From: a virus
Virus record (IMG/VR): IMGVR_UViG_3300028920_000026
Coordinates: 64,001-128,000 of that record
Direction: 5' to 3' (one strand)
Length of the DNA stretch: 64,000 bases
Shown: positions 1 through 64,000 of the stretch, in pieces
Layout of the letters: the number at the start of each line of letters is the position of its first letter
Position numbering within the stretch: position 1 is the stretch's first letter
Translations under genes and position numbers: made by a program
The notes under the pieces: generated by a model
The model's database searches: none
What the model was told of the DNA's origin: nothing
Seen by the model: the letters and a program-made list of their open reading frames with translations, nothing else

Positions 1-314
1 ATGACGCGCTTCGGCGCGCCGCTATCAGGCTTGGAACATTCGTTGAAAATTCCGGCAAACACTGAGGTCGCGAACATGTTGGGTGTCATCGCTGGCGTCC
101 TGAGCTTTCTCGTTGCAGCTGATACATCATCTACAGACATGTGATAGAGGTCTGCGAACGGGTTCAATCCCTGCGTGAAGAACTAAACAAGTTGACGCCT
201 TCGCAGTTTCCTAAGCTACATGGGCAGACATCAGACCATGGCCCGAAGCTGCACATACCGACCCATGCTGACCTTCCAAGAATTCCGAATGTACACCGTA
301 GGTAAGTTAACAGC

Positions 315-1379
315 TTAGACGCGGAATAATCCTACGTCTGCTACGACCAGGTCACCTGTTCCTGGTCGCATTAGTACGTTCTCGTGGTGAACGTCGTTCC
401 AGCTCATGACGCCTCGCCTGTCGAGCCACTTGAGCGCCAGATATAGGCTGCGAAGCTTTGGGTTCTCGAGTCGTTCCTTCGTATCGGACAAGTCCATGTC
501 TGTGCTTTCAGGGAACGCCTGTCCCTTTTCGTCGAGGCCTGCAACGTCCGCAAGCCTGCGAGCAACGTTCTTCACGATGAATGTCCAGTTGTTGGCGCCC
601 TTCAGGTTCTTGAGCTCATCAAACTCCTCGTCAGAGATCCTATTGTCCTGCATCGCGTTGTTCAATGCGCTCAGAATCGGGTCTCCGATCGTCATCCTGA
701 ACCCGTAGTGTTGACGTGTTGGATCGTACGTCAGTGCCTCCTTGAGGAATTCGTGTGTCTTCAAGCGTGCCCAGTCCCGCTTTGAAACAACGATTCCGTG
801 GAACTTGTTGATCAGTGACCTCCTTGATCCGTTCCCGTAGCGCATGAGCTCACGCCAAAGCGCCTGGTCAACGTGCGGGATGATCTTTGATGCGATCTCG
901 TTCGCCCAGACACCGAGTTCCTGGTCGTTGCCTTGACGCCAGCCTTCGATGTTCGTCCCGCTTGGCATCGGAACAAGGAACTCCATGAGGATGGCGTAGA
1001 ACTCGATGCCTTTGTCGTCCTCGAGTGTCGCAAACGAGTCGATACGCGGCAGGTGCTTCGCTATGATCGGAGGTAGCTCGTTCCTGACCTCGTGTACTTT
1101 TTTGTACGTGTCAGCCTCGTCGGGATCGTCTGACAGCTTCAGCGCAAGGCGTTTACCGTCCTGTGTGACCTCCCACACGGTTCCGTACCCGCCGGCTCCT
1201 ACGAAGCCCGACTGGTCGCTGCCGCTCGGAACGATGTCAAGTCCGAGTTCGTCGATCGCGATCTGTAGGCGCTTCTTGTCCTCGAGCATCTCAGTCTTCT
1301 CAGAACTTCTGAACTCGTCGGGGGTGACTAGGCCTGCCTCTCGCAACAGATGCCTTAACTCTCCAAGGGCAATCCTCAT
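315..1379 (-). CDS. atypical protein kinase-like protein
   Basis: 354-aa ORF. Gly-rich loop GAGGYGTVW followed by ALK lysine. C-terminal WNDVHHENVLM...ADVGLF resembles the kinase catalytic loop (HRDxxxxN) and DFG, but the ORF ends right after the DFG-equivalent and has a ~250-aa insert between the G-loop and the catalytic loop. Confidence 0.45.
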   Translation of the reverse strand: MRIALGELRHLLREAGLVTPDEFRSSEKTEMLEDKKRLQIAIDELGLDIVPSGSDQSGFVGAGGYGTVWEVTQDGKRLALKLSDDPDEADTYKKVHEVRNELPPIIAKHLPRIDSFATLEDDKGIEFYAILMEFLVPMPSGTNIEGWRQGNDQELGVWANEIASKIIPHVDQALWRELMRYGNGSRRSLINKFHGIVVSKRDWARLKTHEFLKEALTYDPTRQHYGFRMTIGDPILSALNNAMQDNRISDEEFDELKNLKGANNWTFIVKNVARRLADVAGLDEKGQAFPESTDMDLSDTKERLENPKLRSLYLALKWLDRRGVMSWNDVHHENVLMRPGTGDLVVADVGLFRV

Positions 1380-1405
1380 GGCGTCATTTTAAGTACCCAC
1401 GCTCC

Positions 1406-2599
1406 GTGCATCGATGGTCACAATACTTAAATTGTGACGATCGGAGTGCCATGTCAAAAAAGAGGATCTTGCTGCTTCCCACAGGAAGCAGGACACTTCA
1501 GGTTGAACTCATCTACCGTCACACGGCGATGGAAAACAATGTGTTCGTACCCAGGCAGGGGACAATCCTTCCCAACGTAAAGAAGAAACTCGACTGGTCT
1601 GGCATATCTGTGTGGCCTACGCTCCTTTCCTCATCACCAGAAACGGACGAACTGAATATTGATGGTCCCGCAAGGGACTATCGCGTCAAGCACGGAGAGG
1701 ATAGCTTCGTGTCTCGCCAAAGAGCGCAGTTCGGGACACACAGGCCCGAGATGAAGGTGACAATTGTTGATGCTACAGAAATCATCAACATGGAGTTTGA
1801 CCTTTGCCACGTGTTTCGTGGGACGGGTAAGGGGACGAGCATCGACATGGCCAGGCGTCACATCTTCGATAAAGGAAACGTCCGGCGCTGGATCACGAGT
1901 GAGATGCGACCTTACAAGTATGCTGACCTCGGAAGCGACATCCATGATGACTGTCTGATTACGCAACCGTCTCCTGACGATATCGGAGCAAAGTTCAAGC
2001 GTCGGTGGAACCTATTTCCTTCTCGCGCGCAGCTGGTGGCATTGAACCTTCCGGACGATGTTCTGAGAGCATCCCAGAGGACAGGACTTGCTGGTTTCAA
2101 CCACAATTACCAGCGCAGGTATCCCAAAGAGTCAAAGATGTTTCACAACGCTGCTTCAATGTTGAAGCAGCAAAAGCTCGGCAAACTCGTCAATTATGGG
2201 GCGAACAAGCCCGGCGTCGGTTCTGACATCAGGACATCAAGGCCAAATGAAGGTAAACCAACTATCTCGTGCCGAGAGGCACTCGACATGAAGCGATCGC
2301 TGCGGTGTGTCGTTCACCTGAAGGGTGGCGATGTTGGGGGCGGCGTTGTGTGGTACACGATGCTTGTCGGAACACCGATGATTGTCCTGAGACACTACTA
2401 TAAGTTTACGGGCATGTACCGCTACTTTGAGGACGGGAAACACTGCATCGTCATAGATGACGCAGCAGGAGTCGTCAAGGCGGCTAGGGAGCTCAACAAC
2501 GACGCGGTGCTTGATACTTTCATCGGAAATATCATTGATCTTCGCGATCGGCTATGTGGAGCCGGAGACCTAGAGAGGTTCGTCGATGGATGTGTATGA
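1406..2599 (+). CDS. hypothetical protein
   Basis: 397-aa ORF, divergent from the kinase-like gene. No motif recognised. True start may be an internal ATG (~1452). Confidence 0.45.
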   Translation: MHRWSQYLNCDDRSAMSKKRILLLPTGSRTLQVELIYRHTAMENNVFVPRQGTILPNVKKKLDWSGISVWPTLLSSSPETDELNIDGPARDYRVKHGEDSFVSRQRAQFGTHRPEMKVTIVDATEIINMEFDLCHVFRGTGKGTSIDMARRHIFDKGNVRRWITSEMRPYKYADLGSDIHDDCLITQPSPDDIGAKFKRRWNLFPSRAQLVALNLPDDVLRASQRTGLAGFNHNYQRRYPKESKMFHNAASMLKQQKLGKLVNYGANKPGVGSDIRTSRPNEGKPTISCREALDMKRSLRCVVHLKGGDVGGGVVWYTMLVGTPMIVLRHYYKFTGMYRYFEDGKHCIVIDDAAGVVKAARELNNDAVLDTFIGNIIDLRDRLCGAGDLERFVDGCV

Positions 2600-3164
2600 A
2601 CAAATGAAGGTGTTTGGCATCGGATTGAGCAAAACGGCAACGAAAAGCCTCAGCGAGGGACTCGGGATGCTTGGACTCAATTCAGTCCACTGCCCATTCG
2701 ATGACAATGCGTATGCTCAGATCCTTAAAGGAAACTTCGACCTTGATGTCTTCAAACGTTTTGATGCCGTTGCCGACATCCCATGCGCACTGTGCTTTGC
2801 GCAGCTTGATGTGCTGTACCCAAACGCAAAGTTTGTCCTTACTCAGCGCGAACGTAAAAGCTGGCTGGATTCGTGTGAAGAACACTTCACAAAGCGAAAC
2901 CCAAACAAGAGGTCTGAGCTCCTCCGCGTCGCCGTCTATGGATGCGGGAAGTTCAATAGAGACCGTTTCGATTGGGTGTACGACAACTACGTTGCTTCGG
3001 TCAGGCGGCACTTCGATGGCAGACAAGACAAGCTACTCGAACTCAATATAATCGCTGGAGAAGGTTGGGCCAAGCTGTGTAGATTCCTCGACAGTCCAGA
3101 GCCAAAGAGAGGATTTCCGAGGATCAAGAACCCGCGTCAGTTTACACAGGCAAGGAAGAAGTAA
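2586..3164 (+). CDS. sulfotransferase-family protein
   Basis: N-terminal KVFGIGLSKTATKSL resembles the PAPS-binding P-loop of Sulfotransfer-type enzymes. First gene of a tightly packed, overlapping sugar-modification operon. Confidence 0.5.
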   Translation: MDVYEQMKVFGIGLSKTATKSLSEGLGMLGLNSVHCPFDDNAYAQILKGNFDLDVFKRFDAVADIPCALCFAQLDVLYPNAKFVLTQRERKSWLDSCEEHFTKRNPNKRSELLRVAVYGCGKFNRDRFDWVYDNYVASVRRHFDGRQDKLLELNIIAGEGWAKLCRFLDSPEPKRGFPRIKNPRQFTQARKK

Positions 3165-4462
3165 TGTTTGAGGCAGATGACATCATCAATGCGATCAACG
3201 ACTGTCGCGTCAAGGTCGGTGTTGTGGGACTTGGATACGTTGGTCTTCCGCTTGCACTCGCGTTTGTAAAGTCGGGTATCCGTGTGTTTGGGTTCGATAC
3301 AAACAGCGAGAGGGCCTGGAAGATCGGCGCGGGTGAGTCACCGATGAGTCACATTAGCCATGACAGCGTCATGAATGCGCTGTCGAGCGGGCTTCTGAGG
3401 ATTTCGAACAAGGCAAATACGCTTGAAGAATGTGATGTCATCCTTGTTTGTGTGCCGACACCGCTTGGCAAGAAGGGCGATCCAAACCTCGAAAGCGTGA
3501 CTGATGTGGCAAGGACGATCGCCAGGTTGCCAATGAAACCACGTTTGATTGTCCTTGAATCGACGGTCTATCCAGGCGCAACAGAAGGCTCGTTCAAGGA
3601 CGCTCTTGAGGAGGGCGGCGCGCGATGCGGAGAAGACTTTCTACTTGCGTTCTCTCCTGAACGTGAGGATCCGGGAAATCCTGACTTCGGCACAACATCG
3701 ATCCCAAAGATCGTTGGTGGATTCGATGATGTGGCAACGAAGGTTGCAACAGCGTTCTATGATGTTGCGTTCAATATAGTTGTTCCAGTCGAATCGCCCA
3801 AGGTCGCTGAGGCTGCGAAGCTCCTCGAGAACACGTTTAGGATGGTCAACATCGCGCTAGTAAACGAGGTGAAGGTCGCGTTCTACAGGATGGGAATCGA
3901 TCCACTCAGCGTGATCGATGCAGCATCAACGAAACCCTTTGGGTTCATGCGGTTCGATCCTGGCCCAGGCGTCGGAGGACACTGCATTCCGATCGATCCG
4001 CACTACCTGAACTGGTCTGCTGATAGCTACGGTAGACGCATCAAGATGATCGATGTTGCAGCTCGTGTAAATGGAATGATGCCTGCATACGTCATTGACA
4101 GGATCCGTGTCGGGCTTGCGTCTCGTGGTGAGGCAATCAGAGGTTCTCGTATCCTCATCGTTGGTGTTGCATACAAGCGCGGCGTGGATGATGTTCGCGA
4201 GTCCCCCGCGCTGGCGCTTATCGAGGTGCTTCGCGGGTTCGGTGCAGAGGTTGAATACCACGATCCATTGGTAAAGAACCTCGAACTGGGGGAGCTCGAG
4301 TTTTCTAGCGTCCCGCTGAGCGACGTGTCAAAGTTTTCGGCTGCTGTTGTGGCTACAGATCAGGAGCGTGTTGATTGGAACGTCCTCATAGAGAACGCGA
4401 AGCTCGTCATCGACGCCAGAGGTGTCTACAGAGGCGACCATCAGAACCTGGTGAGAGCATGA
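3164..4462 (+). CDS. UDP-sugar 6-dehydrogenase (UDP-GlcNAc/ManNAc dehydrogenase family, WbpA/WecC-like)
   Basis: N-terminal Rossmann VGVVGLGYVGLPLA. Catalytic GGHCIPIDP cysteine motif. ESTVYPG motif. 432 aa, typical of UDP-glucose/GDP-mannose dehydrogenase family. Confidence 0.85.
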   Translation: MFEADDIINAINDCRVKVGVVGLGYVGLPLALAFVKSGIRVFGFDTNSERAWKIGAGESPMSHISHDSVMNALSSGLLRISNKANTLEECDVILVCVPTPLGKKGDPNLESVTDVARTIARLPMKPRLIVLESTVYPGATEGSFKDALEEGGARCGEDFLLAFSPEREDPGNPDFGTTSIPKIVGGFDDVATKVATAFYDVAFNIVVPVESPKVAEAAKLLENTFRMVNIALVNEVKVAFYRMGIDPLSVIDAASTKPFGFMRFDPGPGVGGHCIPIDPHYLNWSADSYGRRIKMIDVAARVNGMMPAYVIDRIRVGLASRGEAIRGSRILIVGVAYKRGVDDVRESPALALIEVLRGFGAEVEYHDPLVKNLELGELEFSSVPLSDVSKFSAAVVATDQERVDWNVLIENAKLVIDARGVYRGDHQNLVRA

Positions 4463-5550
4463 AAGTTCCGTACAACGACCTATCACGTGTCAATGGTGAG
4501 TTTGTCGAAGAATTTCTTGAAGATGTTGTAGACATCATCGAAGGATCTTCGATCATCGGTGGAAGACACGTCGAAGAATTTGAAACAAGGTTTGGAGAGA
4601 TGGTTGGTAGGCCTGCTGCGGGGGTTTCGAACGGCACAGACGCGTTGGCCGTCATACTTCGTGCCCTAGAACTCGAACCCAAGGATGACAGGTACATCTA
4701 CTATCCAGCGAACACGTTTATTGGGTCGATCCTGAGCGGGATCAATATGGGCTTCAAATTCAAGCCGTTCGATGTGGAATTAACAACGTTAAACGCTCCC
4801 AGATCGTTCAGGCCTCCAGACGACGCACAGGCCGTGGTGCTTGTTCACCTCTATGGGTATGGAGTCAAGGGAGCGGGAACGCTTGCGACGAGGTGTCGAA
4901 GCGCAGGAATTCCACTCATCGAAGACTGCTCACAATCACACTTTCAGAAGGTTTTGGGTAGGGACGTCGGTACGTTCGGAGACGCAGGCTTCTTTTCATG
5001 CTATCCTGGTAAGAACTTGGGTGCTCTTGGGGACGCTGGCGTCATCATTGGTAGCGACAGCCTTGTTGCAAAGGCAAAGGCGCTGCGAAGCTATGGGTGC
5101 GTCAAGAAGCACGGCTACGAGTATGTTGGGTTCAACCATAGACTCGATGCGATTCAAGCTGCGTTCTTGACGCACAAGCTGAAGTACTCGACGCTTGATA
5201 TCAGCATGCGCAGAGACGTCGTAGCCGATCTGCTTCGTGCATGTTCCGGCAACGATGACATCCTCTCACTCGACGTTGGAATAGACGAGAGCGTCTGGCA
5301 CGTGTTTCCGGTGCTCGTTGAAGACAGGAACGCGTTCATTGAACACATGGAAGCGCACGAAGTACAGTGCGTCATTCACTATCCGACGGTCATCCACAAG
5401 GAACATACGTTCTCTCGGTGGGTTGTAGACGTAGAGTGCCCGATCGCTGAATACGCTGCGAAGCATGTCGTTAGCATTCCGTGTCATGGGCGGATGAGGG
5501 ATGAGGAGGTAAAGGTTGTCTGCAAAGCTATCGATTCCTTTAGGAACTAA
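4459..5550 (+). CDS. DegT/DnrJ/EryC1/StrS-family sugar aminotransferase (WbpE-like)
   Basis: ATGA overlap with upstream gene. Motifs NDLSRVN, GTDAL, and NHRLDAIQAA (PLP-dependent sugar aminotransferase signatures). Length ~363 aa. Confidence 0.85.
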   Translation: MKVPYNDLSRVNGEFVEEFLEDVVDIIEGSSIIGGRHVEEFETRFGEMVGRPAAGVSNGTDALAVILRALELEPKDDRYIYYPANTFIGSILSGINMGFKFKPFDVELTTLNAPRSFRPPDDAQAVVLVHLYGYGVKGAGTLATRCRSAGIPLIEDCSQSHFQKVLGRDVGTFGDAGFFSCYPGKNLGALGDAGVIIGSDSLVAKAKALRSYGCVKKHGYEYVGFNHRLDAIQAAFLTHKLKYSTLDISMRRDVVADLLRACSGNDDILSLDVGIDESVWHVFPVLVEDRNAFIEHMEAHEVQCVIHYPTVIHKEHTFSRWVVDVECPIAEYAAKHVVSIPCHGRMRDEEVKVVCKAIDSFRN

Positions 5551-6343
5551 GGTCGGAATCGTCGGCCTCGGCTATTGGGGGTCTATTGTTCGTCGTGTCG
5601 TTGGCAAGGAAAACGTCCACATGACGTACGACGTGAAGTACGACCCTACGGAACGCTATGAGAAGCTGCTTGTTGATTGTACACATGTCATCGTCGCATC
5701 TCCGGCGACGACACACGTAAGCATCGTAAATGATGCGATCAAACATGGGTGCCATGTGTTCTGTGAGAAGCCCTTGGGTGTTCATTCTTACATCGCGGAA
5801 CAGGCGTTCGATCTTGCGTTAAAGCGAGGAACAAAGCTTCACGTTGATTGGGTGTTTCGATACAACGAACAGGTGAAGAAGATCGTTGAACTCGACTGGT
5901 CGCTGCGTCGAGCAGACATGCTGCGCTTGAACAACGGTCCAGCGCGCCAAGACGTTGATGCAAAGCACGACCTCATGTGCCACGATCTCTCGATCATCCA
6001 CGCGCTCATGGAGCCAGAACGCTTTGTCGGGATGCAGATCGAAAAAACACAGAACGTTGAACACACTGCATCGTGTAGGATGTACGACGGGATATCGGAC
6101 GTTCGCATGCATGCAAGCTGGAACTTTCCTGCGAAGGTAAGGACGTGCGTCTTTACGTTTGATGAGGGGATAGTCGTGTGGGATGATTCGACGGGAATAC
6201 TACGAGTCAACGGTGATGATGTACGGTGCGATGGAAATCCTCCACTTACAAACAGCCTAGAATCGTTCTTCAACCATGATACTACGAGGGCATCGTATGA
6301 CGTGACGGCATCAGTCCTCAGAACGCTAGAGCGCGTCAAATGA
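5516..6343 (+). CDS. Gfo/Idh/MocA-family NAD(P)-dependent sugar oxidoreductase (WbpB-like)
   Basis: N-terminal VGIVGLGYWG Rossmann. EKPL motif. 275 aa. Positioned between dehydrogenase, aminotransferase and transferase genes. Confidence 0.7.
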   Translation: MSAKLSIPLGTKVGIVGLGYWGSIVRRVVGKENVHMTYDVKYDPTERYEKLLVDCTHVIVASPATTHVSIVNDAIKHGCHVFCEKPLGVHSYIAEQAFDLALKRGTKLHVDWVFRYNEQVKKIVELDWSLRRADMLRLNNGPARQDVDAKHDLMCHDLSIIHALMEPERFVGMQIEKTQNVEHTASCRMYDGISDVRMHASWNFPAKVRTCVFTFDEGIVVWDDSTGILRVNGDDVRCDGNPPLTNSLESFFNHDTTRASYDVTASVLRTLERVK

Positions 6344-7218
6344 TAGACGGGTACAAGGTCTTCGTCTGCTCGTTCGTCAGCAACTCAGTGACGACCGGAT
6401 ACGGGCCGATGATCGCTCCCGCGGTGAACTCGTGGTGTGATGTTTCGTACGTCGATAGGGTCGTTCTAGTCGACGGGATGTCAGATGACGACACGCGCTT
6501 GCTCGTGCCCGCTGATAGAAAGGTATCGATCGTCGACGGTCCAAGGTGGCCTGTAGATTCATGGTCGTGGAGGAACGTTATTGATGCAGAAAATACATTC
6601 GTCCAGGCTGTGCTCGACGATCCCCACCCGCGCAAGGTGTTTGCATACATGTCTATTGACAACGTCCTCTACCGTGATCACGCTGACCTCGCTGCGATGA
6701 GTAGGAGGATGATCAAAGATGATTTTGACTTTGTGATGATGCGTTTCGACAAGGCGTTCACACCTGCATACATCACGACTGATTATCCAGTCATGCCATC
6801 GAAGAACTGGTACATCTGCACGGCGACGCGTGTTGACGAGCGTTTCAAACCCACCAAGATCATCAATGAATGTGCCATTGATTACGAAAAGGCGGGTAAG
6901 ATCAGGGGAACGACGCACAGATTCAAGAGCGCACCGGTGTCATACGACATGTTCTTCTTCACGCGAGAACACGTTGAAGCAAAGGCGCAGCGCCACGTAG
7001 GGTTCCAGAACATGAAGCGCAAACCAACAATCAGCGAGCTCGTCGACAAACAGATGTCGAAGCTCAGGAAGCGCGGGATCAAGCTTCGCAAGGTATTGAT
7101 CGAACAACATCCAGAACGTATGCACGATGTTCTACAAAATACCCTAAGTGCTGAACACTACGGTTACAGTATGTTTGGATTGGTTGAGGGGGCAACTAAT
7201 GGCCTGAAGATCGTATGA
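6340..7218 (+). CDS. putative glycosyltransferase (GT2-like nucleotide-diphospho-sugar transferase fold)
   Basis: VVLVDGMSDDDT segment resembles the GT2 DxD/DDGSTD region. Weak call. Overlapping start and stop with neighbours. Confidence 0.35.
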   Translation: MIDGYKVFVCSFVSNSVTTGYGPMIAPAVNSWCDVSYVDRVVLVDGMSDDDTRLLVPADRKVSIVDGPRWPVDSWSWRNVIDAENTFVQAVLDDPHPRKVFAYMSIDNVLYRDHADLAAMSRRMIKDDFDFVMMRFDKAFTPAYITTDYPVMPSKNWYICTATRVDERFKPTKIINECAIDYEKAGKIRGTTHRFKSAPVSYDMFFFTREHVEAKAQRHVGFQNMKRKPTISELVDKQMSKLRKRGIKLRKVLIEQHPERMHDVLQNTLSAEHYGYSMFGLVEGATNGLKIV

Positions 7219-7835
7219 AGAAAGATGTAGTCGTTCTTGGAAAAGGAAACCTTGCTGTCCATGTAGCAAAGTACTTCCACGAAAAGTCTGATGATTATCG
7301 CCTTGTCTGTGTTGTACCGAACGATGATGAACCTGCGTGGGCTGGTGCCAAGCTTGCGGACTACGCCTACTTCAGGGATATCCCATGTGTCACCGTAAAC
7401 GATATCACAAACATTGACATTGCGTTCTCTATCTACCACGACAGGATCCTTAAGAAGGACTTCATCGACAGATGTGGAAGGATCTTCAACTTACACAATG
7501 GACCGCTTCCAAGATACCGCGGCGTCAGACCAGTGAACTGGGCCTTGAAGAACGGCGAAAACGAACACGGCGTGACCATCCATGAGATCAGTCCAGGTAT
7601 CGACGACGGTCCCATCATTGCTCAGGTGAAGTTTTCAATTTACCCTGAGATCGATGAGGTTTGGGATGTCTACCTGCGGTGCCTCGCGTTTGGAAAGCAG
7701 CTATTCGATTCAACGATTGAACGTCTAAACGACATAATTCCTCGTCCTCAGGACCACGGTCAAGCGACGATCTACTACTCAAAGCAGAATCATCTGCTTG
7801 GTGATCGCACCGACTGGCGGCGATGGGTGCAGTAG
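7215..7835 (+). CDS. formyltransferase (Fmt/ArnA N-domain-like sugar N-formyltransferase)
   Basis: NLHNGPLPRYRGVRPVNWAL ... HGVTIHEI..GIDDGPIIAQ matches the formyl_trans_N catalytic core (HxSLLPxxRG ... D.G.I). Confidence 0.7.
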   Translation: MKKDVVVLGKGNLAVHVAKYFHEKSDDYRLVCVVPNDDEPAWAGAKLADYAYFRDIPCVTVNDITNIDIAFSIYHDRILKKDFIDRCGRIFNLHNGPLPRYRGVRPVNWALKNGENEHGVTIHEISPGIDDGPIIAQVKFSIYPEIDEVWDVYLRCLAFGKQLFDSTIERLNDIIPRPQDHGQATIYYSKQNHLLGDRTDWRRWVQ

Positions 7836-7861
7836 CATTGAACTGATGGTACTGTACAATT

Positions 7862-8110
7862 ATGAAACGCGAAACGAGCGTCAAGTACAGGCTAAATTAT
7901 GAAGACATCGTAGCGCTCATCAGGACGAATGTTGCCGCCGAGGAGGGCGTCGGTGTTGAGCGCGTCGAGGTAACGCTTGATGCCAAGTCGCTTGGAATGG
8001 GACCATTCACGAGCACGAAACCCTTTGTTGCCGCTGAGGCAACCATCCTCACCGAAGGCGAAGCCGCTGAAAAAACAAAGCGAGCGTTGTTGCCACTACA
8101 AGGGCGCTAA
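7862..8110 (+). CDS. hypothetical protein
   Basis: 82-aa ORF after the sugar operon. Confidence 0.35.
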   Translation: MKRETSVKYRLNYEDIVALIRTNVAAEEGVGVERVEVTLDAKSLGMGPFTSTKPFVAAEATILTEGEAAEKTKRALLPLQGR

Positions 8111-8276
8111 CGTTAATATTATTGACATTTGCCCCCATCGCAGTGACACACTATAAGGGATTGTGATCAACGACAATACACGGTGTGTCGCGGTGATCAA
8201 ATTATATGTGTTGCTAGGGTGTCACTAGCGACGTAACTAACATGGTGGTTCATCAAGCCATAACTCATAGGGTTTA

Positions 8277-8843
8277 ATGACATACATGTCAAACGAAGAT
8301 TTCGAAAAACTTACGCCGTTCATCAAAGAAGGGTTGGGCCCAATAACAGAAGATGAATCCGTGTTGCACATCCGCGTGCAGGTCATCGACCCTTCAACGA
8401 GGCGCTTCGTTGACGTTGAAAAGGAAGTTGCAATGCGTAACGCGAAGGAGTGGTTTGAATTCTTCGCGTTAGGTCTTAGCTACGTTTTCCAGAACAAGAC
8501 GATCGCGTGGCGCGGGACCATCAAGCTACACGGCAAGAAGATCGTGGCGATCAAGGTCCTACGAGAGATCAGCGGTTTTTCGCCAGTGAGGACGCCGAAT
8601 GTGCAGTCGAACGTTAGCCTCACCCTGAAGGAGGCAAAGGAGAGCATCGAGGGTGCTTTGTTCCATGTCTTTGTTGTCGGTGAGCGAGCAAAGGCCGCCG
8701 TCGAAGTGGTCGTACTCGGTGCAAATCTGAGCATTGACTTCGAACGAGGCGCTCCACCAAAGTCGTCTCCCGAGGTACGGAACTACACAATCCCAGTCAT
8801 CTTTGACGTGGGAATACAATCTCAGGTAAATCTGTTCACATAG
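8277..8843 (+). CDS. hypothetical protein
   Basis: 188-aa ORF preceded by a repeat-rich intergenic region. Confidence 0.5.
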   Translation: MTYMSNEDFEKLTPFIKEGLGPITEDESVLHIRVQVIDPSTRRFVDVEKEVAMRNAKEWFEFFALGLSYVFQNKTIAWRGTIKLHGKKIVAIKVLREISGFSPVRTPNVQSNVSLTLKEAKESIEGALFHVFVVGERAKAAVEVVVLGANLSIDFERGAPPKSSPEVRNYTIPVIFDVGIQSQVNLFT

Positions 8844-8863
8844 GCAAGAGGGAAACAAAGGGA

Positions 8864-8989
8864 ATGAAGAAGCTAGCAACACTGGTAGTGCTAACGCTGT
8901 TGGCGCTGTTCATCGTCCCGGGTTGCAACCTGGGCACTAAGAAGTACGACAATCTCGTAGACCTCGACGAGGAATGCGAAGAGAAGTGA
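8864..8989 (+). CDS. small putative lipoprotein (41 aa)
   Basis: RBS-like GGGAA then ATG. MKKLATLVVLTLLALFIVPGC has a signal peptide with lipobox-like VPGC. Ends at TGA with the same frame continuing open. Confidence 0.25.
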   Translation: MKKLATLVVLTLLALFIVPGCNLGTKKYDNLVDLDEECEEK

Positions 8990-9070
8990 TCGAACATCGA
9001 CACGAACCTGCAGTGCCGCAAGGACATCGAAGGCGACCTCACAGATGATGAATGCAGCGACATCGTCAAC

Positions 9071-9280
9071 AAGGTGTTGAAGCCCTTTGTCAAGAAGGGT
9101 AACTTTTACGAAGGCCTCGACAAGGCAACGGGCGTGATTGCTCACGAGCCCACACCCACAGATGAAACAACGTTCATGGGGCTAGAGGCTGATGACGCCT
9201 CGCCGGACGGTGAAGGCACACCGTCGTGGTTGATTATCATGATCGTTATCATTGTTGTTGTCGTGATTTTGTCTTCGTGA
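9071..9280 (+). CDS. small membrane-anchored protein (C-terminal TM WLIIMIVIIVVVVILSS)
   Basis: ORF in the same frame as the upstream lipoprotein-like ORF, separated only by an in-frame TGA. GTG/TTG start. Confidence 0.25.
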   Translation, partial: KVLKPFVKKGNFYEGLDKATGVIAHEPTPTDETTFMGLEADDASPDGEGTPSWLIIMIVIIVVVVILSS

Positions 9281-9428
9281 TCAACAGCGGCAGCGGTGGA
9301 ACATTCATAGGAGGAGAAGGTTCTGGTGGCAAGTTGGAGCTCCGGTGGAGGTTTTAGCGGAGGCGGCTTTGGAAGGGGTGGCTCGGACGACAGTTGGTAG
9401 TGTTTAGAGACCTCGAAAATAATCCAAA

Positions 9429-9710
9429 GTGCGTCAACCGGATGTCTATTGGCACCGGTTTGATATTTTGAAAGTGATAGGTATGCAATTTCAGGTTTTC
9501 AGCTTCGAAATTGAAACATTCATGACGCTTGATGCCGCAGCGCGAGCGCTGAGAAACAAGTTCGTCCCAACGCGGCTCGGCAACGTGGTGATCGACAAGG
9601 GAGAACGTCGAAACATCACAATAGAAGAACGCAATATAGTTTTCAATCGAAGCGACGAGATATCGTGTGTGCAGAACCCACCGTTCGGTGGTATATTGCC
9701 GATTAGGTGA
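9429..9710 (+). CDS. hypothetical protein
   Basis: 93-aa ORF. Competes with a minus-strand ORF. Confidence 0.3.
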   Translation: MRQPDVYWHRFDILKVIGMQFQVFSFEIETFMTLDAAARALRNKFVPTRLGNVVIDKGERRNITIEERNIVFNRSDEISCVQNPPFGGILPIR

Positions 9711-9728
9711 CGAGTGGTGTAGTATGAT

Positions 9729-9968
9729 TTGGGCATGGTGCTCAAATTTGGCGAATCTGAAGTCCCTGTTCTTGATGTTGATGCAAGGAAGTTCATCCTA
9801 CTTGGAGGCCTCATTGAGATCGACATCCTTCCGGATGACATGATCGACGGGAACACCGTAAAGGTCAACATCGTACCGCTGCCCGACGGGACACTGGTGC
9901 TTCGGGTATCTGACAGGACAATTGAGCTTGACCTGGACAAACAAAAACGACTGTTGTCAATGATTTGA
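9729..9968 (+). CDS. hypothetical protein
   Basis: 79-aa ORF ending immediately before the next gene start. Confidence 0.4.
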   Translation: MGMVLKFGESEVPVLDVDARKFILLGGLIEIDILPDDMIDGNTVKVNIVPLPDGTLVLRVSDRTIELDLDKQKRLLSMI

Positions 9969-9969
9969 G

Positions 9970-10818
9970 ATGCAGACAAAGAAGCCTGCCCCCGCGCCCA
10001 GCGACGTCTACGAAAACGTCAAATCAATCCTCGACAAGGAACCGCGGCGGCGGCCGGCGTTTCGCATATTCAAGCAGACAACTAAGGAAAGTAACGTTGT
10101 TCCAGCAAACTCAGTGAGTGACGGTATTGACCTACACAAGTGGGATGCATCATCGTTCGAAGCGGCGAGCATGTTCAATGATTGTATTTGTTCAGGTGAA
10201 CGATACTGGGGTGATGTCTATCGTAGGAACTCAATTGCGTCTAAGACAACGCGATCGTTTTCTGACAAGCGAACTTTGTCGTACGTCGCAAATGGAGTCT
10301 GGCCTCCGAGGCTTGAGGAGTGGAGGTCCGTAGAGCGTAGTTACGTTCGCGCAAAGATCATCTTTGACTGGAAGGTCAGAGCGCTCGAAGCGTACAAGCG
10401 AGCGCTCTTCGACGCTCACCTGCCGATGTCAGACTACATGGGTCTGTACGTGCTCCTCGATTCAAAGGACGACTGGATGGTGTTCGATCATATCACGATG
10501 TGTGATGACGAGTCGATGTCAGTCTCATCAGCGTCGCAGGACGACATAGACGTGACAAATCCTGTAACCCAGATTGCAACGCAGAAAGAGGCTGACGAAT
10601 ACGTTAGGCTCAAGAACTCATACAATGATGGAGCGCAGCGGGTCTCGATCCTCGCTGCAACGCTGAAGAACTGGAACTTTGAGTCGATGGCTCCAAAGAG
10701 GAATGCAGGATCGTGTTACTATGTTTACGGTGACATCATCTCAATCACGATTGAGGGAGACGGTGACCTACCGACGTTTTGGCCCTGGGGACGCATTGCG
10801 TTCGTGCAAGAAAAATAA
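9970..10818 (+). CDS. hypothetical protein
   Basis: 282-aa ORF. Confidence 0.55.
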   Translation: MQTKKPAPAPSDVYENVKSILDKEPRRRPAFRIFKQTTKESNVVPANSVSDGIDLHKWDASSFEAASMFNDCICSGERYWGDVYRRNSIASKTTRSFSDKRTLSYVANGVWPPRLEEWRSVERSYVRAKIIFDWKVRALEAYKRALFDAHLPMSDYMGLYVLLDSKDDWMVFDHITMCDDESMSVSSASQDDIDVTNPVTQIATQKEADEYVRLKNSYNDGAQRVSILAATLKNWNFESMAPKRNAGSCYYVYGDIISITIEGDGDLPTFWPWGRIAFVQEK

Positions 10819-10826
10819 GAGAGATC

Positions 10827-11120
10827 ATGAGTAAAAACAAGGATGAGTCAACACTTGAAAGGGTAGAACGCGCACGCTCAATCGGAGGGTGCCCTCCGAG
10901 CTTGGGAATTCGACCACAGCGCGATCCAAACATCGTCTTGTGGAACCTCAGACCATCGAAGCACGCAAAGGTCGCCGTCTATAGGCGAGTAACGCGTTGG
11001 GATGGCTGGGAGGACGTCATCAAGCTCTTTAGGGGTTCGCCCCTTGCGTTCAGGATCTGGCGAAAGAACCACGCAATCCCTCCTGACGCAGAGATCATCA
11101 ACGAGTCCGTTCAGCGGTGA
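10827..11120 (+). CDS. hypothetical protein
   Basis: ATG at 10827 just after the upstream stop. 97 aa. Confidence 0.45.
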   Translation: MSKNKDESTLERVERARSIGGCPPSLGIRPQRDPNIVLWNLRPSKHAKVAVYRRVTRWDGWEDVIKLFRGSPLAFRIWRKNHAIPPDAEIINESVQR

Positions 11121-11135
11121 CTGATACTTAGCTGC

Positions 11136-11591
11136 ATGGGTTCATTGAACGCAAATGACGCCGCTCGGCGTGTCTCTGCGACGTGGTACAAGGACAGGCT
11201 CTTTCTGCTGTACATCCTTGTTACCTTTGGATTTGCTACGCTTTTGTTTGTGTCTGTGTTCTTCAACATGGGAATTGTTGCTCTGTTGACGTCTTTCGTG
11301 GGGGCCGCTCACTACGTGGTGTTGGCACTTGCACGTTCGCGTAGGGTGATACAGGAACTCATCCAGGGCGAACTCGCGGTGCCTGAAGACAGTTTGCTAT
11401 CGCAATCGGGTGCAGCTCACAAACAAAAGCGCGTACTAATTTCACAGTCGAATATCCCAGTGCAGGATAAACCCGTGCCGTCTACAATGTACAGGTTCGG
11501 AGGATCTCAGTGCCCTCCTCCACCGACTCCAGAAGAGTTGGATGATAGGTGGGACACGCAGGATCGTGACTCCGGGATATTCAACATCTAG
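11136..11591 (+). CDS. membrane protein
   Basis: Two hydrophobic helices near the N-terminus (LFLLYILVTFGFATLLFVSVFF, VALLTSFVGAAHYVVLAL). Confidence 0.5.
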   Translation: MGSLNANDAARRVSATWYKDRLFLLYILVTFGFATLLFVSVFFNMGIVALLTSFVGAAHYVVLALARSRRVIQELIQGELAVPEDSLLSQSGAAHKQKRVLISQSNIPVQDKPVPSTMYRFGGSQCPPPPTPEELDDRWDTQDRDSGIFNI

Positions 11592-11873
11592 ACAGGAATT
11601 GTTCCTGTAAAAGGAAGGCAGATGCAGTTGCCTTTTATGTCGTCTGACGATGACGACAGGTTTTCGTTCGTCTGGTTCAGCAGGATCTTCATCGGATGTA
11701 CGATTATCATTGGAGTTTCGTGGCTTTTTGTTCCCGACTTCGTCAACTTTGGATTAGTCGCGTTGTCCAGCGGATCGCTCTACGAGGGTATCTCACGAGT
11801 CTGACCGCTGTTCGTCTACGCAGCAATAGCATGGGTCGCTGTTACTTGCGTCAATTACGCTCGTCGCCAACAG

Positions 11874-12368
11874 ATGAACGAATGTTACAAAGGTCCTGAA
11901 ATCGATTCGCTCATGACGCTATTCAACGGTACATTCGTTTCAGTAAGAGCAGGTGTACTCGAAGAGCTGTGCTTCAGATACTTCTTCTTCCTTGCGCTAG
12001 CACCACTGATCGTCATCTCAGACTTCATTTTGGGCGGGTTTGCGTTTGAGTGGGGGCTTTTACATATCATCCATTACTACATCTTTGCTCCCATCGCCGA
12101 CTTCATGACGTTTGGCATGCTCACGCAGCAAATCTACGGATCACACCATTGGGCACTCGGTGCAGCGCTGCTCAGCTCAAACGCGACGTTCCGTGACGGG
12201 CACAAGTACCAAGGAGTTTTGGGTTGGATCAACTCATGGTTCCTTGGGATGGTCTTCTTCTGGATAATGTTCAACTATGGCCTGTGGGCGGCGATTGTCG
12301 TACATTTTCTGTACGACATGGAGCTATTCATAATCTCGGCGTTTGCAAAGTTCGTCTCTGGAAAGTGA
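11874..12368 (+). CDS. CPBP-family intramembrane metalloprotease (CAAX/Abi-like)
   Basis: EELCFRYFFF (EExxxR motif), multiple TM helices, and HFLYDME (HxxxD/N motif) typical of CPBP/Abi proteases. Confidence 0.55.
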   Translation: MNECYKGPEIDSLMTLFNGTFVSVRAGVLEELCFRYFFFLALAPLIVISDFILGGFAFEWGLLHIIHYYIFAPIADFMTFGMLTQQIYGSHHWALGAALLSSNATFRDGHKYQGVLGWINSWFLGMVFFWIMFNYGLWAAIVVHFLYDMELFIISAFAKFVSGK

Positions 12369-12912
12369 GTGCAGCTCGAAGGTCTGAGTTTTGCACACGA
12401 AACGTTGGTTCACAATTCAAACGCCCGTTATGTTCACGATGGGATGCGTCTCTGGGCGGGTTCAAGGACGTGTGTCAAGCGGTACGATGAAAACAATCTC
12501 TGGTAGAGGGTTGTCGATGAGCTCGCCCTCAACGATCGCCTCTCACGTGTGCCGCACAGAGTGTTCTTCGGTGAGGTGTTTGGTCAGGTACGACCATGAG
12601 AGGCACCACGTTGCGAGCCTTAGGGTGTTCGATGTGTTCAATGTCGTCGAAGGTCGATACCTCGATTACGATAAGGCTCGTGAGTTCGCGGACTTTGTTG
12701 GGCTCGACTGGGTGCCTGAACTGTTTAGAAGTCGCTGGTGTATCGCTCAGGAGAGCGATCTCTTATCCTTCTGCGAAGGACGGTCGATGATTGCATCAAA
12801 TGTTCGTGAGGGCTTTATCGTTAAGCCGCTGCGCGAGAGATACGATGATGAACTCGGGCGAGTTATCCTGAAGATGCGCGGTGAGGGCTTCCTCACCCGC
12901 AAGGGTGGTTGA
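12369..12912 (+). pseudogene. Rnl2-family RNA ligase remnant split over three reading frames
   Basis: Motif III-like VFFGEVFG (frame ending at the TGA ~12597). Motif IV EGFIVKP and motif V VILKMRGEGF in the 12391 ORF frame. The N-terminal frame ends at TAG ~12504. No intact KxDG lysine motif found. Confidence 0.5.
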
Positions 12913-12983
12913 TGGTGTCGAGAACTATACCATGCTAGCGGTAGGAGCGAAGTAGCCGAGAGCAACGAAGCATAAGGGTAAAG

Positions 12984-13226
12984 ATGCATCAAGAAGATCA
13001 ACAAGGAATGCAAGCGGCACGTATGCGTCAGGCCCTCCAGATCCTAAGCGGGCCAAGAGAGTATGCAATAACGGTCATTCAGTTCAACAATTCGTCGACA
13101 GAGATTAGACTCGACGAACCGATGAAGGGACCCGACAACTCTGGCGACTGGACTGTCCTTGATTGGAAGGCTTTCGAAACCGGTGCTGTCATCATGTGGC
13201 ACCGTCCTAAGTTCAGGAAGCCCTGA
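12984..13226 (+). CDS. hypothetical protein
   Basis: 80-aa ORF followed by a strong terminator. Confidence 0.4.
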   Translation: MHQEDQQGMQAARMRQALQILSGPREYAITVIQFNNSSTEIRLDEPMKGPDNSGDWTVLDWKAFETGAVIMWHRPKFRKP

Positions 13227-13246
13227 TACATACGCGCGAGTAGGCT

Positions 13247-13279
13247 GAGAGGGCCCACCAGGGCCCTCTCATTTTTCTT
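13247..13279 (+). terminator. rho-independent terminator
   Basis: GAGAGGGCCC-ACCA-GGGCCCTCTC perfect 10-bp GC-rich stem followed by ATTTTTCTT. Confidence 0.75.
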
Positions 13280-13530
13280 GTACACGAGGCATAATGCCCT
13301 CCTAATACAGGACGAGGGAATATGTCGTATGATCTATGAGACTTTTCAAGAATCGAAATCGAATGTGTAACTGATGTTATCTACTGAACCTCAGTATAGC
13401 GCACACAGTGCAACTCTGAAAAGGGCATCAGGCACGATCCGGTCTACAAGAAGAGCACTCGTGCTCGTGAGGTCATCGACAACATGCTTGTCAGGAGACG
13501 TGAACGCTGGATCGCAGATACTTAAACGGC

Positions 13531-14112
13531 ATGAAGATCGATCTGGCAACACTCAAGAAGATCGTTCGCGAAGAGGTCAAGAAGGCTGCTGACAGCAAGT
13601 CGCCAGGCATCGACGCAAAGACGAAGGAAGTCTCCTGGGAGAATGGCAAGCGCAAGAGGACACGCAAGCGAAAGCACACAGTGCAGGAAGGCGTGCTAAA
13701 GGAGACAGCAGACATGCTGAACGAAGCACACGGTGGTAGGAACTCTCAAATGTTCGCGCTTGGTGGAGATCGTAATGCATACGGTCCTTACACCAGTGAT
13801 CCTCGTGATCCTCGGTACGTAGGAGCAACGCTGTACGACTACAAAGCAAAGGTTGTTGTGTGTGGAGATAGGTCGTTCCTCAACGTCGTCTTTGACATGG
13901 AGGAAGACGAACCACACGTTAACATTGAGGCAACCAACGCGCTCGGAGCCCTTGAGGAGGACGAAGACGCGAATACGACACCGATTGACGCCCAGGAGGT
14001 CGCTTCGTGCTTTGAGGCTGATCCTGCCGCAAAGGATAACATCAGGGTCGAGATGATGGACAAGATTCGCGTTGAAGAAGAAGCAACGGCAGAAGATCGT
14101 TGGGGTGTCTGA
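13531..14112 (+). CDS. hypothetical protein
   Basis: 193-aa ORF with Lys/Arg-rich N-terminal part and acidic C-terminus. Confidence 0.5.
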   Translation: MKIDLATLKKIVREEVKKAADSKSPGIDAKTKEVSWENGKRKRTRKRKHTVQEGVLKETADMLNEAHGGRNSQMFALGGDRNAYGPYTSDPRDPRYVGATLYDYKAKVVVCGDRSFLNVVFDMEEDEPHVNIEATNALGALEEDEDANTTPIDAQEVASCFEADPAAKDNIRVEMMDKIRVEEEATAEDRWGV

Positions 14113-14489
14113 TGTTTATCACCGTTGGACAGCTTCGTACAATCATCCGTGGGCGCCTCGAGGAGTTCGTCGCAAACAAGCGCAAGACGGGCGGTGGCGC
14201 GCGTGCGAACTGGCGCCCACAGGGCGATTGGTTCGGCATGAACATGGGAGGTGGAGGTGGTGGCTTCTACGGAGGAATGGGGTGGGGCGATGGTTACGGC
14301 GGGTGGTGGCCTGACTGGGCAGAATCGTGGGGACGAGATGCAAGCGATGATGCCGCTGAATTTGCTGACATGCCAGGATTCATGGCACCCGGTAGTCCAG
14401 ACGCTGCGGCAAACGCCTCAATGGGAGTGCACGGGTATTCGTTTGATGCGGGTATGGATGGTGGCGATGGTGGTGATGGCGGCGAATAA
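14112..14489 (+). CDS. glycine/aromatic-rich secreted or structural protein
   Basis: ATG overlapping the upstream stop (TGATG). GGGGGGFYGGMGWGDGYGGWW low-complexity Gly/Trp/Tyr segment. Confidence 0.45.
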   Translation: MFITVGQLRTIIRGRLEEFVANKRKTGGGARANWRPQGDWFGMNMGGGGGGFYGGMGWGDGYGGWWPDWAESWGRDASDDAAEFADMPGFMAPGSPDAAANASMGVHGYSFDAGMDGGDGGDGGE

Positions 14490-14528
14490 TGCCGTGTCGC
14501 TGCGATATGTGTAGCTTACAATCTTCCA

Positions 14529-14777
14529 ATGGCAAGAAAAGTTGAGGTTGAAGACAGCGAGCCAAAGGACGTCGAAGAACGCATCAAGATGTATCTGAAT
14601 GGCGTCGTTGACGCAGTGTCCCAGCGAGCTGGGCGCATCTACGAGCCGAGCCTCGAACAATATAGGTACCAGAACGACTACGATGCTGGGTACGAACGTG
14701 GCAAAGAAGTGAGGTTATCTGAGGTCGATTACGCCCGAATCGTGTGCTCGCGAGAAGAAGCTAAAAGCATCCCATAA
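14529..14777 (+). CDS. hypothetical protein
   Basis: 82-aa ORF. Last gene before the first tRNA array. Confidence 0.45.
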   Translation: MARKVEVEDSEPKDVEERIKMYLNGVVDAVSQRAGRIYEPSLEQYRYQNDYDAGYERGKEVRLSEVDYARIVCSREEAKSIP

Positions 14778-14785
14778 GAAAAACC

Positions 14786-14821
14786 TGTGTACATGGGCCC
14801 TGAAGTGTGATACTGTATACT
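14786..14821 (+). promoter_or_regulatory. conserved promoter-like element with extended -10 (TGTATACT)
   Basis: TGTGTACATGGGCCCTGAAGTGTGATACTGTATACT. A near-identical copy is at 30451-30486. Both sit just 3' of a CDS stop and about 300 nt upstream of a tRNA array. Confidence 0.45.
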
Positions 14822-15082
14822 TGTGTGGCGCTCATCTCGCTTCACTTCATTCGGAACAATGACTACCGTAACGCAAAAGAAGATCGCTTGGCGCAAAGAG
14901 CGTCAGGTCGAGATCTATGTTGCGGATAATCGCAAGCAGGAGGAAAAGGTCATCTAGATTCCGAGTTACACACAGACTTTGTCAAGGCTCGGAAGAAGAT
15001 TCCGAGCCTTGATGCGTTTTGGGTAGTTGAATGATAATGCATTCGTATTGGTTCGTTACCAAACTATCGCACCAATAAAGAA

Positions 15083-15104
15083 ATTTTTTCTTTGTTCCTT
15101 GACA
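15083..15104 (+). promoter_or_regulatory. conserved TTTGTTCCTTGACAAC motif 15 nt upstream of the first tRNA of array 1
   Basis: Same 16-mer recurs at 30750-30770, again 14-15 nt upstream of the first tRNA (tRNA-Pro) of array 2. Confidence 0.4.
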
Positions 15105-15118
15105 ACTTGTTCGTACTT

Positions 15119-15205
15119 TGGTGCAGTAGACTCGTATGGAGCGAGACCTGACTGTAAATCAGACATCATTGTGATCATCGATCGGTTCAATTCCGACCTG
15201 CACCA
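15119..15205 (+). tRNA. tRNA-Tyr (GTA), long variable arm
   Basis: Acceptor GGTGCAG/CTGCACC, anticodon loop CTGTAAA, long variable arm, T-loop GGTTCAATTCC. Confidence 0.6.
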
Positions 15206-15213
15206 CACCACAT

Positions 15214-15286
15214 TCCTCGGTAGCTCAACTGGTAGAGCGCCCGGCTGTTAACCAGGTGGTTGCAGGTTCGACTCCTGCCTGGGGAG
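15214..15286 (+). tRNA. tRNA-Asn (GTT)
   Basis: Acceptor TCCTCGG/CTGGGGA (2 GU), D-arm GCTCAACTGGTAGAGC, anticodon loop CTGTTAA, T-arm GCAGGTTCGACTCCTGC. Confidence 0.65.
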
Positions 15287-15368
15287 CTGAGAAATCACTC
15301 GTCAGTAACGTACGACGTAAAGGTCATTCTGAATGACTGAGAACGTGAAAAATGAGTGTAAATTCTCT

Positions 15369-15439
15369 TGGGGTTTAGTTTAATGGTAAAATGTCAGGCT
15401 CTGAACCTGAAGATCTGTGTTCGATTCACAGCACTCCAA
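15369..15439 (+). tRNA. tRNA-Gln (CTG)
   Basis: Anticodon stem TCAGG/CCTGA with loop CTCTGAA. T-arm CTGTGTTCGATTCACAG. One acceptor mismatch. Confidence 0.5.
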
Positions 15440-15486
15440 CAAAGCTAAAATGTCCACATTGTGATCATACGTTTACAAAACATGAC

Positions 15487-15559
15487 GGGCTAGTCGGTTA
15501 ATTGGTTAAACCACCAGACTCTTAATCTGGGACTGTGGGTTCGAGTCCCACCTGGCCTA
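15487..15559 (+). tRNA. tRNA-Lys (CTT)
   Basis: Acceptor GGGCTAG/CTGGCCT, D-stem GGTT/AACC, anticodon stem CCAGA/TCTGG loop CTCTTAA, T-arm GTGGGTTCGAGTCCCAC. Confidence 0.6.
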
Positions 15560-15638
15560 CAACGTTGAAATTTCTTTGACACTCGTGTGTAAAACTTGTA
15601 CACCAGTGGTACACTGAATGTAGGAGAAGCACAATACG

Positions 15639-15956
15639 TTGGTATCAATCACCAAACGGATTGGCATTATCGGTGAATTAGCGATTGCTCAAGATCTTGT
15701 TGTACGAGGTTTTGATGTCTTTACTTCGATAGGCGACAATTCAAAGGTAGATTTGGTTGCTTTACGTAAAACGCAAACGTTTCGCATTCAAGTAAAGACG
15801 GTCAAAAGGGTAACGAGCGTTGTTCCTGTTGTTGGATTGAAATACGTAGCAAGAAAACATGTCTTGTATAATACTGCAGATGTTGACGTAATTGCAATTT
15901 ATGTTATCGAACAACGCATTATCGCATACGTACCGATGCATGAGTTGATGACTTAG
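15639..15956 (+). CDS. YraN/UPF0102-like small PD-(D/E)xK nuclease
   Basis: IGELAIAQDLVVRGFDVF...SKVDLVAL matches the GxxxExxA...G....GE(I/V)DL(I/V)A core of YraN-family endonucleases. AT-rich island inside the tRNA array. RBS AGGAGA upstream. TTG start. Confidence 0.5.
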   Translation: MVSITKRIGIIGELAIAQDLVVRGFDVFTSIGDNSKVDLVALRKTQTFRIQVKTVKRVTSVVPVVGLKYVARKHVLYNTADVDVIAIYVIEQRIIAYVPMHELMT

Positions 15957-16045
15957 AACAAAACAGGTCAATGTCATTAAGGATAACTCAATCAAAAATT
16001 GTCAAATTAAGAGAATGAAGTATCTAAAAGATTATGTAGAATTTC

Positions 16046-16118
16046 CCCCACGTAGCGTAACGGATAGCACACCTGACTACGAATCAGGAGAGTGAAGGTT
16101 CGAATCCTTTCGTGGGGT
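16046..16118 (+). tRNA. tRNA-Arg (ACG)
   Basis: Acceptor CCCCACG/CGTGGGG, anticodon stem CCTGA/TCAGG loop CTACGAA (A34 would require deamination to I), T-arm GAAGGTTCGAATCCTTT. Confidence 0.7.
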
Positions 16119-16120
16119 CT

Positions 16121-16193
16121 GCGGAGGAGTGAAATGGTTTACACACTGGGCTCATAACCCAGGAACAGCGAGGTTCGACTCCCGTCTCCGCTA
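16121..16193 (+). tRNA. tRNA-like, anticodon CAT, defective T-stem (possible pseudo-tRNA)
   Basis: Acceptor GCGGAGG/TCTCCGC, anticodon stem CTGGG/CCCAG loop CTCATAA. The T-loop TTCGACT is present but flanking bases form only 2-3 bp. D-stem also poor. Confidence 0.35.
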
Positions 16194-16195
16194 CG

Positions 16196-16396
16196 ATGGC
16201 ATTTATAAGGAAAAAGAAGCTGCAGGATGATGAAGGCTCAAAGAGAGAGGAGGTTCCGTTCGATATCGTAGAAAAGGAGGTTACGATGTCAGATGGTTCT
16301 GTCATCAGCTTTCCGGTGAAGGTCTACAACACTCTTGATCCACACCGGAATGTGCAGGGAGCTGCACAGCCGACGAATGCGTGGACTCATGAGTAG
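16196..16396 (+). CDS. hypothetical small protein
   Basis: 66-aa ORF starting at ATG immediately after a tRNA-like gene. Could be spurious. Confidence 0.2.
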   Translation: MAFIRKKKLQDDEGSKREEVPFDIVEKEVTMSDGSVISFPVKVYNTLDPHRNVQGAAQPTNAWTHE

Positions 16397-16399
16397 TAT

Positions 16400-16473
16400 T
16401 GGCACATGGTGTAGGTGGTTTCGCACGCCTGCCTGATAAGCAGGAAGATAGGGTTCAACTCCCTGTGTGCCAA
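16400..16473 (+). tRNA. tRNA-Ile (GAT)
   Basis: Acceptor TGGCACA/TGTGCCA, anticodon stem CCTGC/GCAGG loop CTGATAA, T-arm TAGGGTTCAACTCCCTG. Confidence 0.65.
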
Positions 16474-16728
16474 CTCTGCGAAGTAACCGAGCTCTTAGCG
16501 AGCAGTAGAACTACATGGTGTAATGTTTGCATACCAGGCGGAAACCTGGCGGTGTGGGATTCGAACTCCGCTGCAAGAAGGTGAACAGGCAGACACTCTA
16601 CAACGTAGAAGTGTTTAGATAGATCGGTGCTGTGTCATCCGCGTCGAGCGGGATCCCGCAGGTGTAGCAAACCTGCTCTTTGTCGGCGTAATAGCGTGGT
16701 TCAAGTACAGGCCACGTCACGTAAAATT

Positions 16729-16803
16729 GGTCCTATCGTCTAGTCCGGTCAGGACGCCAGACTCTCACTCTGGAAACGGCGGGTTCAAATCCCCCTAGGG
16801 TCA
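16729..16803 (+). tRNA. tRNA-Glu (CTC)
   Basis: Layout parallels E. coli tRNA-Glu (GGTCCTA TC GTCT ... GGAC). Anticodon stem CCAGA/TCTGG loop CTCTCAC. T-loop TTCAAAT. Confidence 0.6.
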
Positions 16804-16963
16804 CGGGTGGTTGGCTTCGAAAAAACGACAAGAAGGACGGGTCCAGCGCGTCTAACTCTTCTAGATGCAACGGGAACGGGTTGTTTTTCGGTGGGTTCGA
16901 TTCCCACTCGCCCAGCCATTTGGCTCCGTTTAATTCCCCTCGGAACTACGACAAGTAACCGTC

Positions 16964-17036
16964 AAATCGTTTAGTGTAGTGGACGCACCGTTGGCTCATA
17001 CCCAACAAGGTCAGGTTCGATTCCTGTAACAGTAGT
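16964..17036 (+). tRNA. tRNA-like with anticodon CAT (Met/Ile2-type), imperfect acceptor
   Basis: D-arm GTGTAGTGGACGCAC, anticodon stem GTTGG/CCAAC loop CTCATAC, T-loop GGTTCGATTCC. Acceptor pairing weak. Confidence 0.4.
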
Positions 17037-17049
17037 GAAAGTCAGCTAT

Positions 17050-17122
17050 GGGTCGTTGGTGTAACGGTTTAGCATTTCGGTTTCCAAGTCCGAAGATCAA
17101 GGTTCAAATCCTTGGCGACCTG
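17050..17122 (+). tRNA. tRNA-Trp (CCA)
   Basis: Acceptor GGGTCGT/GCGACCT, anticodon loop TTCCAAG between TCGGT/TCCGA, T-arm CAAGGTTCAAATCCTTG. Confidence 0.65.
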
Positions 17123-17283
17123 CGATTATATCGACGATGTAACAAGTGTTTCTACATGGAAGTAGCTTCTGGGTGTGAAAGGAGACCAACCCTTGCGACC
17201 TTCAATCGCGGAATCTTGGTCATCAGCGTGGAGCGTTCAGATGTTGTACATTAGCGGTTGTCTCGGTCTTTTTCTCCCTGAAT

Positions 17284-17354
17284 GGGTCACTGGTGCAACG
17301 GCAGCATAGCTGGCTCTTACCCAGTCGATCTCGGTTCGAATCCGAGGTGACCCA
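17284..17354 (+). tRNA. tRNA-Lys (CTT), second copy
   Basis: Acceptor GGGTCAC/GTGACCC, anticodon stem GCTGG/CCAGT loop CTCTTAC, T-arm CTCGGTTCGAATCCGAG. Confidence 0.55.
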
Positions 17355-17355
17355 C

Positions 17356-17427
17356 TGCGCGATGGAGCAGCCCGGTATTGCCAGTCTCATAAGCTGGAGG
17401 TCGCAGGTTCGAATCCTGCTCGCGCAA
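17356..17427 (+). tRNA. tRNA-Met (CAT), fMet-like D-arm
   Basis: Acceptor TGCGCGA/TCGCGCA, GAGCAGCCCGGTA D-region like initiator tRNA, anticodon stem CCAGT/GCTGG loop CTCATAA, T-arm GCAGGTTCGAATCCTGC. Confidence 0.55.
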
Positions 17428-17431
17428 CAAT

Positions 17432-17507
17432 GCCGATGTAGTTCAGCTACGAGAGAGCGACGGGCGTCCTGGCCCGTGAGTCCCTGGTGCAACCTCAGGC
17501 CTCGGCG
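17432..17507 (+). tRNA. atypical tRNA-like gene with 8-nt anticodon loop and variant T-loop
   Basis: Acceptor GCCGATG/CCTCGGC (6/7 bp), D-arm GTTCAGCTACGAGAGAGC, anticodon stem ACGGG/CCCGT enclosing CGTCCTGG (8 nt), T-arm CCTGG-TGCAACC-TCAGG (G55 instead of T55). Confidence 0.35.
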
Positions 17508-17586
17508 CGGCGATCTAGCGAAATGACATCACACTGGTATGCATAGGACCAGGTTCCTAGTTTGAGCCTGGGGATCGCCACAATGT

Positions 17587-17659
17587 GTCTCCGTAACTCA
17601 GTGGACAGAGTGCCACGCTTCGAACGTGGTGGACGTGGGTTCGAATCCTACCGGGGATG
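17587..17659 (+). tRNA. tRNA-Arg (TCG)
   Basis: Acceptor GTCTCCG/CGGGGAT, D-arm ACTCAGTGGACAGAGT, anticodon stem CCACG/CGTGG loop CTTCGAA, T-arm GTGGGTTCGAATCCTAC. Confidence 0.7.
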
Positions 17660-17801
17660 CGGTTATAACGAAGTAACAGTACCCTCTCACGTTAAGAGAG
17701 GGCATACCCAAGGTGAAAGGTCTCCGGCTATGATTATTTGGGTCCTTGTCCGGTTCGACAGAGGCGCAAGCAGGGGTGTTGAGACCTCTGGCCCAGCAGT
17801 A

Positions 17802-17874
17802 TGGGGCTGTAACTCAATTGGGAGAGTGCCAGCTTTGCAAGCTGGAAGTTGCGGGTTCGAACCCCGCCTGCTCC
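17802..17874 (+). tRNA. tRNA-Ala (TGC)
   Basis: Acceptor GGGGCTG with the G3:U70 Ala identity pair. Anticodon stem CCAGC/GCTGG loop TTTGCAA. T-arm GCGGGTTCGAACCCCGC. Confidence 0.7.
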
Positions 17875-18043
17875 ACTGGTGATGAGTAACTCTCGGATCG
17901 CTGGAACGTCCGGACCTAACGCAAGAGGTCGAATGTGAAAGTCACCAATAATCTCAAGTGTCTGTGGATGACAGGAGGATCTGTTAGTGCTGCAGATACG
18001 ACAAGTAACCTAACAAACGGGCCCGGCGGAGGATGCCGGTGGA

Positions 18044-18067
18044 CTGCACTTCGGTGCAGCGTGTTTT
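18044..18067 (+). terminator. terminator-like hairpin with TTCG tetraloop and T-run
   Basis: CTGCAC-TTCG-GTGCAG followed by CGTGTTTT, located inside the tRNA array just upstream of tRNA-Asp. Confidence 0.4.
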
Positions 18068-18082
18068 GGAGGTGAAAGTGTT

Positions 18083-18154
18083 GGTTCCGTCGTTTAGTGG
18101 TTAGGACATCTCCCTGTCACGGAGAAGACGAGGGTTCGATTCCCTTCGGGACCG
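18083..18154 (+). tRNA. tRNA-Asp (GTC), CCA encoded
   Basis: Acceptor GGTTCCG/CGGGACC, anticodon stem TCTCC/GGAGA loop CTGTCAC, T-arm GAGGGTTCGATTCCCTT, then GCCA. Confidence 0.7.
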
Positions 18155-18197
18155 CCAAGCCTTTTTAGAGGGAGCTCTGTACGAACAAGTTGTTGGC

Positions 18198-18408
18198 AAT
18201 CGAGCAGACCGGGTGATCGCCTGATTCGTCAGGAGGAAAGTCCGGGCACCGTAGAGTAGGACGCCAGATAACGCCTGGGTACAGTGATGTACATCGACGC
18301 AACAGAAAGTAAACCGCCTTCGGGTAGCTGCTTGAACCTATCTGTGAGGATCGGCCTAGATGAATGATCACCCTCGACAGAATCCGGCTTACAGGTCGGC
18401 TCGAAGCC
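18198..18408 (+). ncRNA. rnpB: RNase P RNA, bacterial type A catalytic domain only (no specificity domain), ~205 nt
   Basis: AGGAGGAAAGTCCGGGCACC (CR-I/P4 5' strand), GGACGCCAGATAACGCCTGGG (P15), CAACAGAAAGTAAACCGCC (cf. E. coli CAACAGAGAGCAAACCGCC), GGCCTAGATGAATGA (CR-IV/P4 3' strand), CGACAGAATCCGGCTTACAGGTCGGCTCGA (CR-V plus P1 3' strand). P1 TCGAGCAGACC/GGTCGGCTCGA. P2 GGGTGATC/GATCACCC. P3 CCTGA-TTCG-TCAGG. AAACCGCC is joined to GGTAGCTGCTTGAACC by a TTCG tetraloop where E. coli has the ~150-nt P9-P14 region. Confidence 0.8.
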
Positions 18409-18409
18409 T

Positions 18410-19204
18410 TCACGCCGCCCGCTGCAACCTGCGTCGCCGCCTATTTGCAGAACGTACGATCCTGTCGACCTCATCTGGCTCAAGCTGTGCAAGCTGGGTT
18501 GCAAGGTCCTCTGGTTCCTTCGTTGCAGGAACCTCGGTGGATGTTACTGCTTCCTGTGATGTTGGTTCCTGCGCAGCATCCTGTGCTGCCGCGAGGTCTT
18601 TGTTGATTTGTCCGCCGATCTCACGTAGTTCTTCAGAGATCTGTTCGAGCTGTTCAAAGTTGAGTTTCAACGCGCCACGCGCGACGGAGTCCAACGCGCC
18701 GTTCCATTCTGCATTTGAGAACTCAAATGCATTGATGATAAGGTTTGCGGCGTCCTTTTCTGACATCCTACGTACGGCTTGGTCGCGTATAGACGCATTG
18801 CTCTTTTCGTCGATGGCTGCTGAGAGGTACTGTTGAACGTTTTCAAAGCCAAACTTGAGCTCTTCGAGAAATGTTGCAAACTGCTTCAGTACTCCTCCCT
18901 TGTAGAGCCCGCCAAGCCAGTTACGCATCCTGTTCCTGATTGTCTTCCCGTCGCGGAAGTTTGTTGCCTGCTTGAGGTCCGCTCGCAGCTCGTCAACGAG
19001 TCCTTGAGAGACCTTTTCCATTTCATCCATGTGTGCTGCACCCATGAGTCGCGACACGCGCTCGGCCTTCTTGATCGCGTCGCTGTAGCGTTCTAAGAGG
19101 TCCTTGTTGATGGCCTCGGCGATCAACTGTTCTTCGTGAGTGATACGCTTTACGCCTTCGTTGACGCGGCGCTCGAGTCGTCTAACCTTCAAGCTCGTTG
19201 ACAT
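18410..19204 (-). CDS. hypothetical protein (coiled-coil/alpha-helical)
   Basis: 264-aa minus-strand ORF converging on the RNase P RNA 3' end. Arg-rich C-terminus. Confidence 0.6.
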   Translation of the reverse strand: MSTSLKVRRLERRVNEGVKRITHEEQLIAEAINKDLLERYSDAIKKAERVSRLMGAAHMDEMEKVSQGLVDELRADLKQATNFRDGKTIRNRMRNWLGGLYKGGVLKQFATFLEELKFGFENVQQYLSAAIDEKSNASIRDQAVRRMSEKDAANLIINAFEFSNAEWNGALDSVARGALKLNFEQLEQISEELREIGGQINKDLAAAQDAAQEPTSQEAVTSTEVPATKEPEDLATQLAQLEPDEVDRIVRSANRRRRRLQRAA

Positions 19205-19415
19205 GGCAATGATATCTATTCGATCCCAGGTACAACTTGCACTAGAGGGTTACCTTGAGCATTGTATGAAGGGAGAGTACGTACGCTGGTCCGGGCAGCT
19301 TGCAAAGGTCATAAACGAATGCTATGGTATTGTTGATGTTGTTGTCCTGCGGACAAGACGCGTTTATACATTGTTTGCGTCTGAGCTGGTATGGTTGAAC
19401 GTTAGGAGCGTATGA
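19140..19415 (+). CDS. hypothetical protein
   Basis: 91-aa ORF. Overlaps the 5' end of the minus-strand gene, so uncertain. Confidence 0.3.
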   Translation: MIRFTPSLTRRSSRLTFKLVDMAMISIRSQVQLALEGYLEHCMKGEYVRWSGQLAKVINECYGIVDVVVLRTRRVYTLFASELVWLNVRSV

Positions 19416-19804
19416 CTGTAACGATTTTCATCCTCTTTGTTGTTGTAATCGTTGCTGGAATCACGACGCAGTTCGTCGCGAAGAGCATGAACCTACATCG
19501 TAGGAAGAAGGTCATCGCTGCCGAGCCGCGCTTTCAACAAGTAGATGTCGGAAGGACGACCGTTAGGGTCATAATGTTCGATGATACTACGCACGACCTT
19601 GTCATCCAAGGTAGGGCGATATACGTTGACGACAAGGTCGGTATAATCGTCGAAGACTCGAAAAAAACGTTCTCTCGATGGCGCGAAACAGCGCAGACAG
19701 GGCTTCTACGCATCGAAGGAGACCGTTGGATCGGGTCACACCTCGTCAAGGAAGTTTACTGTGTCAACGAAATTGAACATTTCGTCGATGTCAGGATAGG
19801 GTAA
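19412..19804 (+). CDS. hypothetical membrane protein
   Basis: N-terminal TM helix VTIFILFVVVIVAGITT. 130 aa. Confidence 0.45.
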   Translation: MTVTIFILFVVVIVAGITTQFVAKSMNLHRRKKVIAAEPRFQQVDVGRTTVRVIMFDDTTHDLVIQGRAIYVDDKVGIIVEDSKKTFSRWRETAQTGLLRIEGDRWIGSHLVKEVYCVNEIEHFVDVRIG

Positions 19805-19811
19805 GCGACAC

Positions 19812-20048
19812 ATGGGCGACTTAATTGACCTTACAGAGTACAGGAAGGGTACGTGGGAAGACATCTGGGGTGCTGGTACTGGTGATGTTGCTATCCTGTT
19901 TCAGCACAACAGCAAGACGAACGAAGTCCGCCTCGAGACGAGGAAGAAGGGCAAACCCGTCAATGTGTTGACAGTCGTTCCAGCAAAGGCGATAGGTCTC
20001 ATGATGGTCCTCGAAGAGATCTTTGACAACAAAAATTGTGGTGCTTAA
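19812..20048 (+). CDS. hypothetical protein
   Basis: 78-aa ORF. Confidence 0.4.
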   Translation: MGDLIDLTEYRKGTWEDIWGAGTGDVAILFQHNSKTNEVRLETRKKGKPVNVLTVVPAKAIGLMMVLEEIFDNKNCGA

Positions 20049-20124
20049 AGTGTACACCGACGTAATTAGGAATACATTTTTGTCTATTGTAGACACTCTT
20101 GCGCTCGTCATAGGAACACTGTAA

Positions 20125-20472
20125 ATGGCGAAAAAGAACGCTAGCTACGCAAAATCGAATAGGTCATCTCGTAGGCGCTCGACAACAGTACAGAGATCCA
20201 TGCTCTTTACCATCGACCAGTTAGGTGAGCTGCCGGATGACGATCTCGTCAGACGAGCGGTACAGCTTCGAGCTGACATCGAAAATGTTAGAAGGGATAG
20301 GTGTAGCTCAACACCGTGGGAGATCGAGCTATGCTACGTGCAGCGTGAACTCGACTTGAGAAACAGTCGTAAGGGACGCTTTGGACCTTCTGATGATGAA
20401 GACGGCGATTTCTACCGCGAAGAAAACCTTCCATCCGCAGACCTGGACAACTCATCGTTCACGGATCTGTAA
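20125..20472 (+). CDS. hypothetical protein
   Basis: 115-aa ORF. Basic N-terminus, acidic C-terminus. Confidence 0.45.
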   Translation: MAKKNASYAKSNRSSRRRSTTVQRSMLFTIDQLGELPDDDLVRRAVQLRADIENVRRDRCSSTPWEIELCYVQRELDLRNSRKGRFGPSDDEDGDFYREENLPSADLDNSSFTDL

Positions 20473-20504
20473 ACACTCACAAACCGCGAGGGGATCGGAG
20501 AGAG

Positions 20505-21356
20505 ATGAACCAAGCATCTAACTCGATGCAGGCGTATCTGCAGTCGCTCTACAAATTTCCACGTCTGACCCATAAGGAGTTGTGTGAAGCGTATACGAAC
20601 ATGCACGCTACCACAACAACAGAAGGCGAAAAAGAACGTCTTCGTAACATGATCACCCAGTGCAATCTCAGGCTGGTTGTGAGCGTCGCGAAGACGTACA
20701 ACCACGGGCAGTTCCCGATGTTGGATCTCGTACAGGAAGGCAACATCGGCCTAATGAAGGCAGTTGAGCGCTTCGACCATACGCGTGGCTACCAATTCAG
20801 TACGTTCGCAACGTGGTGGATCCGTCAGGCAATTGGACAGTACGTTCAGAAACACAAACGCACGATCCGCATGCCCTCTCACGCGTTGACCGCCCAGAAG
20901 CGCCTATTACAGGCTACACAGGAGTTTCGCGAGGAGTTTGGAGTTGAGCCGACAGAAGCTGAGGTCTTTGACAGGGTCTCTGAGATTTCAGAGACTGTCA
21001 AGAAGGCAACGATGTTTGCAGGAAGAGGAACGGTCTCGCTTGAGGCACCAGCATACATCGCAGGAAAGTCGAGCAGCAATGGTCCCCATGGTGAGACGAC
21101 GATTGGATCGACCATCGAGGATCACACCCCAGGTTCCGACCCGTTCCTGAACTGTTCAGATGCCGAAATCATCAAGATCGTAAGGGAGGTGATGCATCAC
21201 CTCCCTCCAAAGGAAGCCGCAATCATCCGCCTGCGTTTTGGCCTCGTTGAAGAAAAGACGAACCATGAAAAGTATCCTGTGACGCAGGAAGAGGTCGATG
21301 GCATCTCTAACGGAGTAGGATTAGAGGATGCTAGCGACAATGATAACACTGCTTGA
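20505..21356 (+). CDS. sigma-70 family RNA polymerase sigma factor
   Basis: Region 2 LRLVVSVAKTY...LDLVQEGNIGLMKAVERFD..GYQFSTFATWWIRQAI. Region 4-like AAIIRLRFGL. 283 aa. Confidence 0.85.
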   Translation: MNQASNSMQAYLQSLYKFPRLTHKELCEAYTNMHATTTTEGEKERLRNMITQCNLRLVVSVAKTYNHGQFPMLDLVQEGNIGLMKAVERFDHTRGYQFSTFATWWIRQAIGQYVQKHKRTIRMPSHALTAQKRLLQATQEFREEFGVEPTEAEVFDRVSEISETVKKATMFAGRGTVSLEAPAYIAGKSSSNGPHGETTIGSTIEDHTPGSDPFLNCSDAEIIKIVREVMHHLPPKEAAIIRLRFGLVEEKTNHEKYPVTQEEVDGISNGVGLEDASDNDNTA

Positions 21357-21487
21357 ATTCATTATAGTCATCATCCTACCGTGCTACGTCCTGTACGGTG
21401 TTCTTGAAGGCGTGTCATGGGTTTGGTACAACTACGATTTTCTACCAAGGCTTGAACGACGGCTTCAAGAGATGAAGGGCGAAGACG

Positions 21488-21900
21488 ATGGATAACCTGT
21501 TGATTGTGTTGATCATCGCAGCTGTGTTTGTACCCACCCTGGCGAGCTTGGCTTCCAACTCGCATAGGGTGTTGATCGTGTTGATCATCGCGAGCGTGTT
21601 TGTACCTGTAATTGTCTACTTTGCGATTGACAACGCTCGGAACAAGAAGAAGCCTGCAAAAAAAAAGACAGAACAGCCAAAGCCTTCTGTTGACAAGCCA
21701 AAGCCTTCTGTTGACAAGGATCCAGTACGGCGAAAGGTTGAAGACATGTTCAACATGCTCGATCAATTGAAGCTAGGAGAATTTTCGCGGCAGGGAAAGC
21801 AGGACGTCAAAAGACAACCTCCTATTTCTGCCATATCAATTGCCGCAAAGCGCAAGGCGATAATCGACAATATAAGGCGCAATGAGGGTGACGATGGGAC
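21488..21900 (+). CDS. membrane protein with Lys/Pro-rich tandem-repeat linker (3' end uncertain)
   Basis: Two N-terminal TM helices, then KPSVDKPKPSVDK encoded by a perfect 21-bp tandem duplication. The downstream part of this frame overlaps the next gene and is probably not translated. Confidence 0.4.
21677..21718 (+). repeat. perfect 2 x 21-bp tandem repeat CCAAAGCCTTCTGTTGACAAG
   Basis: Direct duplication inside the 21488 ORF. Confidence 0.8.
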
Positions 21901-22205
21901 AGCAAGGGAAGACGTTCGACGCGGGCTACGCAACGATCAAAGGAGTAAACGACGGGACGAACTACAGGGAGATCGCAGAGCTCATGACGATAATCGGGTT
22001 TCCAATGAACCACTCATCGGCTCGGAACTACGTCGTGAGGGCGATGCAAAAGTTTGCGATCAGGATATGCAACGAGAACGGAATGAACCTGACGGAAGAT
22101 GAATCGCTCCGCATAGCAAGAGATCCTAGGTTTCAGGACGCCATGAGCGAGCTACTCCAGTACGTCGAGGTAGAGCGTCGTTCCGGCAGCGCTATACTTA
22201 CCTAG
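21894..22205 (+). CDS. putative helix-turn-helix DNA-binding protein
   Basis: NYREIAELMTIIGFPMNHSSARNYVVRAMQK resembles a sigma region 4/HTH segment. Start at ATG 21882 or 21894. Confidence 0.4.
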   Translation: MGQQGKTFDAGYATIKGVNDGTNYREIAELMTIIGFPMNHSSARNYVVRAMQKFAIRICNENGMNLTEDESLRIARDPRFQDAMSELLQYVEVERRSGSAILT

Positions 22206-22227
22206 ACGGACCGAGAGGTAACGACAC

Positions 22228-22719
22228 ATGAAGGTTCACATTAAAAGCAGTTCAAGCTTAACGCTGTTGAAGCTACTCAAGCGTCGTAGGATGTCTTTGA
22301 AGCAGTTCCTCGACGAACAGGCCATCACGACGTATGAGGGCCTGAAAAACCGCTGTCGAAACCTTGGTGTCGTTCCTCCTACTGAGTCTGAATACGGTCA
22401 CACGTCTCCTTCAACTGTGACAAACCAAGCAGAGGGATTGATTGTGCTCGATCCGATCCCTGCGAAGAGCGAAAAGTCGGGTAAGGAGCTCGAGGAGGTT
22501 TCACCGCGGCCCGCGTTGGTCGACCTCAGCGGTATCAACGTTGAAGAAGAAAAGCCGCGACGCCGCAGGCACAAGCGAAAGCCAGAGTCTGTCGTAGAAG
22601 AAGAACCTGTCGTGTTTAAGCCTGCGCCTAAGCTGAAACCAGAGGTCGTCGACATGCTAGTGCCAGAGGCGATTGACAGCGTTAAAGAGTTCGATCATCT
22701 GTTTTCAGGTAACAACTGA
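22228..22719 (+). CDS. hypothetical protein
   Basis: 163-aa ORF with basic RRRRHKRK stretch. Confidence 0.45.
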   Translation: MKVHIKSSSSLTLLKLLKRRRMSLKQFLDEQAITTYEGLKNRCRNLGVVPPTESEYGHTSPSTVTNQAEGLIVLDPIPAKSEKSGKELEEVSPRPALVDLSGINVEEEKPRRRRHKRKPESVVEEEPVVFKPAPKLKPEVVDMLVPEAIDSVKEFDHLFSGNN

Positions 22720-22761
22720 TCGTCGAGTGTAGTTCATACACCGACGAGGTAGGATCGGTGT

Positions 22762-24162
22762 ATGAACGATGCAGCAAGCGTGGATATCCTGACGGTCTGT
22801 GACATCTTGGAGAAACTCGAGGGAACCTCGAAGCGTACCGAAAAGGAGACAATACTCTTCGAACACAAAGAAAATGAGCTGCTGCGTGAGGTCTTCCGTG
22901 CGGCTCTGGATCCGTACACTAACTACGGCGTCGTGAAGTTCAAGAAGAACCCTGCGATGTTAACACCGACAGACGTTTTGTTTGAAAAACATTCGTTTGG
23001 AACATCACAGGACATGGAAGATCGCATCTTAGCGGATTTTCTGTTGGATTTGTTGCCCCAACTCGCAACACGAGCCCTTTCGGGAAACGCAGCGAAGTCC
23101 GCCGTAGAAAATGCATTTGCATACATGAATGGCATGCTTCGTAAGTGGTGTGAACGCATCTTAATTCACAAGCTTCGCAACGGCGTTCAAGCAAAGACTG
23201 TTAATAAGATCTGGCCGAAGACGATCTGCCCGTTCGAGGTCCAGCTGGCAAGCGTACTCGAGGCCGTTGCAACCGAGGACGGTGAGGGATTTGTGATCAA
23301 TGATCACGTTTCGTATCCAACGCAGGTCGAACCCAAGCTTGACGGCCTGCGTCTTATTGCGATCAAGCACCTTGGCATTGTCACGTTGTACACACGAAAT
23401 GGAACGGAATTAGAAACACTTCCTAGCTTGATCAAAGCACTCGAAGAGTGTGAACTCGACAACTTCGTCCTTGACGGTGAGGCAATGGGAGACGACTGGA
23501 ATGAATCGGCGTCGATCATCATGTCTCGTTCGCGTATGAAGGACGATGTAAACATCACATACCACGTTTTCGATATCATGTCGTATGACGAGTGGAGGCA
23601 ACGGAAGTGCAACGATCCGCTCGAAAAACGCCGCGAGCGTTTGATCCAGGTCGCGGCGCTTTTTCTTTCGAAGACACCTGTGCGACCGACCGACATCCGC
23701 ATTTGCAGTTCTGACGATGACATCAAGGAGTTTTACTTGAAGTGCCTTGACGAGGGATACGAGGGCGTCATGGTCAAGGACATTTCAAGTGTTTATGCGT
23801 TCAAGCGCAACCTCTCGTGGCGCAAACTCAAGCCTGAAGCAACTTACGAAGGCGTCGTCGTCGGAACATACGACGGAAACAAGGGCTCAAAGCGCGAAGG
23901 AAAGTTCGGAGGTTACAGTGTCTTGCTGCCGAACGGTATTGTGACGAAGGTTGGATCGGGCTTTTCGGACGCCCATAAGGCAGAGATTGATACCGATCGT
24001 AATTCGTGGGTCGGAAAAATCGTCGAGCTCGCCGGTCAACCTCCCCTTACGAAGGACGGGAAGATTCGCTTTCCGCGCCTCAAGCGCTACCGCGATGAGA
24101 GCGACGTGGATCCAAAGGTCATAGAGGCGTACGAAGCGTACATTCCGGAGGACGACGAATGA
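22762..24162 (+). CDS. ATP-dependent DNA ligase
   Basis: Motif I EPKLDGLRLIAI (KxDG), motif III FVLDGEAM, motif IV EGVMVKD, motif V WRKLKP. 466 aa. Confidence 0.85.
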   Translation: MNDAASVDILTVCDILEKLEGTSKRTEKETILFEHKENELLREVFRAALDPYTNYGVVKFKKNPAMLTPTDVLFEKHSFGTSQDMEDRILADFLLDLLPQLATRALSGNAAKSAVENAFAYMNGMLRKWCERILIHKLRNGVQAKTVNKIWPKTICPFEVQLASVLEAVATEDGEGFVINDHVSYPTQVEPKLDGLRLIAIKHLGIVTLYTRNGTELETLPSLIKALEECELDNFVLDGEAMGDDWNESASIIMSRSRMKDDVNITYHVFDIMSYDEWRQRKCNDPLEKRRERLIQVAALFLSKTPVRPTDIRICSSDDDIKEFYLKCLDEGYEGVMVKDISSVYAFKRNLSWRKLKPEATYEGVVVGTYDGNKGSKREGKFGGYSVLLPNGIVTKVGSGFSDAHKAEIDTDRNSWVGKIVELAGQPPLTKDGKIRFPRLKRYRDESDVDPKVIEAYEAYIPEDDE

Positions 24163-24455
24163 ATGTGATCAAGAGGGGCGTAAAGCCCAAAGACGCGTGG
24201 AAGCTTCGCTGCAGGTGTGGAAGCTGTGGTTCTGAACTTGAGGTTGTTTTCGAGGACATCTTCAAGAATAAGGCTGACATCTTTAAGAATGATGCTCCCG
24301 ACCAACGTGATTACTGCTGGTGCCACTACAAGTACGCATGCGGGTTTTGTGGTGTTCACAATATTATCTCAAACCAGGTACCAGACGATCTAAAAAGGCT
24401 CGTAATGCGGTCGAAACCTCCAAGGTACACGAGCTTGCAACCCACTGAAACGTGA
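24159..24455 (+). CDS. Cys-rich zinc-ribbon protein
   Basis: CRCGSCGS ... CWCHYKYACGFCG Cys clusters. ATGA overlap with ligase stop. Confidence 0.45.
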   Translation: MNVIKRGVKPKDAWKLRCRCGSCGSELEVVFEDIFKNKADIFKNDAPDQRDYCWCHYKYACGFCGVHNIISNQVPDDLKRLVMRSKPPRYTSLQPTET

Positions 24456-24467
24456 TCTACATCAGCG

Positions 24468-26093
24468 ATGGGTACGAGATACGAAGGAAAGACCATGGCA
24501 AGTAAAAGGAAGAAGAAACTTTCGCCTGAGGAACTTCGCAAGGCCGAAGAACGCCGAAAGGCAGGAGACGAGTTCGAACTCTCTCCACACCTGCTGGCGT
24601 TCCTTTCGGAGAGTCCGTTCTACGCCGAGATCTCACGACGTATTCACAAGCGTCGTACACGATCGATCCCAACACTCGCTGTGATGTGGAACCGCGAGCT
24701 AGACACGCTTGAACTCATCTACAACCAAGACTTTTTGGCTCCCCTCTCCCCACAGGAGATCAGGGGTTGCCTGATGCATGAGTACTTACACCTCATCTTC
24801 GGTCATCTCGCCGCTCGTCGGCGGGAACCTCCGCGGATGTGGAACATTGCGACGGACCTTGCAATCAATTCGCTGATCTACAAACAGAACGGCGCTGCAA
24901 GCTGGAGCAAAACGAACAAGCCGCTTCCACGATGTGGCCTTGTCCCTGGGCAGCCCGTCTGGCTGGACGATGAGGGCCGTACGATGACCTCGGATGAGAA
25001 GGCAGCACGGCCGTTGGCTGCTCTCATCGAGAGCATGAAGCCTGAGCTTGCGTCAGAGAACTACTTTAATCAGCTGATGGCTGAGGCCGAGAAACACAAG
25101 AAGGAGCAGTGTCCGATGTGTGGTGGCTCTGGCATCGTCTCGCCAGCAGACAAGCCCGGAGATGATGAGGACGACGATGACGGTGAAGGTTCCAAGGAGA
25201 GCCAGCAGGGTGACGAGGCGGAGTCGAGCGAGAGCAAAGGCGAAACGAGTGACGAAGGCCAGGACGAGGACGATGGGAACGGAAGCAGTGGTCATCAGCA
25301 CTCCGACGATGGGTTGCCCTGCCCGTGTTGTGGGGGACAAGGAAAAACGCCTGGTGGCGGAAGCGACATCGATTCGTTCGATGATCATTCCTTTTGGGAC
25401 GCAGTCACTGAGGACGTGCGTGACTACGTTGAGGCTCGCGTCAGAGACGTCATCGAGGGTGCCGTCAACGTTGCCGACCAGCAGCAGAACGGGTGGGGCA
25501 GCATTCCCGCAGAGATGCAGGCCGCGATTCGCAAGTCGATCTCACGCATCATCCCATGGCGCACTGTGCTACGGCAGTTCGTCGGAACTCTCCTCCCAGG
25601 TGATCGCGCAACGAGCATCAAGCGGATTAATCGTCGCTATCCATACGTTCATCCGGGCGTCAAGCGCGGCCGCACCGTAAAGCTCCTCGTCGCGATCGAC
25701 CAGTCTGGATCGGTTAACGATGAGATGCTTGCAATCTTCTTTGCGGAACTGGCGAGTCTCACTCGGCACACGGAAATCGACGTGCTACCGTTCGACTTCA
25801 GCGCTTCTCATGAGAGCATCTACAAGTGGCGCAAGAATCAGCCTCCTCCCAAGGGACGTGTATGCTGCGGTGGTACGAACTTCGATGCAGTAACCGAGGT
25901 TGTGAACGATCCACGGAATCGCGGCCGGTGGGACGGCGTCCTCATCGCGACGGACGGTGAGTGTGGCAAGCCAGGCGATACGCGCATCAAGCGCGGTTGG
26001 GTCATTGCGCAGGATCACAAGCTGTACTTCGACACCAACGAACTCCAGGTCTTCGTTAGCAAGGAGAGGCCGATGAAGGGGGCATGGCGATGA
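24468..26093 (+). CDS. DUF2201-type protein: N-terminal HExxH metallopeptidase-like domain plus C-terminal VWA domain
   Basis: MHEYLHLIFGH (HExxH). CPMCGGSG and CPCCGGQG zinc-ribbon pairs flanking a highly acidic linker. VAIDQSGSV MIDAS-like DxSxS with downstream VWA-like segment. Confidence 0.7.
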   Translation: MGTRYEGKTMASKRKKKLSPEELRKAEERRKAGDEFELSPHLLAFLSESPFYAEISRRIHKRRTRSIPTLAVMWNRELDTLELIYNQDFLAPLSPQEIRGCLMHEYLHLIFGHLAARRREPPRMWNIATDLAINSLIYKQNGAASWSKTNKPLPRCGLVPGQPVWLDDEGRTMTSDEKAARPLAALIESMKPELASENYFNQLMAEAEKHKKEQCPMCGGSGIVSPADKPGDDEDDDDGEGSKESQQGDEAESSESKGETSDEGQDEDDGNGSSGHQHSDDGLPCPCCGGQGKTPGGGSDIDSFDDHSFWDAVTEDVRDYVEARVRDVIEGAVNVADQQQNGWGSIPAEMQAAIRKSISRIIPWRTVLRQFVGTLLPGDRATSIKRINRRYPYVHPGVKRGRTVKLLVAIDQSGSVNDEMLAIFFAELASLTRHTEIDVLPFDFSASHESIYKWRKNQPPPKGRVCCGGTNFDAVTEVVNDPRNRGRWDGVLIATDGECGKPGDTRIKRGWVIAQDHKLYFDTNELQVFVSKERPMKGAWR

Positions 26094-26362
26094 TCGAGCT
26101 GCTCGTCTTCATCCTTGTTGTGGGAACGATTATCGCATTCGTTGCACGGGGTGGAGCCGCTGGAAGCATCGTCCTGACGCTCATCAGCATCGTCGTCGGC
26201 GTAGTACTTGGAACATGCGCGTTCGTACCATTCGCCCTCGCACTCTACCACGCGGGTTTCGGGCCGGCGTACATGTACATCATCCTGTGGGCGATCATCG
26301 TAGGAATAACGTCCTTGGGAACGTACGTACTCGGCTTGCTTACGATGCCAAGAGACGGTTAG
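26084..26362 (+). CDS. small integral membrane protein
   Basis: 92 aa, three hydrophobic helices. Confidence 0.45.
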   Translation: MAMIELLVFILVVGTIIAFVARGGAAGSIVLTLISIVVGVVLGTCAFVPFALALYHAGFGPAYMYIILWAIIVGITSLGTYVLGLLTMPRDG

Positions 26363-26374
26363 ATATGTTCCAAG

Positions 26375-26629
26375 ATGATCTTGGTTCCAGGAGACGCTGT
26401 CACGCTCATTGAGATGTGGGAGAATCGTCCACTCTATAAGAACATAGGCGACTATGACGACACCGTGGGTCAGATAAACTCTGGCGACCACGGTGTCGTC
26501 ATATGCACTCATGGGTCTAGCAGGCTCATGACGCTGGTTCTAGCGAACAATAGCTACGGTTGGATACCCACGTCCTGGCTCAGGAAAATCCCTCAGCAAG
26601 TGGGCGATGGACAACCAATACACAATTAG
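26375..26629 (+). CDS. hypothetical protein
   Basis: 84-aa ORF. Confidence 0.4.
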   Translation: MILVPGDAVTLIEMWENRPLYKNIGDYDDTVGQINSGDHGVVICTHGSSRLMTLVLANNSYGWIPTSWLRKIPQQVGDGQPIHN

Positions 26630-27142
26630 GACACTCACGTGATGTTCGAGTGTATCCTGCACGCTTCGTCATCATGAGGGTGAACCGGTGTACGTGAAGT
26701 ATAAGTATCCTTACGAAACATGTCACTTAAGATCTACGGACGTGACCAGCATCGCCAACGCAAGGTCTACTCACAGTACAGAAACCCAGTAAACGTACAG
26801 GAGCGAGCACGTAGGGTCTACAGCCACGCGCGCCGCAAGCCAAGATTCCTCATTGCAAAGGTCGTTGATGACGATTGATCAAAGTAGCATGCCTGTCTTT
26901 ACAAGAGGAGGTAGATCAGAGTACCCAGCACTTTGATATGACAGCTTGACGACAACTAACGCAAATGTTGCAAGCATCCGCTATTGGAACGGTACGGCGT
27001 ACACAACATTTGCGTTCACAGAGTTTGTCATCTACAGGAACTACATGAACCGCGAACAAAGGGACCTCATTGAGAGAAGCTGAAAGCAGCGATACCAGTG
27101 ATGGTCGTCGAGCACTGTGAGAACTACTTAGGATGAGGAGGA

Positions 27143-28264
27143 ATGCCCCAAACATACGACAAGCAGCGGTTTCGAAAGACGTACTCGTTCTTTCGTGCCA
27201 GGCCACAGGCGTTGGTCACGAGCGTGTCGGGATCCGGAGGAGATGTGGACATTGACGCTGTGATCTTTGACGACGACGGCGTCAAGGACGTTCAGAACAT
27301 TCGAGCCGACAGGAGCCCGTACCAGTCACCGATCGACAACACGTTGAACGGCATCGTAAACCTCAGTTCTGAACTCGTCGGTGGACCAACTGCTGGTGTC
27401 CGTGCTCACTACGCCGCGTGCGGAGGGGGCGAAGGCAACACGATCCTCGCAGGTTCTGACTATGCGTGCATCCCAGGTGGCCGCAGAAACCAGTGCGGCG
27501 CGAACTATGCGTTTGCCGTCGGAAACCAATGTATCTCAGCAGGAACGGGCTCGTTCTCTGCTGGAAACTCATCCGAGGCGCAGGCGGACTATTCGTTCGC
27601 AGTAGGACAAGGATGCATCGCGAGTTCGAACGGTTCCGTTGCATTGGGCACAACGTGCTCAGCAAACGCGATCTACGCGATTGCGCTTGGACTGAACTCT
27701 ACTGCATCCGGCGCGTATTCTACAGCGATCGGCTGGAACGCTGAAGCTTCAGCTTTATCATCGTTTGCATTCGGTAGGAACGCAAGCTCTTCAGGAAAGG
27801 ATTCATTCGCGTTCGGTAGGTACGCTAACGCTCCAAATATCGGACAGTTCTCATTTTCATCGTTTGTGTTCTCGAACAGTCCAGGGACGGCTCAGCGTAA
27901 CTTCCTGATGCTCGGCAACTCGAGCAACAATGGGTCTATCGTTGCGTTGCAGGACAATGATGGTGGAACATTCACGTTGATCGACGACAAGACATACGAG
28001 ATCCAGGCACGGGTGCTTGCTGGATCGGGTGGTGCCATCGATAAGCGTGCGTCGTGGACTCGTCAGCTTCTCGTCCATACGTCTGGTTCTGTTGTCATCA
28101 TTGACGGCATCAATGAAACGTGGAACAACCCGAACTCGACAGAATGGAGCTTCAATTTCATCGAATCTGGACTAGAACTACAAACGTACTTCACAGGTTC
28201 GGTCGACGACGGCAACGTACGAGCACTCGTCCTGTTTGACGTACTGGAGCTTGAGAACCCATGA
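27143..28264 (+). CDS. fibre-like structural protein with short Gly/Ser/Ala repeats
   Basis: Repeated NYAFAVG / YSFAVG / SFAFG / SFAFG beta-strand-like motifs. Low complexity typical of tail or head fibres. Confidence 0.55.
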   Translation: MPQTYDKQRFRKTYSFFRARPQALVTSVSGSGGDVDIDAVIFDDDGVKDVQNIRADRSPYQSPIDNTLNGIVNLSSELVGGPTAGVRAHYAACGGGEGNTILAGSDYACIPGGRRNQCGANYAFAVGNQCISAGTGSFSAGNSSEAQADYSFAVGQGCIASSNGSVALGTTCSANAIYAIALGLNSTASGAYSTAIGWNAEASALSSFAFGRNASSSGKDSFAFGRYANAPNIGQFSFSSFVFSNSPGTAQRNFLMLGNSSNNGSIVALQDNDGGTFTLIDDKTYEIQARVLAGSGGAIDKRASWTRQLLVHTSGSVVIIDGINETWNNPNSTEWSFNFIESGLELQTYFTGSVDDGNVRALVLFDVLELENP

Positions 28265-29082
28265 TCAACTTTGTGACAGTCGTACTCTCAGGCAGCAGGT
28301 CCGATGATATTCCGTCGGGCTATGTTCCAGTCTCGGGACCGAGTGGAACGTTCTTCGTCCAGGCGCTCACTGATTCTATCAGCGATACGTTGATTCCGTT
28401 CCTGACGGGTGCAACGTTTTCCGGTGCCATCACAGCGTCCGTGCTGCTCGGGCCAGGAACGACTGGACAGTTCACGGGAAGCATTGACAGCGCTATCAGC
28501 GCATCGTATGCCGATTTTGCGACATCAGCATCGTACGCTGATGTCGCCTTGACGGCATCAATTGCGATCGATACCGAGCTTCTACTCGATACATCACCAT
28601 TCGTGTTGTTTACGGGTTCACAGCGGCTCTCATCTTCAAGTGTCCTTCAGTCATCTGATGGGACGATCAATGTCGATGCCTCTGTTCCCGGAGAGGTAAA
28701 CCTCTCTGTGACAACACCTTTCTTTATTCCGTTGTTCAATGGTTTTACGTCACTGACGGATGTAGATGTAACATCATCGATATTTGGAGGCGGATACATT
28801 GATACGACGGAATTCGCAGGATTCGTCTCAGGTACGTTTGACGTACTGATAAATCCGCTGACGAGCTCACTAACGGGTGTGTTCCAACTCTACGATGAAG
28901 CGGTTACAGGTAGCCTTGCTGTGCTTACAGCATCGTCAGATGTTACAGGAACGTTCCAGCTATTCTCTACATCAGTTGTCGTACCGACAGGTTCAAGAGC
29001 GTACTCGGTGTTTGCAAGGGTGGAAGATTTTGGTTCTGGGAGCCTTCAAATCTCGATGTCAAGGGTTAAATTGACATCGTGA
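28261..29082 (+). CDS. fibre-like structural protein
   Basis: Ser/Thr/Gly-rich 273-aa ORF. ATGA overlap with upstream gene. Confidence 0.5.
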   Translation: MINFVTVVLSGSRSDDIPSGYVPVSGPSGTFFVQALTDSISDTLIPFLTGATFSGAITASVLLGPGTTGQFTGSIDSAISASYADFATSASYADVALTASIAIDTELLLDTSPFVLFTGSQRLSSSSVLQSSDGTINVDASVPGEVNLSVTTPFFIPLFNGFTSLTDVDVTSSIFGGGYIDTTEFAGFVSGTFDVLINPLTSSLTGVFQLYDEAVTGSLAVLTASSDVTGTFQLFSTSVVVPTGSRAYSVFARVEDFGSGSLQISMSRVKLTS

Positions 29083-29651
29083 GCGATGAACTGACGTTGA
29101 GGAGACACTTGGCCTCTGCACTATCGAGCGACGATGATCGTTCGAAGCTTCGTGCAGGAGAGCTTCATGCGCTTCTTGGTGAATTCACAGACGCATATAA
29201 GATGTTCACACAGGCAACGCAGTCAAAGATCGAAGAGGTCAGGTGGGTGGCGTTGGTGAAGTTGGCAACGGCGATGAAGTTCATTGGTTGTTTCTCTCTT
29301 GAAAAGATGCTTGAGCCTCTCATGGATGCGTACGAGCTACGTCCACGGTTTGCAGATCCCCTCATCGTCGCGTCACAGTTCTGTAGAGAGGCAGGAAAGG
29401 TTCATACCGCGTTGCTGTTCTCGACTACGGCGATCGGTATCCCGATGCCAGACGATACGCGAGATCCTGATGTCTATGCGTGGAAGACGGTCTACGAATA
29501 CGCTCTGTGTGCAGCGCAGGTCCCTATATACTACGAGAACGCGCTGGGTGCGTTCAATGAGATACTTTCTCGTAACGACATCCGCCTCCCAGACGCTGTA
29601 CGAGCATCGTGCGTTGCCGAGCGACAGAAGCTTTTGGAGGATTTACCATGA
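29079..29651 (+). CDS. hypothetical protein
   Basis: 190-aa ORF, overlapping start and stop. Confidence 0.5.
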   Translation: MSDELTLRRHLASALSSDDDRSKLRAGELHALLGEFTDAYKMFTQATQSKIEEVRWVALVKLATAMKFIGCFSLEKMLEPLMDAYELRPRFADPLIVASQFCREAGKVHTALLFSTTAIGIPMPDDTRDPDVYAWKTVYEYALCAAQVPIYYENALGAFNEILSRNDIRLPDAVRASCVAERQKLLEDLP

Positions 29652-30442
29652 AGAACGTTGTTGAACGTGTTAAGAACGGTGAAGCGTTGTGGTCGTGGCG
29701 AAAGATCACGATCAAACCACACAACCCACCTGACGAGCTCGAGAGCGCTGTGCTCGAGGTGAACGTTATGCGCGATGCGATGCGTCTCAAGAATGACAAA
29801 GGGCAGTGGATCAGGTTTCCTGTCACCGCGATCGAACAACAGCAGATCGCTGATGTTGTTGGTGGAATCTTTCATACAGAACGTACACAGGACGAACGGC
29901 ACTTGGCTGCAACTGCGCTGTTTGATCCGATCATTCAGGTTCCACCAGGCAGCGGTAGGATCGTCGCAACATCACACGAGGATGACTACAACAGGTATGT
30001 AGACCAAGCGATCGAGAAGACAGGAGACGATGGTATCGTGAGCTCTGTAGGCAAGCCTTGGACGCTTACAAACAACATGGTAAAGCAGCAACGTCATGGG
30101 CTTCAGACAGCGTACAACTACGGATGGCACTCACACAGTGCCATTTATACGGGTCCGGGTGGAATGCGCGTTTGGCAACCTGTGATCAATCCGATGTCAA
30201 AATACATCCATAACAACGTACACAAGGATCCATCACAGGTGTGCGAATTCCTGTCGCGCAGTGCAACAATCATTGATGGTCAGGGGTCACAGACGTTTGT
30301 TGATCTTATAGACGTCTATCAACACGACATTTGGTGCCACTTTGTAACGTACGACGGTAAGTCTCTGAAGCACGTTCGACAGCCTGCTGTACCTGAAATC
30401 AAAGGTACGATCGTACTTCCACCAATCGAGATAACGTCCTAA
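29648..30442 (+). CDS. hypothetical protein
   Basis: ATG at 29648 (ATGA overlap). 264 aa. Confidence 0.5.
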   Translation: MKNVVERVKNGEALWSWRKITIKPHNPPDELESAVLEVNVMRDAMRLKNDKGQWIRFPVTAIEQQQIADVVGGIFHTERTQDERHLAATALFDPIIQVPPGSGRIVATSHEDDYNRYVDQAIEKTGDDGIVSSVGKPWTLTNNMVKQQRHGLQTAYNYGWHSHSAIYTGPGGMRVWQPVINPMSKYIHNNVHKDPSQVCEFLSRSATIIDGQGSQTFVDLIDVYQHDIWCHFVTYDGKSLKHVRQPAVPEIKGTIVLPPIEITS

Positions 30443-30450
30443 GAAAAAGT

Positions 30451-30486
30451 TGTGTACAAGGGTACTTGAGTGTGATACTGTATGAT
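30451..30486 (+). promoter_or_regulatory. second copy of the conserved promoter-like element (extended -10 TGTATGAT)
   Basis: TGTGTACAAGGGTACTTGAGTGTGATACTGTATGAT. Paralogous to 14786-14821. Confidence 0.45.
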
Positions 30487-30680
30487 CGTGACCGCAGTTG
30501 GCGGTTTGGACGGTTTCATCAATGCTACGTCTCACCACATCAACAGGACCGACATCGAGTGTAAGAACCTCGATAAGGCTCGGTTTGTGTGTGGTCATGC
30601 CGTCCGTCAGTCCATCGACGCTCCCCCATACGGGGACGTTTAAAAGCTGACATAGGCCCCATATTTCGGGCTAGAAAAGA

Positions 30681-30735
30681 CAGGGCGTAGCGTAAATTGG
30701 GGACGTGTCTGTAGGTTCGATTCCTGCCGCCTTGG
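30681..30735 (+). tRNA. anticodon-arm-less tRNA-like minihelix (~55 nt)
   Basis: Acceptor CAGGGCG/CGCCTTG (7 bp), TA, D-arm GCGT-AAATTGGGG-ACGT, then directly T-arm GTAGG-TTCGATT-CCTGC. No anticodon stem-loop. Confidence 0.35.
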
Positions 30736-30749
30736 CTGATAAAGGAAGA

Positions 30750-30770
30750 AAATTCCTTTGTTCCTTGACA
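30750..30770 (+). promoter_or_regulatory. conserved TTTGTTCCTTGACAAC motif upstream of tRNA array 2
   Basis: Identical 16-mer to 15089-15104. tRNA-Pro starts 14 nt downstream. Confidence 0.4.
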
Positions 30771-30784
30771 ACCTACATTCTCTT

Positions 30785-30858
30785 CGGGGCGTAGCTCAGT
30801 CTGGTAGAGCACGTGCTTTGGGAGCACGGAGTCGCACGTTCGATTCGTGTCGCCCCGA
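30785..30858 (+). tRNA. tRNA-Pro (TGG)
   Basis: Acceptor CGGGGCG/CGCCCCG, D-arm GCTCAGTCTGGTAGAGC, anticodon stem CGTGC/GCACG loop TTTGGGA, T-arm GCACGTTCGATTCGTGT. Confidence 0.7.
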
Positions 30859-31022
30859 CATAAGCCTATGTTTTGAGCATTTTTCTGTACCAACAGATTG
30901 TTGAATCCTATTCACTGCACCATCGAGAATCTACTCATGCCTACCCTGTCATGTCACTCCGATCAAGGCGCAATAGTGATGCGCTTTCCAATTCTGCCGA
31001 TGGCTCATGACTCGTTTTCGGC

Positions 31023-31268
31023 GTGAATAAGGAGAGTTTTGACTTGTCGGCCAGCCAAACTGCAGTGCGTATTTTGAACAGTCTGTCTGGGGTCTTCGTT
31101 GACAAGGTTTTACAGGCTGAAGATGCACACCAGGTGTTCGTTCGTGCTCGATTCGAGCCCACCAGCCTGCGCAGAATCCAAGCGAGGTTTCAAGCAGAGT
31201 TGGGACTCAACGACGCGCACGTGGTGCGCGTGCCCCCAACGCTTCAAAGGAATCCTCGCCTGATTTGA
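31023..31268 (+). CDS. hypothetical small protein
   Basis: 81-aa ORF between tRNA genes. Weak. Confidence 0.3.
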   Translation: MNKESFDLSASQTAVRILNSLSGVFVDKVLQAEDAHQVFVRARFEPTSLRRIQARFQAELGLNDAHVVRVPPTLQRNPRLI

Positions 31269-31330
31269 TGTGATGATATGGTATCGGTGGGCCTGTAGAG
31301 CATCAGCACTGTTCCGGGACGCACACACAT

Positions 31331-31403
31331 TAGGGTGTAATGTCAGCGGCAGACGGCCTCCCTTGGAAGGAGGAGGACGTGGGTTCGAGTCCCACCTCCC
31401 TGA
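31331..31403 (+). tRNA. tRNA-Pro (TGG)-like, imperfect acceptor
   Basis: Anticodon stem CCTCC/GGAGG loop CTTGGAA, D-stem TGTC/GACG, T-arm GTGGGTTCGAGTCCCAC. Acceptor TAGGGTG/CTCCCTG has a mismatch. Confidence 0.5.
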
Positions 31404-31405
31404 CG

Positions 31406-31942
31406 ATGTTGAATGATCTAAAATGGGTACGAGTCATTGAACCACACAGGACGATCGCAAGGCAGTTTGCGCACATGCAGGGTCTTTCGATGAAACATCA
31501 CGGAAAGGACTATGACGATTGGAGGAACGTTCAGGGTATGCTCGGTGAGGTCGTCCTTGCACAGATGCTCGGTTGTCTAAAGACGTGGCGCGAACACAAG
31601 GTTGAAACGCTCGCTTTGGACGCAGCATGGGACGGTGGGTACGACATGGCCTTCAACAATGTTCGTATCGATTGTAAGACGATCGCGTTCAGAAACCCGA
31701 ACAAGGTCGCCGACCTTCACCTTTACAGGGGCGACCACGAAGGCTGCGATGTGTATGCAGCGATGCTGATCAACGAGGCTGAACTCATGAGAGAGAAGGA
31801 CCTCCATAGCATCGATTGGATCGACAAGGTCTGGTGTGCAGGGTGGATAAACAGAAACTCGTTCACACAGCGTCACATGGGAAGGCTGCGTTTTCCATTT
31901 AAGGGTCTTCAACGCATAGATGAAATGGTTTTGTCGCGGTAG
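31406..31942 (+). CDS. hypothetical protein
   Basis: ATG right after the tRNA. 178 aa. Stop overlaps the tRNA-Phe 5' end. Confidence 0.5.
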   Translation: MLNDLKWVRVIEPHRTIARQFAHMQGLSMKHHGKDYDDWRNVQGMLGEVVLAQMLGCLKTWREHKVETLALDAAWDGGYDMAFNNVRIDCKTIAFRNPNKVADLHLYRGDHEGCDVYAAMLINEAELMREKDLHSIDWIDKVWCAGWINRNSFTQRHMGRLRFPFKGLQRIDEMVLSR

Positions 31943-32005
31943 CTCAGTTGGTAGAGCGCCTGCCTGAAGAGCAGGGCGTCGGGGGTTCGAACCCCTCCCG
32001 CGGCA
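31933..32005 (+). tRNA. tRNA-Phe (GAA)
   Basis: Acceptor GTCGCGG/CCGCGGC, D-arm GCTCAGTTGGTAGAGC, anticodon stem CCTGC/GCAGG loop CTGAAGA, T-arm GGGGGTTCGAACCCCTC. Confidence 0.7.
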
Positions 32006-32028
32006 CAGAATGGATACTTATCGTCAGA

Positions 32029-32562
32029 ATGGCAAAGAAGGACGACAAGGAGGTTGTGCCTGTCAACTTGATCAGCCCAAGCGAATCGAACTGGCCAAAA
32101 AAGAGCGTGACAAGTGCAAGCGACTGGCTGAAGAACTGGGCTGGGTTGCTGACTGCCGTCGCCGCGCTGCTGGCATCAGGCGGAACATACCTGCGTCCTT
32201 CGGAGGATCCAAAGTACAAGGAGTCGTATGAAGTTCTAAAGGAAAGGTACGACGATCAAGTCGAGGATATCGAAAGGCTCGAATCAAACGTCAAGTACCT
32301 CTATAGGCTTCGAGAGGAAGAGGACAGGACAAGACGAGTTGCGGCTACGCTTGAAACGTCAGCGTATGAGATCGAGGACAACATCCTCCGGCGGGAGCTC
32401 GAAACAAGGTACGGTAAGAAGTTCGCTGATGAGTACATGGACAAACGAGCAAAGAATAGGCGAGAGATCAGACAGGAATATGTAGGGAAGCTCAATAGGA
32501 AGCCACCGAGGGTACATGACACAATAGGCAAGAAGCTTCCACCCTATGGGCAGAAGGAATGA
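32029..32562 (+). CDS. membrane-anchored coiled-coil protein
   Basis: ATG 32029. TM segment WAGLLTAVAALLASGG followed by charged helical region. Confidence 0.5.
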   Translation: MAKKDDKEVVPVNLISPSESNWPKKSVTSASDWLKNWAGLLTAVAALLASGGTYLRPSEDPKYKESYEVLKERYDDQVEDIERLESNVKYLYRLREEEDRTRRVAATLETSAYEIEDNILRRELETRYGKKFADEYMDKRAKNRREIRQEYVGKLNRKPPRVHDTIGKKLPPYGQKE

Positions 32563-32631
32563 CGACGTGGCCGAGAGGCAAGGCACCTGGCTGCAACCCA
32601 GGCAACGCTGGTTCGAATCCGGCCGTCGTCT
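32561..32631 (+). tRNA. tRNA-Cys (GCA)
   Basis: Acceptor GACGACG/CGTCGTC, anticodon stem CCTGG/CCAGG loop CTGCAAC, T-arm GCTGGTTCGAATCCGGC. Confidence 0.65.
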
Positions 32632-32657
32632 CCGCGTAAATTAGTATTGAACTGAAT

Positions 32658-32692
32658 CCGGATGGGTTCGAGTAAGAAAGATGAAGTGGTGC
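32658..32692 (+). repeat. imperfect direct repeat copy A (GGATGGGTTCGAGTAAGAAAGATGAAGTGGTG)
   Basis: Matches 32951-32984 (GGATGGATCCGTGAAAGAAAAATGAAGTGGTG). The pair brackets a ~290-bp tRNA-containing segment. Confidence 0.6.
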
Positions 32693-32719
32693 CGAGTAAG
32701 GGCTATTGGTCCCGCGACG

Positions 32720-32808
32720 GGAAGCATAACCTATCCTTGGCGGAATTGGCATACGCGGACTGTCTAAAACAGTTTGCCTGAAAGGGCGTGCGGGTTCGAG
32801 TCTCGCAG
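32720..32808 (+). tRNA. tRNA-like element with long variable region (class II-like), boundaries unresolved
   Basis: Clear T-arm GCGGG-TTCGAGT-CTCGC, stem-loop ACTGT-CTAAAAC-ACAGT, GCC-TGAAA-GGC extra arm. No convincing 5' acceptor partner for AGGACTG. Confidence 0.3.
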
Positions 32809-32830
32809 GACTGAAGGTGAAAGGTACGTC

Positions 32831-32902
32831 GCTGGTGTGGTGATAATGGCAGCACGGTTCCCTGGTAAGGAACAAGCATGAGTTCGATTCTCGTCTCCAG
32901 CT
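32831..32902 (+). tRNA. tRNA-Thr (GGT)
   Basis: Acceptor GCTGGTG/CTCCAGC (one mismatch), anticodon stem GTTCC/GGAAC loop CTGGTAA, T-arm ATGAGTTCGATTCTCGT. Confidence 0.6.
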
Positions 32903-32950
32903 CGCGTAAGTTTTATCGAACTACATAATGATGTATGTTTAATGCAATTC

Positions 32951-32984
32951 GGATGGATCCGTGAAAGAAAAATGAAGTGGTGAA
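32951..32984 (+). repeat. imperfect direct repeat copy B
   Basis: See 32658-32692. Lies immediately upstream of the 32988 CDS start and contains its RBS-like AAGAAA. Confidence 0.6.
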
Positions 32985-32987
32985 AAC

Positions 32988-33749
32988 ATGATATTTAGAA
33001 ATATCATGACGCCTAAAGAGAAGGCAGAACACTTCCATGCGCTCAACAAGGACGGAAAGTGGAAGCCACGGGATCTCAAGAAGTTCGACGTCAAGAAACG
33101 TAACATCGAAGGACTCGGTGAGAGGTACTACGCGATCCCGGAGTCTCGAGAGGCGTACGAACGCCTGCAGTCGAGCAGAGGTATTGGTATCGCAAGCTGG
33201 GATGACATGGTCAAAAAGGTGAAGGGCCATGGGCTATCGCCGTTCCAGAAACAGCTCGTCCAGCAGGTAAACGGATACGCAAAGACGCACCCTGTCTATG
33301 ACAATGAGAAGGGATACGTTGAGGTTGGGTTCAGGTACCCTGCGATGATGGAACACTTCAAGAAGAAGTTCAAGTTTGTCAGAGGGTACGATATCGCTCC
33401 ACCTTCGATCGCAGTCGCTCAGCACCTTGGCTACGACGTCCACTTACACGACATCAGTGATGTAGGTGACCCAATCGACCTTAAGGACGTCAGGCTTCTC
33501 TGTGCACACGAGGTGTTTGAGCATACACCAAACCCCATTGACGCACTAACAAAGGTCTACAATGCTGCCGACGATGGAATGTTCATCCACCTCAGCGTTC
33601 CACTGCAGTCAGGTCGTCCGAAGATCCAGTTCGCTCACCTGTGGGAGTTCAAGAAGGGCGACATCGAAAAGATTCTTAAAAGAGTCGGTTGGAACGTTAT
33701 CAAGGTCAAGAAGGTGAATCACTCAGAGGTTGCCTTCGCAAAGAAGTGA
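32988..33749 (+). CDS. putative class I SAM-dependent methyltransferase
   Basis: YVEVGFRYP (motif I-like), DIAPPS, LLCAHEVFEHTPNP (motif resembling the FDxVxxxxVLEH block of Methyltransf_11/12). Confidence 0.5.
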   Translation: MIFRNIMTPKEKAEHFHALNKDGKWKPRDLKKFDVKKRNIEGLGERYYAIPESREAYERLQSSRGIGIASWDDMVKKVKGHGLSPFQKQLVQQVNGYAKTHPVYDNEKGYVEVGFRYPAMMEHFKKKFKFVRGYDIAPPSIAVAQHLGYDVHLHDISDVGDPIDLKDVRLLCAHEVFEHTPNPIDALTKVYNAADDGMFIHLSVPLQSGRPKIQFAHLWEFKKGDIEKILKRVGWNVIKVKKVNHSEVAFAKK

Positions 33750-34224
33750 GTGTAAAATGACAGATGATGATGACATCAAGGCTGCGCAGTTGAGGAACGC
33801 TCGCATCAAGGAATGGAGCGTCATTATCGGAATCGTTGCGTCAATCGTCCTCGGCGGGTTTTCCTATTTCAAGGAAGAGAAGGAAGACACGGCAAAGAAG
33901 GCGTACATTGAGGTCACAAAGCAGCTTGAAACAGCATCGCGAGAACGTGTGCAGCTCCAAAAAGACCTTGCATCGATCAGAGGATACCTTGCTGCGAAGT
34001 CTGAACGTCCTGTCAAGCTGCGCATCGATCCAGAGGACACAGAGAGCGCAGTGACGCAGCTCGCTGACGCAGCACGGCCAAGGGTAACGTACAGAAATGC
34101 GCCGTCTCCAGCCCCGACGATTGAAGTTGCCGCAAGCCCAGCGGAACCCGAAGAGATCCCAGAGCTCGAAGCGGCCGCAGAAGAATATTCGGCACCTCCC
34201 GTTGAGGAACTTGTTGCTGAATAA
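33730..34224 (+). CDS. membrane protein with Pro/Glu/Ala-rich C-terminal tail
   Basis: TM helix WSVIIGIVASIVLGGF then coiled region and PAPTIEVAASPAEPEEIPELE tail. Confidence 0.45.
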   Translation: MPSQRSECKMTDDDDIKAAQLRNARIKEWSVIIGIVASIVLGGFSYFKEEKEDTAKKAYIEVTKQLETASRERVQLQKDLASIRGYLAAKSERPVKLRIDPEDTESAVTQLADAARPRVTYRNAPSPAPTIEVAASPAEPEEIPELEAAAEEYSAPPVEELVAE

Positions 34225-34244
34225 GCGCAAGAGAAGTAACCTAC

Positions 34245-34316
34245 GACGCAGTAGCTCAGTTGGTAGAGCGCCGCCATGGTAGGCGGAGGTCGTCGGATCG
34301 AAGCCGACCTGCAGAA
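34245..34316 (+). tRNA. atypical tRNA-like gene (6-nt anticodon loop, A54 in T-loop)
   Basis: D-arm GCTCAGTTGGTAGAGC canonical. Stem CCGCC/GGCGG encloses ATGGTA (6 nt). T-arm GTCGG-ATCGAAG-CCGAC. Acceptor only ~4 bp. Confidence 0.3.
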
Positions 34317-34334
34317 GGTGAAACACTTGGGCGC

Positions 34335-34407
34335 GCTGGGTTAGTTTAACTGGTTAGAATCACTGCCTCGTAAGCAGTAGGTCCGGGTTCGACCCCCGGT
34401 CCCAGCT
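34335..34407 (+). tRNA. tRNA-Thr (CGT), CCA encoded
   Basis: Acceptor GCTGGGT/TCCCAGC, anticodon stem ACTGC/GCAGT loop CTCGTAA, T-arm CCGGGTTCGACCCCCGG, then TCCA. Confidence 0.65.
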
Positions 34408-34411
34408 CCAC

Positions 34412-34484
34412 GCCTCTATAGTTCAACGGCATAGAATAATCGGTTTGTACCCGATTGATTCCGGTTCGAATCCGGGTGGAGGCT
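34412..34484 (+). tRNA. tRNA-Thr (TGT)
   Basis: Acceptor GCCTCTA/TGGAGGC, anticodon stem ATCGG/CCGAT loop TTTGTAC, T-arm TCCGGTTCGAATCCGGG. Confidence 0.65.
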
Positions 34485-34512
34485 CAATTGAACTTGCATT
34501 ATACTTATTGAT

Positions 34513-35100
34513 GTGGCAAGTTCAAAACATCGAAATCAGTGGACGACCAAAGATTGGGATTCTATTGAGTTTAATGAACTTTCGTGGAGAAAAAAACGAG
34601 AACGTCTTTTTCGTGTAGCTAATTACGCATGTCCAATTTGCGGGTTTAACAAACGTAGACATGATGGTCGTCATGTTTTAGAAATTGATCATATCGATGG
34701 AGATCATTCAAACAATACAGAAGAAAATTTGCGTGTACTTTGTCCAAATTGTCATGCACTTACGCCAAATTTTCGAAATTGGGGAAGAACAAATAAGAAA
34801 ACATCAAATCGTCTTCGGCGAGAAAATAAGGGATTTGATGAAGTGCGTAAACGTAGAATTGTCGAAGAAAATGCATATGTTGAAATGTTCAAATTGACAG
34901 TTTTATCTGCACATGAAAGTGGAGAAATTAATTTTGCACGCTTTGGATGGGTACAACAATTAAGCGAAAAACTTGGAGATAGGTGCCCGCAAGCGGTCAG
35001 CAGAAGAGTGCAACGATTACTTCCACAATTTTATGTTGAACATTGCTTCATAAGAGGTAAAAAACGCCTACGACGCGAGAATAAAGATTTTAGCAAGTAA
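34513..35100 (+). CDS. HNH homing-type endonuclease
   Basis: CPICG ... HVLEIDHIDGDHSNNTEENLRVLCPNCHA HNH/zinc motif. Markedly AT-rich island embedded between tRNA genes. GTG start. Confidence 0.8.
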   Translation: MASSKHRNQWTTKDWDSIEFNELSWRKKRERLFRVANYACPICGFNKRRHDGRHVLEIDHIDGDHSNNTEENLRVLCPNCHALTPNFRNWGRTNKKTSNRLRRENKGFDEVRKRRIVEENAYVEMFKLTVLSAHESGEINFARFGWVQQLSEKLGDRCPQAVSRRVQRLLPQFYVEHCFIRGKKRLRRENKDFSK

Positions 35101-35101
35101 C

Positions 35102-35173
35102 CTTGAGGTGTTGTAAGTGGTAGCATTATTTGCGTCCAACTTGCGGTAATGGGTTCGAGTCCCATCCCAGGAG
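35102..35173 (+). tRNA. tRNA-like element (T-arm ATGGG-TTCGAGT-CCCAT), anticodon unresolved
   Basis: AGTGGTAG D-loop-like segment and canonical T-arm. No convincing acceptor or anticodon stem. Confidence 0.25.
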
Positions 35174-35965
35174 GTGAACGCAATACTTACATCTATGCTC
35201 ATGACAGTGGAAGGGCTTCGTAGCCTCGTTTACGAGGCGATCGCGGACGTTTGGACTCCCGAAAAGCTTCGCCAACGCCGTGGATTTAGTCCAGATGTTG
35301 CAAAGATGCTGATGACAGCGCATCCCAAGAAGATGGCGGAATTAGGTCTTTCGGAGGATGATATTGAGAACCTTCCGATGGTTGGTGAAGGTACGAAGGG
35401 CATCGCATTCGACCTTGGCGACAAGGTTCTAAAATTCACTGACGATGCTGAAGAGGCTGCTTCCTCGGCTGCATTGATGAACGTAAACGATCCAATCTTT
35501 GCAAAGTACTACAGTGTTTTTCGCTTCGGACAAACACCAAACTTTTTTGGTATCGTCCTTGAGAAGCTCGTCCCGTTGGAAAAAAGCGAGGCGGACGAGC
35601 TAGACAACCTGCTTCAGGAAGTGAAGTTCCACGCTTTTCTTTCGTTGGGAAACTACGATCCTGACGAGATGACAAAGATCTACATGGAAAAGGTGAAAGA
35701 CGGAGTTGGAAGGCTTGAACTCAGCGAACGAGAACGCCGCGAGATGATTCAAAGGTTTTTTGACAAGTGGGCAAAGGTGATGCGTGACTTCAGGATCTAC
35801 AGGATGATGAAGGCGCTTCAGAAGGCAGGCATTCAGTTCGGCGACTACCACGCCGGCAACATCATGAAGCGCCAATCGACAGGTGAACCCGTCATCATCG
35901 ACCTTGGGTACTCTTCGGGCGCAAAGGGTCAGATCGAAACAGTAAACGAATCTTATGGTGCCTGA
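35174..35965 (+). CDS. hypothetical protein
   Basis: 263-aa ORF. Stop TGA lies inside the acceptor stem of the following tRNA. Confidence 0.5.
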   Translation: MNAILTSMLMTVEGLRSLVYEAIADVWTPEKLRQRRGFSPDVAKMLMTAHPKKMAELGLSEDDIENLPMVGEGTKGIAFDLGDKVLKFTDDAEEAASSAALMNVNDPIFAKYYSVFRFGQTPNFFGIVLEKLVPLEKSEADELDNLLQEVKFHAFLSLGNYDPDEMTKIYMEKVKDGVGRLELSERERREMIQRFFDKWAKVMRDFRIYRMMKALQKAGIQFGDYHAGNIMKRQSTGEPVIIDLGYSSGAKGQIETVNESYGA

Positions 35966-36029
35966 GCACGATCGATTGAGTGGACTGGCTGTGACCCAGT
36001 TATAGCGGGTTCGATTCCCGTCGGGCACT
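35958..36029 (+). tRNA. tRNA-His (GTG)-like with 3-bp D-stem
   Basis: Acceptor GTGCCTG/CGGGCAC, anticodon stem ACTGG/CCAGT loop CTGTGAC, T-arm GCGGGTTCGATTCCCGT. G at -1 but U73. Confidence 0.5.
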
Positions 36030-36090
36030 CCGTGCAATCTTGTCAAAAAGTTGTTATACTTAGTGTATCTACTAACAGCCACTAGCTAGC

Positions 36091-36492
36091 TTGTTCGACC
36101 TTTCAACTAAGGAAACAACAATGTCATACGCAATTGGCCATGTAGTATTTGGTATCGCATATGATCATGACGATCACGGCGAGAAACTGAAGCAGCTTGC
36201 AGAGACAAACGAAGAATTAGCCGAGTACAATCTGGAAGATATTGAATCGCTTGGTTTCGAAACACCCTATAACGGCTCAGCAATGTGGCCTATTGGTTGG
36301 ATTGGTAAATGCTACGATACCATTAATGAATGCAGCGATTTTGAAGTTGACTCGTGGTATGAATCGTTAAACTCAAAGCGTGAACAATTTCAGAGGGACT
36401 TTCAGGAATGTTTCGATAGTCTTCCTGAGTTTATGAAAGAGATGCTTAAAGACGAGAAGCCCAAACTTTGGGTTGTGTGGGGAACATCGTGA
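36091..36492 (+). CDS. hypothetical acidic protein
   Basis: 133-aa ORF with RBS-like AAGGAAACAACAATG. Confidence 0.5.
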   Translation: MFDLSTKETTMSYAIGHVVFGIAYDHDDHGEKLKQLAETNEELAEYNLEDIESLGFETPYNGSAMWPIGWIGKCYDTINECSDFEVDSWYESLNSKREQFQRDFQECFDSLPEFMKEMLKDEKPKLWVVWGTS

Positions 36493-36530
36493 CTTTGCAA
36501 GGTATTCAATACTGAAAATAGATAAATGAT

Positions 36531-36601
36531 GTGTCAGAAAGCAAACGGTGAGCTAACTGGTTGTGGCCCAGTTGTACGTGGTTCGACTCCACGCTGACAC
36601 A
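36531..36601 (+). tRNA. tRNA-His (GTG)
   Basis: Acceptor GTGTCAG/CTGACAC perfect, anticodon stem ACTGG/CCAGT loop TTGTGGC, T-arm CGTGGTTCGACTCCACG. Confidence 0.7.
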
Positions 36602-36806
36602 CTGATCGTCGTGTCCCTTAAAAACAGGCAGCGTTGGGGGACTTCAGATTCGAATCCTGGCTAACCAAAGTATAGCTGCCGCGACGATCAACTGCTTGGC
36701 GCCTACGTGATCTAGGTAGGATCTCACGTCTGCCTCGCAGCGAGCCTTCTCGAATATCCGGTGAGACGGAAATTTTCGGATGGCTGGCGTGGGGAATAGA
36801 TCGTAA

Positions 36807-36880
36807 CCGTACGTAGCCCAACTGGCAGAGGCCGCTGCCTCAGAAGCAGTGTAGTGCAGGTTCGAATCCCGCCGTGCGGA
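36807..36880 (+). tRNA. tRNA with CAG anticodon (Leu) but class I (short variable arm) architecture
   Basis: Acceptor CCGTACG/CGTGCGG, anticodon stem GCTGC/GCAGT loop CTCAGAA, 5-nt variable region, T-arm GCAGGTTCGAATCCCGC (one mismatch), A73. Confidence 0.5.
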
Positions 36881-36913
36881 CAAATATAAGAGTGGAAAAC
36901 GTAAATGAATTTT

Positions 36914-36985
36914 GGCGACGAAACCGAATGGCTAGGTGTGCCTCTCATAAGGGTATTGTCGTGGGTTCGATTCCCACCGTCGCTA
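36914..36985 (+). tRNA. tRNA with CAT anticodon (Met or Ile2-lysidine type)
   Basis: Acceptor GGCGACG/CGTCGCT, anticodon loop CTCATAA between TGCCT/GGGTA (GU-rich stem), T-arm GTGGGTTCGATTCCCAC. Confidence 0.55.
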
Positions 36986-37095
36986 CGGGCGTTGAATGAA
37001 GGTGATCTGAGGTGTTATGTAGACGGTATCGGTATCGATCCTTGAAACGGCTCCGATCGCGTTCGAACCCAGAACGTCCACGAAGGAGTAGGAAA

Positions 37096-37765
37096 ATGAA
37101 GGAAGGTGTCATCATCGAAATCACTGCCGCAGAAGGTGGTGCAGACGCAAAGCTCCTGGTCGCCGACCAGCTTCGAGCGTATACAAACGTCGCTTTGCGG
37201 AGGCGTCTTTGACGCTACGCTCATAGACGAGCGACCAGGGTTCATCAGCGTAGCGTTTGAAGGAAAGGGCGTAAGGTCGCTCTTTGCTGACGAACCTGGT
37301 GGACATCGCTGGCAGCGTGTTCCTCCAACAGAAAAGCGTGGCCGTGTCCACACATCAACGGTTACAGTCTCCGTTGTTGATATGAACGATCGTTCTGTTG
37401 AACGACTCGATATGAACGACATCGAGGTCACGGTCGCTCGTGGAAGTGGACCAGGAGGGCAGCACAGAAACAAGACAGAATCGTGTGTGACAGTCGTTCA
37501 CAGGCCCACAGGAACAACCGCCAAGGCAGACCTAAGAAGCCAACACAGGTCCCGTGAAATGGCACTCAAGGTACTCGAAGGGCGCCTGAAAATTGCAAAA
37601 GAGCGCCAGATGATGGATAATATGGCGCGGGAAAGAAAAGCTCAGAAAGGCTCCGGGATGCGTGGCGACAAGGTCAGAACGTACAGAGTACGCGATGATG
37701 TTGTTACAGACCATCGCACCGGCAGGAAACTGAAGCTTTCGTCCTGGTTGAAGGGTGATTGGTAA
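37096..37765 (+). CDS. class I peptide chain release factor lacking domain 1, expressed through a prfB-type +1 programmed frameshift (join 37096..37209, 37211..37765)
   Basis: RBS AAGGAG then ATG 37096. Frame-1 segment IEITAAEGGADAKLLVADQLRAYTNVA matches the RF domain-2 start. It ends at CTT TGA C (37207-37213), preceded by GGAGG at the E. coli prfB SD spacing. The +1 frame continues DATLIDERPG ... GGHRWQRVPPTE (RF1-like PxT region) ... GSGPGGQHRNKTES (GGQ) ... TDHRTG. Protein homology is continuous across the shift. Confidence 0.75.
37199..37213 (+). promoter_or_regulatory. programmed +1 ribosomal frameshift site (GGAGG CGT CTT TGA C)
   Basis: Same slippery CUU U GA C heptad and internal Shine-Dalgarno spacing as the autoregulatory site of bacterial prfB. 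Confidence 0.7.
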
Positions 37766-37768
37766 AAG

Positions 37769-38179
37769 ATGAAGATCCTTGTGTGCGGTTCTCGGTTCTG
37801 GAAGGATATCGAGACGATTGCGGACGTGCTTTCGACATTCTCTCCTGACACGACTGTGGTACACGGTGCGTGTCGGGGCGCTGACTTCATAGCCGGTGAG
37901 GTCTCTAAACAGCTTGGTTTCACGGTGCGCCCGTACCCTGCAAACTGGAACAGATTCAAGGTGAAACACAAAAATCCAGCTGGCATCATCAGAAACCAGG
38001 AGATGCTCGACAAGGAACACAGGTACGACGATCCGATCATACTGTGCATCGCGTTCCATGACGACCTTGAACGATCTGCAGGAACAAAGGACATGGTCGA
38101 ACGAGCATCCCGAGCAGCAATCCCAGTTAGGAACGTGAGGTCGTCCGATGCAGAAACAAGACAAAGGGACAATCGATAG
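37769..38179 (+). CDS. SLOG-fold protein (DUF2493/YspA-like)
   Basis: ILVCGSR ... VVHGACRGADFIAGEV matches the DUF2493 Rossmann-like SLOG core (VGGxRxF ... GGAxGAD). 136 aa. Confidence 0.5.
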   Translation: MKILVCGSRFWKDIETIADVLSTFSPDTTVVHGACRGADFIAGEVSKQLGFTVRPYPANWNRFKVKHKNPAGIIRNQEMLDKEHRYDDPIILCIAFHDDLERSAGTKDMVERASRAAIPVRNVRSSDAETRQRDNR

Positions 38180-38600
38180 GTTCATAAACGATTTTGCGTT
38201 TCTTAGTAACTTCCACCCAAGCACGATCAGGTGGCGCGGGTTGAAGTGGAAGACAGTCGAACACGCCTACCAGGCTGCAAAGACGCTCGACGAGAAGCAA
38301 CAGCAGATGATCCACGAGTCAAAAACACCTGCTGAAGCAAAGAAGCTTGGTAGGGCTGTAACGATTCGTCCTGACTGGGATGATGTCAAGTTGTCAATCA
38401 TGGAGGAACTCATTCGTCTCAAATTTGAGAATCCACTACTTCGATATGCGTTACTTCAAACTGGTGAAAGGCCGCTTGTTGAAGGAAATCATTGGAATGA
38501 CACAACGTGGGGGATATGTAGAGGTAAGGGACAAAACTTACTTGGTAAGATTCTTATGAAAGTTCGTGATGAGTGTCGTGACGAAGAAATTGCTTCCTGA
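38148..38600 (+). CDS. NADAR-family protein (YbiA-like, DUF1768)
   Basis: FLSNFHP ... VEHAYQAAK ... W.DVKL..M......KF motifs typical of NADAR domain. Overlaps upstream gene by 32 nt. Confidence 0.65.
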   Translation: MQKQDKGTIDRFINDFAFLSNFHPSTIRWRGLKWKTVEHAYQAAKTLDEKQQQMIHESKTPAEAKKLGRAVTIRPDWDDVKLSIMEELIRLKFENPLLRYALLQTGERPLVEGNHWNDTTWGICRGKGQNLLGKILMKVRDECRDEEIAS

Positions 38601-38862
38601 TGGATACATCGGCTCTCCTTGACCGAGCCCATTGCGCAGTCTTTTTGTTAGACGAATGGGGACACGGATGCTAACAACAGCTTGGCTGATCCGGGGCAGC
38701 TTACGAAATGCGTGAAATCGTGGCTAAATTTGGAGAAGGCGCGCTTGCAATGTCCACCTCCGTACATCGTTCACCTCACTACGACCAATGTCGGCGCGCC
38801 GCTGTTGACCATCCGTAACACTCCCACAAATTGAAAAAGGTTTTGAAGAGCTGATTGCAAAC

Positions 38863-38946
38863 GCTGGCGTGCCGGAACTGGCATACGGGCTGCGCTGAGA
38901 ACGCAGTGGGAGAAATCCCATGTGGGTTCGAGTCCCACCGTCAGCA
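38863..38946 (+). tRNA. tRNA-Leu (GAG), class II
   Basis: Acceptor GCTGGCG/CGTCAGC, anticodon stem CTGCG/CGCAG loop CTGAGAA, variable arm TGGGA-GAAA-TCCCA, T-arm GTGGGTTCGAGTCCCAC, A73. Confidence 0.7.
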
Positions 38947-38991
38947 CCGTGCCTTGTACTACGTGCAAATGATGTGTACAATTGGTATACG

Positions 38992-39324
38992 ATGCAAGGA
39001 AACCAATCATCAGTTCCTGTCTGTTCGACTGCGTGCAAGTACACCCGAAGCGACGAGCTCCTCTTTGACGCTGAAGAGTTCGAAGTTGTCAAGTACATCC
39101 GAGATGAAGTCAGGAAGCGGTGCGGGGATATACAGCCCTGGTTGCTGCTCACGAGAATCGAGTCCTTTGACAAGACGAACTACGAGCTATCTGTAATGAA
39201 CAAGCTCGGATACCGGATGACGGGTGAACCCATCGAACGGATCCGCGCAGTTGTTGCAGAGTTGCTTGAAACGTTGACGCTGCCCGACAAGAAGGAACAG
39301 GATGGCGAAAAAGAAGTCAATTAG
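38992..39324 (+). CDS. hypothetical protein
   Basis: Internal ATG downstream of the tRNA. 110 aa. Confidence 0.4.
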   Translation: MQGNQSSVPVCSTACKYTRSDELLFDAEEFEVVKYIRDEVRKRCGDIQPWLLLTRIESFDKTNYELSVMNKLGYRMTGEPIERIRAVVAELLETLTLPDKKEQDGEKEVN

Positions 39325-39634
39325 CGGAACGTACTCGTACAAGATCCGCGATAGAATGACGGGCCTGTTTCGTGTTGGTGGCGCCGACAAGGGCTCATGG
39401 AGTTGGTCAAAGACCGGAAAGACATGGACGACATGGGCTGCGTTCAAGTCTCACCTCAGCCAGTACGCTCCCAATCCAATGCCCGCATGGTGGGAAATCA
39501 TCGTTGTTGCACCGATTCCGGGCACAAACATCAACGCCGAAGTAGCCCGCAACATGACTGAAATTGAAGTCGTAGAACTTGCGTTTGAGCACTACCTAGC
39601 ATCAAAGGCGAGTTCTGACGAAAGCTCCTCATAG
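39302..39634 (+). CDS. hypothetical protein
   Basis: 110-aa ORF, Trp-rich. Stop inside the next tRNA 5' end. Confidence 0.45.
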   Translation: MAKKKSISGTYSYKIRDRMTGLFRVGGADKGSWSWSKTGKTWTTWAAFKSHLSQYAPNPMPAWWEIIVVAPIPGTNINAEVARNMTEIEVVELAFEHYLASKASSDESSS

Positions 39635-39696
39635 TTCAACGGACAGAGCGCAAGCCTCCTAAGCTTGAAATCCTGGTTCGAATCCAGGCGGGGAGA
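39625..39696 (+). tRNA. tRNA-Arg (CCT)
   Basis: Acceptor CTCCTCA/CGGGGAG, D-arm GTTCAACGGACAGAGC, anticodon stem CAAGC/GCTTG loop CTCCTAA, T-arm CCTGGTTCGAATCCAGG. Confidence 0.65.
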
Positions 39697-39698
39697 CA

Positions 39699-39905
39699 AT
39701 GATGGCAACAGAACTCTGGATGGAAAACGACGGTCTACACGTCAAGGACGGCGTTGAGTACGTTTATGAAGATGCGTATGTCAAATCAATAACGTTCCAT
39801 ATGGAGTGTAACGACGATAGCGTCAAAATCGAAAAGTTCAATCTGAAGACATCGCCATTGAACGAGATTCCCGTCATCCCAAGGTTGTCAAACACGTCCC
39901 AGTAG
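39699..39905 (+). CDS. hypothetical small protein
   Basis: 68-aa ORF between two tRNA-Arg genes. Confidence 0.35.
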   Translation: MMATELWMENDGLHVKDGVEYVYEDAYVKSITFHMECNDDSVKIEKFNLKTSPLNEIPVIPRLSNTSQ

Positions 39906-39969
39906 CTCAATTGGATATAGCGCCGGTCTTCTAAACCGGATGTTGAGGGTTCGAATCCTTCCTGGGATG
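39896..39969 (+). tRNA. tRNA-Arg (TCT)
   Basis: Acceptor GTCCCAG/CTGGGAT, anticodon stem CCGGT/ACCGG loop CTTCTAA, T-arm GAGGGTTCGAATCCTTC. Confidence 0.65.
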
Positions 39970-39975
39970 CTGGGG

Positions 39976-40275
39976 ATGGCGGGGAAACGAAAGGCGTTTT
40001 GCATTGAGTGGTCGAACCTTTCTGATCGCGAGGTCAACGGGTGTTCGTTACACGCAAGCATGTCTGATGCAGACAACTATGAAAAGCGAGCGATAGCTCG
40101 CAACGATGGTCGATTTCCCTCTGCGAAGTTCAAGGTAAGGGTCAGCAATGACATCTGGACTGGCATCACGGCCGCAAAGGAGGCGAGATGCCCTGGAATC
40201 AGATACTTTAGATCTGATTACATCGCATTGAAACGGGCACAGCAGGATGAAGAAGGTCAACGTAACGGTCGTTAG
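39976..40275 (+). CDS. hypothetical protein
   Basis: Internal Met of the 39940 ORF downstream of the tRNA. Start uncertain. Confidence 0.3.
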   Translation: MAGKRKAFCIEWSNLSDREVNGCSLHASMSDADNYEKRAIARNDGRFPSAKFKVRVSNDIWTGITAAKEARCPGIRYFRSDYIALKRAQQDEEGQRNGR

Positions 40276-40396
40276 TGACACAAAAAATCCCAAGAAGTTT
40301 CTTGAGTCTGAGCAGCAACCCCCAAAGACACGAAGAGAGCGCCTTGCAAGAGAGGCGTTGACAACGAGCGACGTGATCCCGTTCAAAAAGAAGTGA

Positions 40397-40469
40397 GTGC
40401 GACGATACAGCTGGTGAAGTAACCTGCTCGACAAGCAGGTCCCGCAGGGTTCGATCCCCTGGTCGCATA
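40397..40469 (+). tRNA. tRNA-Val (GAC)
   Basis: Acceptor GTGCGAC/GTCGCAT, anticodon stem CCTGC/GCAGG loop TCGACAA, T-arm CAGGGTTCGATCCCCTG. Confidence 0.65.
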
Positions 40470-40474
40470 CCAAG

Positions 40475-40547
40475 CGCTCGCGAGCTTGCTGGTGAAGGCG
40501 CCTCTTTCACGAAGAGGAATTGCTGGGTTCGATCCCCAGGTGAGCGA
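40475..40547 (+). tRNA. tRNA-Val (CAC)
   Basis: Acceptor CGCTCGC/GTGAGCG, anticodon stem CCTCT/AGAGG loop TTCACGA, T-arm CTGGGTTCGATCCCCAG. Confidence 0.65.
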
Positions 40548-40580
40548 CGAAGTTGACCAATCGAGTGCTTTGTAGTACAA

Positions 40581-40654
40581 TGGGACTTAGCTCAGTAGGT
40601 AGAGCGCCTCCCTTACAAGGAGGAGGTCGTTCGGTTCGAAACCGACAGTCCCAA
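40581..40654 (+). tRNA. tRNA-Val (TAC)
   Basis: Acceptor TGGGACT/AGTCCCA perfect, D-arm GCTCAGTAGGTAGAGC, anticodon stem CCTCC/GGAGG loop CTTACAA, T-loop TTCGAAA. Confidence 0.7.
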
Positions 40655-40656
40655 CG

Positions 40657-40744
40657 GAAGCGTGGCAGAGTGGTTTATTGCACTAGTCTTGAAAACTAGC
40701 GAGGTCCGAAAGGGCCCCCGTGGGTTCGAATCCCACCGCTTCCT
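40657..40744 (+). tRNA. tRNA-Ser (TGA), class II, CCA encoded
   Basis: Acceptor GGAAGCG/CGCTTCC, anticodon stem CTAGT/ACTAG loop CTTGAAA, long variable arm, T-arm GTGGGTTCGAATCCCAC, then TCCA. Confidence 0.7.
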
Positions 40745-40746
40745 CC

Positions 40747-40977
40747 ATGCAATATGAAGCAAAGATGACAGTAACGTTGTCATTTACGCGCACCGGAGAT
40801 CATTCTGATGCGGCTACATTAATGTCTGTTGTTGGTTGCCTCAAGGGTTTACTTCACGGTGAACTAAATGTGATCAGCGGGCAGATTCAGGACGCAGAGC
40901 TTCATCCGTTTAAGTTCGACAGTATCGAAAACATCACAGTCGAGAGCATCACGTACACAAACACCAAGGAGGCATGA
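40747..40977 (+). CDS. hypothetical small protein
   Basis: ATG overlapping the tRNA CCA (CCATG). 76 aa. Confidence 0.35.
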   Translation: MQYEAKMTVTLSFTRTGDHSDAATLMSVVGCLKGLLHGELNVISGQIQDAELHPFKFDSIENITVESITYTNTKEA

Positions 40978-41171
40978 TGTCAATCAAGAGGATTGGAGAC
41001 CTAGTTGAAAAGAAACACATCGGTATAAAGTGGGACTCTCCACGCCCGTGTCACCATCCAGAACACAACGTTCCGATGCACATCAGCCTTCCCAACGGGA
41101 GGTATGAACATACGTGTCCTGCGTGTGGAAAAGTCACGCAATTTGCAATCAACAATCCAGTTCTTATGTAA
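40974..41171 (+). CDS. small zinc-ribbon protein
   Basis: CHHPEH ... CPACG Cys/His pairs. ATGA overlap. Confidence 0.4.
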   Translation: MMSIKRIGDLVEKKHIGIKWDSPRPCHHPEHNVPMHISLPNGRYEHTCPACGKVTQFAINNPVLM

Positions 41172-41199
41172 GTTCAACCTCTATGATTTGCTAATGCCC

Positions 41200-41287
41200 G
41201 GAAGCACAACCCAACAGTCGGCGATGGGACCCGATTGGAAGTCGGGCGAGTGTAAAAGCCTTGCAGGTTCGACCCCTGCTGCTTCCG
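41200..41287 (+). tRNA. tRNA-Ser (GGA), class II
   Basis: Acceptor GGAAGCA/TGCTTCC, anticodon stem CCCGA/TCGGG loop TTGGAAG, variable arm CGAGTGTAAAAGCCTTG, T-arm GCAGGTTCGACCCCTGC. Confidence 0.65.
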
Positions 41288-41676
41288 TGATGACAACTGA
41301 AGCGATTGTCGTAAATCCGTATAGAGAACACATCAAAAATATTAATGATATTAGCTTCCTCAACCTGAAACTGTTCGTGAACAGCTTTTTGAGCTTCTTG
41401 AAACTGCAAGAAGTACGTTAAGGGTACGTGGTATCATTGATGAAGAAGAAAAATTTTCTTTAGTTGCAGAAGAAAATTTGCATAGAATCGATTATAAAAC
41501 AAAACGTGCCATCAATATCCTTGATGTCGAACGCGATCGCGAACGACAGTTGCTGTTATCGCCAAGCGTTTGCGTCATAAGATTTCAATGACGCAAAATA
41601 TGGTGTTGCGACAATATTTACATGATGAATATGAGCTTCTAACTCAGATTCTAGATGAGTATCACGGGAGGACGCC

Positions 41677-41922
41677 ATGAACGATAAGGTTTATATCGTC
41701 ATCCATCTTGCATGTCTACGAAACGGTGACTTCGGTGTACACGGAGCGTACCTCGACAAGGAACGAGCTCAAACGCGGATGAAAAAAGTCGTAGATGAAC
41801 AAAGGAGGCAGCCACTGACTGGTCAGCACGAGCAGAGCTGGATCTACTGCATCAAGATGATTTCTGGTACTCAACAATTGGTGAGACGATATTCATCGAA
41901 GAGACAACGCTTGATGCGGTAG
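41677..41922 (+). CDS. hypothetical protein
   Basis: 81-aa ORF following an AT-rich island with several sub-60-aa ORFs. Confidence 0.4.
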   Translation: MNDKVYIVIHLACLRNGDFGVHGAYLDKERAQTRMKKVVDEQRRQPLTGQHEQSWIYCIKMISGTQQLVRRYSSKRQRLMR

Positions 41923-42060
41923 ATAAATCATAGGCACCCGATCAAGGTCATCTTGAATCCAATTCTACGAATGTTTGGGTTCAGTATCGTAAGCGTTTTT
42001 GACGATGATGTATTCTTGCGATTTGAGATGAGGCCCTACCCTCAGTACTGTAGGAAACTT

Positions 42061-42148
42061 GGAAGGACTACCCGACGGTTGGCGACGGGACCTCACTGCT
42101 AACGAGGCGAGTGTAAAAGCCTTGTGGGTTCGATCCCCACTCCTTCCG
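42061..42148 (+). tRNA. tRNA-Ser (GCT), class II
   Basis: Acceptor GGAAGGA/TCCTTCC, anticodon loop CTGCTAA, same GAGTGTAAAAGCCTTG variable arm as Ser(GGA), T-arm GTGGGTTCGATCCCCAC. Confidence 0.65.
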
Positions 42149-42149
42149 C

Positions 42150-42248
42150 GGAAAGACTACCGAATCAGGAGATCGGAGCCCATAGTAACTCTATGGGTGA
42201 TGACGACGATCAAATACCGTTATGCGGGTTCGACTTCCGCTCTTTCCG
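42150..42248 (+). tRNA. atypical ~99-nt tRNA-like gene with perfect acceptor and T-arm but extra internal hairpins
   Basis: Acceptor GGAAAGA/TCTTTCC perfect, T-arm GCGGG-TTCGACT-TCCGC. Internal 7-bp hairpin CCCATAG-TAACT-CTATGGG and a 25-nt region before the T-arm. Anticodon not assignable. Confidence 0.35.
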
Positions 42249-42250
42249 CT

Positions 42251-42487
42251 ATGCACTTCATAAGTGAACAGATCAATGAGCTCATTCAGGAATCTACGAG
42301 CCCATCGCACGCGCTTGGAATGATCTCTGATCTTCTTCATTTTGCAAAGTCGACTCGACAGATCGTTGAGGGGGCGATTAGAGGATCCGTTGACGACGAT
42401 GAAGGAACAATGACGTGCGAGGTGTTCTTTCGAATTTCATCTGCAACAGGATTTGTTAGAGTTTCGATAGAAGAGCAACATTGGTAG
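42251..42487 (+). CDS. hypothetical small protein
   Basis: Internal Met of the 42059 ORF located right after the tRNA-like gene. 78 aa. Confidence 0.3.
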   Translation: MHFISEQINELIQESTSPSHALGMISDLLHFAKSTRQIVEGAIRGSVDDDEGTMTCEVFFRISSATGFVRVSIEEQHW

Positions 42488-42570
42488 GTCCACCCGACGG
42501 CCGGCGACGGGCACTGTCTCGAACACAGCGGAGCGTAACAGCTTTGGGGGTTCGATCCCCTCACCTACCG
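42483..42570 (+). tRNA. tRNA-Ser (CGA), class II
   Basis: Acceptor GGTAGGT/ACCTACC, anticodon loop CTCGAAC, variable arm GAGCGTAACAGCTTTG, T-arm GGGGGTTCGATCCCCTC. Confidence 0.65.
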
Positions 42571-42714
42571 CAGCCAAGGTACGTAACGCAACAAGGATAC
42601 CAAGCAAAAGAAAGATTGGGACGTACCTCTCCACAGTAACCGATGAATCAGCTTGGGGATTTTGAAGGTGAAAGGGAACGGCAAACTCTACTTAGATCAT
42701 CCTTGCTTAGATAT

Positions 42715-42786
42715 GCACTCGTAATTCAGTGGTAGAATGTCACCTTGCCAAGGTGGACGTCGCGGGTTCGAATCCCGCCGAGTGCA
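42715..42786 (+). tRNA. tRNA-Gly (GCC)
   Basis: Acceptor GCACTCG/CGAGTGC, D-arm ATTCAGTGGTAGAAT, anticodon stem TCACC/GGTGG loop TTGCCAA, T-arm GCGGGTTCGAATCCCGC. Confidence 0.7.
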
Positions 42787-42790
42787 CTGC

Positions 42791-42864
42791 GCGCCATTGG
42801 TGTTCAACGGTTAGCATGTGAGCCTTCCAAGCTTGAGGTGAGGGTTCGAATCCCTCATGGTGCT
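42791..42864 (+). tRNA. tRNA-Gly (TCC)
   Basis: Acceptor GCGCCAT/ATGGTGC, anticodon stem TGAGC/GCTTG loop CTTCCAA, T-arm GAGGGTTCGAATCCCTC. Confidence 0.7.
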
Positions 42865-42889
42865 CTGAAGAGAATGTAGGTTGTCGCAA

Positions 42890-42974
42890 GGTCCCTTGGC
42901 GGAATTAGGCAGACGCAGTAGGCTCAAACCCTGCGGCCCTTCGGGGCGTCCCTGTTCGAATCCGGGAGGGACTA
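42890..42974 (+). tRNA. tRNA-Leu (CAA), class II
   Basis: Acceptor GGTCCCT/AGGGACT, anticodon stem GTAGG/CCTGC loop CTCAAAC, variable arm GGCCC-TTCG-GGGC, T-arm CCCTGTTCGAATCCGGG, A73. Confidence 0.65.
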
Positions 42975-43037
42975 CGATGAAAGGAAAAAGCACGTTGGCT
43001 CGCGATCCCAGGCTCTAGCTTTCAAGGAGCTAGAAGA

Positions 43038-43253
43038 ATGGAAATTTACATCGAGATTCCGCCTCCTGTCATACTATGTGGTCTTAGACCCTGGCGTAGG
43101 CACCATCTTTGCCTTGGTCAGGACAAGCGTGTCGCTCGTCGCACATGGCGACGAAACCTCAACATGATCATGAAGAGGATGACACATGATCCCGAGACGT
43201 ACTACGACGAAGGTTTCAACGTGCATACACTGACATCATGGGACGTAGACTAA
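43038..43253 (+). CDS. hypothetical small protein
   Basis: 71-aa ORF with RBS-like GGAGCTAGAAGAATG. Confidence 0.3.
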   Translation: MEIYIEIPPPVILCGLRPWRRHHLCLGQDKRVARRTWRRNLNMIMKRMTHDPETYYDEGFNVHTLTSWDVD

Positions 43254-43526
43254 TGCTCTCCTTGCTCATATCGGCGCCGGTGATCCCGGCAGATAGGCAA
43301 GGAGAGCATGAATCACAAATGCAAGCGCCCCAAGAACCGACGAGCCGGATGCCTGATGTGTAGTAAACTACACAAGGCGAACGGATGCAAGCGTTCGAAG
43401 CACAACCTGCTGCCTCGCAACAGGAAAAGCTTCATCAATAAACGTGAACAGCTCATCGAGTGTACATCTTGATCCAGTGTATTATGTCTGTAACAGGACG
43501 GTTACATACTGATCCAAGGAGTCAAG

Positions 43527-43739
43527 TTGCTACGTATCTTCGATGTTCTGTGTAAATCACATTCGAGAAACGATGCAGCCGTCGTACTGACGAGCGCTCG
43601 AATCAGGCGTGAGTTGCCTCACGTACGAAACGTTGCTGCCGACCACCGGCGGAACGTCCTGACAGTGGGATGTTCGTTAGACGATGCCGAACTCATAGCG
43701 CTGATGCGCGAAAACGTTGAGTTAACGACTGCTCGTTGA
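43527..43739 (+). CDS. hypothetical small protein
   Basis: 70-aa ORF (TTG start). Confidence 0.25.
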   Translation: MLRIFDVLCKSHSRNDAAVVLTSARIRRELPHVRNVAADHRRNVLTVGCSLDDAELIALMRENVELTTAR

Positions 43740-44035
43740 TACAGAAATGTAACAAAACCGGAATAGGTATGTTACAGAAAGGAGGTGACTCCAAATGATG
43801 GAAGTTGTCATTTGCGCAAGCATGATCCCGAGCCTTGGCGTTCTCATAGCACAGATCTATGAGGCATTCAAGAGATAGAGGCCGTGGCACTCCTGGTCGG
43901 GGTCGGGCGTCTTATACACGTCTGCGTTAAAGGGTTCAATTCCCTTGCGGTCTACAACGACTCGGCCGAGTCGTTGTCGATAGTGAAAAATCATCAAACG
44001 CAAGAAATCCGATGATTTTGCGTACAGCTCCGCGG

Positions 44036-44554
44036 TCATGACATGACAACTCTGATGATTGTAAACTTGACGTCATGTCTACGCGATGAGAGCGCCTTCA
44101 TACATCTGATCTGTCTGTCAGAGTCCTCAAAGTAGCGAACGCTTGAGATTTCCATCTCATCGATGAGCGTCTCGAGGAACGCAGCCTTTCCTCCAGGACC
44201 GTCTGCTTCGGGTCCGATTGCATAGACCTTGACGTCAGGCATGTTGTAGAGGTCAAGGAACTCCTTTGGACCCGTGGTGGAGCTGCGAGCGGTAAGGATG
44301 ATGAGGCTATTGGCACCATCATTGTTGTAGCGTTCCTTTGCGATCCTCAACACTGTCCAGTTCGTTTCGTGCGCATCGTCTAGGCGATTGAACTGTGTAA
44401 CGTCATAGTCGTACTTTTCATTGTCCGGTAAGTGTGTTCGCCACTCGGACGAGTTCATCCAAACCTCTGAACCTGTCGTCTTATCGACAGCCTTGACCAT
44501 CGAGTGTGTCCTGCAGAGGGTATCGTCGAAGTCAAATACATCGAGGTGAGTCAT
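44036..44554 (-). CDS. HAD-superfamily phosphatase (Pnkp phosphatase-domain-like)
   Basis: Start MTHLDVFDFDDTLC (DxDxT motif I), LIILTAR (motif II), YFEDSD (motif IV). Divergent from the adjacent RNA ligase gene. Confidence 0.65.
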   Translation of the reverse strand: MTHLDVFDFDDTLCRTHSMVKAVDKTTGSEVWMNSSEWRTHLPDNEKYDYDVTQFNRLDDAHETNWTVLRIAKERYNNDGANSLIILTARSSTTGPKEFLDLYNMPDVKVYAIGPEADGPGGKAAFLETLIDEMEISSVRYFEDSDRQIRCMKALSSRRHDVKFTIIRVVMS

Positions 44555-44760
44555 GATAACATCAATCTTAATATATGATGTCGCAGAGTTCAAATGCTGT
44601 GTTTATGGCTGGGCATTTTGCATCGACGAAAGCGCAAAGTCGTATGCCACAACCTCAAAGACACGACCTCGACCGAACCCAGCCGGAACAGAGATTCTTT
44701 TGGTTCCAATGAACACTGTCACAAATACACCTGATGTAACTAGGGGATAGTATCACCATC

Positions 44761-46002
44761 ATGGCTAGCCCACATGTAATCGAGTACCTGCGTACGCACA
44801 CGCTCTACGAACTGTATGAAAATCATGGCGTAAAGTTTCGTGTTGATGCGTTACGTACAAAGATCAGCCTGAACTATGATCAGCTGAAGCTTAAGGCAGG
44901 AGACATCATTGCAGAGTGTTGCCGCGGGCTCATCATTAGGCCAGACTTTGTTTGTAGGTTCGGCAGTGGAAGACTTCCTGCCGACGACGCAGCACTTGAA
45001 CACATGAAGCTCGGACAGTGCCACGTTGTTTCGCGTCCGATGGACAAGTTCTATAACTACGGTGAACATGGCACAGCAGATGTTGATCAGTCGACGATGA
45101 ATGTGCTCGAAAAGCTCGACGATACGATGTGTCACCTATACTTCGACAGGTTCTTAGGCCAGTGGTGCGTGGCAACGCGGTCGATTCCAGATGCTGATCT
45201 ACCCATCAGGCAGGGAGACATCGTCCTCAGCAACAAGACGTTCTCTGACGTCTTTTGGGAAGCGTTTGATGCAACCGTCAAGGCCCGATGTTCATCACGA
45301 GCTGACGCGTTGGATGACTTGATGGTGGGTTATACGTACGTCTTTGAGCTGACAACGCCACAGAATCGAATTGTTGTCAAGTACGACGAATCAAAGGTTA
45401 CGCTCATCGCAGTCCGGCAGACGCGAACAGGCCAGGAACTAAACATCTTCATCGATCATAGGGTGCGTCAGCTTCCATTCCCTCGACCTCGTACATGGCA
45501 CCTCAACGATCCTATTGCCATAGCGGCGCGTGCGGATTCGTTTGATCCGACGAAACTCGAAGGATTTGTTACAATTGATAACAAATTTAGACGTGTTAAG
45601 ATCAAGAACTCGCTGTGGGCCTCCTCATCAAAGATGAAGGACAGCGCAACAAACTCAAAGCGCAACGCCGTGCTCGCAGCGTTCAAAGGTACACTTGACG
45701 ATATCATGCCACTTGTGGACGATGAATCACGTGAATACCTAATGAAGGTCAAGGAAGGCATACGTGAGTACGTTGACGCAACACAGATCATGTACAACCG
45801 GTTCGCAGAACAGTGTGAGCCTGGAGACTACAAGACATTCGCGTCTCTCGTAAACGCTGCCCAACCTCCGATACACGCTGCATACTTCATGACGTTCAGG
45901 GGTCGGTGTAAGAACGTGCGTGAGTTTTTTGACCAGGCGACGGCGAACGGACGTTTGACTCGCAAGACCCTCGACGTGATTATTCAACACCTTGGGCTGT
46001 AG
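44761..46002 (+). CDS. RNA ligase 1 (RnlA)-like protein with variant motif I (KLDD)
   Basis: VLEKLDDTMCHLY at the motif I position (KxDG with G to D). EGFVTIDNKFRRVKIKN resembles nucleotidyltransferase motifs IV/V. 413 aa. Confidence 0.55.
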   Translation: MASPHVIEYLRTHTLYELYENHGVKFRVDALRTKISLNYDQLKLKAGDIIAECCRGLIIRPDFVCRFGSGRLPADDAALEHMKLGQCHVVSRPMDKFYNYGEHGTADVDQSTMNVLEKLDDTMCHLYFDRFLGQWCVATRSIPDADLPIRQGDIVLSNKTFSDVFWEAFDATVKARCSSRADALDDLMVGYTYVFELTTPQNRIVVKYDESKVTLIAVRQTRTGQELNIFIDHRVRQLPFPRPRTWHLNDPIAIAARADSFDPTKLEGFVTIDNKFRRVKIKNSLWASSSKMKDSATNSKRNAVLAAFKGTLDDIMPLVDDESREYLMKVKEGIREYVDATQIMYNRFAEQCEPGDYKTFASLVNAAQPPIHAAYFMTFRGRCKNVREFFDQATANGRLTRKTLDVIIQHLGL

Positions 46003-46004
46003 CC

Positions 46005-46454
46005 ATGGTCTACCAGAACAGGTTTATTCTAGCGGCCCTTCGAGCGGTACGAGAGACTGGTTTTGACCCTCGTCTAAAGGCACATGTGGGTGCTGTCATC
46101 ACACGTGGTGGCTCGATCATAAGCGTTGCTACGAATACGTACGGGACCGATCCCTATACGCTGGCTCGTACAGAGAACGGATACGTAGACTCTGTGCATG
46201 CCGAGGTGAACGCGATCATGCGAGTCCGCCACAAGGTTGATCTTGATGGGACCAAAATGTGGGTTGTACGCCTGACAAAACCAAATCCAGATCTTTTAAC
46301 TGACAGTATGATTGCTCTTGCAGAACCTTGCAACGTATGCAAGAACGTGATCATGCGACATGGTATCAGGCGTGTATATTACACGATTGACGAACAGACA
46401 ACAGCGTGTTGGCGAGTTCCACGAATTGACGTACCGCGCAAACATCGACCTTAA
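46005..46454 (+). CDS. CMP/dCMP-type zinc deaminase (ComEB/Cd-like; TadA-like function not excluded)
   Basis: HAEVNAI ... PCNVCKNVIMRHGIRRVYY zinc-binding H(A)E / PCxxC signature with the GIxxVxY tail typical of dCMP deaminases. Confidence 0.65.
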   Translation: MVYQNRFILAALRAVRETGFDPRLKAHVGAVITRGGSIISVATNTYGTDPYTLARTENGYVDSVHAEVNAIMRVRHKVDLDGTKMWVVRLTKPNPDLLTDSMIALAEPCNVCKNVIMRHGIRRVYYTIDEQTTACWRVPRIDVPRKHRP

Positions 46455-47320
46455 AAGGTATAATTGTACCATCCTCTAACAACATATTCACGTATTTCAG
46501 CTTCTGACAGCGCACGTGAAATGATACGTACATCTTCGATTCGTCCTTGAAAATTTCGATCTGTTCTGTCTGGTGGGCCACCGATACACCACCCCCATGT
46601 TGTTGGATTTGCCCACGATAAAGTACCAGCTGTCGCACTACGCCCTATTAACGTTCCGTTAATGAATCCATATTGGCCATTTGTGTCTGATACATGTGCA
46701 ATGTGATACCACTTATTTGCACCGTTTGTCCAATCGCTAATTGTTCCAAGTGTAGCCTGTGAGCTATTCTTTCGACAGATAAAGTTTCCTGAACTATCAA
46801 TACCACCACCAATCGTATTTGACGGATACGAATTGTTTGCGCGCCAAACAATAATTCCCCATGTTCCTTGCGACGTTGTTGTTGGATAAATCCACGCCAT
46901 CCACGTAAGTTCGTCCCAACCGGTAAGATTTGAGCTCAATGGTGCTTGTAGCTGAGCCGCTTGAAACAACATTGATTTATCAATCATTCCATCTTGAGAC
47001 GGTGTCACCGTTCCCGCATCAACCGACCATTCAGATTCGCCAGCAGAACCACGATTTGTAACAGTCGTAGATGATTCATTTAAATAAATGGCGATGACAT
47101 GATCATCATCGAGCGAAACCCTGGGCGCTGTGTCCTTTGACACAGCCTCGACGATTGTTGAATGAGCTATAATCGTTTCAGGAGCGTAGTTTCCTGCTAT
47201 ATCGGGTGAACTATGCGTCCATGTGATCTTTTGGTACGTACTTTGAGAAATAGCACGCATCTTGTACGTTGTAAGTGGAAGCATCGTGTTACGTGATCCT
47301 GAACATTTCTGCAATGACAA
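46451..47320 (-). CDS. LamG-like (concanavalin A-like lectin) domain protein, probable receptor-binding or tail-fibre tip
   Basis: WMAWIYP ... GIIVW ... FQGRIEDVRIISRALSEAEI jelly-roll LamG signature. AT-rich compared with flanks. Confidence 0.55.
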   Translation of the reverse strand: MSLQKCSGSRNTMLPLTTYKMRAISQSTYQKITWTHSSPDIAGNYAPETIIAHSTIVEAVSKDTAPRVSLDDDHVIAIYLNESSTTVTNRGSAGESEWSVDAGTVTPSQDGMIDKSMLFQAAQLQAPLSSNLTGWDELTWMAWIYPTTTSQGTWGIIVWRANNSYPSNTIGGGIDSSGNFICRKNSSQATLGTISDWTNGANKWYHIAHVSDTNGQYGFINGTLIGRSATAGTLSWANPTTWGWCIGGPPDRTDRNFQGRIEDVRIISRALSEAEIREYVVRGWYNYTF

Positions 47321-47903
47321 AGTGAGAAGAACCTGAGGGTTCCAAAGAAATCTGGCCCTCGTATATACACGATCCTGTGTTCAATAGAACGCCTGTTGAT
47401 AATAGTGTCTTTGTTTCTGACTGTGTCGTAAGGAGACACAGCTGTTCTTCTGTCGTAAAATTGAATAAACGAAACGATCCAGTATAAGAACTTGTTGACA
47501 CATGACCGATAACTTCAAACGTCTTGGAAAGTGTGGAAAGATTCGATCCGTCAACATGTATGCTGCCTACAGTAAACCATCCATCTTGTTCATATGTTGT
47601 TACACCATTGTGAAGATGTAATACGTCAAATGATCCTGAACCAGAAGACACACTCCCAGTGATTGAAGCAATATTATTTGCAAAGTTGATGGTGATATTT
47701 GGACCGGGAGTTAACACAAATGCATTTGGTAAAGAACCAGTCGTTGCAGCGACAATAAATTGAGCATTAGCGTCTCCTGTTCCGCCTCCTCCCACACCTT
47801 GAATTGAACTAGTTGGAACAAGTTGCCACTGTTTAATATCATTTAAAAAAATCCACAGATGTGGTTCAACCACATCTGGTTCACCAAGATATGGATTTCC
47901 CAT
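47289..47903 (-). CDS. tail-fibre-like structural protein
   Basis: 204-aa Gly/Ser/Thr-rich ORF in the AT-rich cassette. Confidence 0.5.
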   Translation of the reverse strand: MGNPYLGEPDVVEPHLWIFLNDIKQWQLVPTSSIQGVGGGGTGDANAQFIVAATTGSLPNAFVLTPGPNITINFANNIASITGSVSSGSGSFDVLHLHNGVTTYEQDGWFTVGSIHVDGSNLSTLSKTFEVIGHVSTSSYTGSFRLFNFTTEEQLCLLTTQSETKTLLSTGVLLNTGSCIYEGQISLEPSGSSHFVIAEMFRIT

Positions 47904-48751
47904 TAGAAATACTTTCGAGTCGTAATAAACAGTTTATGTACTTGTTTATTCGATAAAATTTTATTGTACATAAGAAACATTCCAATGTCATAATATTCTG
48001 AAATTGATGTTTCTGCGCCGTGACCAAAAAAAATTGAATCTAACGGTCTTTGCGAGAAGGTTCCAGTACCAGAACTTTGAACAGTAAGAGCTTGAGGTAC
48101 ACCGTTATGCCAGATGTAGCTATTGGTATAATCGCTGGCGATACAGATAAATTGCATAGATTCCGGCCCAAACGTCAATACTGGATTTGTGGTATAAACG
48201 ATGTGATCGTTGCCAGACATATTGAAATGCAGGTACAAACGCGCAGGGTCTGTGTCATCATCTGGATGTACTCGTAGACGAAAACCATCAACCTGAGAGA
48301 ATATTCTAACATGGTGACGATCGGCTGCGTTTGTAGGAACAGGTCGAATCCAAATGCACCATGTTTTACCGCCAGTAAACATGCGTGTTTCAAAAAAATC
48401 TTTCATCCATTGAAACGAAGGGAGCGTTGTTGTACGCAATCCATAGAACGATTCTGGACTGCTGCTACGTGTACTAATCAGCTTAACTTTTTCGTTGTTT
48501 GAATTGTTATATGTTGATACTTGCGCTGCTTTGTTTGTGATTCCTAAAAATTTTAGGAAATCTGTAATGTTTTCGTTGTTTGCAACGAGTTGTTTTCGTG
48601 CGATGTTATGCACGAAAAGACTGGATGTGCCTTCATCAACGGTTCGAGGTACGTCTGGGAGACACATATCACTGTTGGGATCAGTAAATACGCATAATCC
48701 ATCAGGATCTATACGAATCTGCCCGGTCGATTGCATCAGATGCTCCTCCAT
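47903..48751 (-). CDS. LamG-like domain protein
   Basis: WCIWIRPVP ... IVYT ... DIGMFLMYNKILSNKQVHKLF LamG-like core. Confidence 0.55.
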   Translation of the reverse strand: MEEHLMQSTGQIRIDPDGLCVFTDPNSDMCLPDVPRTVDEGTSSLFVHNIARKQLVANNENITDFLKFLGITNKAAQVSTYNNSNNEKVKLISTRSSSPESFYGLRTTTLPSFQWMKDFFETRMFTGGKTWCIWIRPVPTNAADRHHVRIFSQVDGFRLRVHPDDDTDPARLYLHFNMSGNDHIVYTTNPVLTFGPESMQFICIASDYTNSYIWHNGVPQALTVQSSGTGTFSQRPLDSIFFGHGAETSISEYYDIGMFLMYNKILSNKQVHKLFITTRKYF

Positions 48752-51564
48752 ACATTGTTTGTAAAATCTCGAATTAGCTCGATACCTGCGTTTGCAGGTA
48801 TAATTTTGTCATTTGAAAAAAGAAATCTATTTTCAATAGCAGACCCTGTGTTATTGTTTTTTAGGCTAAAACTAGCACTTGATACATTGAAAAGCGTTCT
48901 TCGTCTATCTGATGGCGTAGCATATGATGCATCAAGACCTGTGATTTCATATGTGCCCGTTGATTGTACGTTGATAAACAAAACAGTTGCGTCAATTGGC
49001 GTATATGATAAATCATTCGTTATCAATGTTGTCAATATACATGTGGCCTCGTTTGTATATACGGGCGATGAAACGCCACGTAATCCATTGACGTAAACAT
49101 TTTTCCACCACTCATGGTTACGAGCAACGTTTGATACACGAATATCGTTTAGTTTGGCATCTAAACTAGATGAACCGTCAGGAAGACCACCTACTGCCCA
49201 CCATCCACCACTCACAAAATCAATAGAACCTGTAAGCGGTTTGCTACAGATGAAGTCTCCATTTTGGTAGACGTTTATCGCGCTACCTGTAACGGTGAAT
49301 CCTACGAGGTTCCACGCGTTTAGACGAAGTGATCGGTCCGTCGATAGTTGTAGCAGGTTTTCGTTATTCGCTGTTGAGCGTATTTGAACGTACAACGAAG
49401 CAAACGCGCCAGAGAGACCCATCGCAAGAGGCGGATTAGGCTCAGGAGCACCGGTTACGGCGTTCTTTTGGACAATGATTCCTTCGGCCAATGTATATGG
49501 CCAGATCCATCCAGAAACTGTGAATCCGTCTGTACCTTCGTGTGGTTGGGCCGCGCCACTTCCTGTCGCAAAGCTCGTAGATCCAGAAAACTCTACCGCA
49601 TAGTCAAAGACTCCTGCTTTGTAGAAGTTGATGTTCGAACCCGTGATGTCAGCAAGCGATCCACTCGATCCATAGTTTGTGATCAACGTACCAGAACGCT
49701 CATTGATCCTCCAAACGATGATATCATCAGCGTCTTGAGGTTGTCTTCGTGACCCAGTCGACAGCGCGTTTGTGATGACAATCGAACCGCTTGGGCCTTC
49801 ATCAGAGATAGAGATTCCCGCCCCACCATAAATGGCGCGAGCATTCGGCAGGCTTCCGGTGTGTTGGACTACGACGTACGATGCGTTCTTGTCACCGTCT
49901 CCTGTACCTGTTCCTCCTCCGATCGCGCCTGAGATGTACAGGTGCCACTGATCACCGAACACCTCGGCAACGATCCCGTTGGATGCCGTGAAGAACGGTA
50001 CTCCTGATGAGACCTCAGTTAGTGATCCTGTAAACGTTCCAGAGACGGGCCCTGTGAACGTTGCACCTGAGATCGTTGCAACGATTCCATCGTTTATGTC
50101 AAGGTCGATCGACGAACCTGCACCGTTGTCGGTAATCGTGACACCGCTGCTTGTGAGAACATTCAGGTATCGTTCGTTCGGAAGCGACGCCGTATTTGCG
50201 CCAACAAGGATGAACGTTGCCTCACGATCGGCACCTAAATTTGGCGCTGAAATTGTGATTTGACCACTTGAAGCGCTTGTGATGCCGACATTAGCACCCG
50301 CAACGAGGTATGATGTTCCATTCGGAAGCTTTGTAATCGAACCTGACAACCCGCACCAGAAATATGCATTTGATCGAATATGCGTATTCTGATCAGACAA
50401 CACTTCAAAATATGGAAAGCCGGAAGCATCACTAATATAGAAAAGCGTGCCACTAAACGAGTCTACAAATGATGCGATTGTTCCACTTGGTCCAACATAC
50501 CTGACTTCTGAGAACTCCTGTGACGCTGTTACGAGAGGTATCCAACTTGACGTCTGAACGATCTGCGTTGTTCCATACCTGATCGACCCGGAGAAGACAG
50601 CATCACCACCAAAGACAGCAAACTGCGCCGACGTGTTGTTGATTCCACGCGTTCCGCCCACGTAGAAATACGCGTTTGCGCCGTAGCTTCCAGCAAAGTT
50701 TCCAATCGGATCGATTGAGATCGTACCTGTCGTACGCATGTTGTCGTTGCTACCGATCCACGTTGCGCGGTCACCACCGCCGTCCTCAATGATCGAGATG
50801 CGACCATCAGACTGCACAGTAAGTGATGGAAGGTGATACGTACCTGAGGCTCCTGGAATGTCTGGGAGTGATCCGTTTGATGCAGCAGTAACTCGACCAA
50901 ACGAATCTACAGTGATGTTTGCGAGCGTGTACGATCCATCTGCGTTAGTTGTATCTAATCCAAGGACAATGTTGCTGCTTGGGCCGTTGTCTATAAGCGT
51001 AAGTTGACCAGCGTTGACATCAAGTGTCCTTTGGTTTGTAAACACATTTTCTGAGTTCACTGTAATGAATGATGCGCTGAGGAGAGTTGACCCTACTCCG
51101 CTACCACCCGTAACGAGAACTTGCCATCTGTCTACGTTCCAGAAAACAGCAAGTGAATTGTAGTTTTCATCTATCGTGATTGCATATGTTTGACCTACCT
51201 GAACCGTTCCTTCCTGTGTAGTGATGATGATCGGGTTGTCAAATGCAGTTCCGGCATAATCTTTGATAAAAATGACTTGCCCATCGCGCGCCTTTGATGG
51301 AAGCCAGACTGTCGCAGTTGTTTCCGATTGGTTATCAATTTCGACTATCGTGTCATCGTTCGTAAGGCTTCCTGTCTGTGTAGCTACCGTAAGTGTTATG
51401 CGACGTGGCTTGAGCGCAAACCTACCTAGGACATGAAGTTCAGAGGGATCGTTAAGTGTACCGATTTGCGTGTTCGATGGGATAACAACGCGGCTTATCC
51501 TGTCTTTATTAACATCTTTGATAAACAGGAATGGTGATTTGTCTCTTTCAGCCTTCGTTGTCAT
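48736..51564 (-). CDS. large tail-fibre or baseplate-associated structural protein (942 aa)
   Basis: Long Gly/Ser/Thr/Asn-rich beta-structure sequence with C-terminal LamG-like segment (WWAVGGLPDGSSSLDAKLNDIRVSNVARNHEWW). Confidence 0.6.
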   Translation of the reverse strand: MTTKAERDKSPFLFIKDVNKDRISRVVIPSNTQIGTLNDPSELHVLGRFALKPRRITLTVATQTGSLTNDDTIVEIDNQSETTATVWLPSKARDGQVIFIKDYAGTAFDNPIIITTQEGTVQVGQTYAITIDENYNSLAVFWNVDRWQVLVTGGSGVGSTLLSASFITVNSENVFTNQRTLDVNAGQLTLIDNGPSSNIVLGLDTTNADGSYTLANITVDSFGRVTAASNGSLPDIPGASGTYHLPSLTVQSDGRISIIEDGGGDRATWIGSNDNMRTTGTISIDPIGNFAGSYGANAYFYVGGTRGINNTSAQFAVFGGDAVFSGSIRYGTTQIVQTSSWIPLVTASQEFSEVRYVGPSGTIASFVDSFSGTLFYISDASGFPYFEVLSDQNTHIRSNAYFWCGLSGSITKLPNGTSYLVAGANVGITSASSGQITISAPNLGADREATFILVGANTASLPNERYLNVLTSSGVTITDNGAGSSIDLDINDGIVATISGATFTGPVSGTFTGSLTEVSSGVPFFTASNGIVAEVFGDQWHLYISGAIGGGTGTGDGDKNASYVVVQHTGSLPNARAIYGGAGISISDEGPSGSIVITNALSTGSRRQPQDADDIIVWRINERSGTLITNYGSSGSLADITGSNINFYKAGVFDYAVEFSGSTSFATGSGAAQPHEGTDGFTVSGWIWPYTLAEGIIVQKNAVTGAPEPNPPLAMGLSGAFASLYVQIRSTANNENLLQLSTDRSLRLNAWNLVGFTVTGSAINVYQNGDFICSKPLTGSIDFVSGGWWAVGGLPDGSSSLDAKLNDIRVSNVARNHEWWKNVYVNGLRGVSSPVYTNEATCILTTLITNDLSYTPIDATVLFINVQSTGTYEITGLDASYATPSDRRRTLFNVSSASFSLKNNNTGSAIENRFLFSNDKIIPANAGIELIRDFTNNVWRSI

Positions 51565-51597
51565 TAGCGCACTCTATCTATGATTTCGACTCAATGA

Positions 51598-54500
51598 TCA
51601 GATGGTCAAGTTATTGTTTTCATCAGTAGAGAATGTTGTGATTGCCTGATTCAGCGCATTGACGTTGATATCAGGTCTGTTTGTTGCAATCCCGTCGATA
51701 TAAGGCATGCTCGACGTCGCAGCATAGCTAAGGTTTGATGACCACGTATTATCAGGCGATGTGAGTCGTCCGGTGATCGGATTGATGAACCTAATGTAGA
51801 CGGGTCCCGGTCGAGGTAGCTTTGTCTTTGTACCAAACCTTCGACGTAGCCTTTTGAATCTACGGCGTGTATTTTCGTTTATACCAGCACTTTGGTTGAT
51901 GCCTTGCAAAGACCCATAGTATGCAGCAAAGGGTCTTTGCTCGAGCATGTCCCTAAACTGTCCGTATTTATTTCGTCTGAACACACATGATGAATTTGTT
52001 GGAATTCCACTGAGCAGACCATACTTCCACCCTCGAATCTCTGGATGCAGGCAGAATGTATATCCTGTGCCGGGCGAATGTGGCACACGTGGGAAGGGTG
52101 AATGAGTTGTTCCAGCAACGTCCGTAGCAGTGTTAGGCGGTGAACCATCATATTCAATATCAGGACGAACGTAGCCATTTATTATCTCGTTTGCGGCACC
52201 AGTGTAGCTATTATAGTCACCGAATCCGTACATAACCATTAACGCATCATCGTCTGATAGTGGGCGAATGTTTGAAAACGAAAATACATCGCTGTACTGA
52301 TCAGAGAACCATCGTCCGAATACGCTCCACGAACTACGGTACCAGACACCACCAGCCCAAACGGTGATGCCTGCAACAGGTACAATCGAATCTAGCGTTT
52401 CGAGTTCTGTTGGCGAGAACTTGATCAGGTATCGTACCGCGTATGCAGCAATGATGTTATCAAGACGTTGGATACCTGCATAGTGAGGTTCAAATGGATA
52501 GCTCCAGGACCAACGCTTGTCTGTAACATCATTCCAGAACTTGTTGACGTCCCAAAGCCACATCGCGCCGGCATACTCGTACCCTTCACCGATTCCAAGT
52601 GCTGCTCCATTTTTTGCTGCGCATGCCCTTGGATCGGGGACAAGACTGTCCCAAAACGTTTCATCATCAGAGACATGTCGAACATTTCTTAGGAGTCCTG
52701 CAACCTCGTACTGCTTTGTAAGTCTAATCGATTTGTAACCGTCTTGGATGAAACCATTATCGTGTGACGCTTGTGTAACACTAAACGCAACTTCTTTGTT
52801 ATTTTGAGTGAAGACGTCTGTTTCGCTCGTCCTTGCGTATTTTGGTTTCAATTCAAGAAGTGAACCTGTCACAAAAGAGTCATCGAATGTACCAGAGAAT
52901 ATTCGTCTATCGACGACTTCGAACTGATCAAGGACTGGGTTGTCTTTGATGATCTCATGGATGCCGTCTGAATCGAGCGGCTGACTTAGAGTATCATGAA
53001 ATTCTTTGGAATTTTGAACATGACTACCAAATAATGTGATCTTAACAGATGAACCTGATGGGATTTTGATGTCGTGCCAATCTTCGTTGTAGAAGTAATT
53101 CTCATCAAGCGAAACGTCTGCTGTTGTATAGACACGAGGTCGAGTCTTGCTTATGGCAAGAACGATCTGCTGTCCTGGAAATACAAGGTATGGGCTGTTC
53201 CTATATTTCAATAATGAGATAGGATGTGTCAGAATAAAGTTGTCGTTCGTAGAAATAATGTTTTCGATCGCGGCAGGTGGTGATGTACCAAAAAAGAATT
53301 TGTTTTCAATCTTATTGACATTTTTTTTCGTTTCGTGCTCACGTCCGAAAATCGACTGTCCAGAACTTTCAAATCCAGTTTGACTTCTACCAAAGTTATT
53401 AACCCAACTATTCCTAAAGATCGATCCGCTTTGTGTGGTACCATTGCTTGTTACAGAGTTTTTGATCTTAATCTCAGGTTGTGCGATAAAATCTCTGACG
53501 AGTGCTCTGTTTTCAGAGGAAATTGTTAGATTTGCATCGCGGCGCAAGGTAGCGTAAATACCATTAGAGATCATTGCTGTCGTTAGCATTCTGACGCTAC
53601 CGGTAAACATCGTACCACTCGTGTTGGGTTCGACGTATGCTGCGGCACATCCTCCGATCCCATCGAACCCTTCAATGTACATTTGTGCTGTATTGGGAGA
53701 GAATGTTGAGTCTTCAAAAATGACGTTCGATCCAGAATCGCCCGTATGTGTAAATGTTGCAGAAAGAATAAGATCTCTACGACGTTCTTCGCCAAATCGT
53801 AACTGATTGAACAAGGCAACGGTGACAGCAGGGCCGCCCATGTCAACGTATGATCCATATTGCGTTGTTAACGCTCCGATCGGTTGGAATACACGCGTTT
53901 TATCTTCAAACCACTTTGGTCCTGCTTCGATCGGTAATTCAATGATTGCCTTTTCAATGAGAAAAGGCTGAACAATTGGAAGCGTAAACGTTTCAAGCTG
54001 TGACGCATCATAGTCTGCATTTATGCATATGCTTTTTCCATACTCTGTTTGAATTGCGTCAGTGTATGATCTTCCAGAGAACATGTCATTGATATTTGAA
54101 TCTGTTTGACCAGCCGCAGCCAACAAACCGCCGCTTGCAAGCGTTCCATTCGCCGAACCACTAACGATGACATTTCCGATAGGACCAAACCCACGATAGT
54201 CTTCTGGGACTGCGTGTCTGTTTGAATCGTTACGGGCAAACCTGTTGTCAAGAGCTGTAATTGAATCAACTTCGCCATTCTCATCAAATGCGTATGATAC
54301 ACCCTTCTGATAGAACTGTTTAAACTTTGCATCGTAGTACAGAATTGAGCTTGTTGTTTCAAGCATTCGAGTCGTATATTCGATTGGAAATTCGAGCTTT
54401 AACTGCGTTTTTGACCAGATCGGTTGATCAAATCCGTTTAGATCGTCTGGATTTGATCCTGTCGCAAAGAACGCATATTCTGCTTGATTGAAAACAATGC

Positions 54501-55794
54501 TATGATTGTTTGCTTCGCTAAACGGTGCAATAGGCGTAAAATTTTCGACGCTTGCGCCAAACTTGAACACATCGAATGCGCCCTGCGTTGATCCAGATGT
54601 TTCAAAGCCCCCTTCATAGATGTCGCGACGTGTTTGCGCCTCTTGCTTGTTGCCACCAAAATTACGAGGAAGTTTTGTGGGATAGTTGACAATCTGCAGC
54701 GCTCCACTCGTAATGTTTAATGATCGTCTATCATCAAATTGGCTTCTTGAAGCGCCACCGGTCCTTAAGAATTTTGGATATCTCGATAATGAGTCAAACC
54801 CACGTACAAACAAGCGTGGAAGAATTTTACGACGTTTTGTTGGAGGTTGAAAGACGAACATTGCGCCTTTTCCTCTTTGTCCAGGCCAATGTTCCCAAGG
54901 TCGAAGAGATTTAACATAAGGTGTCGGAGCACCATCACCTGCAGCATCTGTCCACGATGCATTATAGATGGATCCACCCTTGTAGTAGCGTTCTCGTTTG
55001 ACGTAGATGCCTAATTCACGTGAAAAATCTCTAAATCTATTCTTTGATAGGATATTTCCAAAAATACCGATTGTAGCGTCTTCAGTCGGTGAAATTCCTT
55101 CCTGCAATCGTAGTGAATTACGTGGTGTATACCTGAATTCGATTCTTCCATTTTCGTAGAGAACAAGTTCAAAGCGAATAATTGAAGACGCAAGTGGTGA
55201 TGAATAATTTGTTAGAGATGTCCACCTAATAATGAGTCGACGCCCAAGTGGACTGTTATTATCACGCATGTACTTAACACCTGCCTGCACAGGCCTGTAA
55301 ATTTCACGTGGTCGCCATCTTCCATACAAAAGGTTGAATACTTCTGTTGATGACATTCCTGCGCTTGTGGGATTGTCATAAACATTCTTGCTATCATCAA
55401 ACCATGGTGCAAGCATGACGTGATCGGTCGTCATGTTCATTCGAATGAATTCGTTCTGCCATTCACCACCATCAACAAAATTTGTTTGTTGCCAACCAAA
55501 TAATTCAAGTTCTGATGTTTCATCAATCGTTGCCCATCCGTGTGTGTTGATGTGAATGTTTGCGTATGTTTGTTGATCAAATGGAAAATCAAATCCGATT
55601 TCCATTTGACCCCACGCGTCGTTTGTTCCGCCTTTACCGATATCCTCAAATTCACCCACCATTTTTGGAACAGGCATCATCTGCGTGTCTGCGAAGTGAG
55701 TGAGGCCCACGTCCTCCTCTACAACGTAAAACAACGTGTAGTCTTCAATGTTTGCAACAGGAGGCTGTCGAGATGCTTTCGATGACGCTGGCAT
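51598..55794 (-). CDS. very large virion structural protein (1398 aa)
   Basis: Uninterrupted 4.2-kb ORF in the structural module. Confidence 0.6.
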   Translation of the reverse strand: MPASSKASRQPPVANIEDYTLFYVVEEDVGLTHFADTQMMPVPKMVGEFEDIGKGGTNDAWGQMEIGFDFPFDQQTYANIHINTHGWATIDETSELELFGWQQTNFVDGGEWQNEFIRMNMTTDHVMLAPWFDDSKNVYDNPTSAGMSSTEVFNLLYGRWRPREIYRPVQAGVKYMRDNNSPLGRRLIIRWTSLTNYSSPLASSIIRFELVLYENGRIEFRYTPRNSLRLQEGISPTEDATIGIFGNILSKNRFRDFSRELGIYVKRERYYKGGSIYNASWTDAAGDGAPTPYVKSLRPWEHWPGQRGKGAMFVFQPPTKRRKILPRLFVRGFDSLSRYPKFLRTGGASRSQFDDRRSLNITSGALQIVNYPTKLPRNFGGNKQEAQTRRDIYEGGFETSGSTQGAFDVFKFGASVENFTPIAPFSEANNHSIVFNQAEYAFFATGSNPDDLNGFDQPIWSKTQLKLEFPIEYTTRMLETTSSILYYDAKFKQFYQKGVSYAFDENGEVDSITALDNRFARNDSNRHAVPEDYRGFGPIGNVIVSGSANGTLASGGLLAAAGQTDSNINDMFSGRSYTDAIQTEYGKSICINADYDASQLETFTLPIVQPFLIEKAIIELPIEAGPKWFEDKTRVFQPIGALTTQYGSYVDMGGPAVTVALFNQLRFGEERRRDLILSATFTHTGDSGSNVIFEDSTFSPNTAQMYIEGFDGIGGCAAAYVEPNTSGTMFTGSVRMLTTAMISNGIYATLRRDANLTISSENRALVRDFIAQPEIKIKNSVTSNGTTQSGSIFRNSWVNNFGRSQTGFESSGQSIFGREHETKKNVNKIENKFFFGTSPPAAIENIISTNDNFILTHPISLLKYRNSPYLVFPGQQIVLAISKTRPRVYTTADVSLDENYFYNEDWHDIKIPSGSSVKITLFGSHVQNSKEFHDTLSQPLDSDGIHEIIKDNPVLDQFEVVDRRIFSGTFDDSFVTGSLLELKPKYARTSETDVFTQNNKEVAFSVTQASHDNGFIQDGYKSIRLTKQYEVAGLLRNVRHVSDDETFWDSLVPDPRACAAKNGAALGIGEGYEYAGAMWLWDVNKFWNDVTDKRWSWSYPFEPHYAGIQRLDNIIAAYAVRYLIKFSPTELETLDSIVPVAGITVWAGGVWYRSSWSVFGRWFSDQYSDVFSFSNIRPLSDDDALMVMYGFGDYNSYTGAANEIINGYVRPDIEYDGSPPNTATDVAGTTHSPFPRVPHSPGTGYTFCLHPEIRGWKYGLLSGIPTNSSCVFRRNKYGQFRDMLEQRPFAAYYGSLQGINQSAGINENTRRRFKRLRRRFGTKTKLPRPGPVYIRFINPITGRLTSPDNTWSSNLSYAATSSMPYIDGIATNRPDINVNALNQAITTFSTDENNNLTI

Positions 55795-56747
55795 TAGAAT
55801 GTAAGTCCTCCAAACGATAGCGAATCTGTACCTACGCCTTGCACTGCGTCGTACGTAAACCCAGACGTCGCCGCTATCTGATTGTACTTCACGTACGTAT
55901 CTGTCGATGCATAAGTGATGCTCTCTGACCCCGAGACGTATACAGCGCTGAGCGCTGCGCCGAGGTCGTCTTCATACGTATCAGACAGCGGATGGTCTCT
56001 TGGGAGACGCTCATCAACGAACGGCGACAGCGGACGTTGGTCGCTGTTAAAGAAGCCTTCCATCGGAACGTTTCCCAGCATGTCGATGAGGTCGAGGTAC
56101 GGAACGCTGCCTTCTGACGGGTCGAAGTAGTCGACTGTCTTGATCTGGTTCGCTGCCTTCACTGGGTTGGTGTTTCCGCCCATGAGTTCGCCGCGAATTG
56201 TATGTGTTTCAAACGGAACATCGATGCTGAAGAACGCAGCTGCGGCACGGATGACGAGCGGTTCGATCACACCGTCAAACTCGTAGTTGTCGCTTGCATT
56301 GTAGTCCTTTGTCACGATGGGCCACGTGATGGTGTACGATGACGAGTAGAACTGATCAACATCGCCTTGTGCTTTGATGAACTCGACAGGATCAAAGAGG
56401 TCGATTTCTTCGAAGAAGTCCTGATCGTGTCTGAATGATGTTCCATACCCGTACTGCCTCCTTGGAAGTACGTGTCCTGGTTCACCTGCGTGGATTTTTA
56501 CGAGCCCAGCATCATAATGCTTGATATCAGAAATTTCAACGCCTTGCCTGTAGGCATCAATGCCAGATGTATCAATCGATCCAGAATTGATGATTTGTAT
56601 CGTCAAAGAATGTGGACTGACAAGGCTCGCGTAGATGAAATGAAATGATCCAGATGGACCAATTGGAGCATACTTGACGTTTGGACCCTCATAGAAGAAT
56701 GGACGTTCAGGAGTAAAATCGGGTCTAAAGAACTTATTAACAATCAT
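55794..56747 (-). CDS. structural protein
   Basis: 317-aa ORF. ATG overlaps the downstream gene stop (module operon). Confidence 0.55.
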   Translation of the reverse strand: MIVNKFFRPDFTPERPFFYEGPNVKYAPIGPSGSFHFIYASLVSPHSLTIQIINSGSIDTSGIDAYRQGVEISDIKHYDAGLVKIHAGEPGHVLPRRQYGYGTSFRHDQDFFEEIDLFDPVEFIKAQGDVDQFYSSSYTITWPIVTKDYNASDNYEFDGVIEPLVIRAAAAFFSIDVPFETHTIRGELMGGNTNPVKAANQIKTVDYFDPSEGSVPYLDLIDMLGNVPMEGFFNSDQRPLSPFVDERLPRDHPLSDTYEDDLGAALSAVYVSGSESITYASTDTYVKYNQIAATSGFTYDAVQGVGTDSLSFGGLTF

Positions 56748-56753
56748 AATACG

Positions 56754-59700
56754 TTACCACCTCCTTAACGACCCGGCAACCTGTTGGACAAGTAGAACAT
56801 CTCTGAATCTTTGCCTATCATCCTCACCGAGGTACATTTCCTCAAACCTGTATGTTACTTTATGACGTTCAAGCATGTGAGACTCAACAAGGAAGTTTGC
56901 TCCTCTAAAGTTTGTTTTTCGTGGAATCAGCTGATTGATGAACGTTCCGATCGCTGTATCGAACCATCTGAAAAACTCGAAGAACGTTTTGAAGTCAAGC
57001 TTTCCTTCGATCCTGTTGAAGTAGATGTCACGTAGCTGTTCGAGCTCTGGGTAGTCATCCGCGAATGCAAGCTCGGGAGAGCCGATTGCGTTTCCTAACT
57101 CTTCGAGCGTTGAGAAGATCGTGATGATATCCCTGTTCAAGGAATCGATGAGTGAGAACTCGATCGCAAAGCGAACATCGTCTGTCGGTCTTTCGTATGG
57201 AGGGACCTCGTACGCAGGTCCCCAGTTCGTCCACGCATACTTGTCGACGAGTTTTAACGTTTGTGCGCCTCTGATCCTGATCTTTTCATACGAGACGCCT
57301 TCGTCGAAGTACGGTGAGAAGTAACTGTGATCGAAGAGTTCACCCACCAAGGCATTTTCATACAGCCTGAATCCTGTTCCTGTCAGGTGCATGCCATTCT
57401 GCGAGTGATCCCAGAGAAACAGCGTTCCTGTTGGGAACTCGTTGCTCGCGGTTGCAATCGGCTGCCTATCGTCCTGTGAGTAGACGGCGTGCATGCGGAG
57501 GCGTTCGAACGATCCCGAGCTCGTTGTGTTGAAGTTGAAATTCACCTTTGCGTTGTCAACACCGACGCTCTTGTAGTTTTGCGAATGTTCTTTGAACTCT
57601 GTGTCAGACAAGGCCATTGACCAGAACCTGATGTTGGATACCAGACCGACGAAATTGGTCGCTCGTGCCTCATCAGGGGCCCATAGAGTATTGTTTAGGT
57701 ACAGGTAACCAGACTCATCATAGGACGTACCGGAATTTACAGTTGCATTCTCGCCAACCTGGATGAACGCGCCCGATGCATTTGTAGAGCCTGAGTATAA
57801 CGTTGAACCTGAATAGTAGTACGTTCCGCTTACGTTGATCTGATGACCAAACGCTCGCAGAGAGTGAACCTCCATGCTTCCTGTTGGATTTGATAACTCA
57901 TAAAAGAACGATGATGTAGAGAATTCATGAATGATCTCACCGTAATTTTGACTACTTGCCTTGATGAAGTACGAACCCGTGTAGAGGCTTCCTACGTTAG
58001 TCGGTCGCCTGTGACCAAACGCAACAAGCCATTTGTCGCCATTAAAGATACCAGCGTCTCCCGTAGAAAGCGGAAGCGTGACCTCATGATAAGGCGAGTT
58101 AGGAGCAGAACCAGGACGTATGTGGAGGTTGATCCTTGAACCAGCGCTCGAGGAGATTGCCGTACAATTCACAACAATTCCACCTTCACTGTCGTTGCTT
58201 CCTGTTACAACGACTCGTCCGAGGCTCTGTGTTGCGTTGAAACCAGCTTCCGTCGTAAGCAGCTTTCTAGGCGGATAGCGATAAATTGCCTCGAATGTCC
58301 ATGATCCGCTAGTCAGCAGGCCATCCGACGGACCATTGGAGACACCGTGTGGTGGATACTGCGTTGAGCTGACGAATGTTCCAGAGATGTAGGGTTCGCC
58401 CGGTTCAACACGTGAGCCAGTTAGGAATGGAGAGACGACGAGCGAACCTGTGTTCATCTTGAGCATTACACCTGGTTCAATCTTTGTCTCGCGGGAGATC
58501 TCGATGTTGTTTGATGTGGGTCCGCCGTACTCCCTGATCCTCACACTGTTCTCTGGATCGATGCCGATCGCTCTAAGGAACGCTTGGATCGCGTAGAGCG
58601 TGCCCTTTGTCCTGATGATCTTTGGCATGTGGATGAGGACGCGCTTCATGAGTTCGTCCTGCACGATGCGGAGCGGAATGTCGTCAGTTTCAACTTCATC
58701 AGCGATATTTTCAGCTTCTATATACTGTTCGATCGACGACTCGTTGAACAGCGGAGGCATGTCAACGCCCCAGCGTCTGACAAGCCTGTAGAGGAATGTG
58801 TTTGGTGTTGTATCGTAGTCTTCAAATGCCACATGGTGAAGGTTGACAAACTGGTCGACCATCACCTTGATCTCGTCAAAGAACCTCGCGTAGATGTACA
58901 GGAATGCGAGGATCATCTGTGTCTGACCGACCTCGCCTTGGCCTGGGATGCCTTCACCACCATAAACATCGCTCATCGATCCTGCAACAGTCTCGCTGCC
59001 TTCAAAAAACTGTCCCTGCAGCAGCCAGTGTTCAGGAACAAGACGAGTGATAAGGTTTGGATTTTCGCTATCGTAAAGGGTACCGCTTTCGAGTAGTTCT
59101 TCATTGAGAGACACGACTGATGCAAACGCTGGAAACAGGACCGGACTCAGGTCGTCCTGTTCGAACTCCATGATTGATTCGGGATCATCATCGTAGCTCT
59201 TGCGGAGCGATCCGGTGAAGTTTGCCACGAGCGAGTGTAGGCTGTTGCCAGAGCTGTCAAGTACGATTGCATTGACAGCGTTGTTCTCATCCGGTACGAG
59301 CGGAGGGGCCGGTTCGTTGAACTTGAAGTACAGCTTGAGGTCATCATCAGACGTAATAGCCTTCTGGTGATATACCTGTTGCTGCTTTGTTGAACGCAGC
59401 GCGTGGAACAGTCGAAATTCATCGATGCTACCAGAGAACATTTGCATCGGTGTGATTGTGGATCCTCCCACAGTAAATGAAGAGCCCGTTCCAATGTACA
59501 ACGGTGAATCATCGATGTCAATTGCTCCGATGAGCGGCCGCCTTGTCGAGACACCGATCTGTTTTGCGTTGTTGTAGAGCAGCGCGACTGATTCTGGACG
59601 AGTCCTGTCAAGCATCGCACAGATGTGGTTGTACCTGCCACGTTCGAGCTCGCCGACGACAGATGTTGTCGTCGTACCCGACATCACAGCAAAGTGTAAG

Positions 59701-60323
59701 TCGACAGTGGGGGCGGACGACGAAGAAAGGTATAGCGACCAACCAGAATTTGAACCTGAGTCGAACTTCTGACAGAGGACCTGGACGTCATTTGACTGCG
59801 ACGGGATGAGAACATGTGCCTCGATCGAAAACGACTTATTGAGCGGATTCATCACCGCAATGCCCTGAGCGTTCGATGCGAGCTCTGGAAACAGCGCGCC
59901 CTGCTTGTCGTTTACCTGGATGTATGATGTACCATCGAACAGCAATGATCCCTTGTACTTTGGGAACCTGTCGAACACCCAGCGTTCGAATCCGGTAAGC
60001 CCGTCAAAGAACCTTTCGACCTCCTGTTTTGTGCCATCAAAGGGAAATCCATTGATGATCTGATCAAAGGCAATGTTTACGAGCGCTTCAGCACTCATGA
60101 AAAAGCAGTGGTTCTGAAACCCTGACCAATCGACGTTTAGTTGTTGGCTCGACTTCAGTGGTTCACCACGTGGATCATACTTGAACGAAGACGTGCTTTC
60201 AATGTTCGTGTTGCTCAGGACAGCCAGGCTCGCAACGATGGGTCTGTTGCCTTCGATCGACGCCTTGATGAATGACGGTAACGTAAACGTCTTTGTTGGA
60301 GTATTTTTCTTGATGTCAGCCAT
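56754..60323 (-). CDS. very large baseplate or tail structural protein (1189 aa)
   Basis: Uninterrupted 3.6-kb ORF. Confidence 0.6.
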   Translation of the reverse strand: MADIKKNTPTKTFTLPSFIKASIEGNRPIVASLAVLSNTNIESTSSFKYDPRGEPLKSSQQLNVDWSGFQNHCFFMSAEALVNIAFDQIINGFPFDGTKQEVERFFDGLTGFERWVFDRFPKYKGSLLFDGTSYIQVNDKQGALFPELASNAQGIAVMNPLNKSFSIEAHVLIPSQSNDVQVLCQKFDSGSNSGWSLYLSSSSAPTVDLHFAVMSGTTTTSVVGELERGRYNHICAMLDRTRPESVALLYNNAKQIGVSTRRPLIGAIDIDDSPLYIGTGSSFTVGGSTITPMQMFSGSIDEFRLFHALRSTKQQQVYHQKAITSDDDLKLYFKFNEPAPPLVPDENNAVNAIVLDSSGNSLHSLVANFTGSLRKSYDDDPESIMEFEQDDLSPVLFPAFASVVSLNEELLESGTLYDSENPNLITRLVPEHWLLQGQFFEGSETVAGSMSDVYGGEGIPGQGEVGQTQMILAFLYIYARFFDEIKVMVDQFVNLHHVAFEDYDTTPNTFLYRLVRRWGVDMPPLFNESSIEQYIEAENIADEVETDDIPLRIVQDELMKRVLIHMPKIIRTKGTLYAIQAFLRAIGIDPENSVRIREYGGPTSNNIEISRETKIEPGVMLKMNTGSLVVSPFLTGSRVEPGEPYISGTFVSSTQYPPHGVSNGPSDGLLTSGSWTFEAIYRYPPRKLLTTEAGFNATQSLGRVVVTGSNDSEGGIVVNCTAISSSAGSRINLHIRPGSAPNSPYHEVTLPLSTGDAGIFNGDKWLVAFGHRRPTNVGSLYTGSYFIKASSQNYGEIIHEFSTSSFFYELSNPTGSMEVHSLRAFGHQINVSGTYYYSGSTLYSGSTNASGAFIQVGENATVNSGTSYDESGYLYLNNTLWAPDEARATNFVGLVSNIRFWSMALSDTEFKEHSQNYKSVGVDNAKVNFNFNTTSSGSFERLRMHAVYSQDDRQPIATASNEFPTGTLFLWDHSQNGMHLTGTGFRLYENALVGELFDHSYFSPYFDEGVSYEKIRIRGAQTLKLVDKYAWTNWGPAYEVPPYERPTDDVRFAIEFSLIDSLNRDIITIFSTLEELGNAIGSPELAFADDYPELEQLRDIYFNRIEGKLDFKTFFEFFRWFDTAIGTFINQLIPRKTNFRGANFLVESHMLERHKVTYRFEEMYLGEDDRQRFRDVLLVQQVAGSLRRW

Positions 60324-60332
60324 GCTTTACGC

Positions 60333-61838
60333 TCAGAGCTGCAGGTCGTTGATCCTAAAAACAGGCGATACGTCCCTATAGACGAATTGGCTTCCGTACG
60401 CATCAATCATTACATCGATGACGTACGAACGTTGGTCTCGTAGGCTCGATGTGTCTAGCTCAAAGTACATTCCCGCGTTGTCTGAAGAACATCTTGTTGA
60501 CTTATACGTCGTATCGAATGGAATGACCCTCTCTGCTGTGATGGCGTCTCGAACTTGGTAGTGAACGTCTCTAATGACAATTCCTGGGAGCTCAATTGGA
60601 CGCTTGACGAACTTGATGCGTGGTGAAGTGTGATCGAAGATGTTTACCCTGACGATGAGACGTTCGTCGGTCTTGTGTGATTGCCTTAGACCTGTCGCGG
60701 TGATCGTATACTTGCTCTGTTCGAGGCGCCGCTGTGTCCTTGTCGGTGGATAGAACGTGACATTTGAACCCGTGACAAACGCGATCGTCTCATCGAGTGA
60801 AGTCCAGATCGGTGTGAAATCGACTGAACCTGTTTCGAGTAGCTTTGCTGTCACGTACTGGTCAGATGCTGGGATGTGTGCATCAGCGTAGTAGATTCCA
60901 TCGATGTGACTTACACCGCGAGCAAACTGCGAGCCTGTGAAGTAGAAGTCGTGTGTTCCTCCAGAGATAGGTGTAGTAAGCCTAAGCATGAGGCTGTTTG
61001 AACCTGTGATCTCAACGGTGCCGCTAAGAAGGTTTGCTGGATCGCCCCTCCTGTAGCTGTACATGAAGATGCTTCCAGAGCTATCAAGCTCAAGGATCTG
61101 TGAATCATCAAGGATTGAATCGTCAAACCTTACCTTGAGCTGTGGATGCTTGTCCTCATTGTAGGCGTTTCGTCCACCAAAACGCTTTACAAAGTACGAT
61201 CGTGTATCATTTTCAATCGCCTCGCTGTAAGAGACCCTAAACCCTGCGTCTGGAATCAGGCCAACGAGCGTCGCCGAAACTGCAGCTGTGACGTCTACAC
61301 AGAGGTCTTCTTCGCCTGAGACGAACGTCTGTGTAGACCTTACGCTTGTACCACTGATCTCTGTAACGTAGTCGACAGAATCGCTTGCGTCTCCGCCAAA
61401 CCCACAGCCAGATGTGATCCAAGGGACGTCTGGATACGATGCTGTCAGCCAGTTCGTTGAATCGGAGTCGGAGTATTTGACGATGTCTCGACCACCTCCT
61501 TCGTCAAACGATTGCGATAGTGGATACACATCGACATCAAAGTTTGTAGGTGTAGGTTGCCCGCCATAGACGTCGAACAGATGCATGCTTACGTTGAACG
61601 ATGGGTCTGTGATGTCGATTTGCTGCGATGTTACAAGCGCGCGAAGTGGATCGAGGTCGAACCAGACAAGAAGGCGTGTTTGTTCGGACACCGCGGAACC
61701 AGACACTTCGTTCTGACCGTACAATTTGTAGAGGTCAAGCGACGCAGCCTGGCCCACATTTGCGTTGGTCCTTCTCTCACCCTCGATGATCCTATCTGTG
61801 ATGTAGGTGTCGGATCGAGCTCGAAGCGTCTTGAACAT
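60333..61838 (-). CDS. baseplate-associated structural protein
   Basis: 501-aa ORF. Stop abuts the start of the next gene. Confidence 0.55.
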   Translation of the reverse strand: MFKTLRARSDTYITDRIIEGERRTNANVGQAASLDLYKLYGQNEVSGSAVSEQTRLLVWFDLDPLRALVTSQQIDITDPSFNVSMHLFDVYGGQPTPTNFDVDVYPLSQSFDEGGGRDIVKYSDSDSTNWLTASYPDVPWITSGCGFGGDASDSVDYVTEISGTSVRSTQTFVSGEEDLCVDVTAAVSATLVGLIPDAGFRVSYSEAIENDTRSYFVKRFGGRNAYNEDKHPQLKVRFDDSILDDSQILELDSSGSIFMYSYRRGDPANLLSGTVEITGSNSLMLRLTTPISGGTHDFYFTGSQFARGVSHIDGIYYADAHIPASDQYVTAKLLETGSVDFTPIWTSLDETIAFVTGSNVTFYPPTRTQRRLEQSKYTITATGLRQSHKTDERLIVRVNIFDHTSPRIKFVKRPIELPGIVIRDVHYQVRDAITAERVIPFDTTYKSTRCSSDNAGMYFELDTSSLRDQRSYVIDVMIDAYGSQFVYRDVSPVFRINDLQL

Positions 61839-63676
61839 TAGACAGCCCTTCCTACGATGTTGACGTTAGGGTATTTGACCTCAAAGATTCCACCCGACGG
61901 TGGGAAGACAATGTCCTTGAATGTATTCGAATCAACATCAAATGTACGATCGCTGTACGTCCTGTTGGCAACAACACCTGTCAGGTTGTTCACGTTCAAT
62001 GCGTTTAGCGAAATAACACCACGTATCGCCATGATCGAGTTCCTGATCTCAGAAAGCACAAGCGGCTGATCGATATGGAAGTTTTGAACTCTGAAGAAGC
62101 TCTTCAGCCTGATGAGGATCTGCTGCAATACAACCTGCTTGTTTACCGAAGGATCAATGACAACTTCGAAATTTACCTCGATGTTGATGATCTGGGCATC
62201 TAACACATCGATGGCGTCAGAAATCATCCTATACGGATTCAAGAACCTAACGAGGTTTACTTTCAATGTATCGGAGGCAGTTGTCAGTGTACCGTTGGGA
62301 GAGCGTGAGGCGATGAATAACTGTGATGCAAGTGGATTGCTTGAATTCGACCTAACAGCTGCTCTGTATACACGTCCGAAGTTGCTTGGAAGCGTGTATA
62401 CCCTTGCCAATAGGTCTTCTCTGCTGACAATACGTTCTTGCGATGCCTTGATGGTCGGAATCAGCTCCTTGAGGTCGCTGACTGTCGGTGGATCTTCACC
62501 GCCAGATGCCTTTTCGGCATTTGATGCCTCTGTACTCGATCGTACGCCTGCAGCAGTCACAGGTGTTGGATTGTTCGGGAAGTACATCCTGAGTGCCTCG
62601 ATTGATCGAACCTCAGTAGGACCAGCATTGTGCGAAAGTCCACCACCATACCTGTACGCGACAGTCAATTCGACGTCTGCAGCAGCAACACCAAGCGTTT
62701 TGGTCTGCAACATCTTCTTCGGGTTGAGTGGTTTTCGAGCGAACGTCCTCCTGTAAGGATATCTGATCGCAAATTCTGATGGATCTGGAATGATGTCATC
62801 ATCAAGTGTCTCTGCTGATCCGCCACCGAAGATCAGGGTTGTACGACGGTCATTCATGTTGACGTCAGAGATAAACCTATACGGTGCTGGAATTAGCTTG
62901 ATCGTTTCTGGAACTTCGCCTACATCATCCCTTACATTCGGAATGTTCTGATAAATGACGTCATCCGTGAGAGCTGACACTTCGTAATAGTCGTTGCCCA
63001 GATTGTCGTATACTGCGATGATCTGGGTTACGTTTGCGTTAGATAACGTCAATCGCCTGAATGGGACAAATGATCCTACGCTGAATGATTCGGATGTTTC
63101 TCGACCTGAGATACATTCGCCATTGGCAAACATGACAAACGTGAGAACGCTGCCGTTTGCGTTAGTTCTACCGACCCTCAACGACGCAACATACGAACCA
63201 TCATCGTTCTTCTTTCGAAAATCGATGTCTTCAAGCAATGTGAATGTCACTCCCGAGTCTGACGATACTGTTGTGCCAGCCTGAATGATTGGTATCGCAT
63301 CCCACTGTGGCACGGTGCTGTTGCCGTCCTGCGTAGCAGGAACCTGGGTGTAGAATGTCACGTTGACTAAGGATGGTGACGCTCCTGTGATCGGAACGCC
63401 TTCAGATTTGAGGTGTCGTTCGATGTTCCTGTCCTCGAACGCCGTCTCAGGATCGAGCTCCTGGTACTGGTGATCGAGGTAGAACGAGAGGTTGTCACCT
63501 ACGTACGCCGCCATGTCGACGAACAACCCGCCGAGGCCGTTTTCAGAGAAGTCCTGGATCATGTTCGGGTAATATTGGCGTGCGTATGCAACCAGTTGAG
63601 CCCTGAACGAATCAAAATCTCTGGCGATGTACCTCCTCTGGCGAGGCTCTTTGGTTATATTGCTCTTGACTGTCAT
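61838..63676 (-). CDS. baseplate wedge protein, J-like (T4 gp6 / Mu gp47 family)
   Basis: N-terminus RDFDSFRAQLVAYARQYYPNMIQDFSENGLGGLFVDMAAYVGDNLSFYLDHQYQE matches the Baseplate_J-like start (DFESIRAELIxxxxxxxPxWTDFxESDxGxxLIELxAYVxDxLSYYxDR). Confidence 0.7.
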   Translation of the reverse strand: MTVKSNITKEPRQRRYIARDFDSFRAQLVAYARQYYPNMIQDFSENGLGGLFVDMAAYVGDNLSFYLDHQYQELDPETAFEDRNIERHLKSEGVPITGASPSLVNVTFYTQVPATQDGNSTVPQWDAIPIIQAGTTVSSDSGVTFTLLEDIDFRKKNDDGSYVASLRVGRTNANGSVLTFVMFANGECISGRETSESFSVGSFVPFRRLTLSNANVTQIIAVYDNLGNDYYEVSALTDDVIYQNIPNVRDDVGEVPETIKLIPAPYRFISDVNMNDRRTTLIFGGGSAETLDDDIIPDPSEFAIRYPYRRTFARKPLNPKKMLQTKTLGVAAADVELTVAYRYGGGLSHNAGPTEVRSIEALRMYFPNNPTPVTAAGVRSSTEASNAEKASGGEDPPTVSDLKELIPTIKASQERIVSREDLLARVYTLPSNFGRVYRAAVRSNSSNPLASQLFIASRSPNGTLTTASDTLKVNLVRFLNPYRMISDAIDVLDAQIINIEVNFEVVIDPSVNKQVVLQQILIRLKSFFRVQNFHIDQPLVLSEIRNSIMAIRGVISLNALNVNNLTGVVANRTYSDRTFDVDSNTFKDIVFPPSGGIFEVKYPNVNIVGRAV

Positions 63677-64000
63677 TGCCGCTCATGGTAAGTATCGAAG
63701 TGTCCTACGGGACGAACATGGTTAGCTTGATCGATGCGTTGGTTATCTGTAGTGCTGGAACGTCATACGTGATCATGAGTGAAATCGCTGCGATCTTTCC
63801 GTTGTTCTTTGTCCTATCGACCTTGGATGTAAAGTCGTTTAGGTTGATGTATGGCATCCACTTGTCGACGGCCTTTTTGATCCTCTCGATCGCAGTTGAA
63901 TCAAAGTCATCCAGCGAAACGAACTCCGTCAGTACGGGACGTAGGTTTGCACCGTAGTCATACAGGCCGACTCGTTCGCCGTGGTTCGTCAGCAGAAGGT

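Follow-up and report, generated by a model that had tools for sequence, protein, structure and literature searches.

A conserved HAD phosphatase–RNA ligase gene pair, probably decaying, at the end of a jumbo-phage tRNA array

Gene organisation beside the tRNA array

The window analysed here, a 64-kb stretch of a 331-kb phage genome, contains an array of 37 tRNA genes with small ORFs interspersed (15214–43955, plus strand), the last of which encodes tRNA-Ile(UAU) (43879–43955). About 80 nt further on lies the stop codon of a stand-alone HAD (DxDxT) phosphatase gene on the minus strand (44036–44554, 172 aa). Across a divergent intergenic region of 206 bp (44555–44760) follows the gene for an Rnl1-type ATP-dependent RNA ligase on the plus strand (44761–46002, 413 aa) and, starting 3 nt past the ligase stop codon, that for a CDA-fold zinc deaminase (46005–46454, plus strand, 149 aa), whose translation is probably coupled to that of the ligase. 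These three adjoining genes had been described in an initial annotation of this DNA, and all three ORFs are indeed present. Their motifs cannot be put down to chance, since each one occupies a column that does not vary among the homologs of its protein.

The HAD–ligase pair sits at the boundary between the tRNA array and tail-fibre genes, with release-factor-like, NADAR and YAcAr genes nearby; a role in RNA repair fits this setting, given the end of a 37-tRNA array and the release-factor-like and NADAR genes close by. Two tRNAs with A34 anticodons had also been claimed; the window holds only one, tRNA-Arg(ACG) at 16046–16119. A sulfotransferase is also encoded within the window. Megablast of the locus region against 50,697 GenBank phages returned no match, and hence the phage has no close relative among these cultured genomes.

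The 206-bp intergenic region presumably carries the promoters for both the HAD and the ligase gene. Sigma-70-like matches within it occur at chance level, as do all hits of our promoter and terminator scans, and a 65-aa ORF called inside it shows no conservation. Among relatives, the spacing between the two genes ranges from overlap up to about 290 bp.

An Rnl1-type ligase with a private change in motif I

The assignment of the 413-aa protein as an RnlA/Rnl1-like ligase is borne out by profile searches, with matches to PF09511 (1.2e-8; 35.5 bits, exceeding the gathering score of 28.3), TIGR02308 (1.5e-20; 73.6 bits, under the equivalog cut-off of 242) and phrog_562 (3.9e-34). The Rnl1 N-subdomain residues R55, K96 and F97 (R54, K75 and F76 in T4) are kept, as are motifs Ia (R140, a lysine in T4), III (E196), IV (E267-G268) and V (K280/K282), all at family-invariant columns. 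The protein retains 65 of 71 family-conserved positions, and its six deviations at conserved columns lie inside the family range. Judged by its sequence, it is a true member of the Rnl1 type, in which motif I is the only catalytic motif that is not intact.

When the protein is aligned to T4 Rnl1, its K118-L-D-D121 falls on K99-E-D-G102 of T4. Lys118 and Asp120 of motif I are thus present, and the glycine is replaced by Asp121 (codon at 45121–45123, plus strand). The initial annotation had read KLDD correctly at motif I but had taken it for a variant form of the motif; glycine occupies the position in 119 of 119 other homologs among the matches listed, and KxDG is found in all 80 of the ligase's relatives on IMG/VR viral contigs. 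By these alignments, KLDD is a private change of one genome and no family variant.

The T4 Rnl1 mutant G102A is reportedly inactive. At the equivalent glycine of DraRnl, G168A leaves less than 1% activity, with steps 1 and 3 defective (PMC1807946), and in Trl1 the corresponding residue, Gly151, touches the catalytic metal complex through its main-chain carbonyl (PMC6379707). As a private change of a glycine that a related ligase cannot do without, KLDD therefore points to loss of function and not to new chemistry: G121D is predicted to leave little or no adenylyltransferase activity, and it probably cripples the ligase. The aspartate might nonetheless be tolerated, since the rest of the protein is no more divergent than is usual in the family.

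A second RNA ligase gene, of the PF09414 (Rnl2-type) family, lies 32 kb upstream of the first (12369–12912, plus strand). An in-frame TAG (12504) and a frameshift (near 12597) disrupt it, its motif I lysine has apparently been lost, and it is clearly a pseudogene. Recoding of TAG was considered and rejected, as long structural genes stay intact when translated with the standard code and a suppressor tRNA is missing. Taken together, G121D and this pseudogene suggest that this phage is losing its ligase-based RNA repair, and that the HAD–ligase module is probably decaying here. A natural glycine-to-aspartate change in motif I, along with a dead second ligase, gives the impression of a counter-defence system caught while it is being lost.

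A stand-alone HAD family in the genomic place of Pnkp

The HAD protein combines a Rossmann-like fold with the four catalytic motifs of its superfamily: motif I (D8-F-D10-D-T12), motif II (T88-A-R90), motif III (K123) and motif IV (E143-D144-S145). Its divergent orientation and its DFDDT, LTAR and EDSD motifs had been recognised before; its start had to be corrected. The 185-aa ORF (44036–44593, minus strand) is a maximal ORF with a TTG start, and because the orthologue in the related locus L003 begins MHLDVFDFDDT, we place the true start at the ATG at 44554, which gives 172 aa. A public gene call of 154 aa loses the DxDxT motif.

Neither the HAD protein nor any of 14 family members matches PF25109 (HAD_PNKP) up to E 1, a profile against which Pnkp genes from relatives reach 4e-38; the family instead matches DUF2608 and generic HAD profiles. 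A direct hhalign comparison with Pnkp gives a probability of 34% (E 4e-4), and the best fold match is to polynucleotide 3'-phosphatases, by a narrow margin and in searches that did not separate subfamilies. The 'Swiss-army-knife' HAD family is absent among its Pfam matches, in a library that may hold no such model. A tblastn search of 50,697 GenBank phage records found no relative, searches of PHROGs and of PDB sequences came back empty, and the family is known here from metagenomes only.

The HAD–ligase pair is a conserved unit of related jumbo phages. It recurs in the loci L003, L004-6 and L007-9, and of 80 IMG/VR ligase loci, 16 have a HAD gene beside the ligase; in each case it lies on the opposite strand, and all 16 belong to the closest ligase subclade. 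The HAD-to-ligase distance runs from -623 to +78 nt when maximal ORFs are used (12 of 13 unique loci lie within about 80 nt), and the pairing is retained down to ~35% ligase identity. Beside more distant ligases a full-length T4-type Pnkp is found instead, at none of the 16 HAD-positive loci versus 26 of the 64 others (Fisher p = 9e-4). The stand-alone HAD family thus occupies the genomic place of Pnkp beside one Rnl1 clade. No Walker-A ORF that could encode a polynucleotide kinase occurs in the 64-kb window, and no 5'-kinase within 6 kb of the ligase locus of any HAD-positive relative; what can be seen here therefore falls short of a complete heal-and-seal pathway for 5'-OH ends. One may ask how 5' ends are then dealt with, or if 5'-phosphates are what the target nucleases leave behind.

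Seen from the HAD side, 74 of 80 family loci have no ligase; an APS-kinase-like gene adjoins the HAD gene in 21 of 80, and GHMP-kinase and glycosyltransferase-like genes are also among the neighbours. The APS-kinase-like neighbour was considered as the kinase half of a split Pnkp and rejected, its best PDB matches being true APS kinases; a 729-aa protein with KxDG, encoded near other HAD homologs, did not match any ligase.

A deaminase from a largely phage-confined family as an occasional add-on

The CDA-fold deaminase had been identified from its HAE and PCxxC motifs, and the match to PF00383 (4e-12) supports this; H65, E67, C109 and C112 of its zinc site (H65-A-E67, P108-C-x-x-C112) are invariant across the family. 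Two more specific proposals had been a T4-type dCMP deaminase and TadA. Going by its predicted topology and its genomic context, the enzyme fits neither TadA nor a canonical dCMP deaminase.

With the T4-type and cyanophage dCMP deaminases 1vq2 and 4p9c it shares the zinc site, and these are its best profile-to-PDB sequence matches (E 3.5e-12 to 1e-11). It differs in its predicted topology, which has a beta4–beta5 hairpin and a CDA-like C-terminus without helix 4; a helix 4 between strands 4 and 5 marks the division that includes dCMP deaminase (Iyer 2011, PMC3239186). Scores lie far under the NCBIfam family cut-offs (ComEB, 20.5 bits against a cut-off of 219). The neighbours differ as well: weaker loci of canonical type have thymidylate synthase in 31 of 56 cases and dUTPase in 16 of 56, and both are missing among the neighbours of the deaminase family, whose strong loci lie beside MnmA, Rnl1 ligases and tRNA genes. 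MnmA is a wobble-uridine thiolase. Unlike TadA, the tRNA A34 deaminase whose model NF008113 is matched by only 3 of 41 family members (best E 2e-4), the protein has 12 residues beyond its last strand and no TadA C-terminal helices. The family is small and occurs almost exclusively in phages, with hardly any members in cellular genomes, in a scan that used a narrowed alignment, the full one being too diverse. Fold searches with the deaminase did not discriminate subfamilies. Assignment to a toxin-type clade from MafB19-deam Pfam matches was dropped, as that profile reportedly differs from the published MafB19 clade (bioRxiv 10.1101/2023.06.29.547047).

The deaminase accompanies the module in five genomes and is an occasional add-on; the ligase-then-deaminase order, in which the stop codon of the one gene overlaps the start codon of the other, is met repeatedly, with ligases from three different subclades. 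It is conceivable, if unlikely, that these small CDA-fold enzymes form an uncharacterised family, in essence restricted to phages, whose members edit a tRNA base in or near the anticodon loop and not free nucleotides. If so, they would add a new class to the tRNA-modifying enzymes of phages, and their coupling to Rnl1, MnmA and tRNA genes would represent a phage toolkit that restores or remodels anticodon loops attacked by host anticodon nucleases. The family's neighbours are tRNA-centred and not nucleotide-metabolic, and weak relatives in cultured Streptomyces phages (Karimac, 33.6% identity over 83% of the query) offer testable material.

Relation to known repair systems and interpretation

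Phage RNA repair against bacterial tRNA-cutting defences is already known, and the locus is a variation on the jumbo-phage form of this theme. The likeness to T4 Pnkp and Rnl1, which repair tRNA-Lys as a countermeasure to PrrC, had been pointed out in the initial annotation and holds in part. An Rnl1-type ligase with the N-subdomain and motifs Ia, III, IV and V adjoins a DxDxT phosphatase in a tRNA-rich phage, and the pair is conserved. In contrast to T4, the phosphatase stands alone without a kinase domain or a match to the Pnkp phosphatase profile, the motif I glycine is an aspartate, and no kinase was found in the window or at HAD-positive loci. Jumbo phages combine tRNAs, Rnl1 and Rnl2 ligases and HAD phosphatases that are kinase-fused or stand-alone (Iyer et al. 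2021, PMC7824862). The logic and setting described there, with PKN-HAD fusions or stand-alone 'Swiss-army-knife' HADs, are similar to ours, including the nearby NADAR, YAcAr and release-factor-like genes and the mutual exclusion of stand-alone HAD and kinase-fused Pnkp beside orthologous ligases. Our HAD differs in its DUF2608 and generic HAD matches and in lacking a relative in the GenBank phage records, and our locus differs in its attached deaminase, a word that occurs 0 times in the available text of PMC7824862. The bacterial Pnkp1–Rnl–Hen1 complex (PDB 4xrp) is more remote, as its Pnkp1 is a 311-residue kinase–phosphatase with 16% identity to the HAD protein, and the phage locus has no Hen1 methyltransferase.

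We interpret the HAD and ligase genes as a two-gene unit, conserved in one lineage of jumbo phages, that heals and seals RNA ends and is being lost in this phage, with the deaminase as an occasional add-on, a reading whose chances we put at about even. In this lineage, the HAD protein would strip the 3'-phosphate from a tRNA cut in the anticodon loop; the ligase would then self-adenylylate on its motif I lysine (Lys118) and join the 3'-OH end to the 5'-phosphate end. Among more distant relatives, the part of the stand-alone HAD would fall to full-length Pnkp, with both kinase and phosphatase. In this phage, the change of Gly121 to Asp would disable sealing, leaving ligase-based RNA repair on its way out.

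That the locus is instead a fully working tRNA repair or editing unit, in which KLDD self-adenylylates, the HAD protein heals 3' ends, a kinase is encoded elsewhere and the deaminase aids tRNA function, seems unlikely to us. Its remaining catalytic residues are all intact in a ligase no more divergent than its relatives, the HAD–ligase pair is conserved, and our view covered 64 kb of the 331-kb genome; yet glycine alone is found at the motif I position in ~200 relatives, even alanine at the equivalent glycine kills DraRnl, and no HAD-positive locus has a kinase.

We also think it quite improbable that the three neighbours lack a common function, with the HAD protein acting on small molecules (for example nucleotide 3'-phosphates or sugar phosphates), the deaminase serving pyrimidine nucleotide metabolism, and their adjacency being an inherited order at a module border. 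Such a view would accommodate a HAD family that mostly lives apart from ligases beside APS-kinase-like, GHMP-kinase and glycosyltransferase-like genes, the sulfotransferase in the window, and a deaminase that is closest in sequence to dCMP/dCTP deaminases and whose cultured-phage relatives are annotated as dCMP deaminases. It leaves unexplained the close divergent HAD–ligase pairing, kept to ~35% ligase identity and exclusive with Pnkp, the recurrence of ligase–deaminase adjacency in three ligase subclades, and a deaminase family without the thymidylate synthase and dUTPase neighbours typical of canonical phage dCMP deaminases.

T4 RNA ligase 1 is described as gp63, a tail-fibre attachment factor (Snopek 1977, via PMC3400036), and retention of the present ligase for such a non-catalytic task would make loss of the glycine tolerable. 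The name of its PHROGs family reflects tail-fibre attachment, and throughout the lineage the ligase abuts large Laminin_G_3 tail-fibre-like genes. We regard this as very unlikely: the ligase and fibre-like genes are convergent and are not transcribed together, every relative retains the complete catalytic set, which indicates that catalysis is selected in the lineage, and the fibre function has direct support in T4 alone. Least probable of all is that the phage really has KLDG and that Asp121 stems from a sequencing or consensus error or from a minority allele: a single transition (GAT versus GGT) would suffice and the contig is of metagenome origin, but the ENA (MEGAHIT) and Logan assemblies, although probably built from the same reads, are identical at all 15,403 bases, including those of Asp121.

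A three-gene module at the end of a tRNA array

The window belongs to a 331-kb metagenomic contig (ENA ERZ27252253 k141_1101516), to which a 143-kb Logan contig (run SRR8554435) is identical across 15.4 kb; no nucleotide-level relative of the window was found among 50,697 GenBank phage records. Its 37 tRNA genes, every one on the plus strand, span 15214-43955, and large Laminin_G_3 tail-fibre-like genes occupy the minus strand from 46451 onward. Precisely where the tRNA array meets these genes lie a stand-alone HAD phosphatase gene (44036-44554, -), an Rnl1-type RNA ligase gene (44761-46002, +) and a CDA-fold zinc deaminase gene (46005-46454, +). The three-gene cluster described in the initial annotation is thereby confirmed, all three ORFs and every quoted motif being present. 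Its interpretation as tRNA repair or editing holds in part: the module is a member of a known jumbo-phage RNA-repair theme, in which the stand-alone HAD partner is unusual, whereas the treatment of KLDD as a motif variant and the proposed deaminase identity do not survive. RNA repair with a stand-alone HAD is a known concept, since a published survey of jumbo phages reports RNA repair systems whose HAD phosphatases are either fused to a kinase or stand-alone (PMC7824862). Two tRNAs with A34 anticodons had also been claimed; tRNA-Arg(ACG) is the only one in the window.

The final tRNA gene ahead of the module encodes a tRNA-Ile whose anticodon, UAU, is rare (43879-43955, +). The same tRNA is likewise the last before the module in a 42%-identical relative (L178, 3262-3339), and it recurs at a third, unrelated deaminase locus (L183, 808-899). 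Two publicly annotated small ORFs are probably spurious: 43857-44039 (-) overlaps the tRNA-Ile gene, and 44553-44750 (+), which takes up the space between the divergent genes, has no conserved counterpart in relatives.

The RNA ligase and its motif I

The 413-aa ligase matches PF09511 above the gathering score, as well as TIGR02308 (1.5e-20) and phrog_562 (3.9e-34), and its closest solved relative is T4 Rnl1. When the two are aligned, K118-L-D-D121 falls opposite T4 K99-E-D-G102, FEL/FEF corresponds to motif III, EGFV/EGYV to motif IV and KIK to motif V. A database search returned 556 homologs, many from contigs of 150-480 kb. KLDD had been taken for a variant of motif I, but when the best 120 of the 556 are aligned, the final position is glycine in all 119 other homologs, and KxDG is found in 80/80 relatives fetched from IMG/VR. 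Codon 121 is GAT, a single transition from GGT, and the ligase retains 65 of 71 family-conserved positions, as is typical of the family. Because of this invariance, the one-step codon change and the otherwise ordinary conservation, KLDD is a substitution private to this genome and recent, rather than a clade-level variant motif.

The G102A mutant of T4 Rnl1 is reportedly inactive. The related ligase DraRnl cannot do without the equivalent glycine, its G168A mutant having <1% activity and failing steps 1 and 3 (PMC1807946), and in fungal Trl1 the main-chain carbonyl of the equivalent glycine touches the catalytic metal complex (PMC6379707). We infer that adenylyltransferase activity has most likely been lost or severely reduced in the window ligase, and the eye-catching KLDD is a private and probably disabling mutation. 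An ATP-dependent DNA ligase of the same genome (PF01068 and PF14743; 22762-24162, +) has an intact motif I, KLDG, as against the KLDD of the RNA ligase.

A second, disrupted RNA ligase of the Rnl2 type (PF09414) lies at 12369-12912 (+), readable only by bridging an in-frame TAG at 12504 and a frameshift near 12597. The bridged translation spans profile positions 10-170 (3.6e-15, compared with 6.5e-9 when the intact C-terminal ORF is scored by itself), and its motif I region reads ETLVHNSN, the lysine apparently missing. Since the window has no suppressor tRNA and the standard code leaves its long structural genes uninterrupted, this is an RNA ligase pseudogene. That a single genome carries two damaged RNA ligases suggests that RNA ligation is under relaxed selection in this phage.

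The HAD phosphatase as a possible end-healing partner

The maximal HAD ORF has 185 aa and a TTG start; the orthologue at L003, the locus whose ligase is 61% identical, opens MHLDVFDFDDT, and the start is therefore placed at ATG 44554, giving 172 aa. The public 154-aa gene call loses the catalytic DxDxT. The family does not match PF25109 (HAD_PNKP), while 10/14 members match DUF2608; profile-profile comparison with the Pnkp (T4-type kinase-phosphatase) of related phages aligns all four motifs, with T-A-R opposite S-G-R among them, at a probability of only 34%. No relatives occur in GenBank phage records.

The best argument for the HAD as end-healing partner of the ligase comes from a complementary pattern of gene content. 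A HAD gene lies directly upstream of the ligase, on the opposite strand, in L003, L004-6 (41% ligase identity) and L007-9, and the arrangement recurs at 16 of 80 IMG/VR loci (13/69 unique ligases), none of them outside the closest subclade. The more distant subclade lacks the HAD; at 26 of its loci full-length Pnkp (PF25109 at 4e-38, with an AAA_33 kinase) is encoded by one gene or two, about 2.4 kb upstream of the ligase, often with an Rnl2-type ligase and a metallophosphatase. HAD and Pnkp never occur together (Pnkp at 0/16 HAD loci versus 26/64 others; Fisher p = 9e-4, not phylogeny-corrected). Against this reading, neither the window nor the HAD-positive loci contain a P-loop kinase. Counted from the HAD family, moreover, a ligase is present at only 6/80 loci, an APS-kinase-like gene follows directly at 21/80, and PTH2, DNA ligase or GHMP kinase lies nearby at others. 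Where the APS-kinase-like gene is present, the surrounding glycosyltransferase-like, GHMP-kinase and IscU/IscA-like genes suggest that the family plays another role.

In these loci (L027-L087; at L048, for example, the pair lies at 5884-6717 and 6721-7167) the APS-kinase-like gene that follows the HAD gene encodes 148 aa. Downstream of HAD homologs at L052 (9171-11360) and 10 other loci is a 729-aa protein with an N-terminal EKVDGQN (KxDG-like) and a C-terminal cytidylyltransferase-like domain; it matched neither a ligase profile nor a PDB entry. In jumbo-phage relatives without the stand-alone HAD (L114-L152), the Rnl1 ligase is often preceded by a pair of paralogous full-length Pnkp genes (e.g. 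L127 1230-2162, 2756-3694), accompanied by an Rnl2-type ligase, a calcineurin-like phosphoesterase and a 171-aa ORF without Pfam match.

A tRNA-linked deaminase family

The deaminase family, with its link to tRNA, is the most interesting lead, and the 149-aa window protein is neither of the two enzymes initially offered, dCMP deaminase and TadA. It matches PF00383 (4e-12) and PHROG dCMP-deaminase families. Searched with the family profile, the PDB yields dCMP deaminases first (3.5e-12 to 3e-11) and TadA close after (1.7e-10); NCBIfam dCTP/dCMP deaminase models are touched by 26/41 and 23/41 members and TadA by 3/41, all far under cut-offs. The classification by Iyer et al. 2011 uses a C-terminal hairpin to set CDA-like enzymes apart from the helix-4 division, which takes in dCMP deaminases and TadA alike (PMC3239186). 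Exhaustive search gave 750 representatives (E up to 1e-3), without exception small proteins, and the family is nearly missing from cellular genomes, with only nine weak matches, each from a MAG contig, among 185,579 species.

Genomic context was compared between 24 strong family loci in IMG/VR and 56 weaker, canonical-type loci. At three strong loci, from three ligase subclades (L173, L178, L191), the deaminase gene directly follows an Rnl1-type ligase gene whose stop codon overlaps the deaminase start codon; the ligase-then-deaminase order is common to the window and L003. MnmA (PF03054, 5e-63) is encoded 0.3-2.2 kb upstream at 7/24 strong loci, and tRNA genes occur in 7/24 as against 2/56 weaker loci (Fisher p = 0.0025), which instead adjoin thymidylate synthase (31/56) and dUTPase (16/56). 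Context points towards tRNA as the substrate; the sequence itself leans towards pyrimidine deamination. In the cultured Streptomyces phage Karimac, gp231 is a weak relative (33.6% identity over 83% of the query, tblastn).

Annotated as deoxycytidylate deaminase, gp231 lies inside a tRNA-dense region and adjoins the phosphoesterase gp232 (L260, record 109152-110345); the total of matching Streptomyces phage records is 83.

Other genes in the window

Inside the tRNA array (37106-38600, +), genes for a release-factor-like protein (GGQ, PCRF/RF-1 domains, 219 aa), a YAcAr SLOG-domain protein (136 aa) and a NADAR protein (150 aa) are adjacent; this trio, or PTH2, is found again near the ligase in L007-9 and L004-6. 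A sulfotransferase (PF17784), a UDP-glucose/GDP-mannose dehydrogenase, a GFO/IDH/MocA oxidoreductase and a formyltransferase cluster at 2586-7835 (+) and may serve DNA or surface-glycan modification. Two ORFs without Pfam match, 315-1379 (-) and 35174-35965 (+), resemble the protein-kinase fold by eye, with a glycine-rich loop and HxxN-like motifs. The window also encodes a sigma-70 family factor (20505-21356, +; region 2 at 3.5e-20) and a DUF2201 metallopeptidase/VWA-like protein (24468-26093, +).
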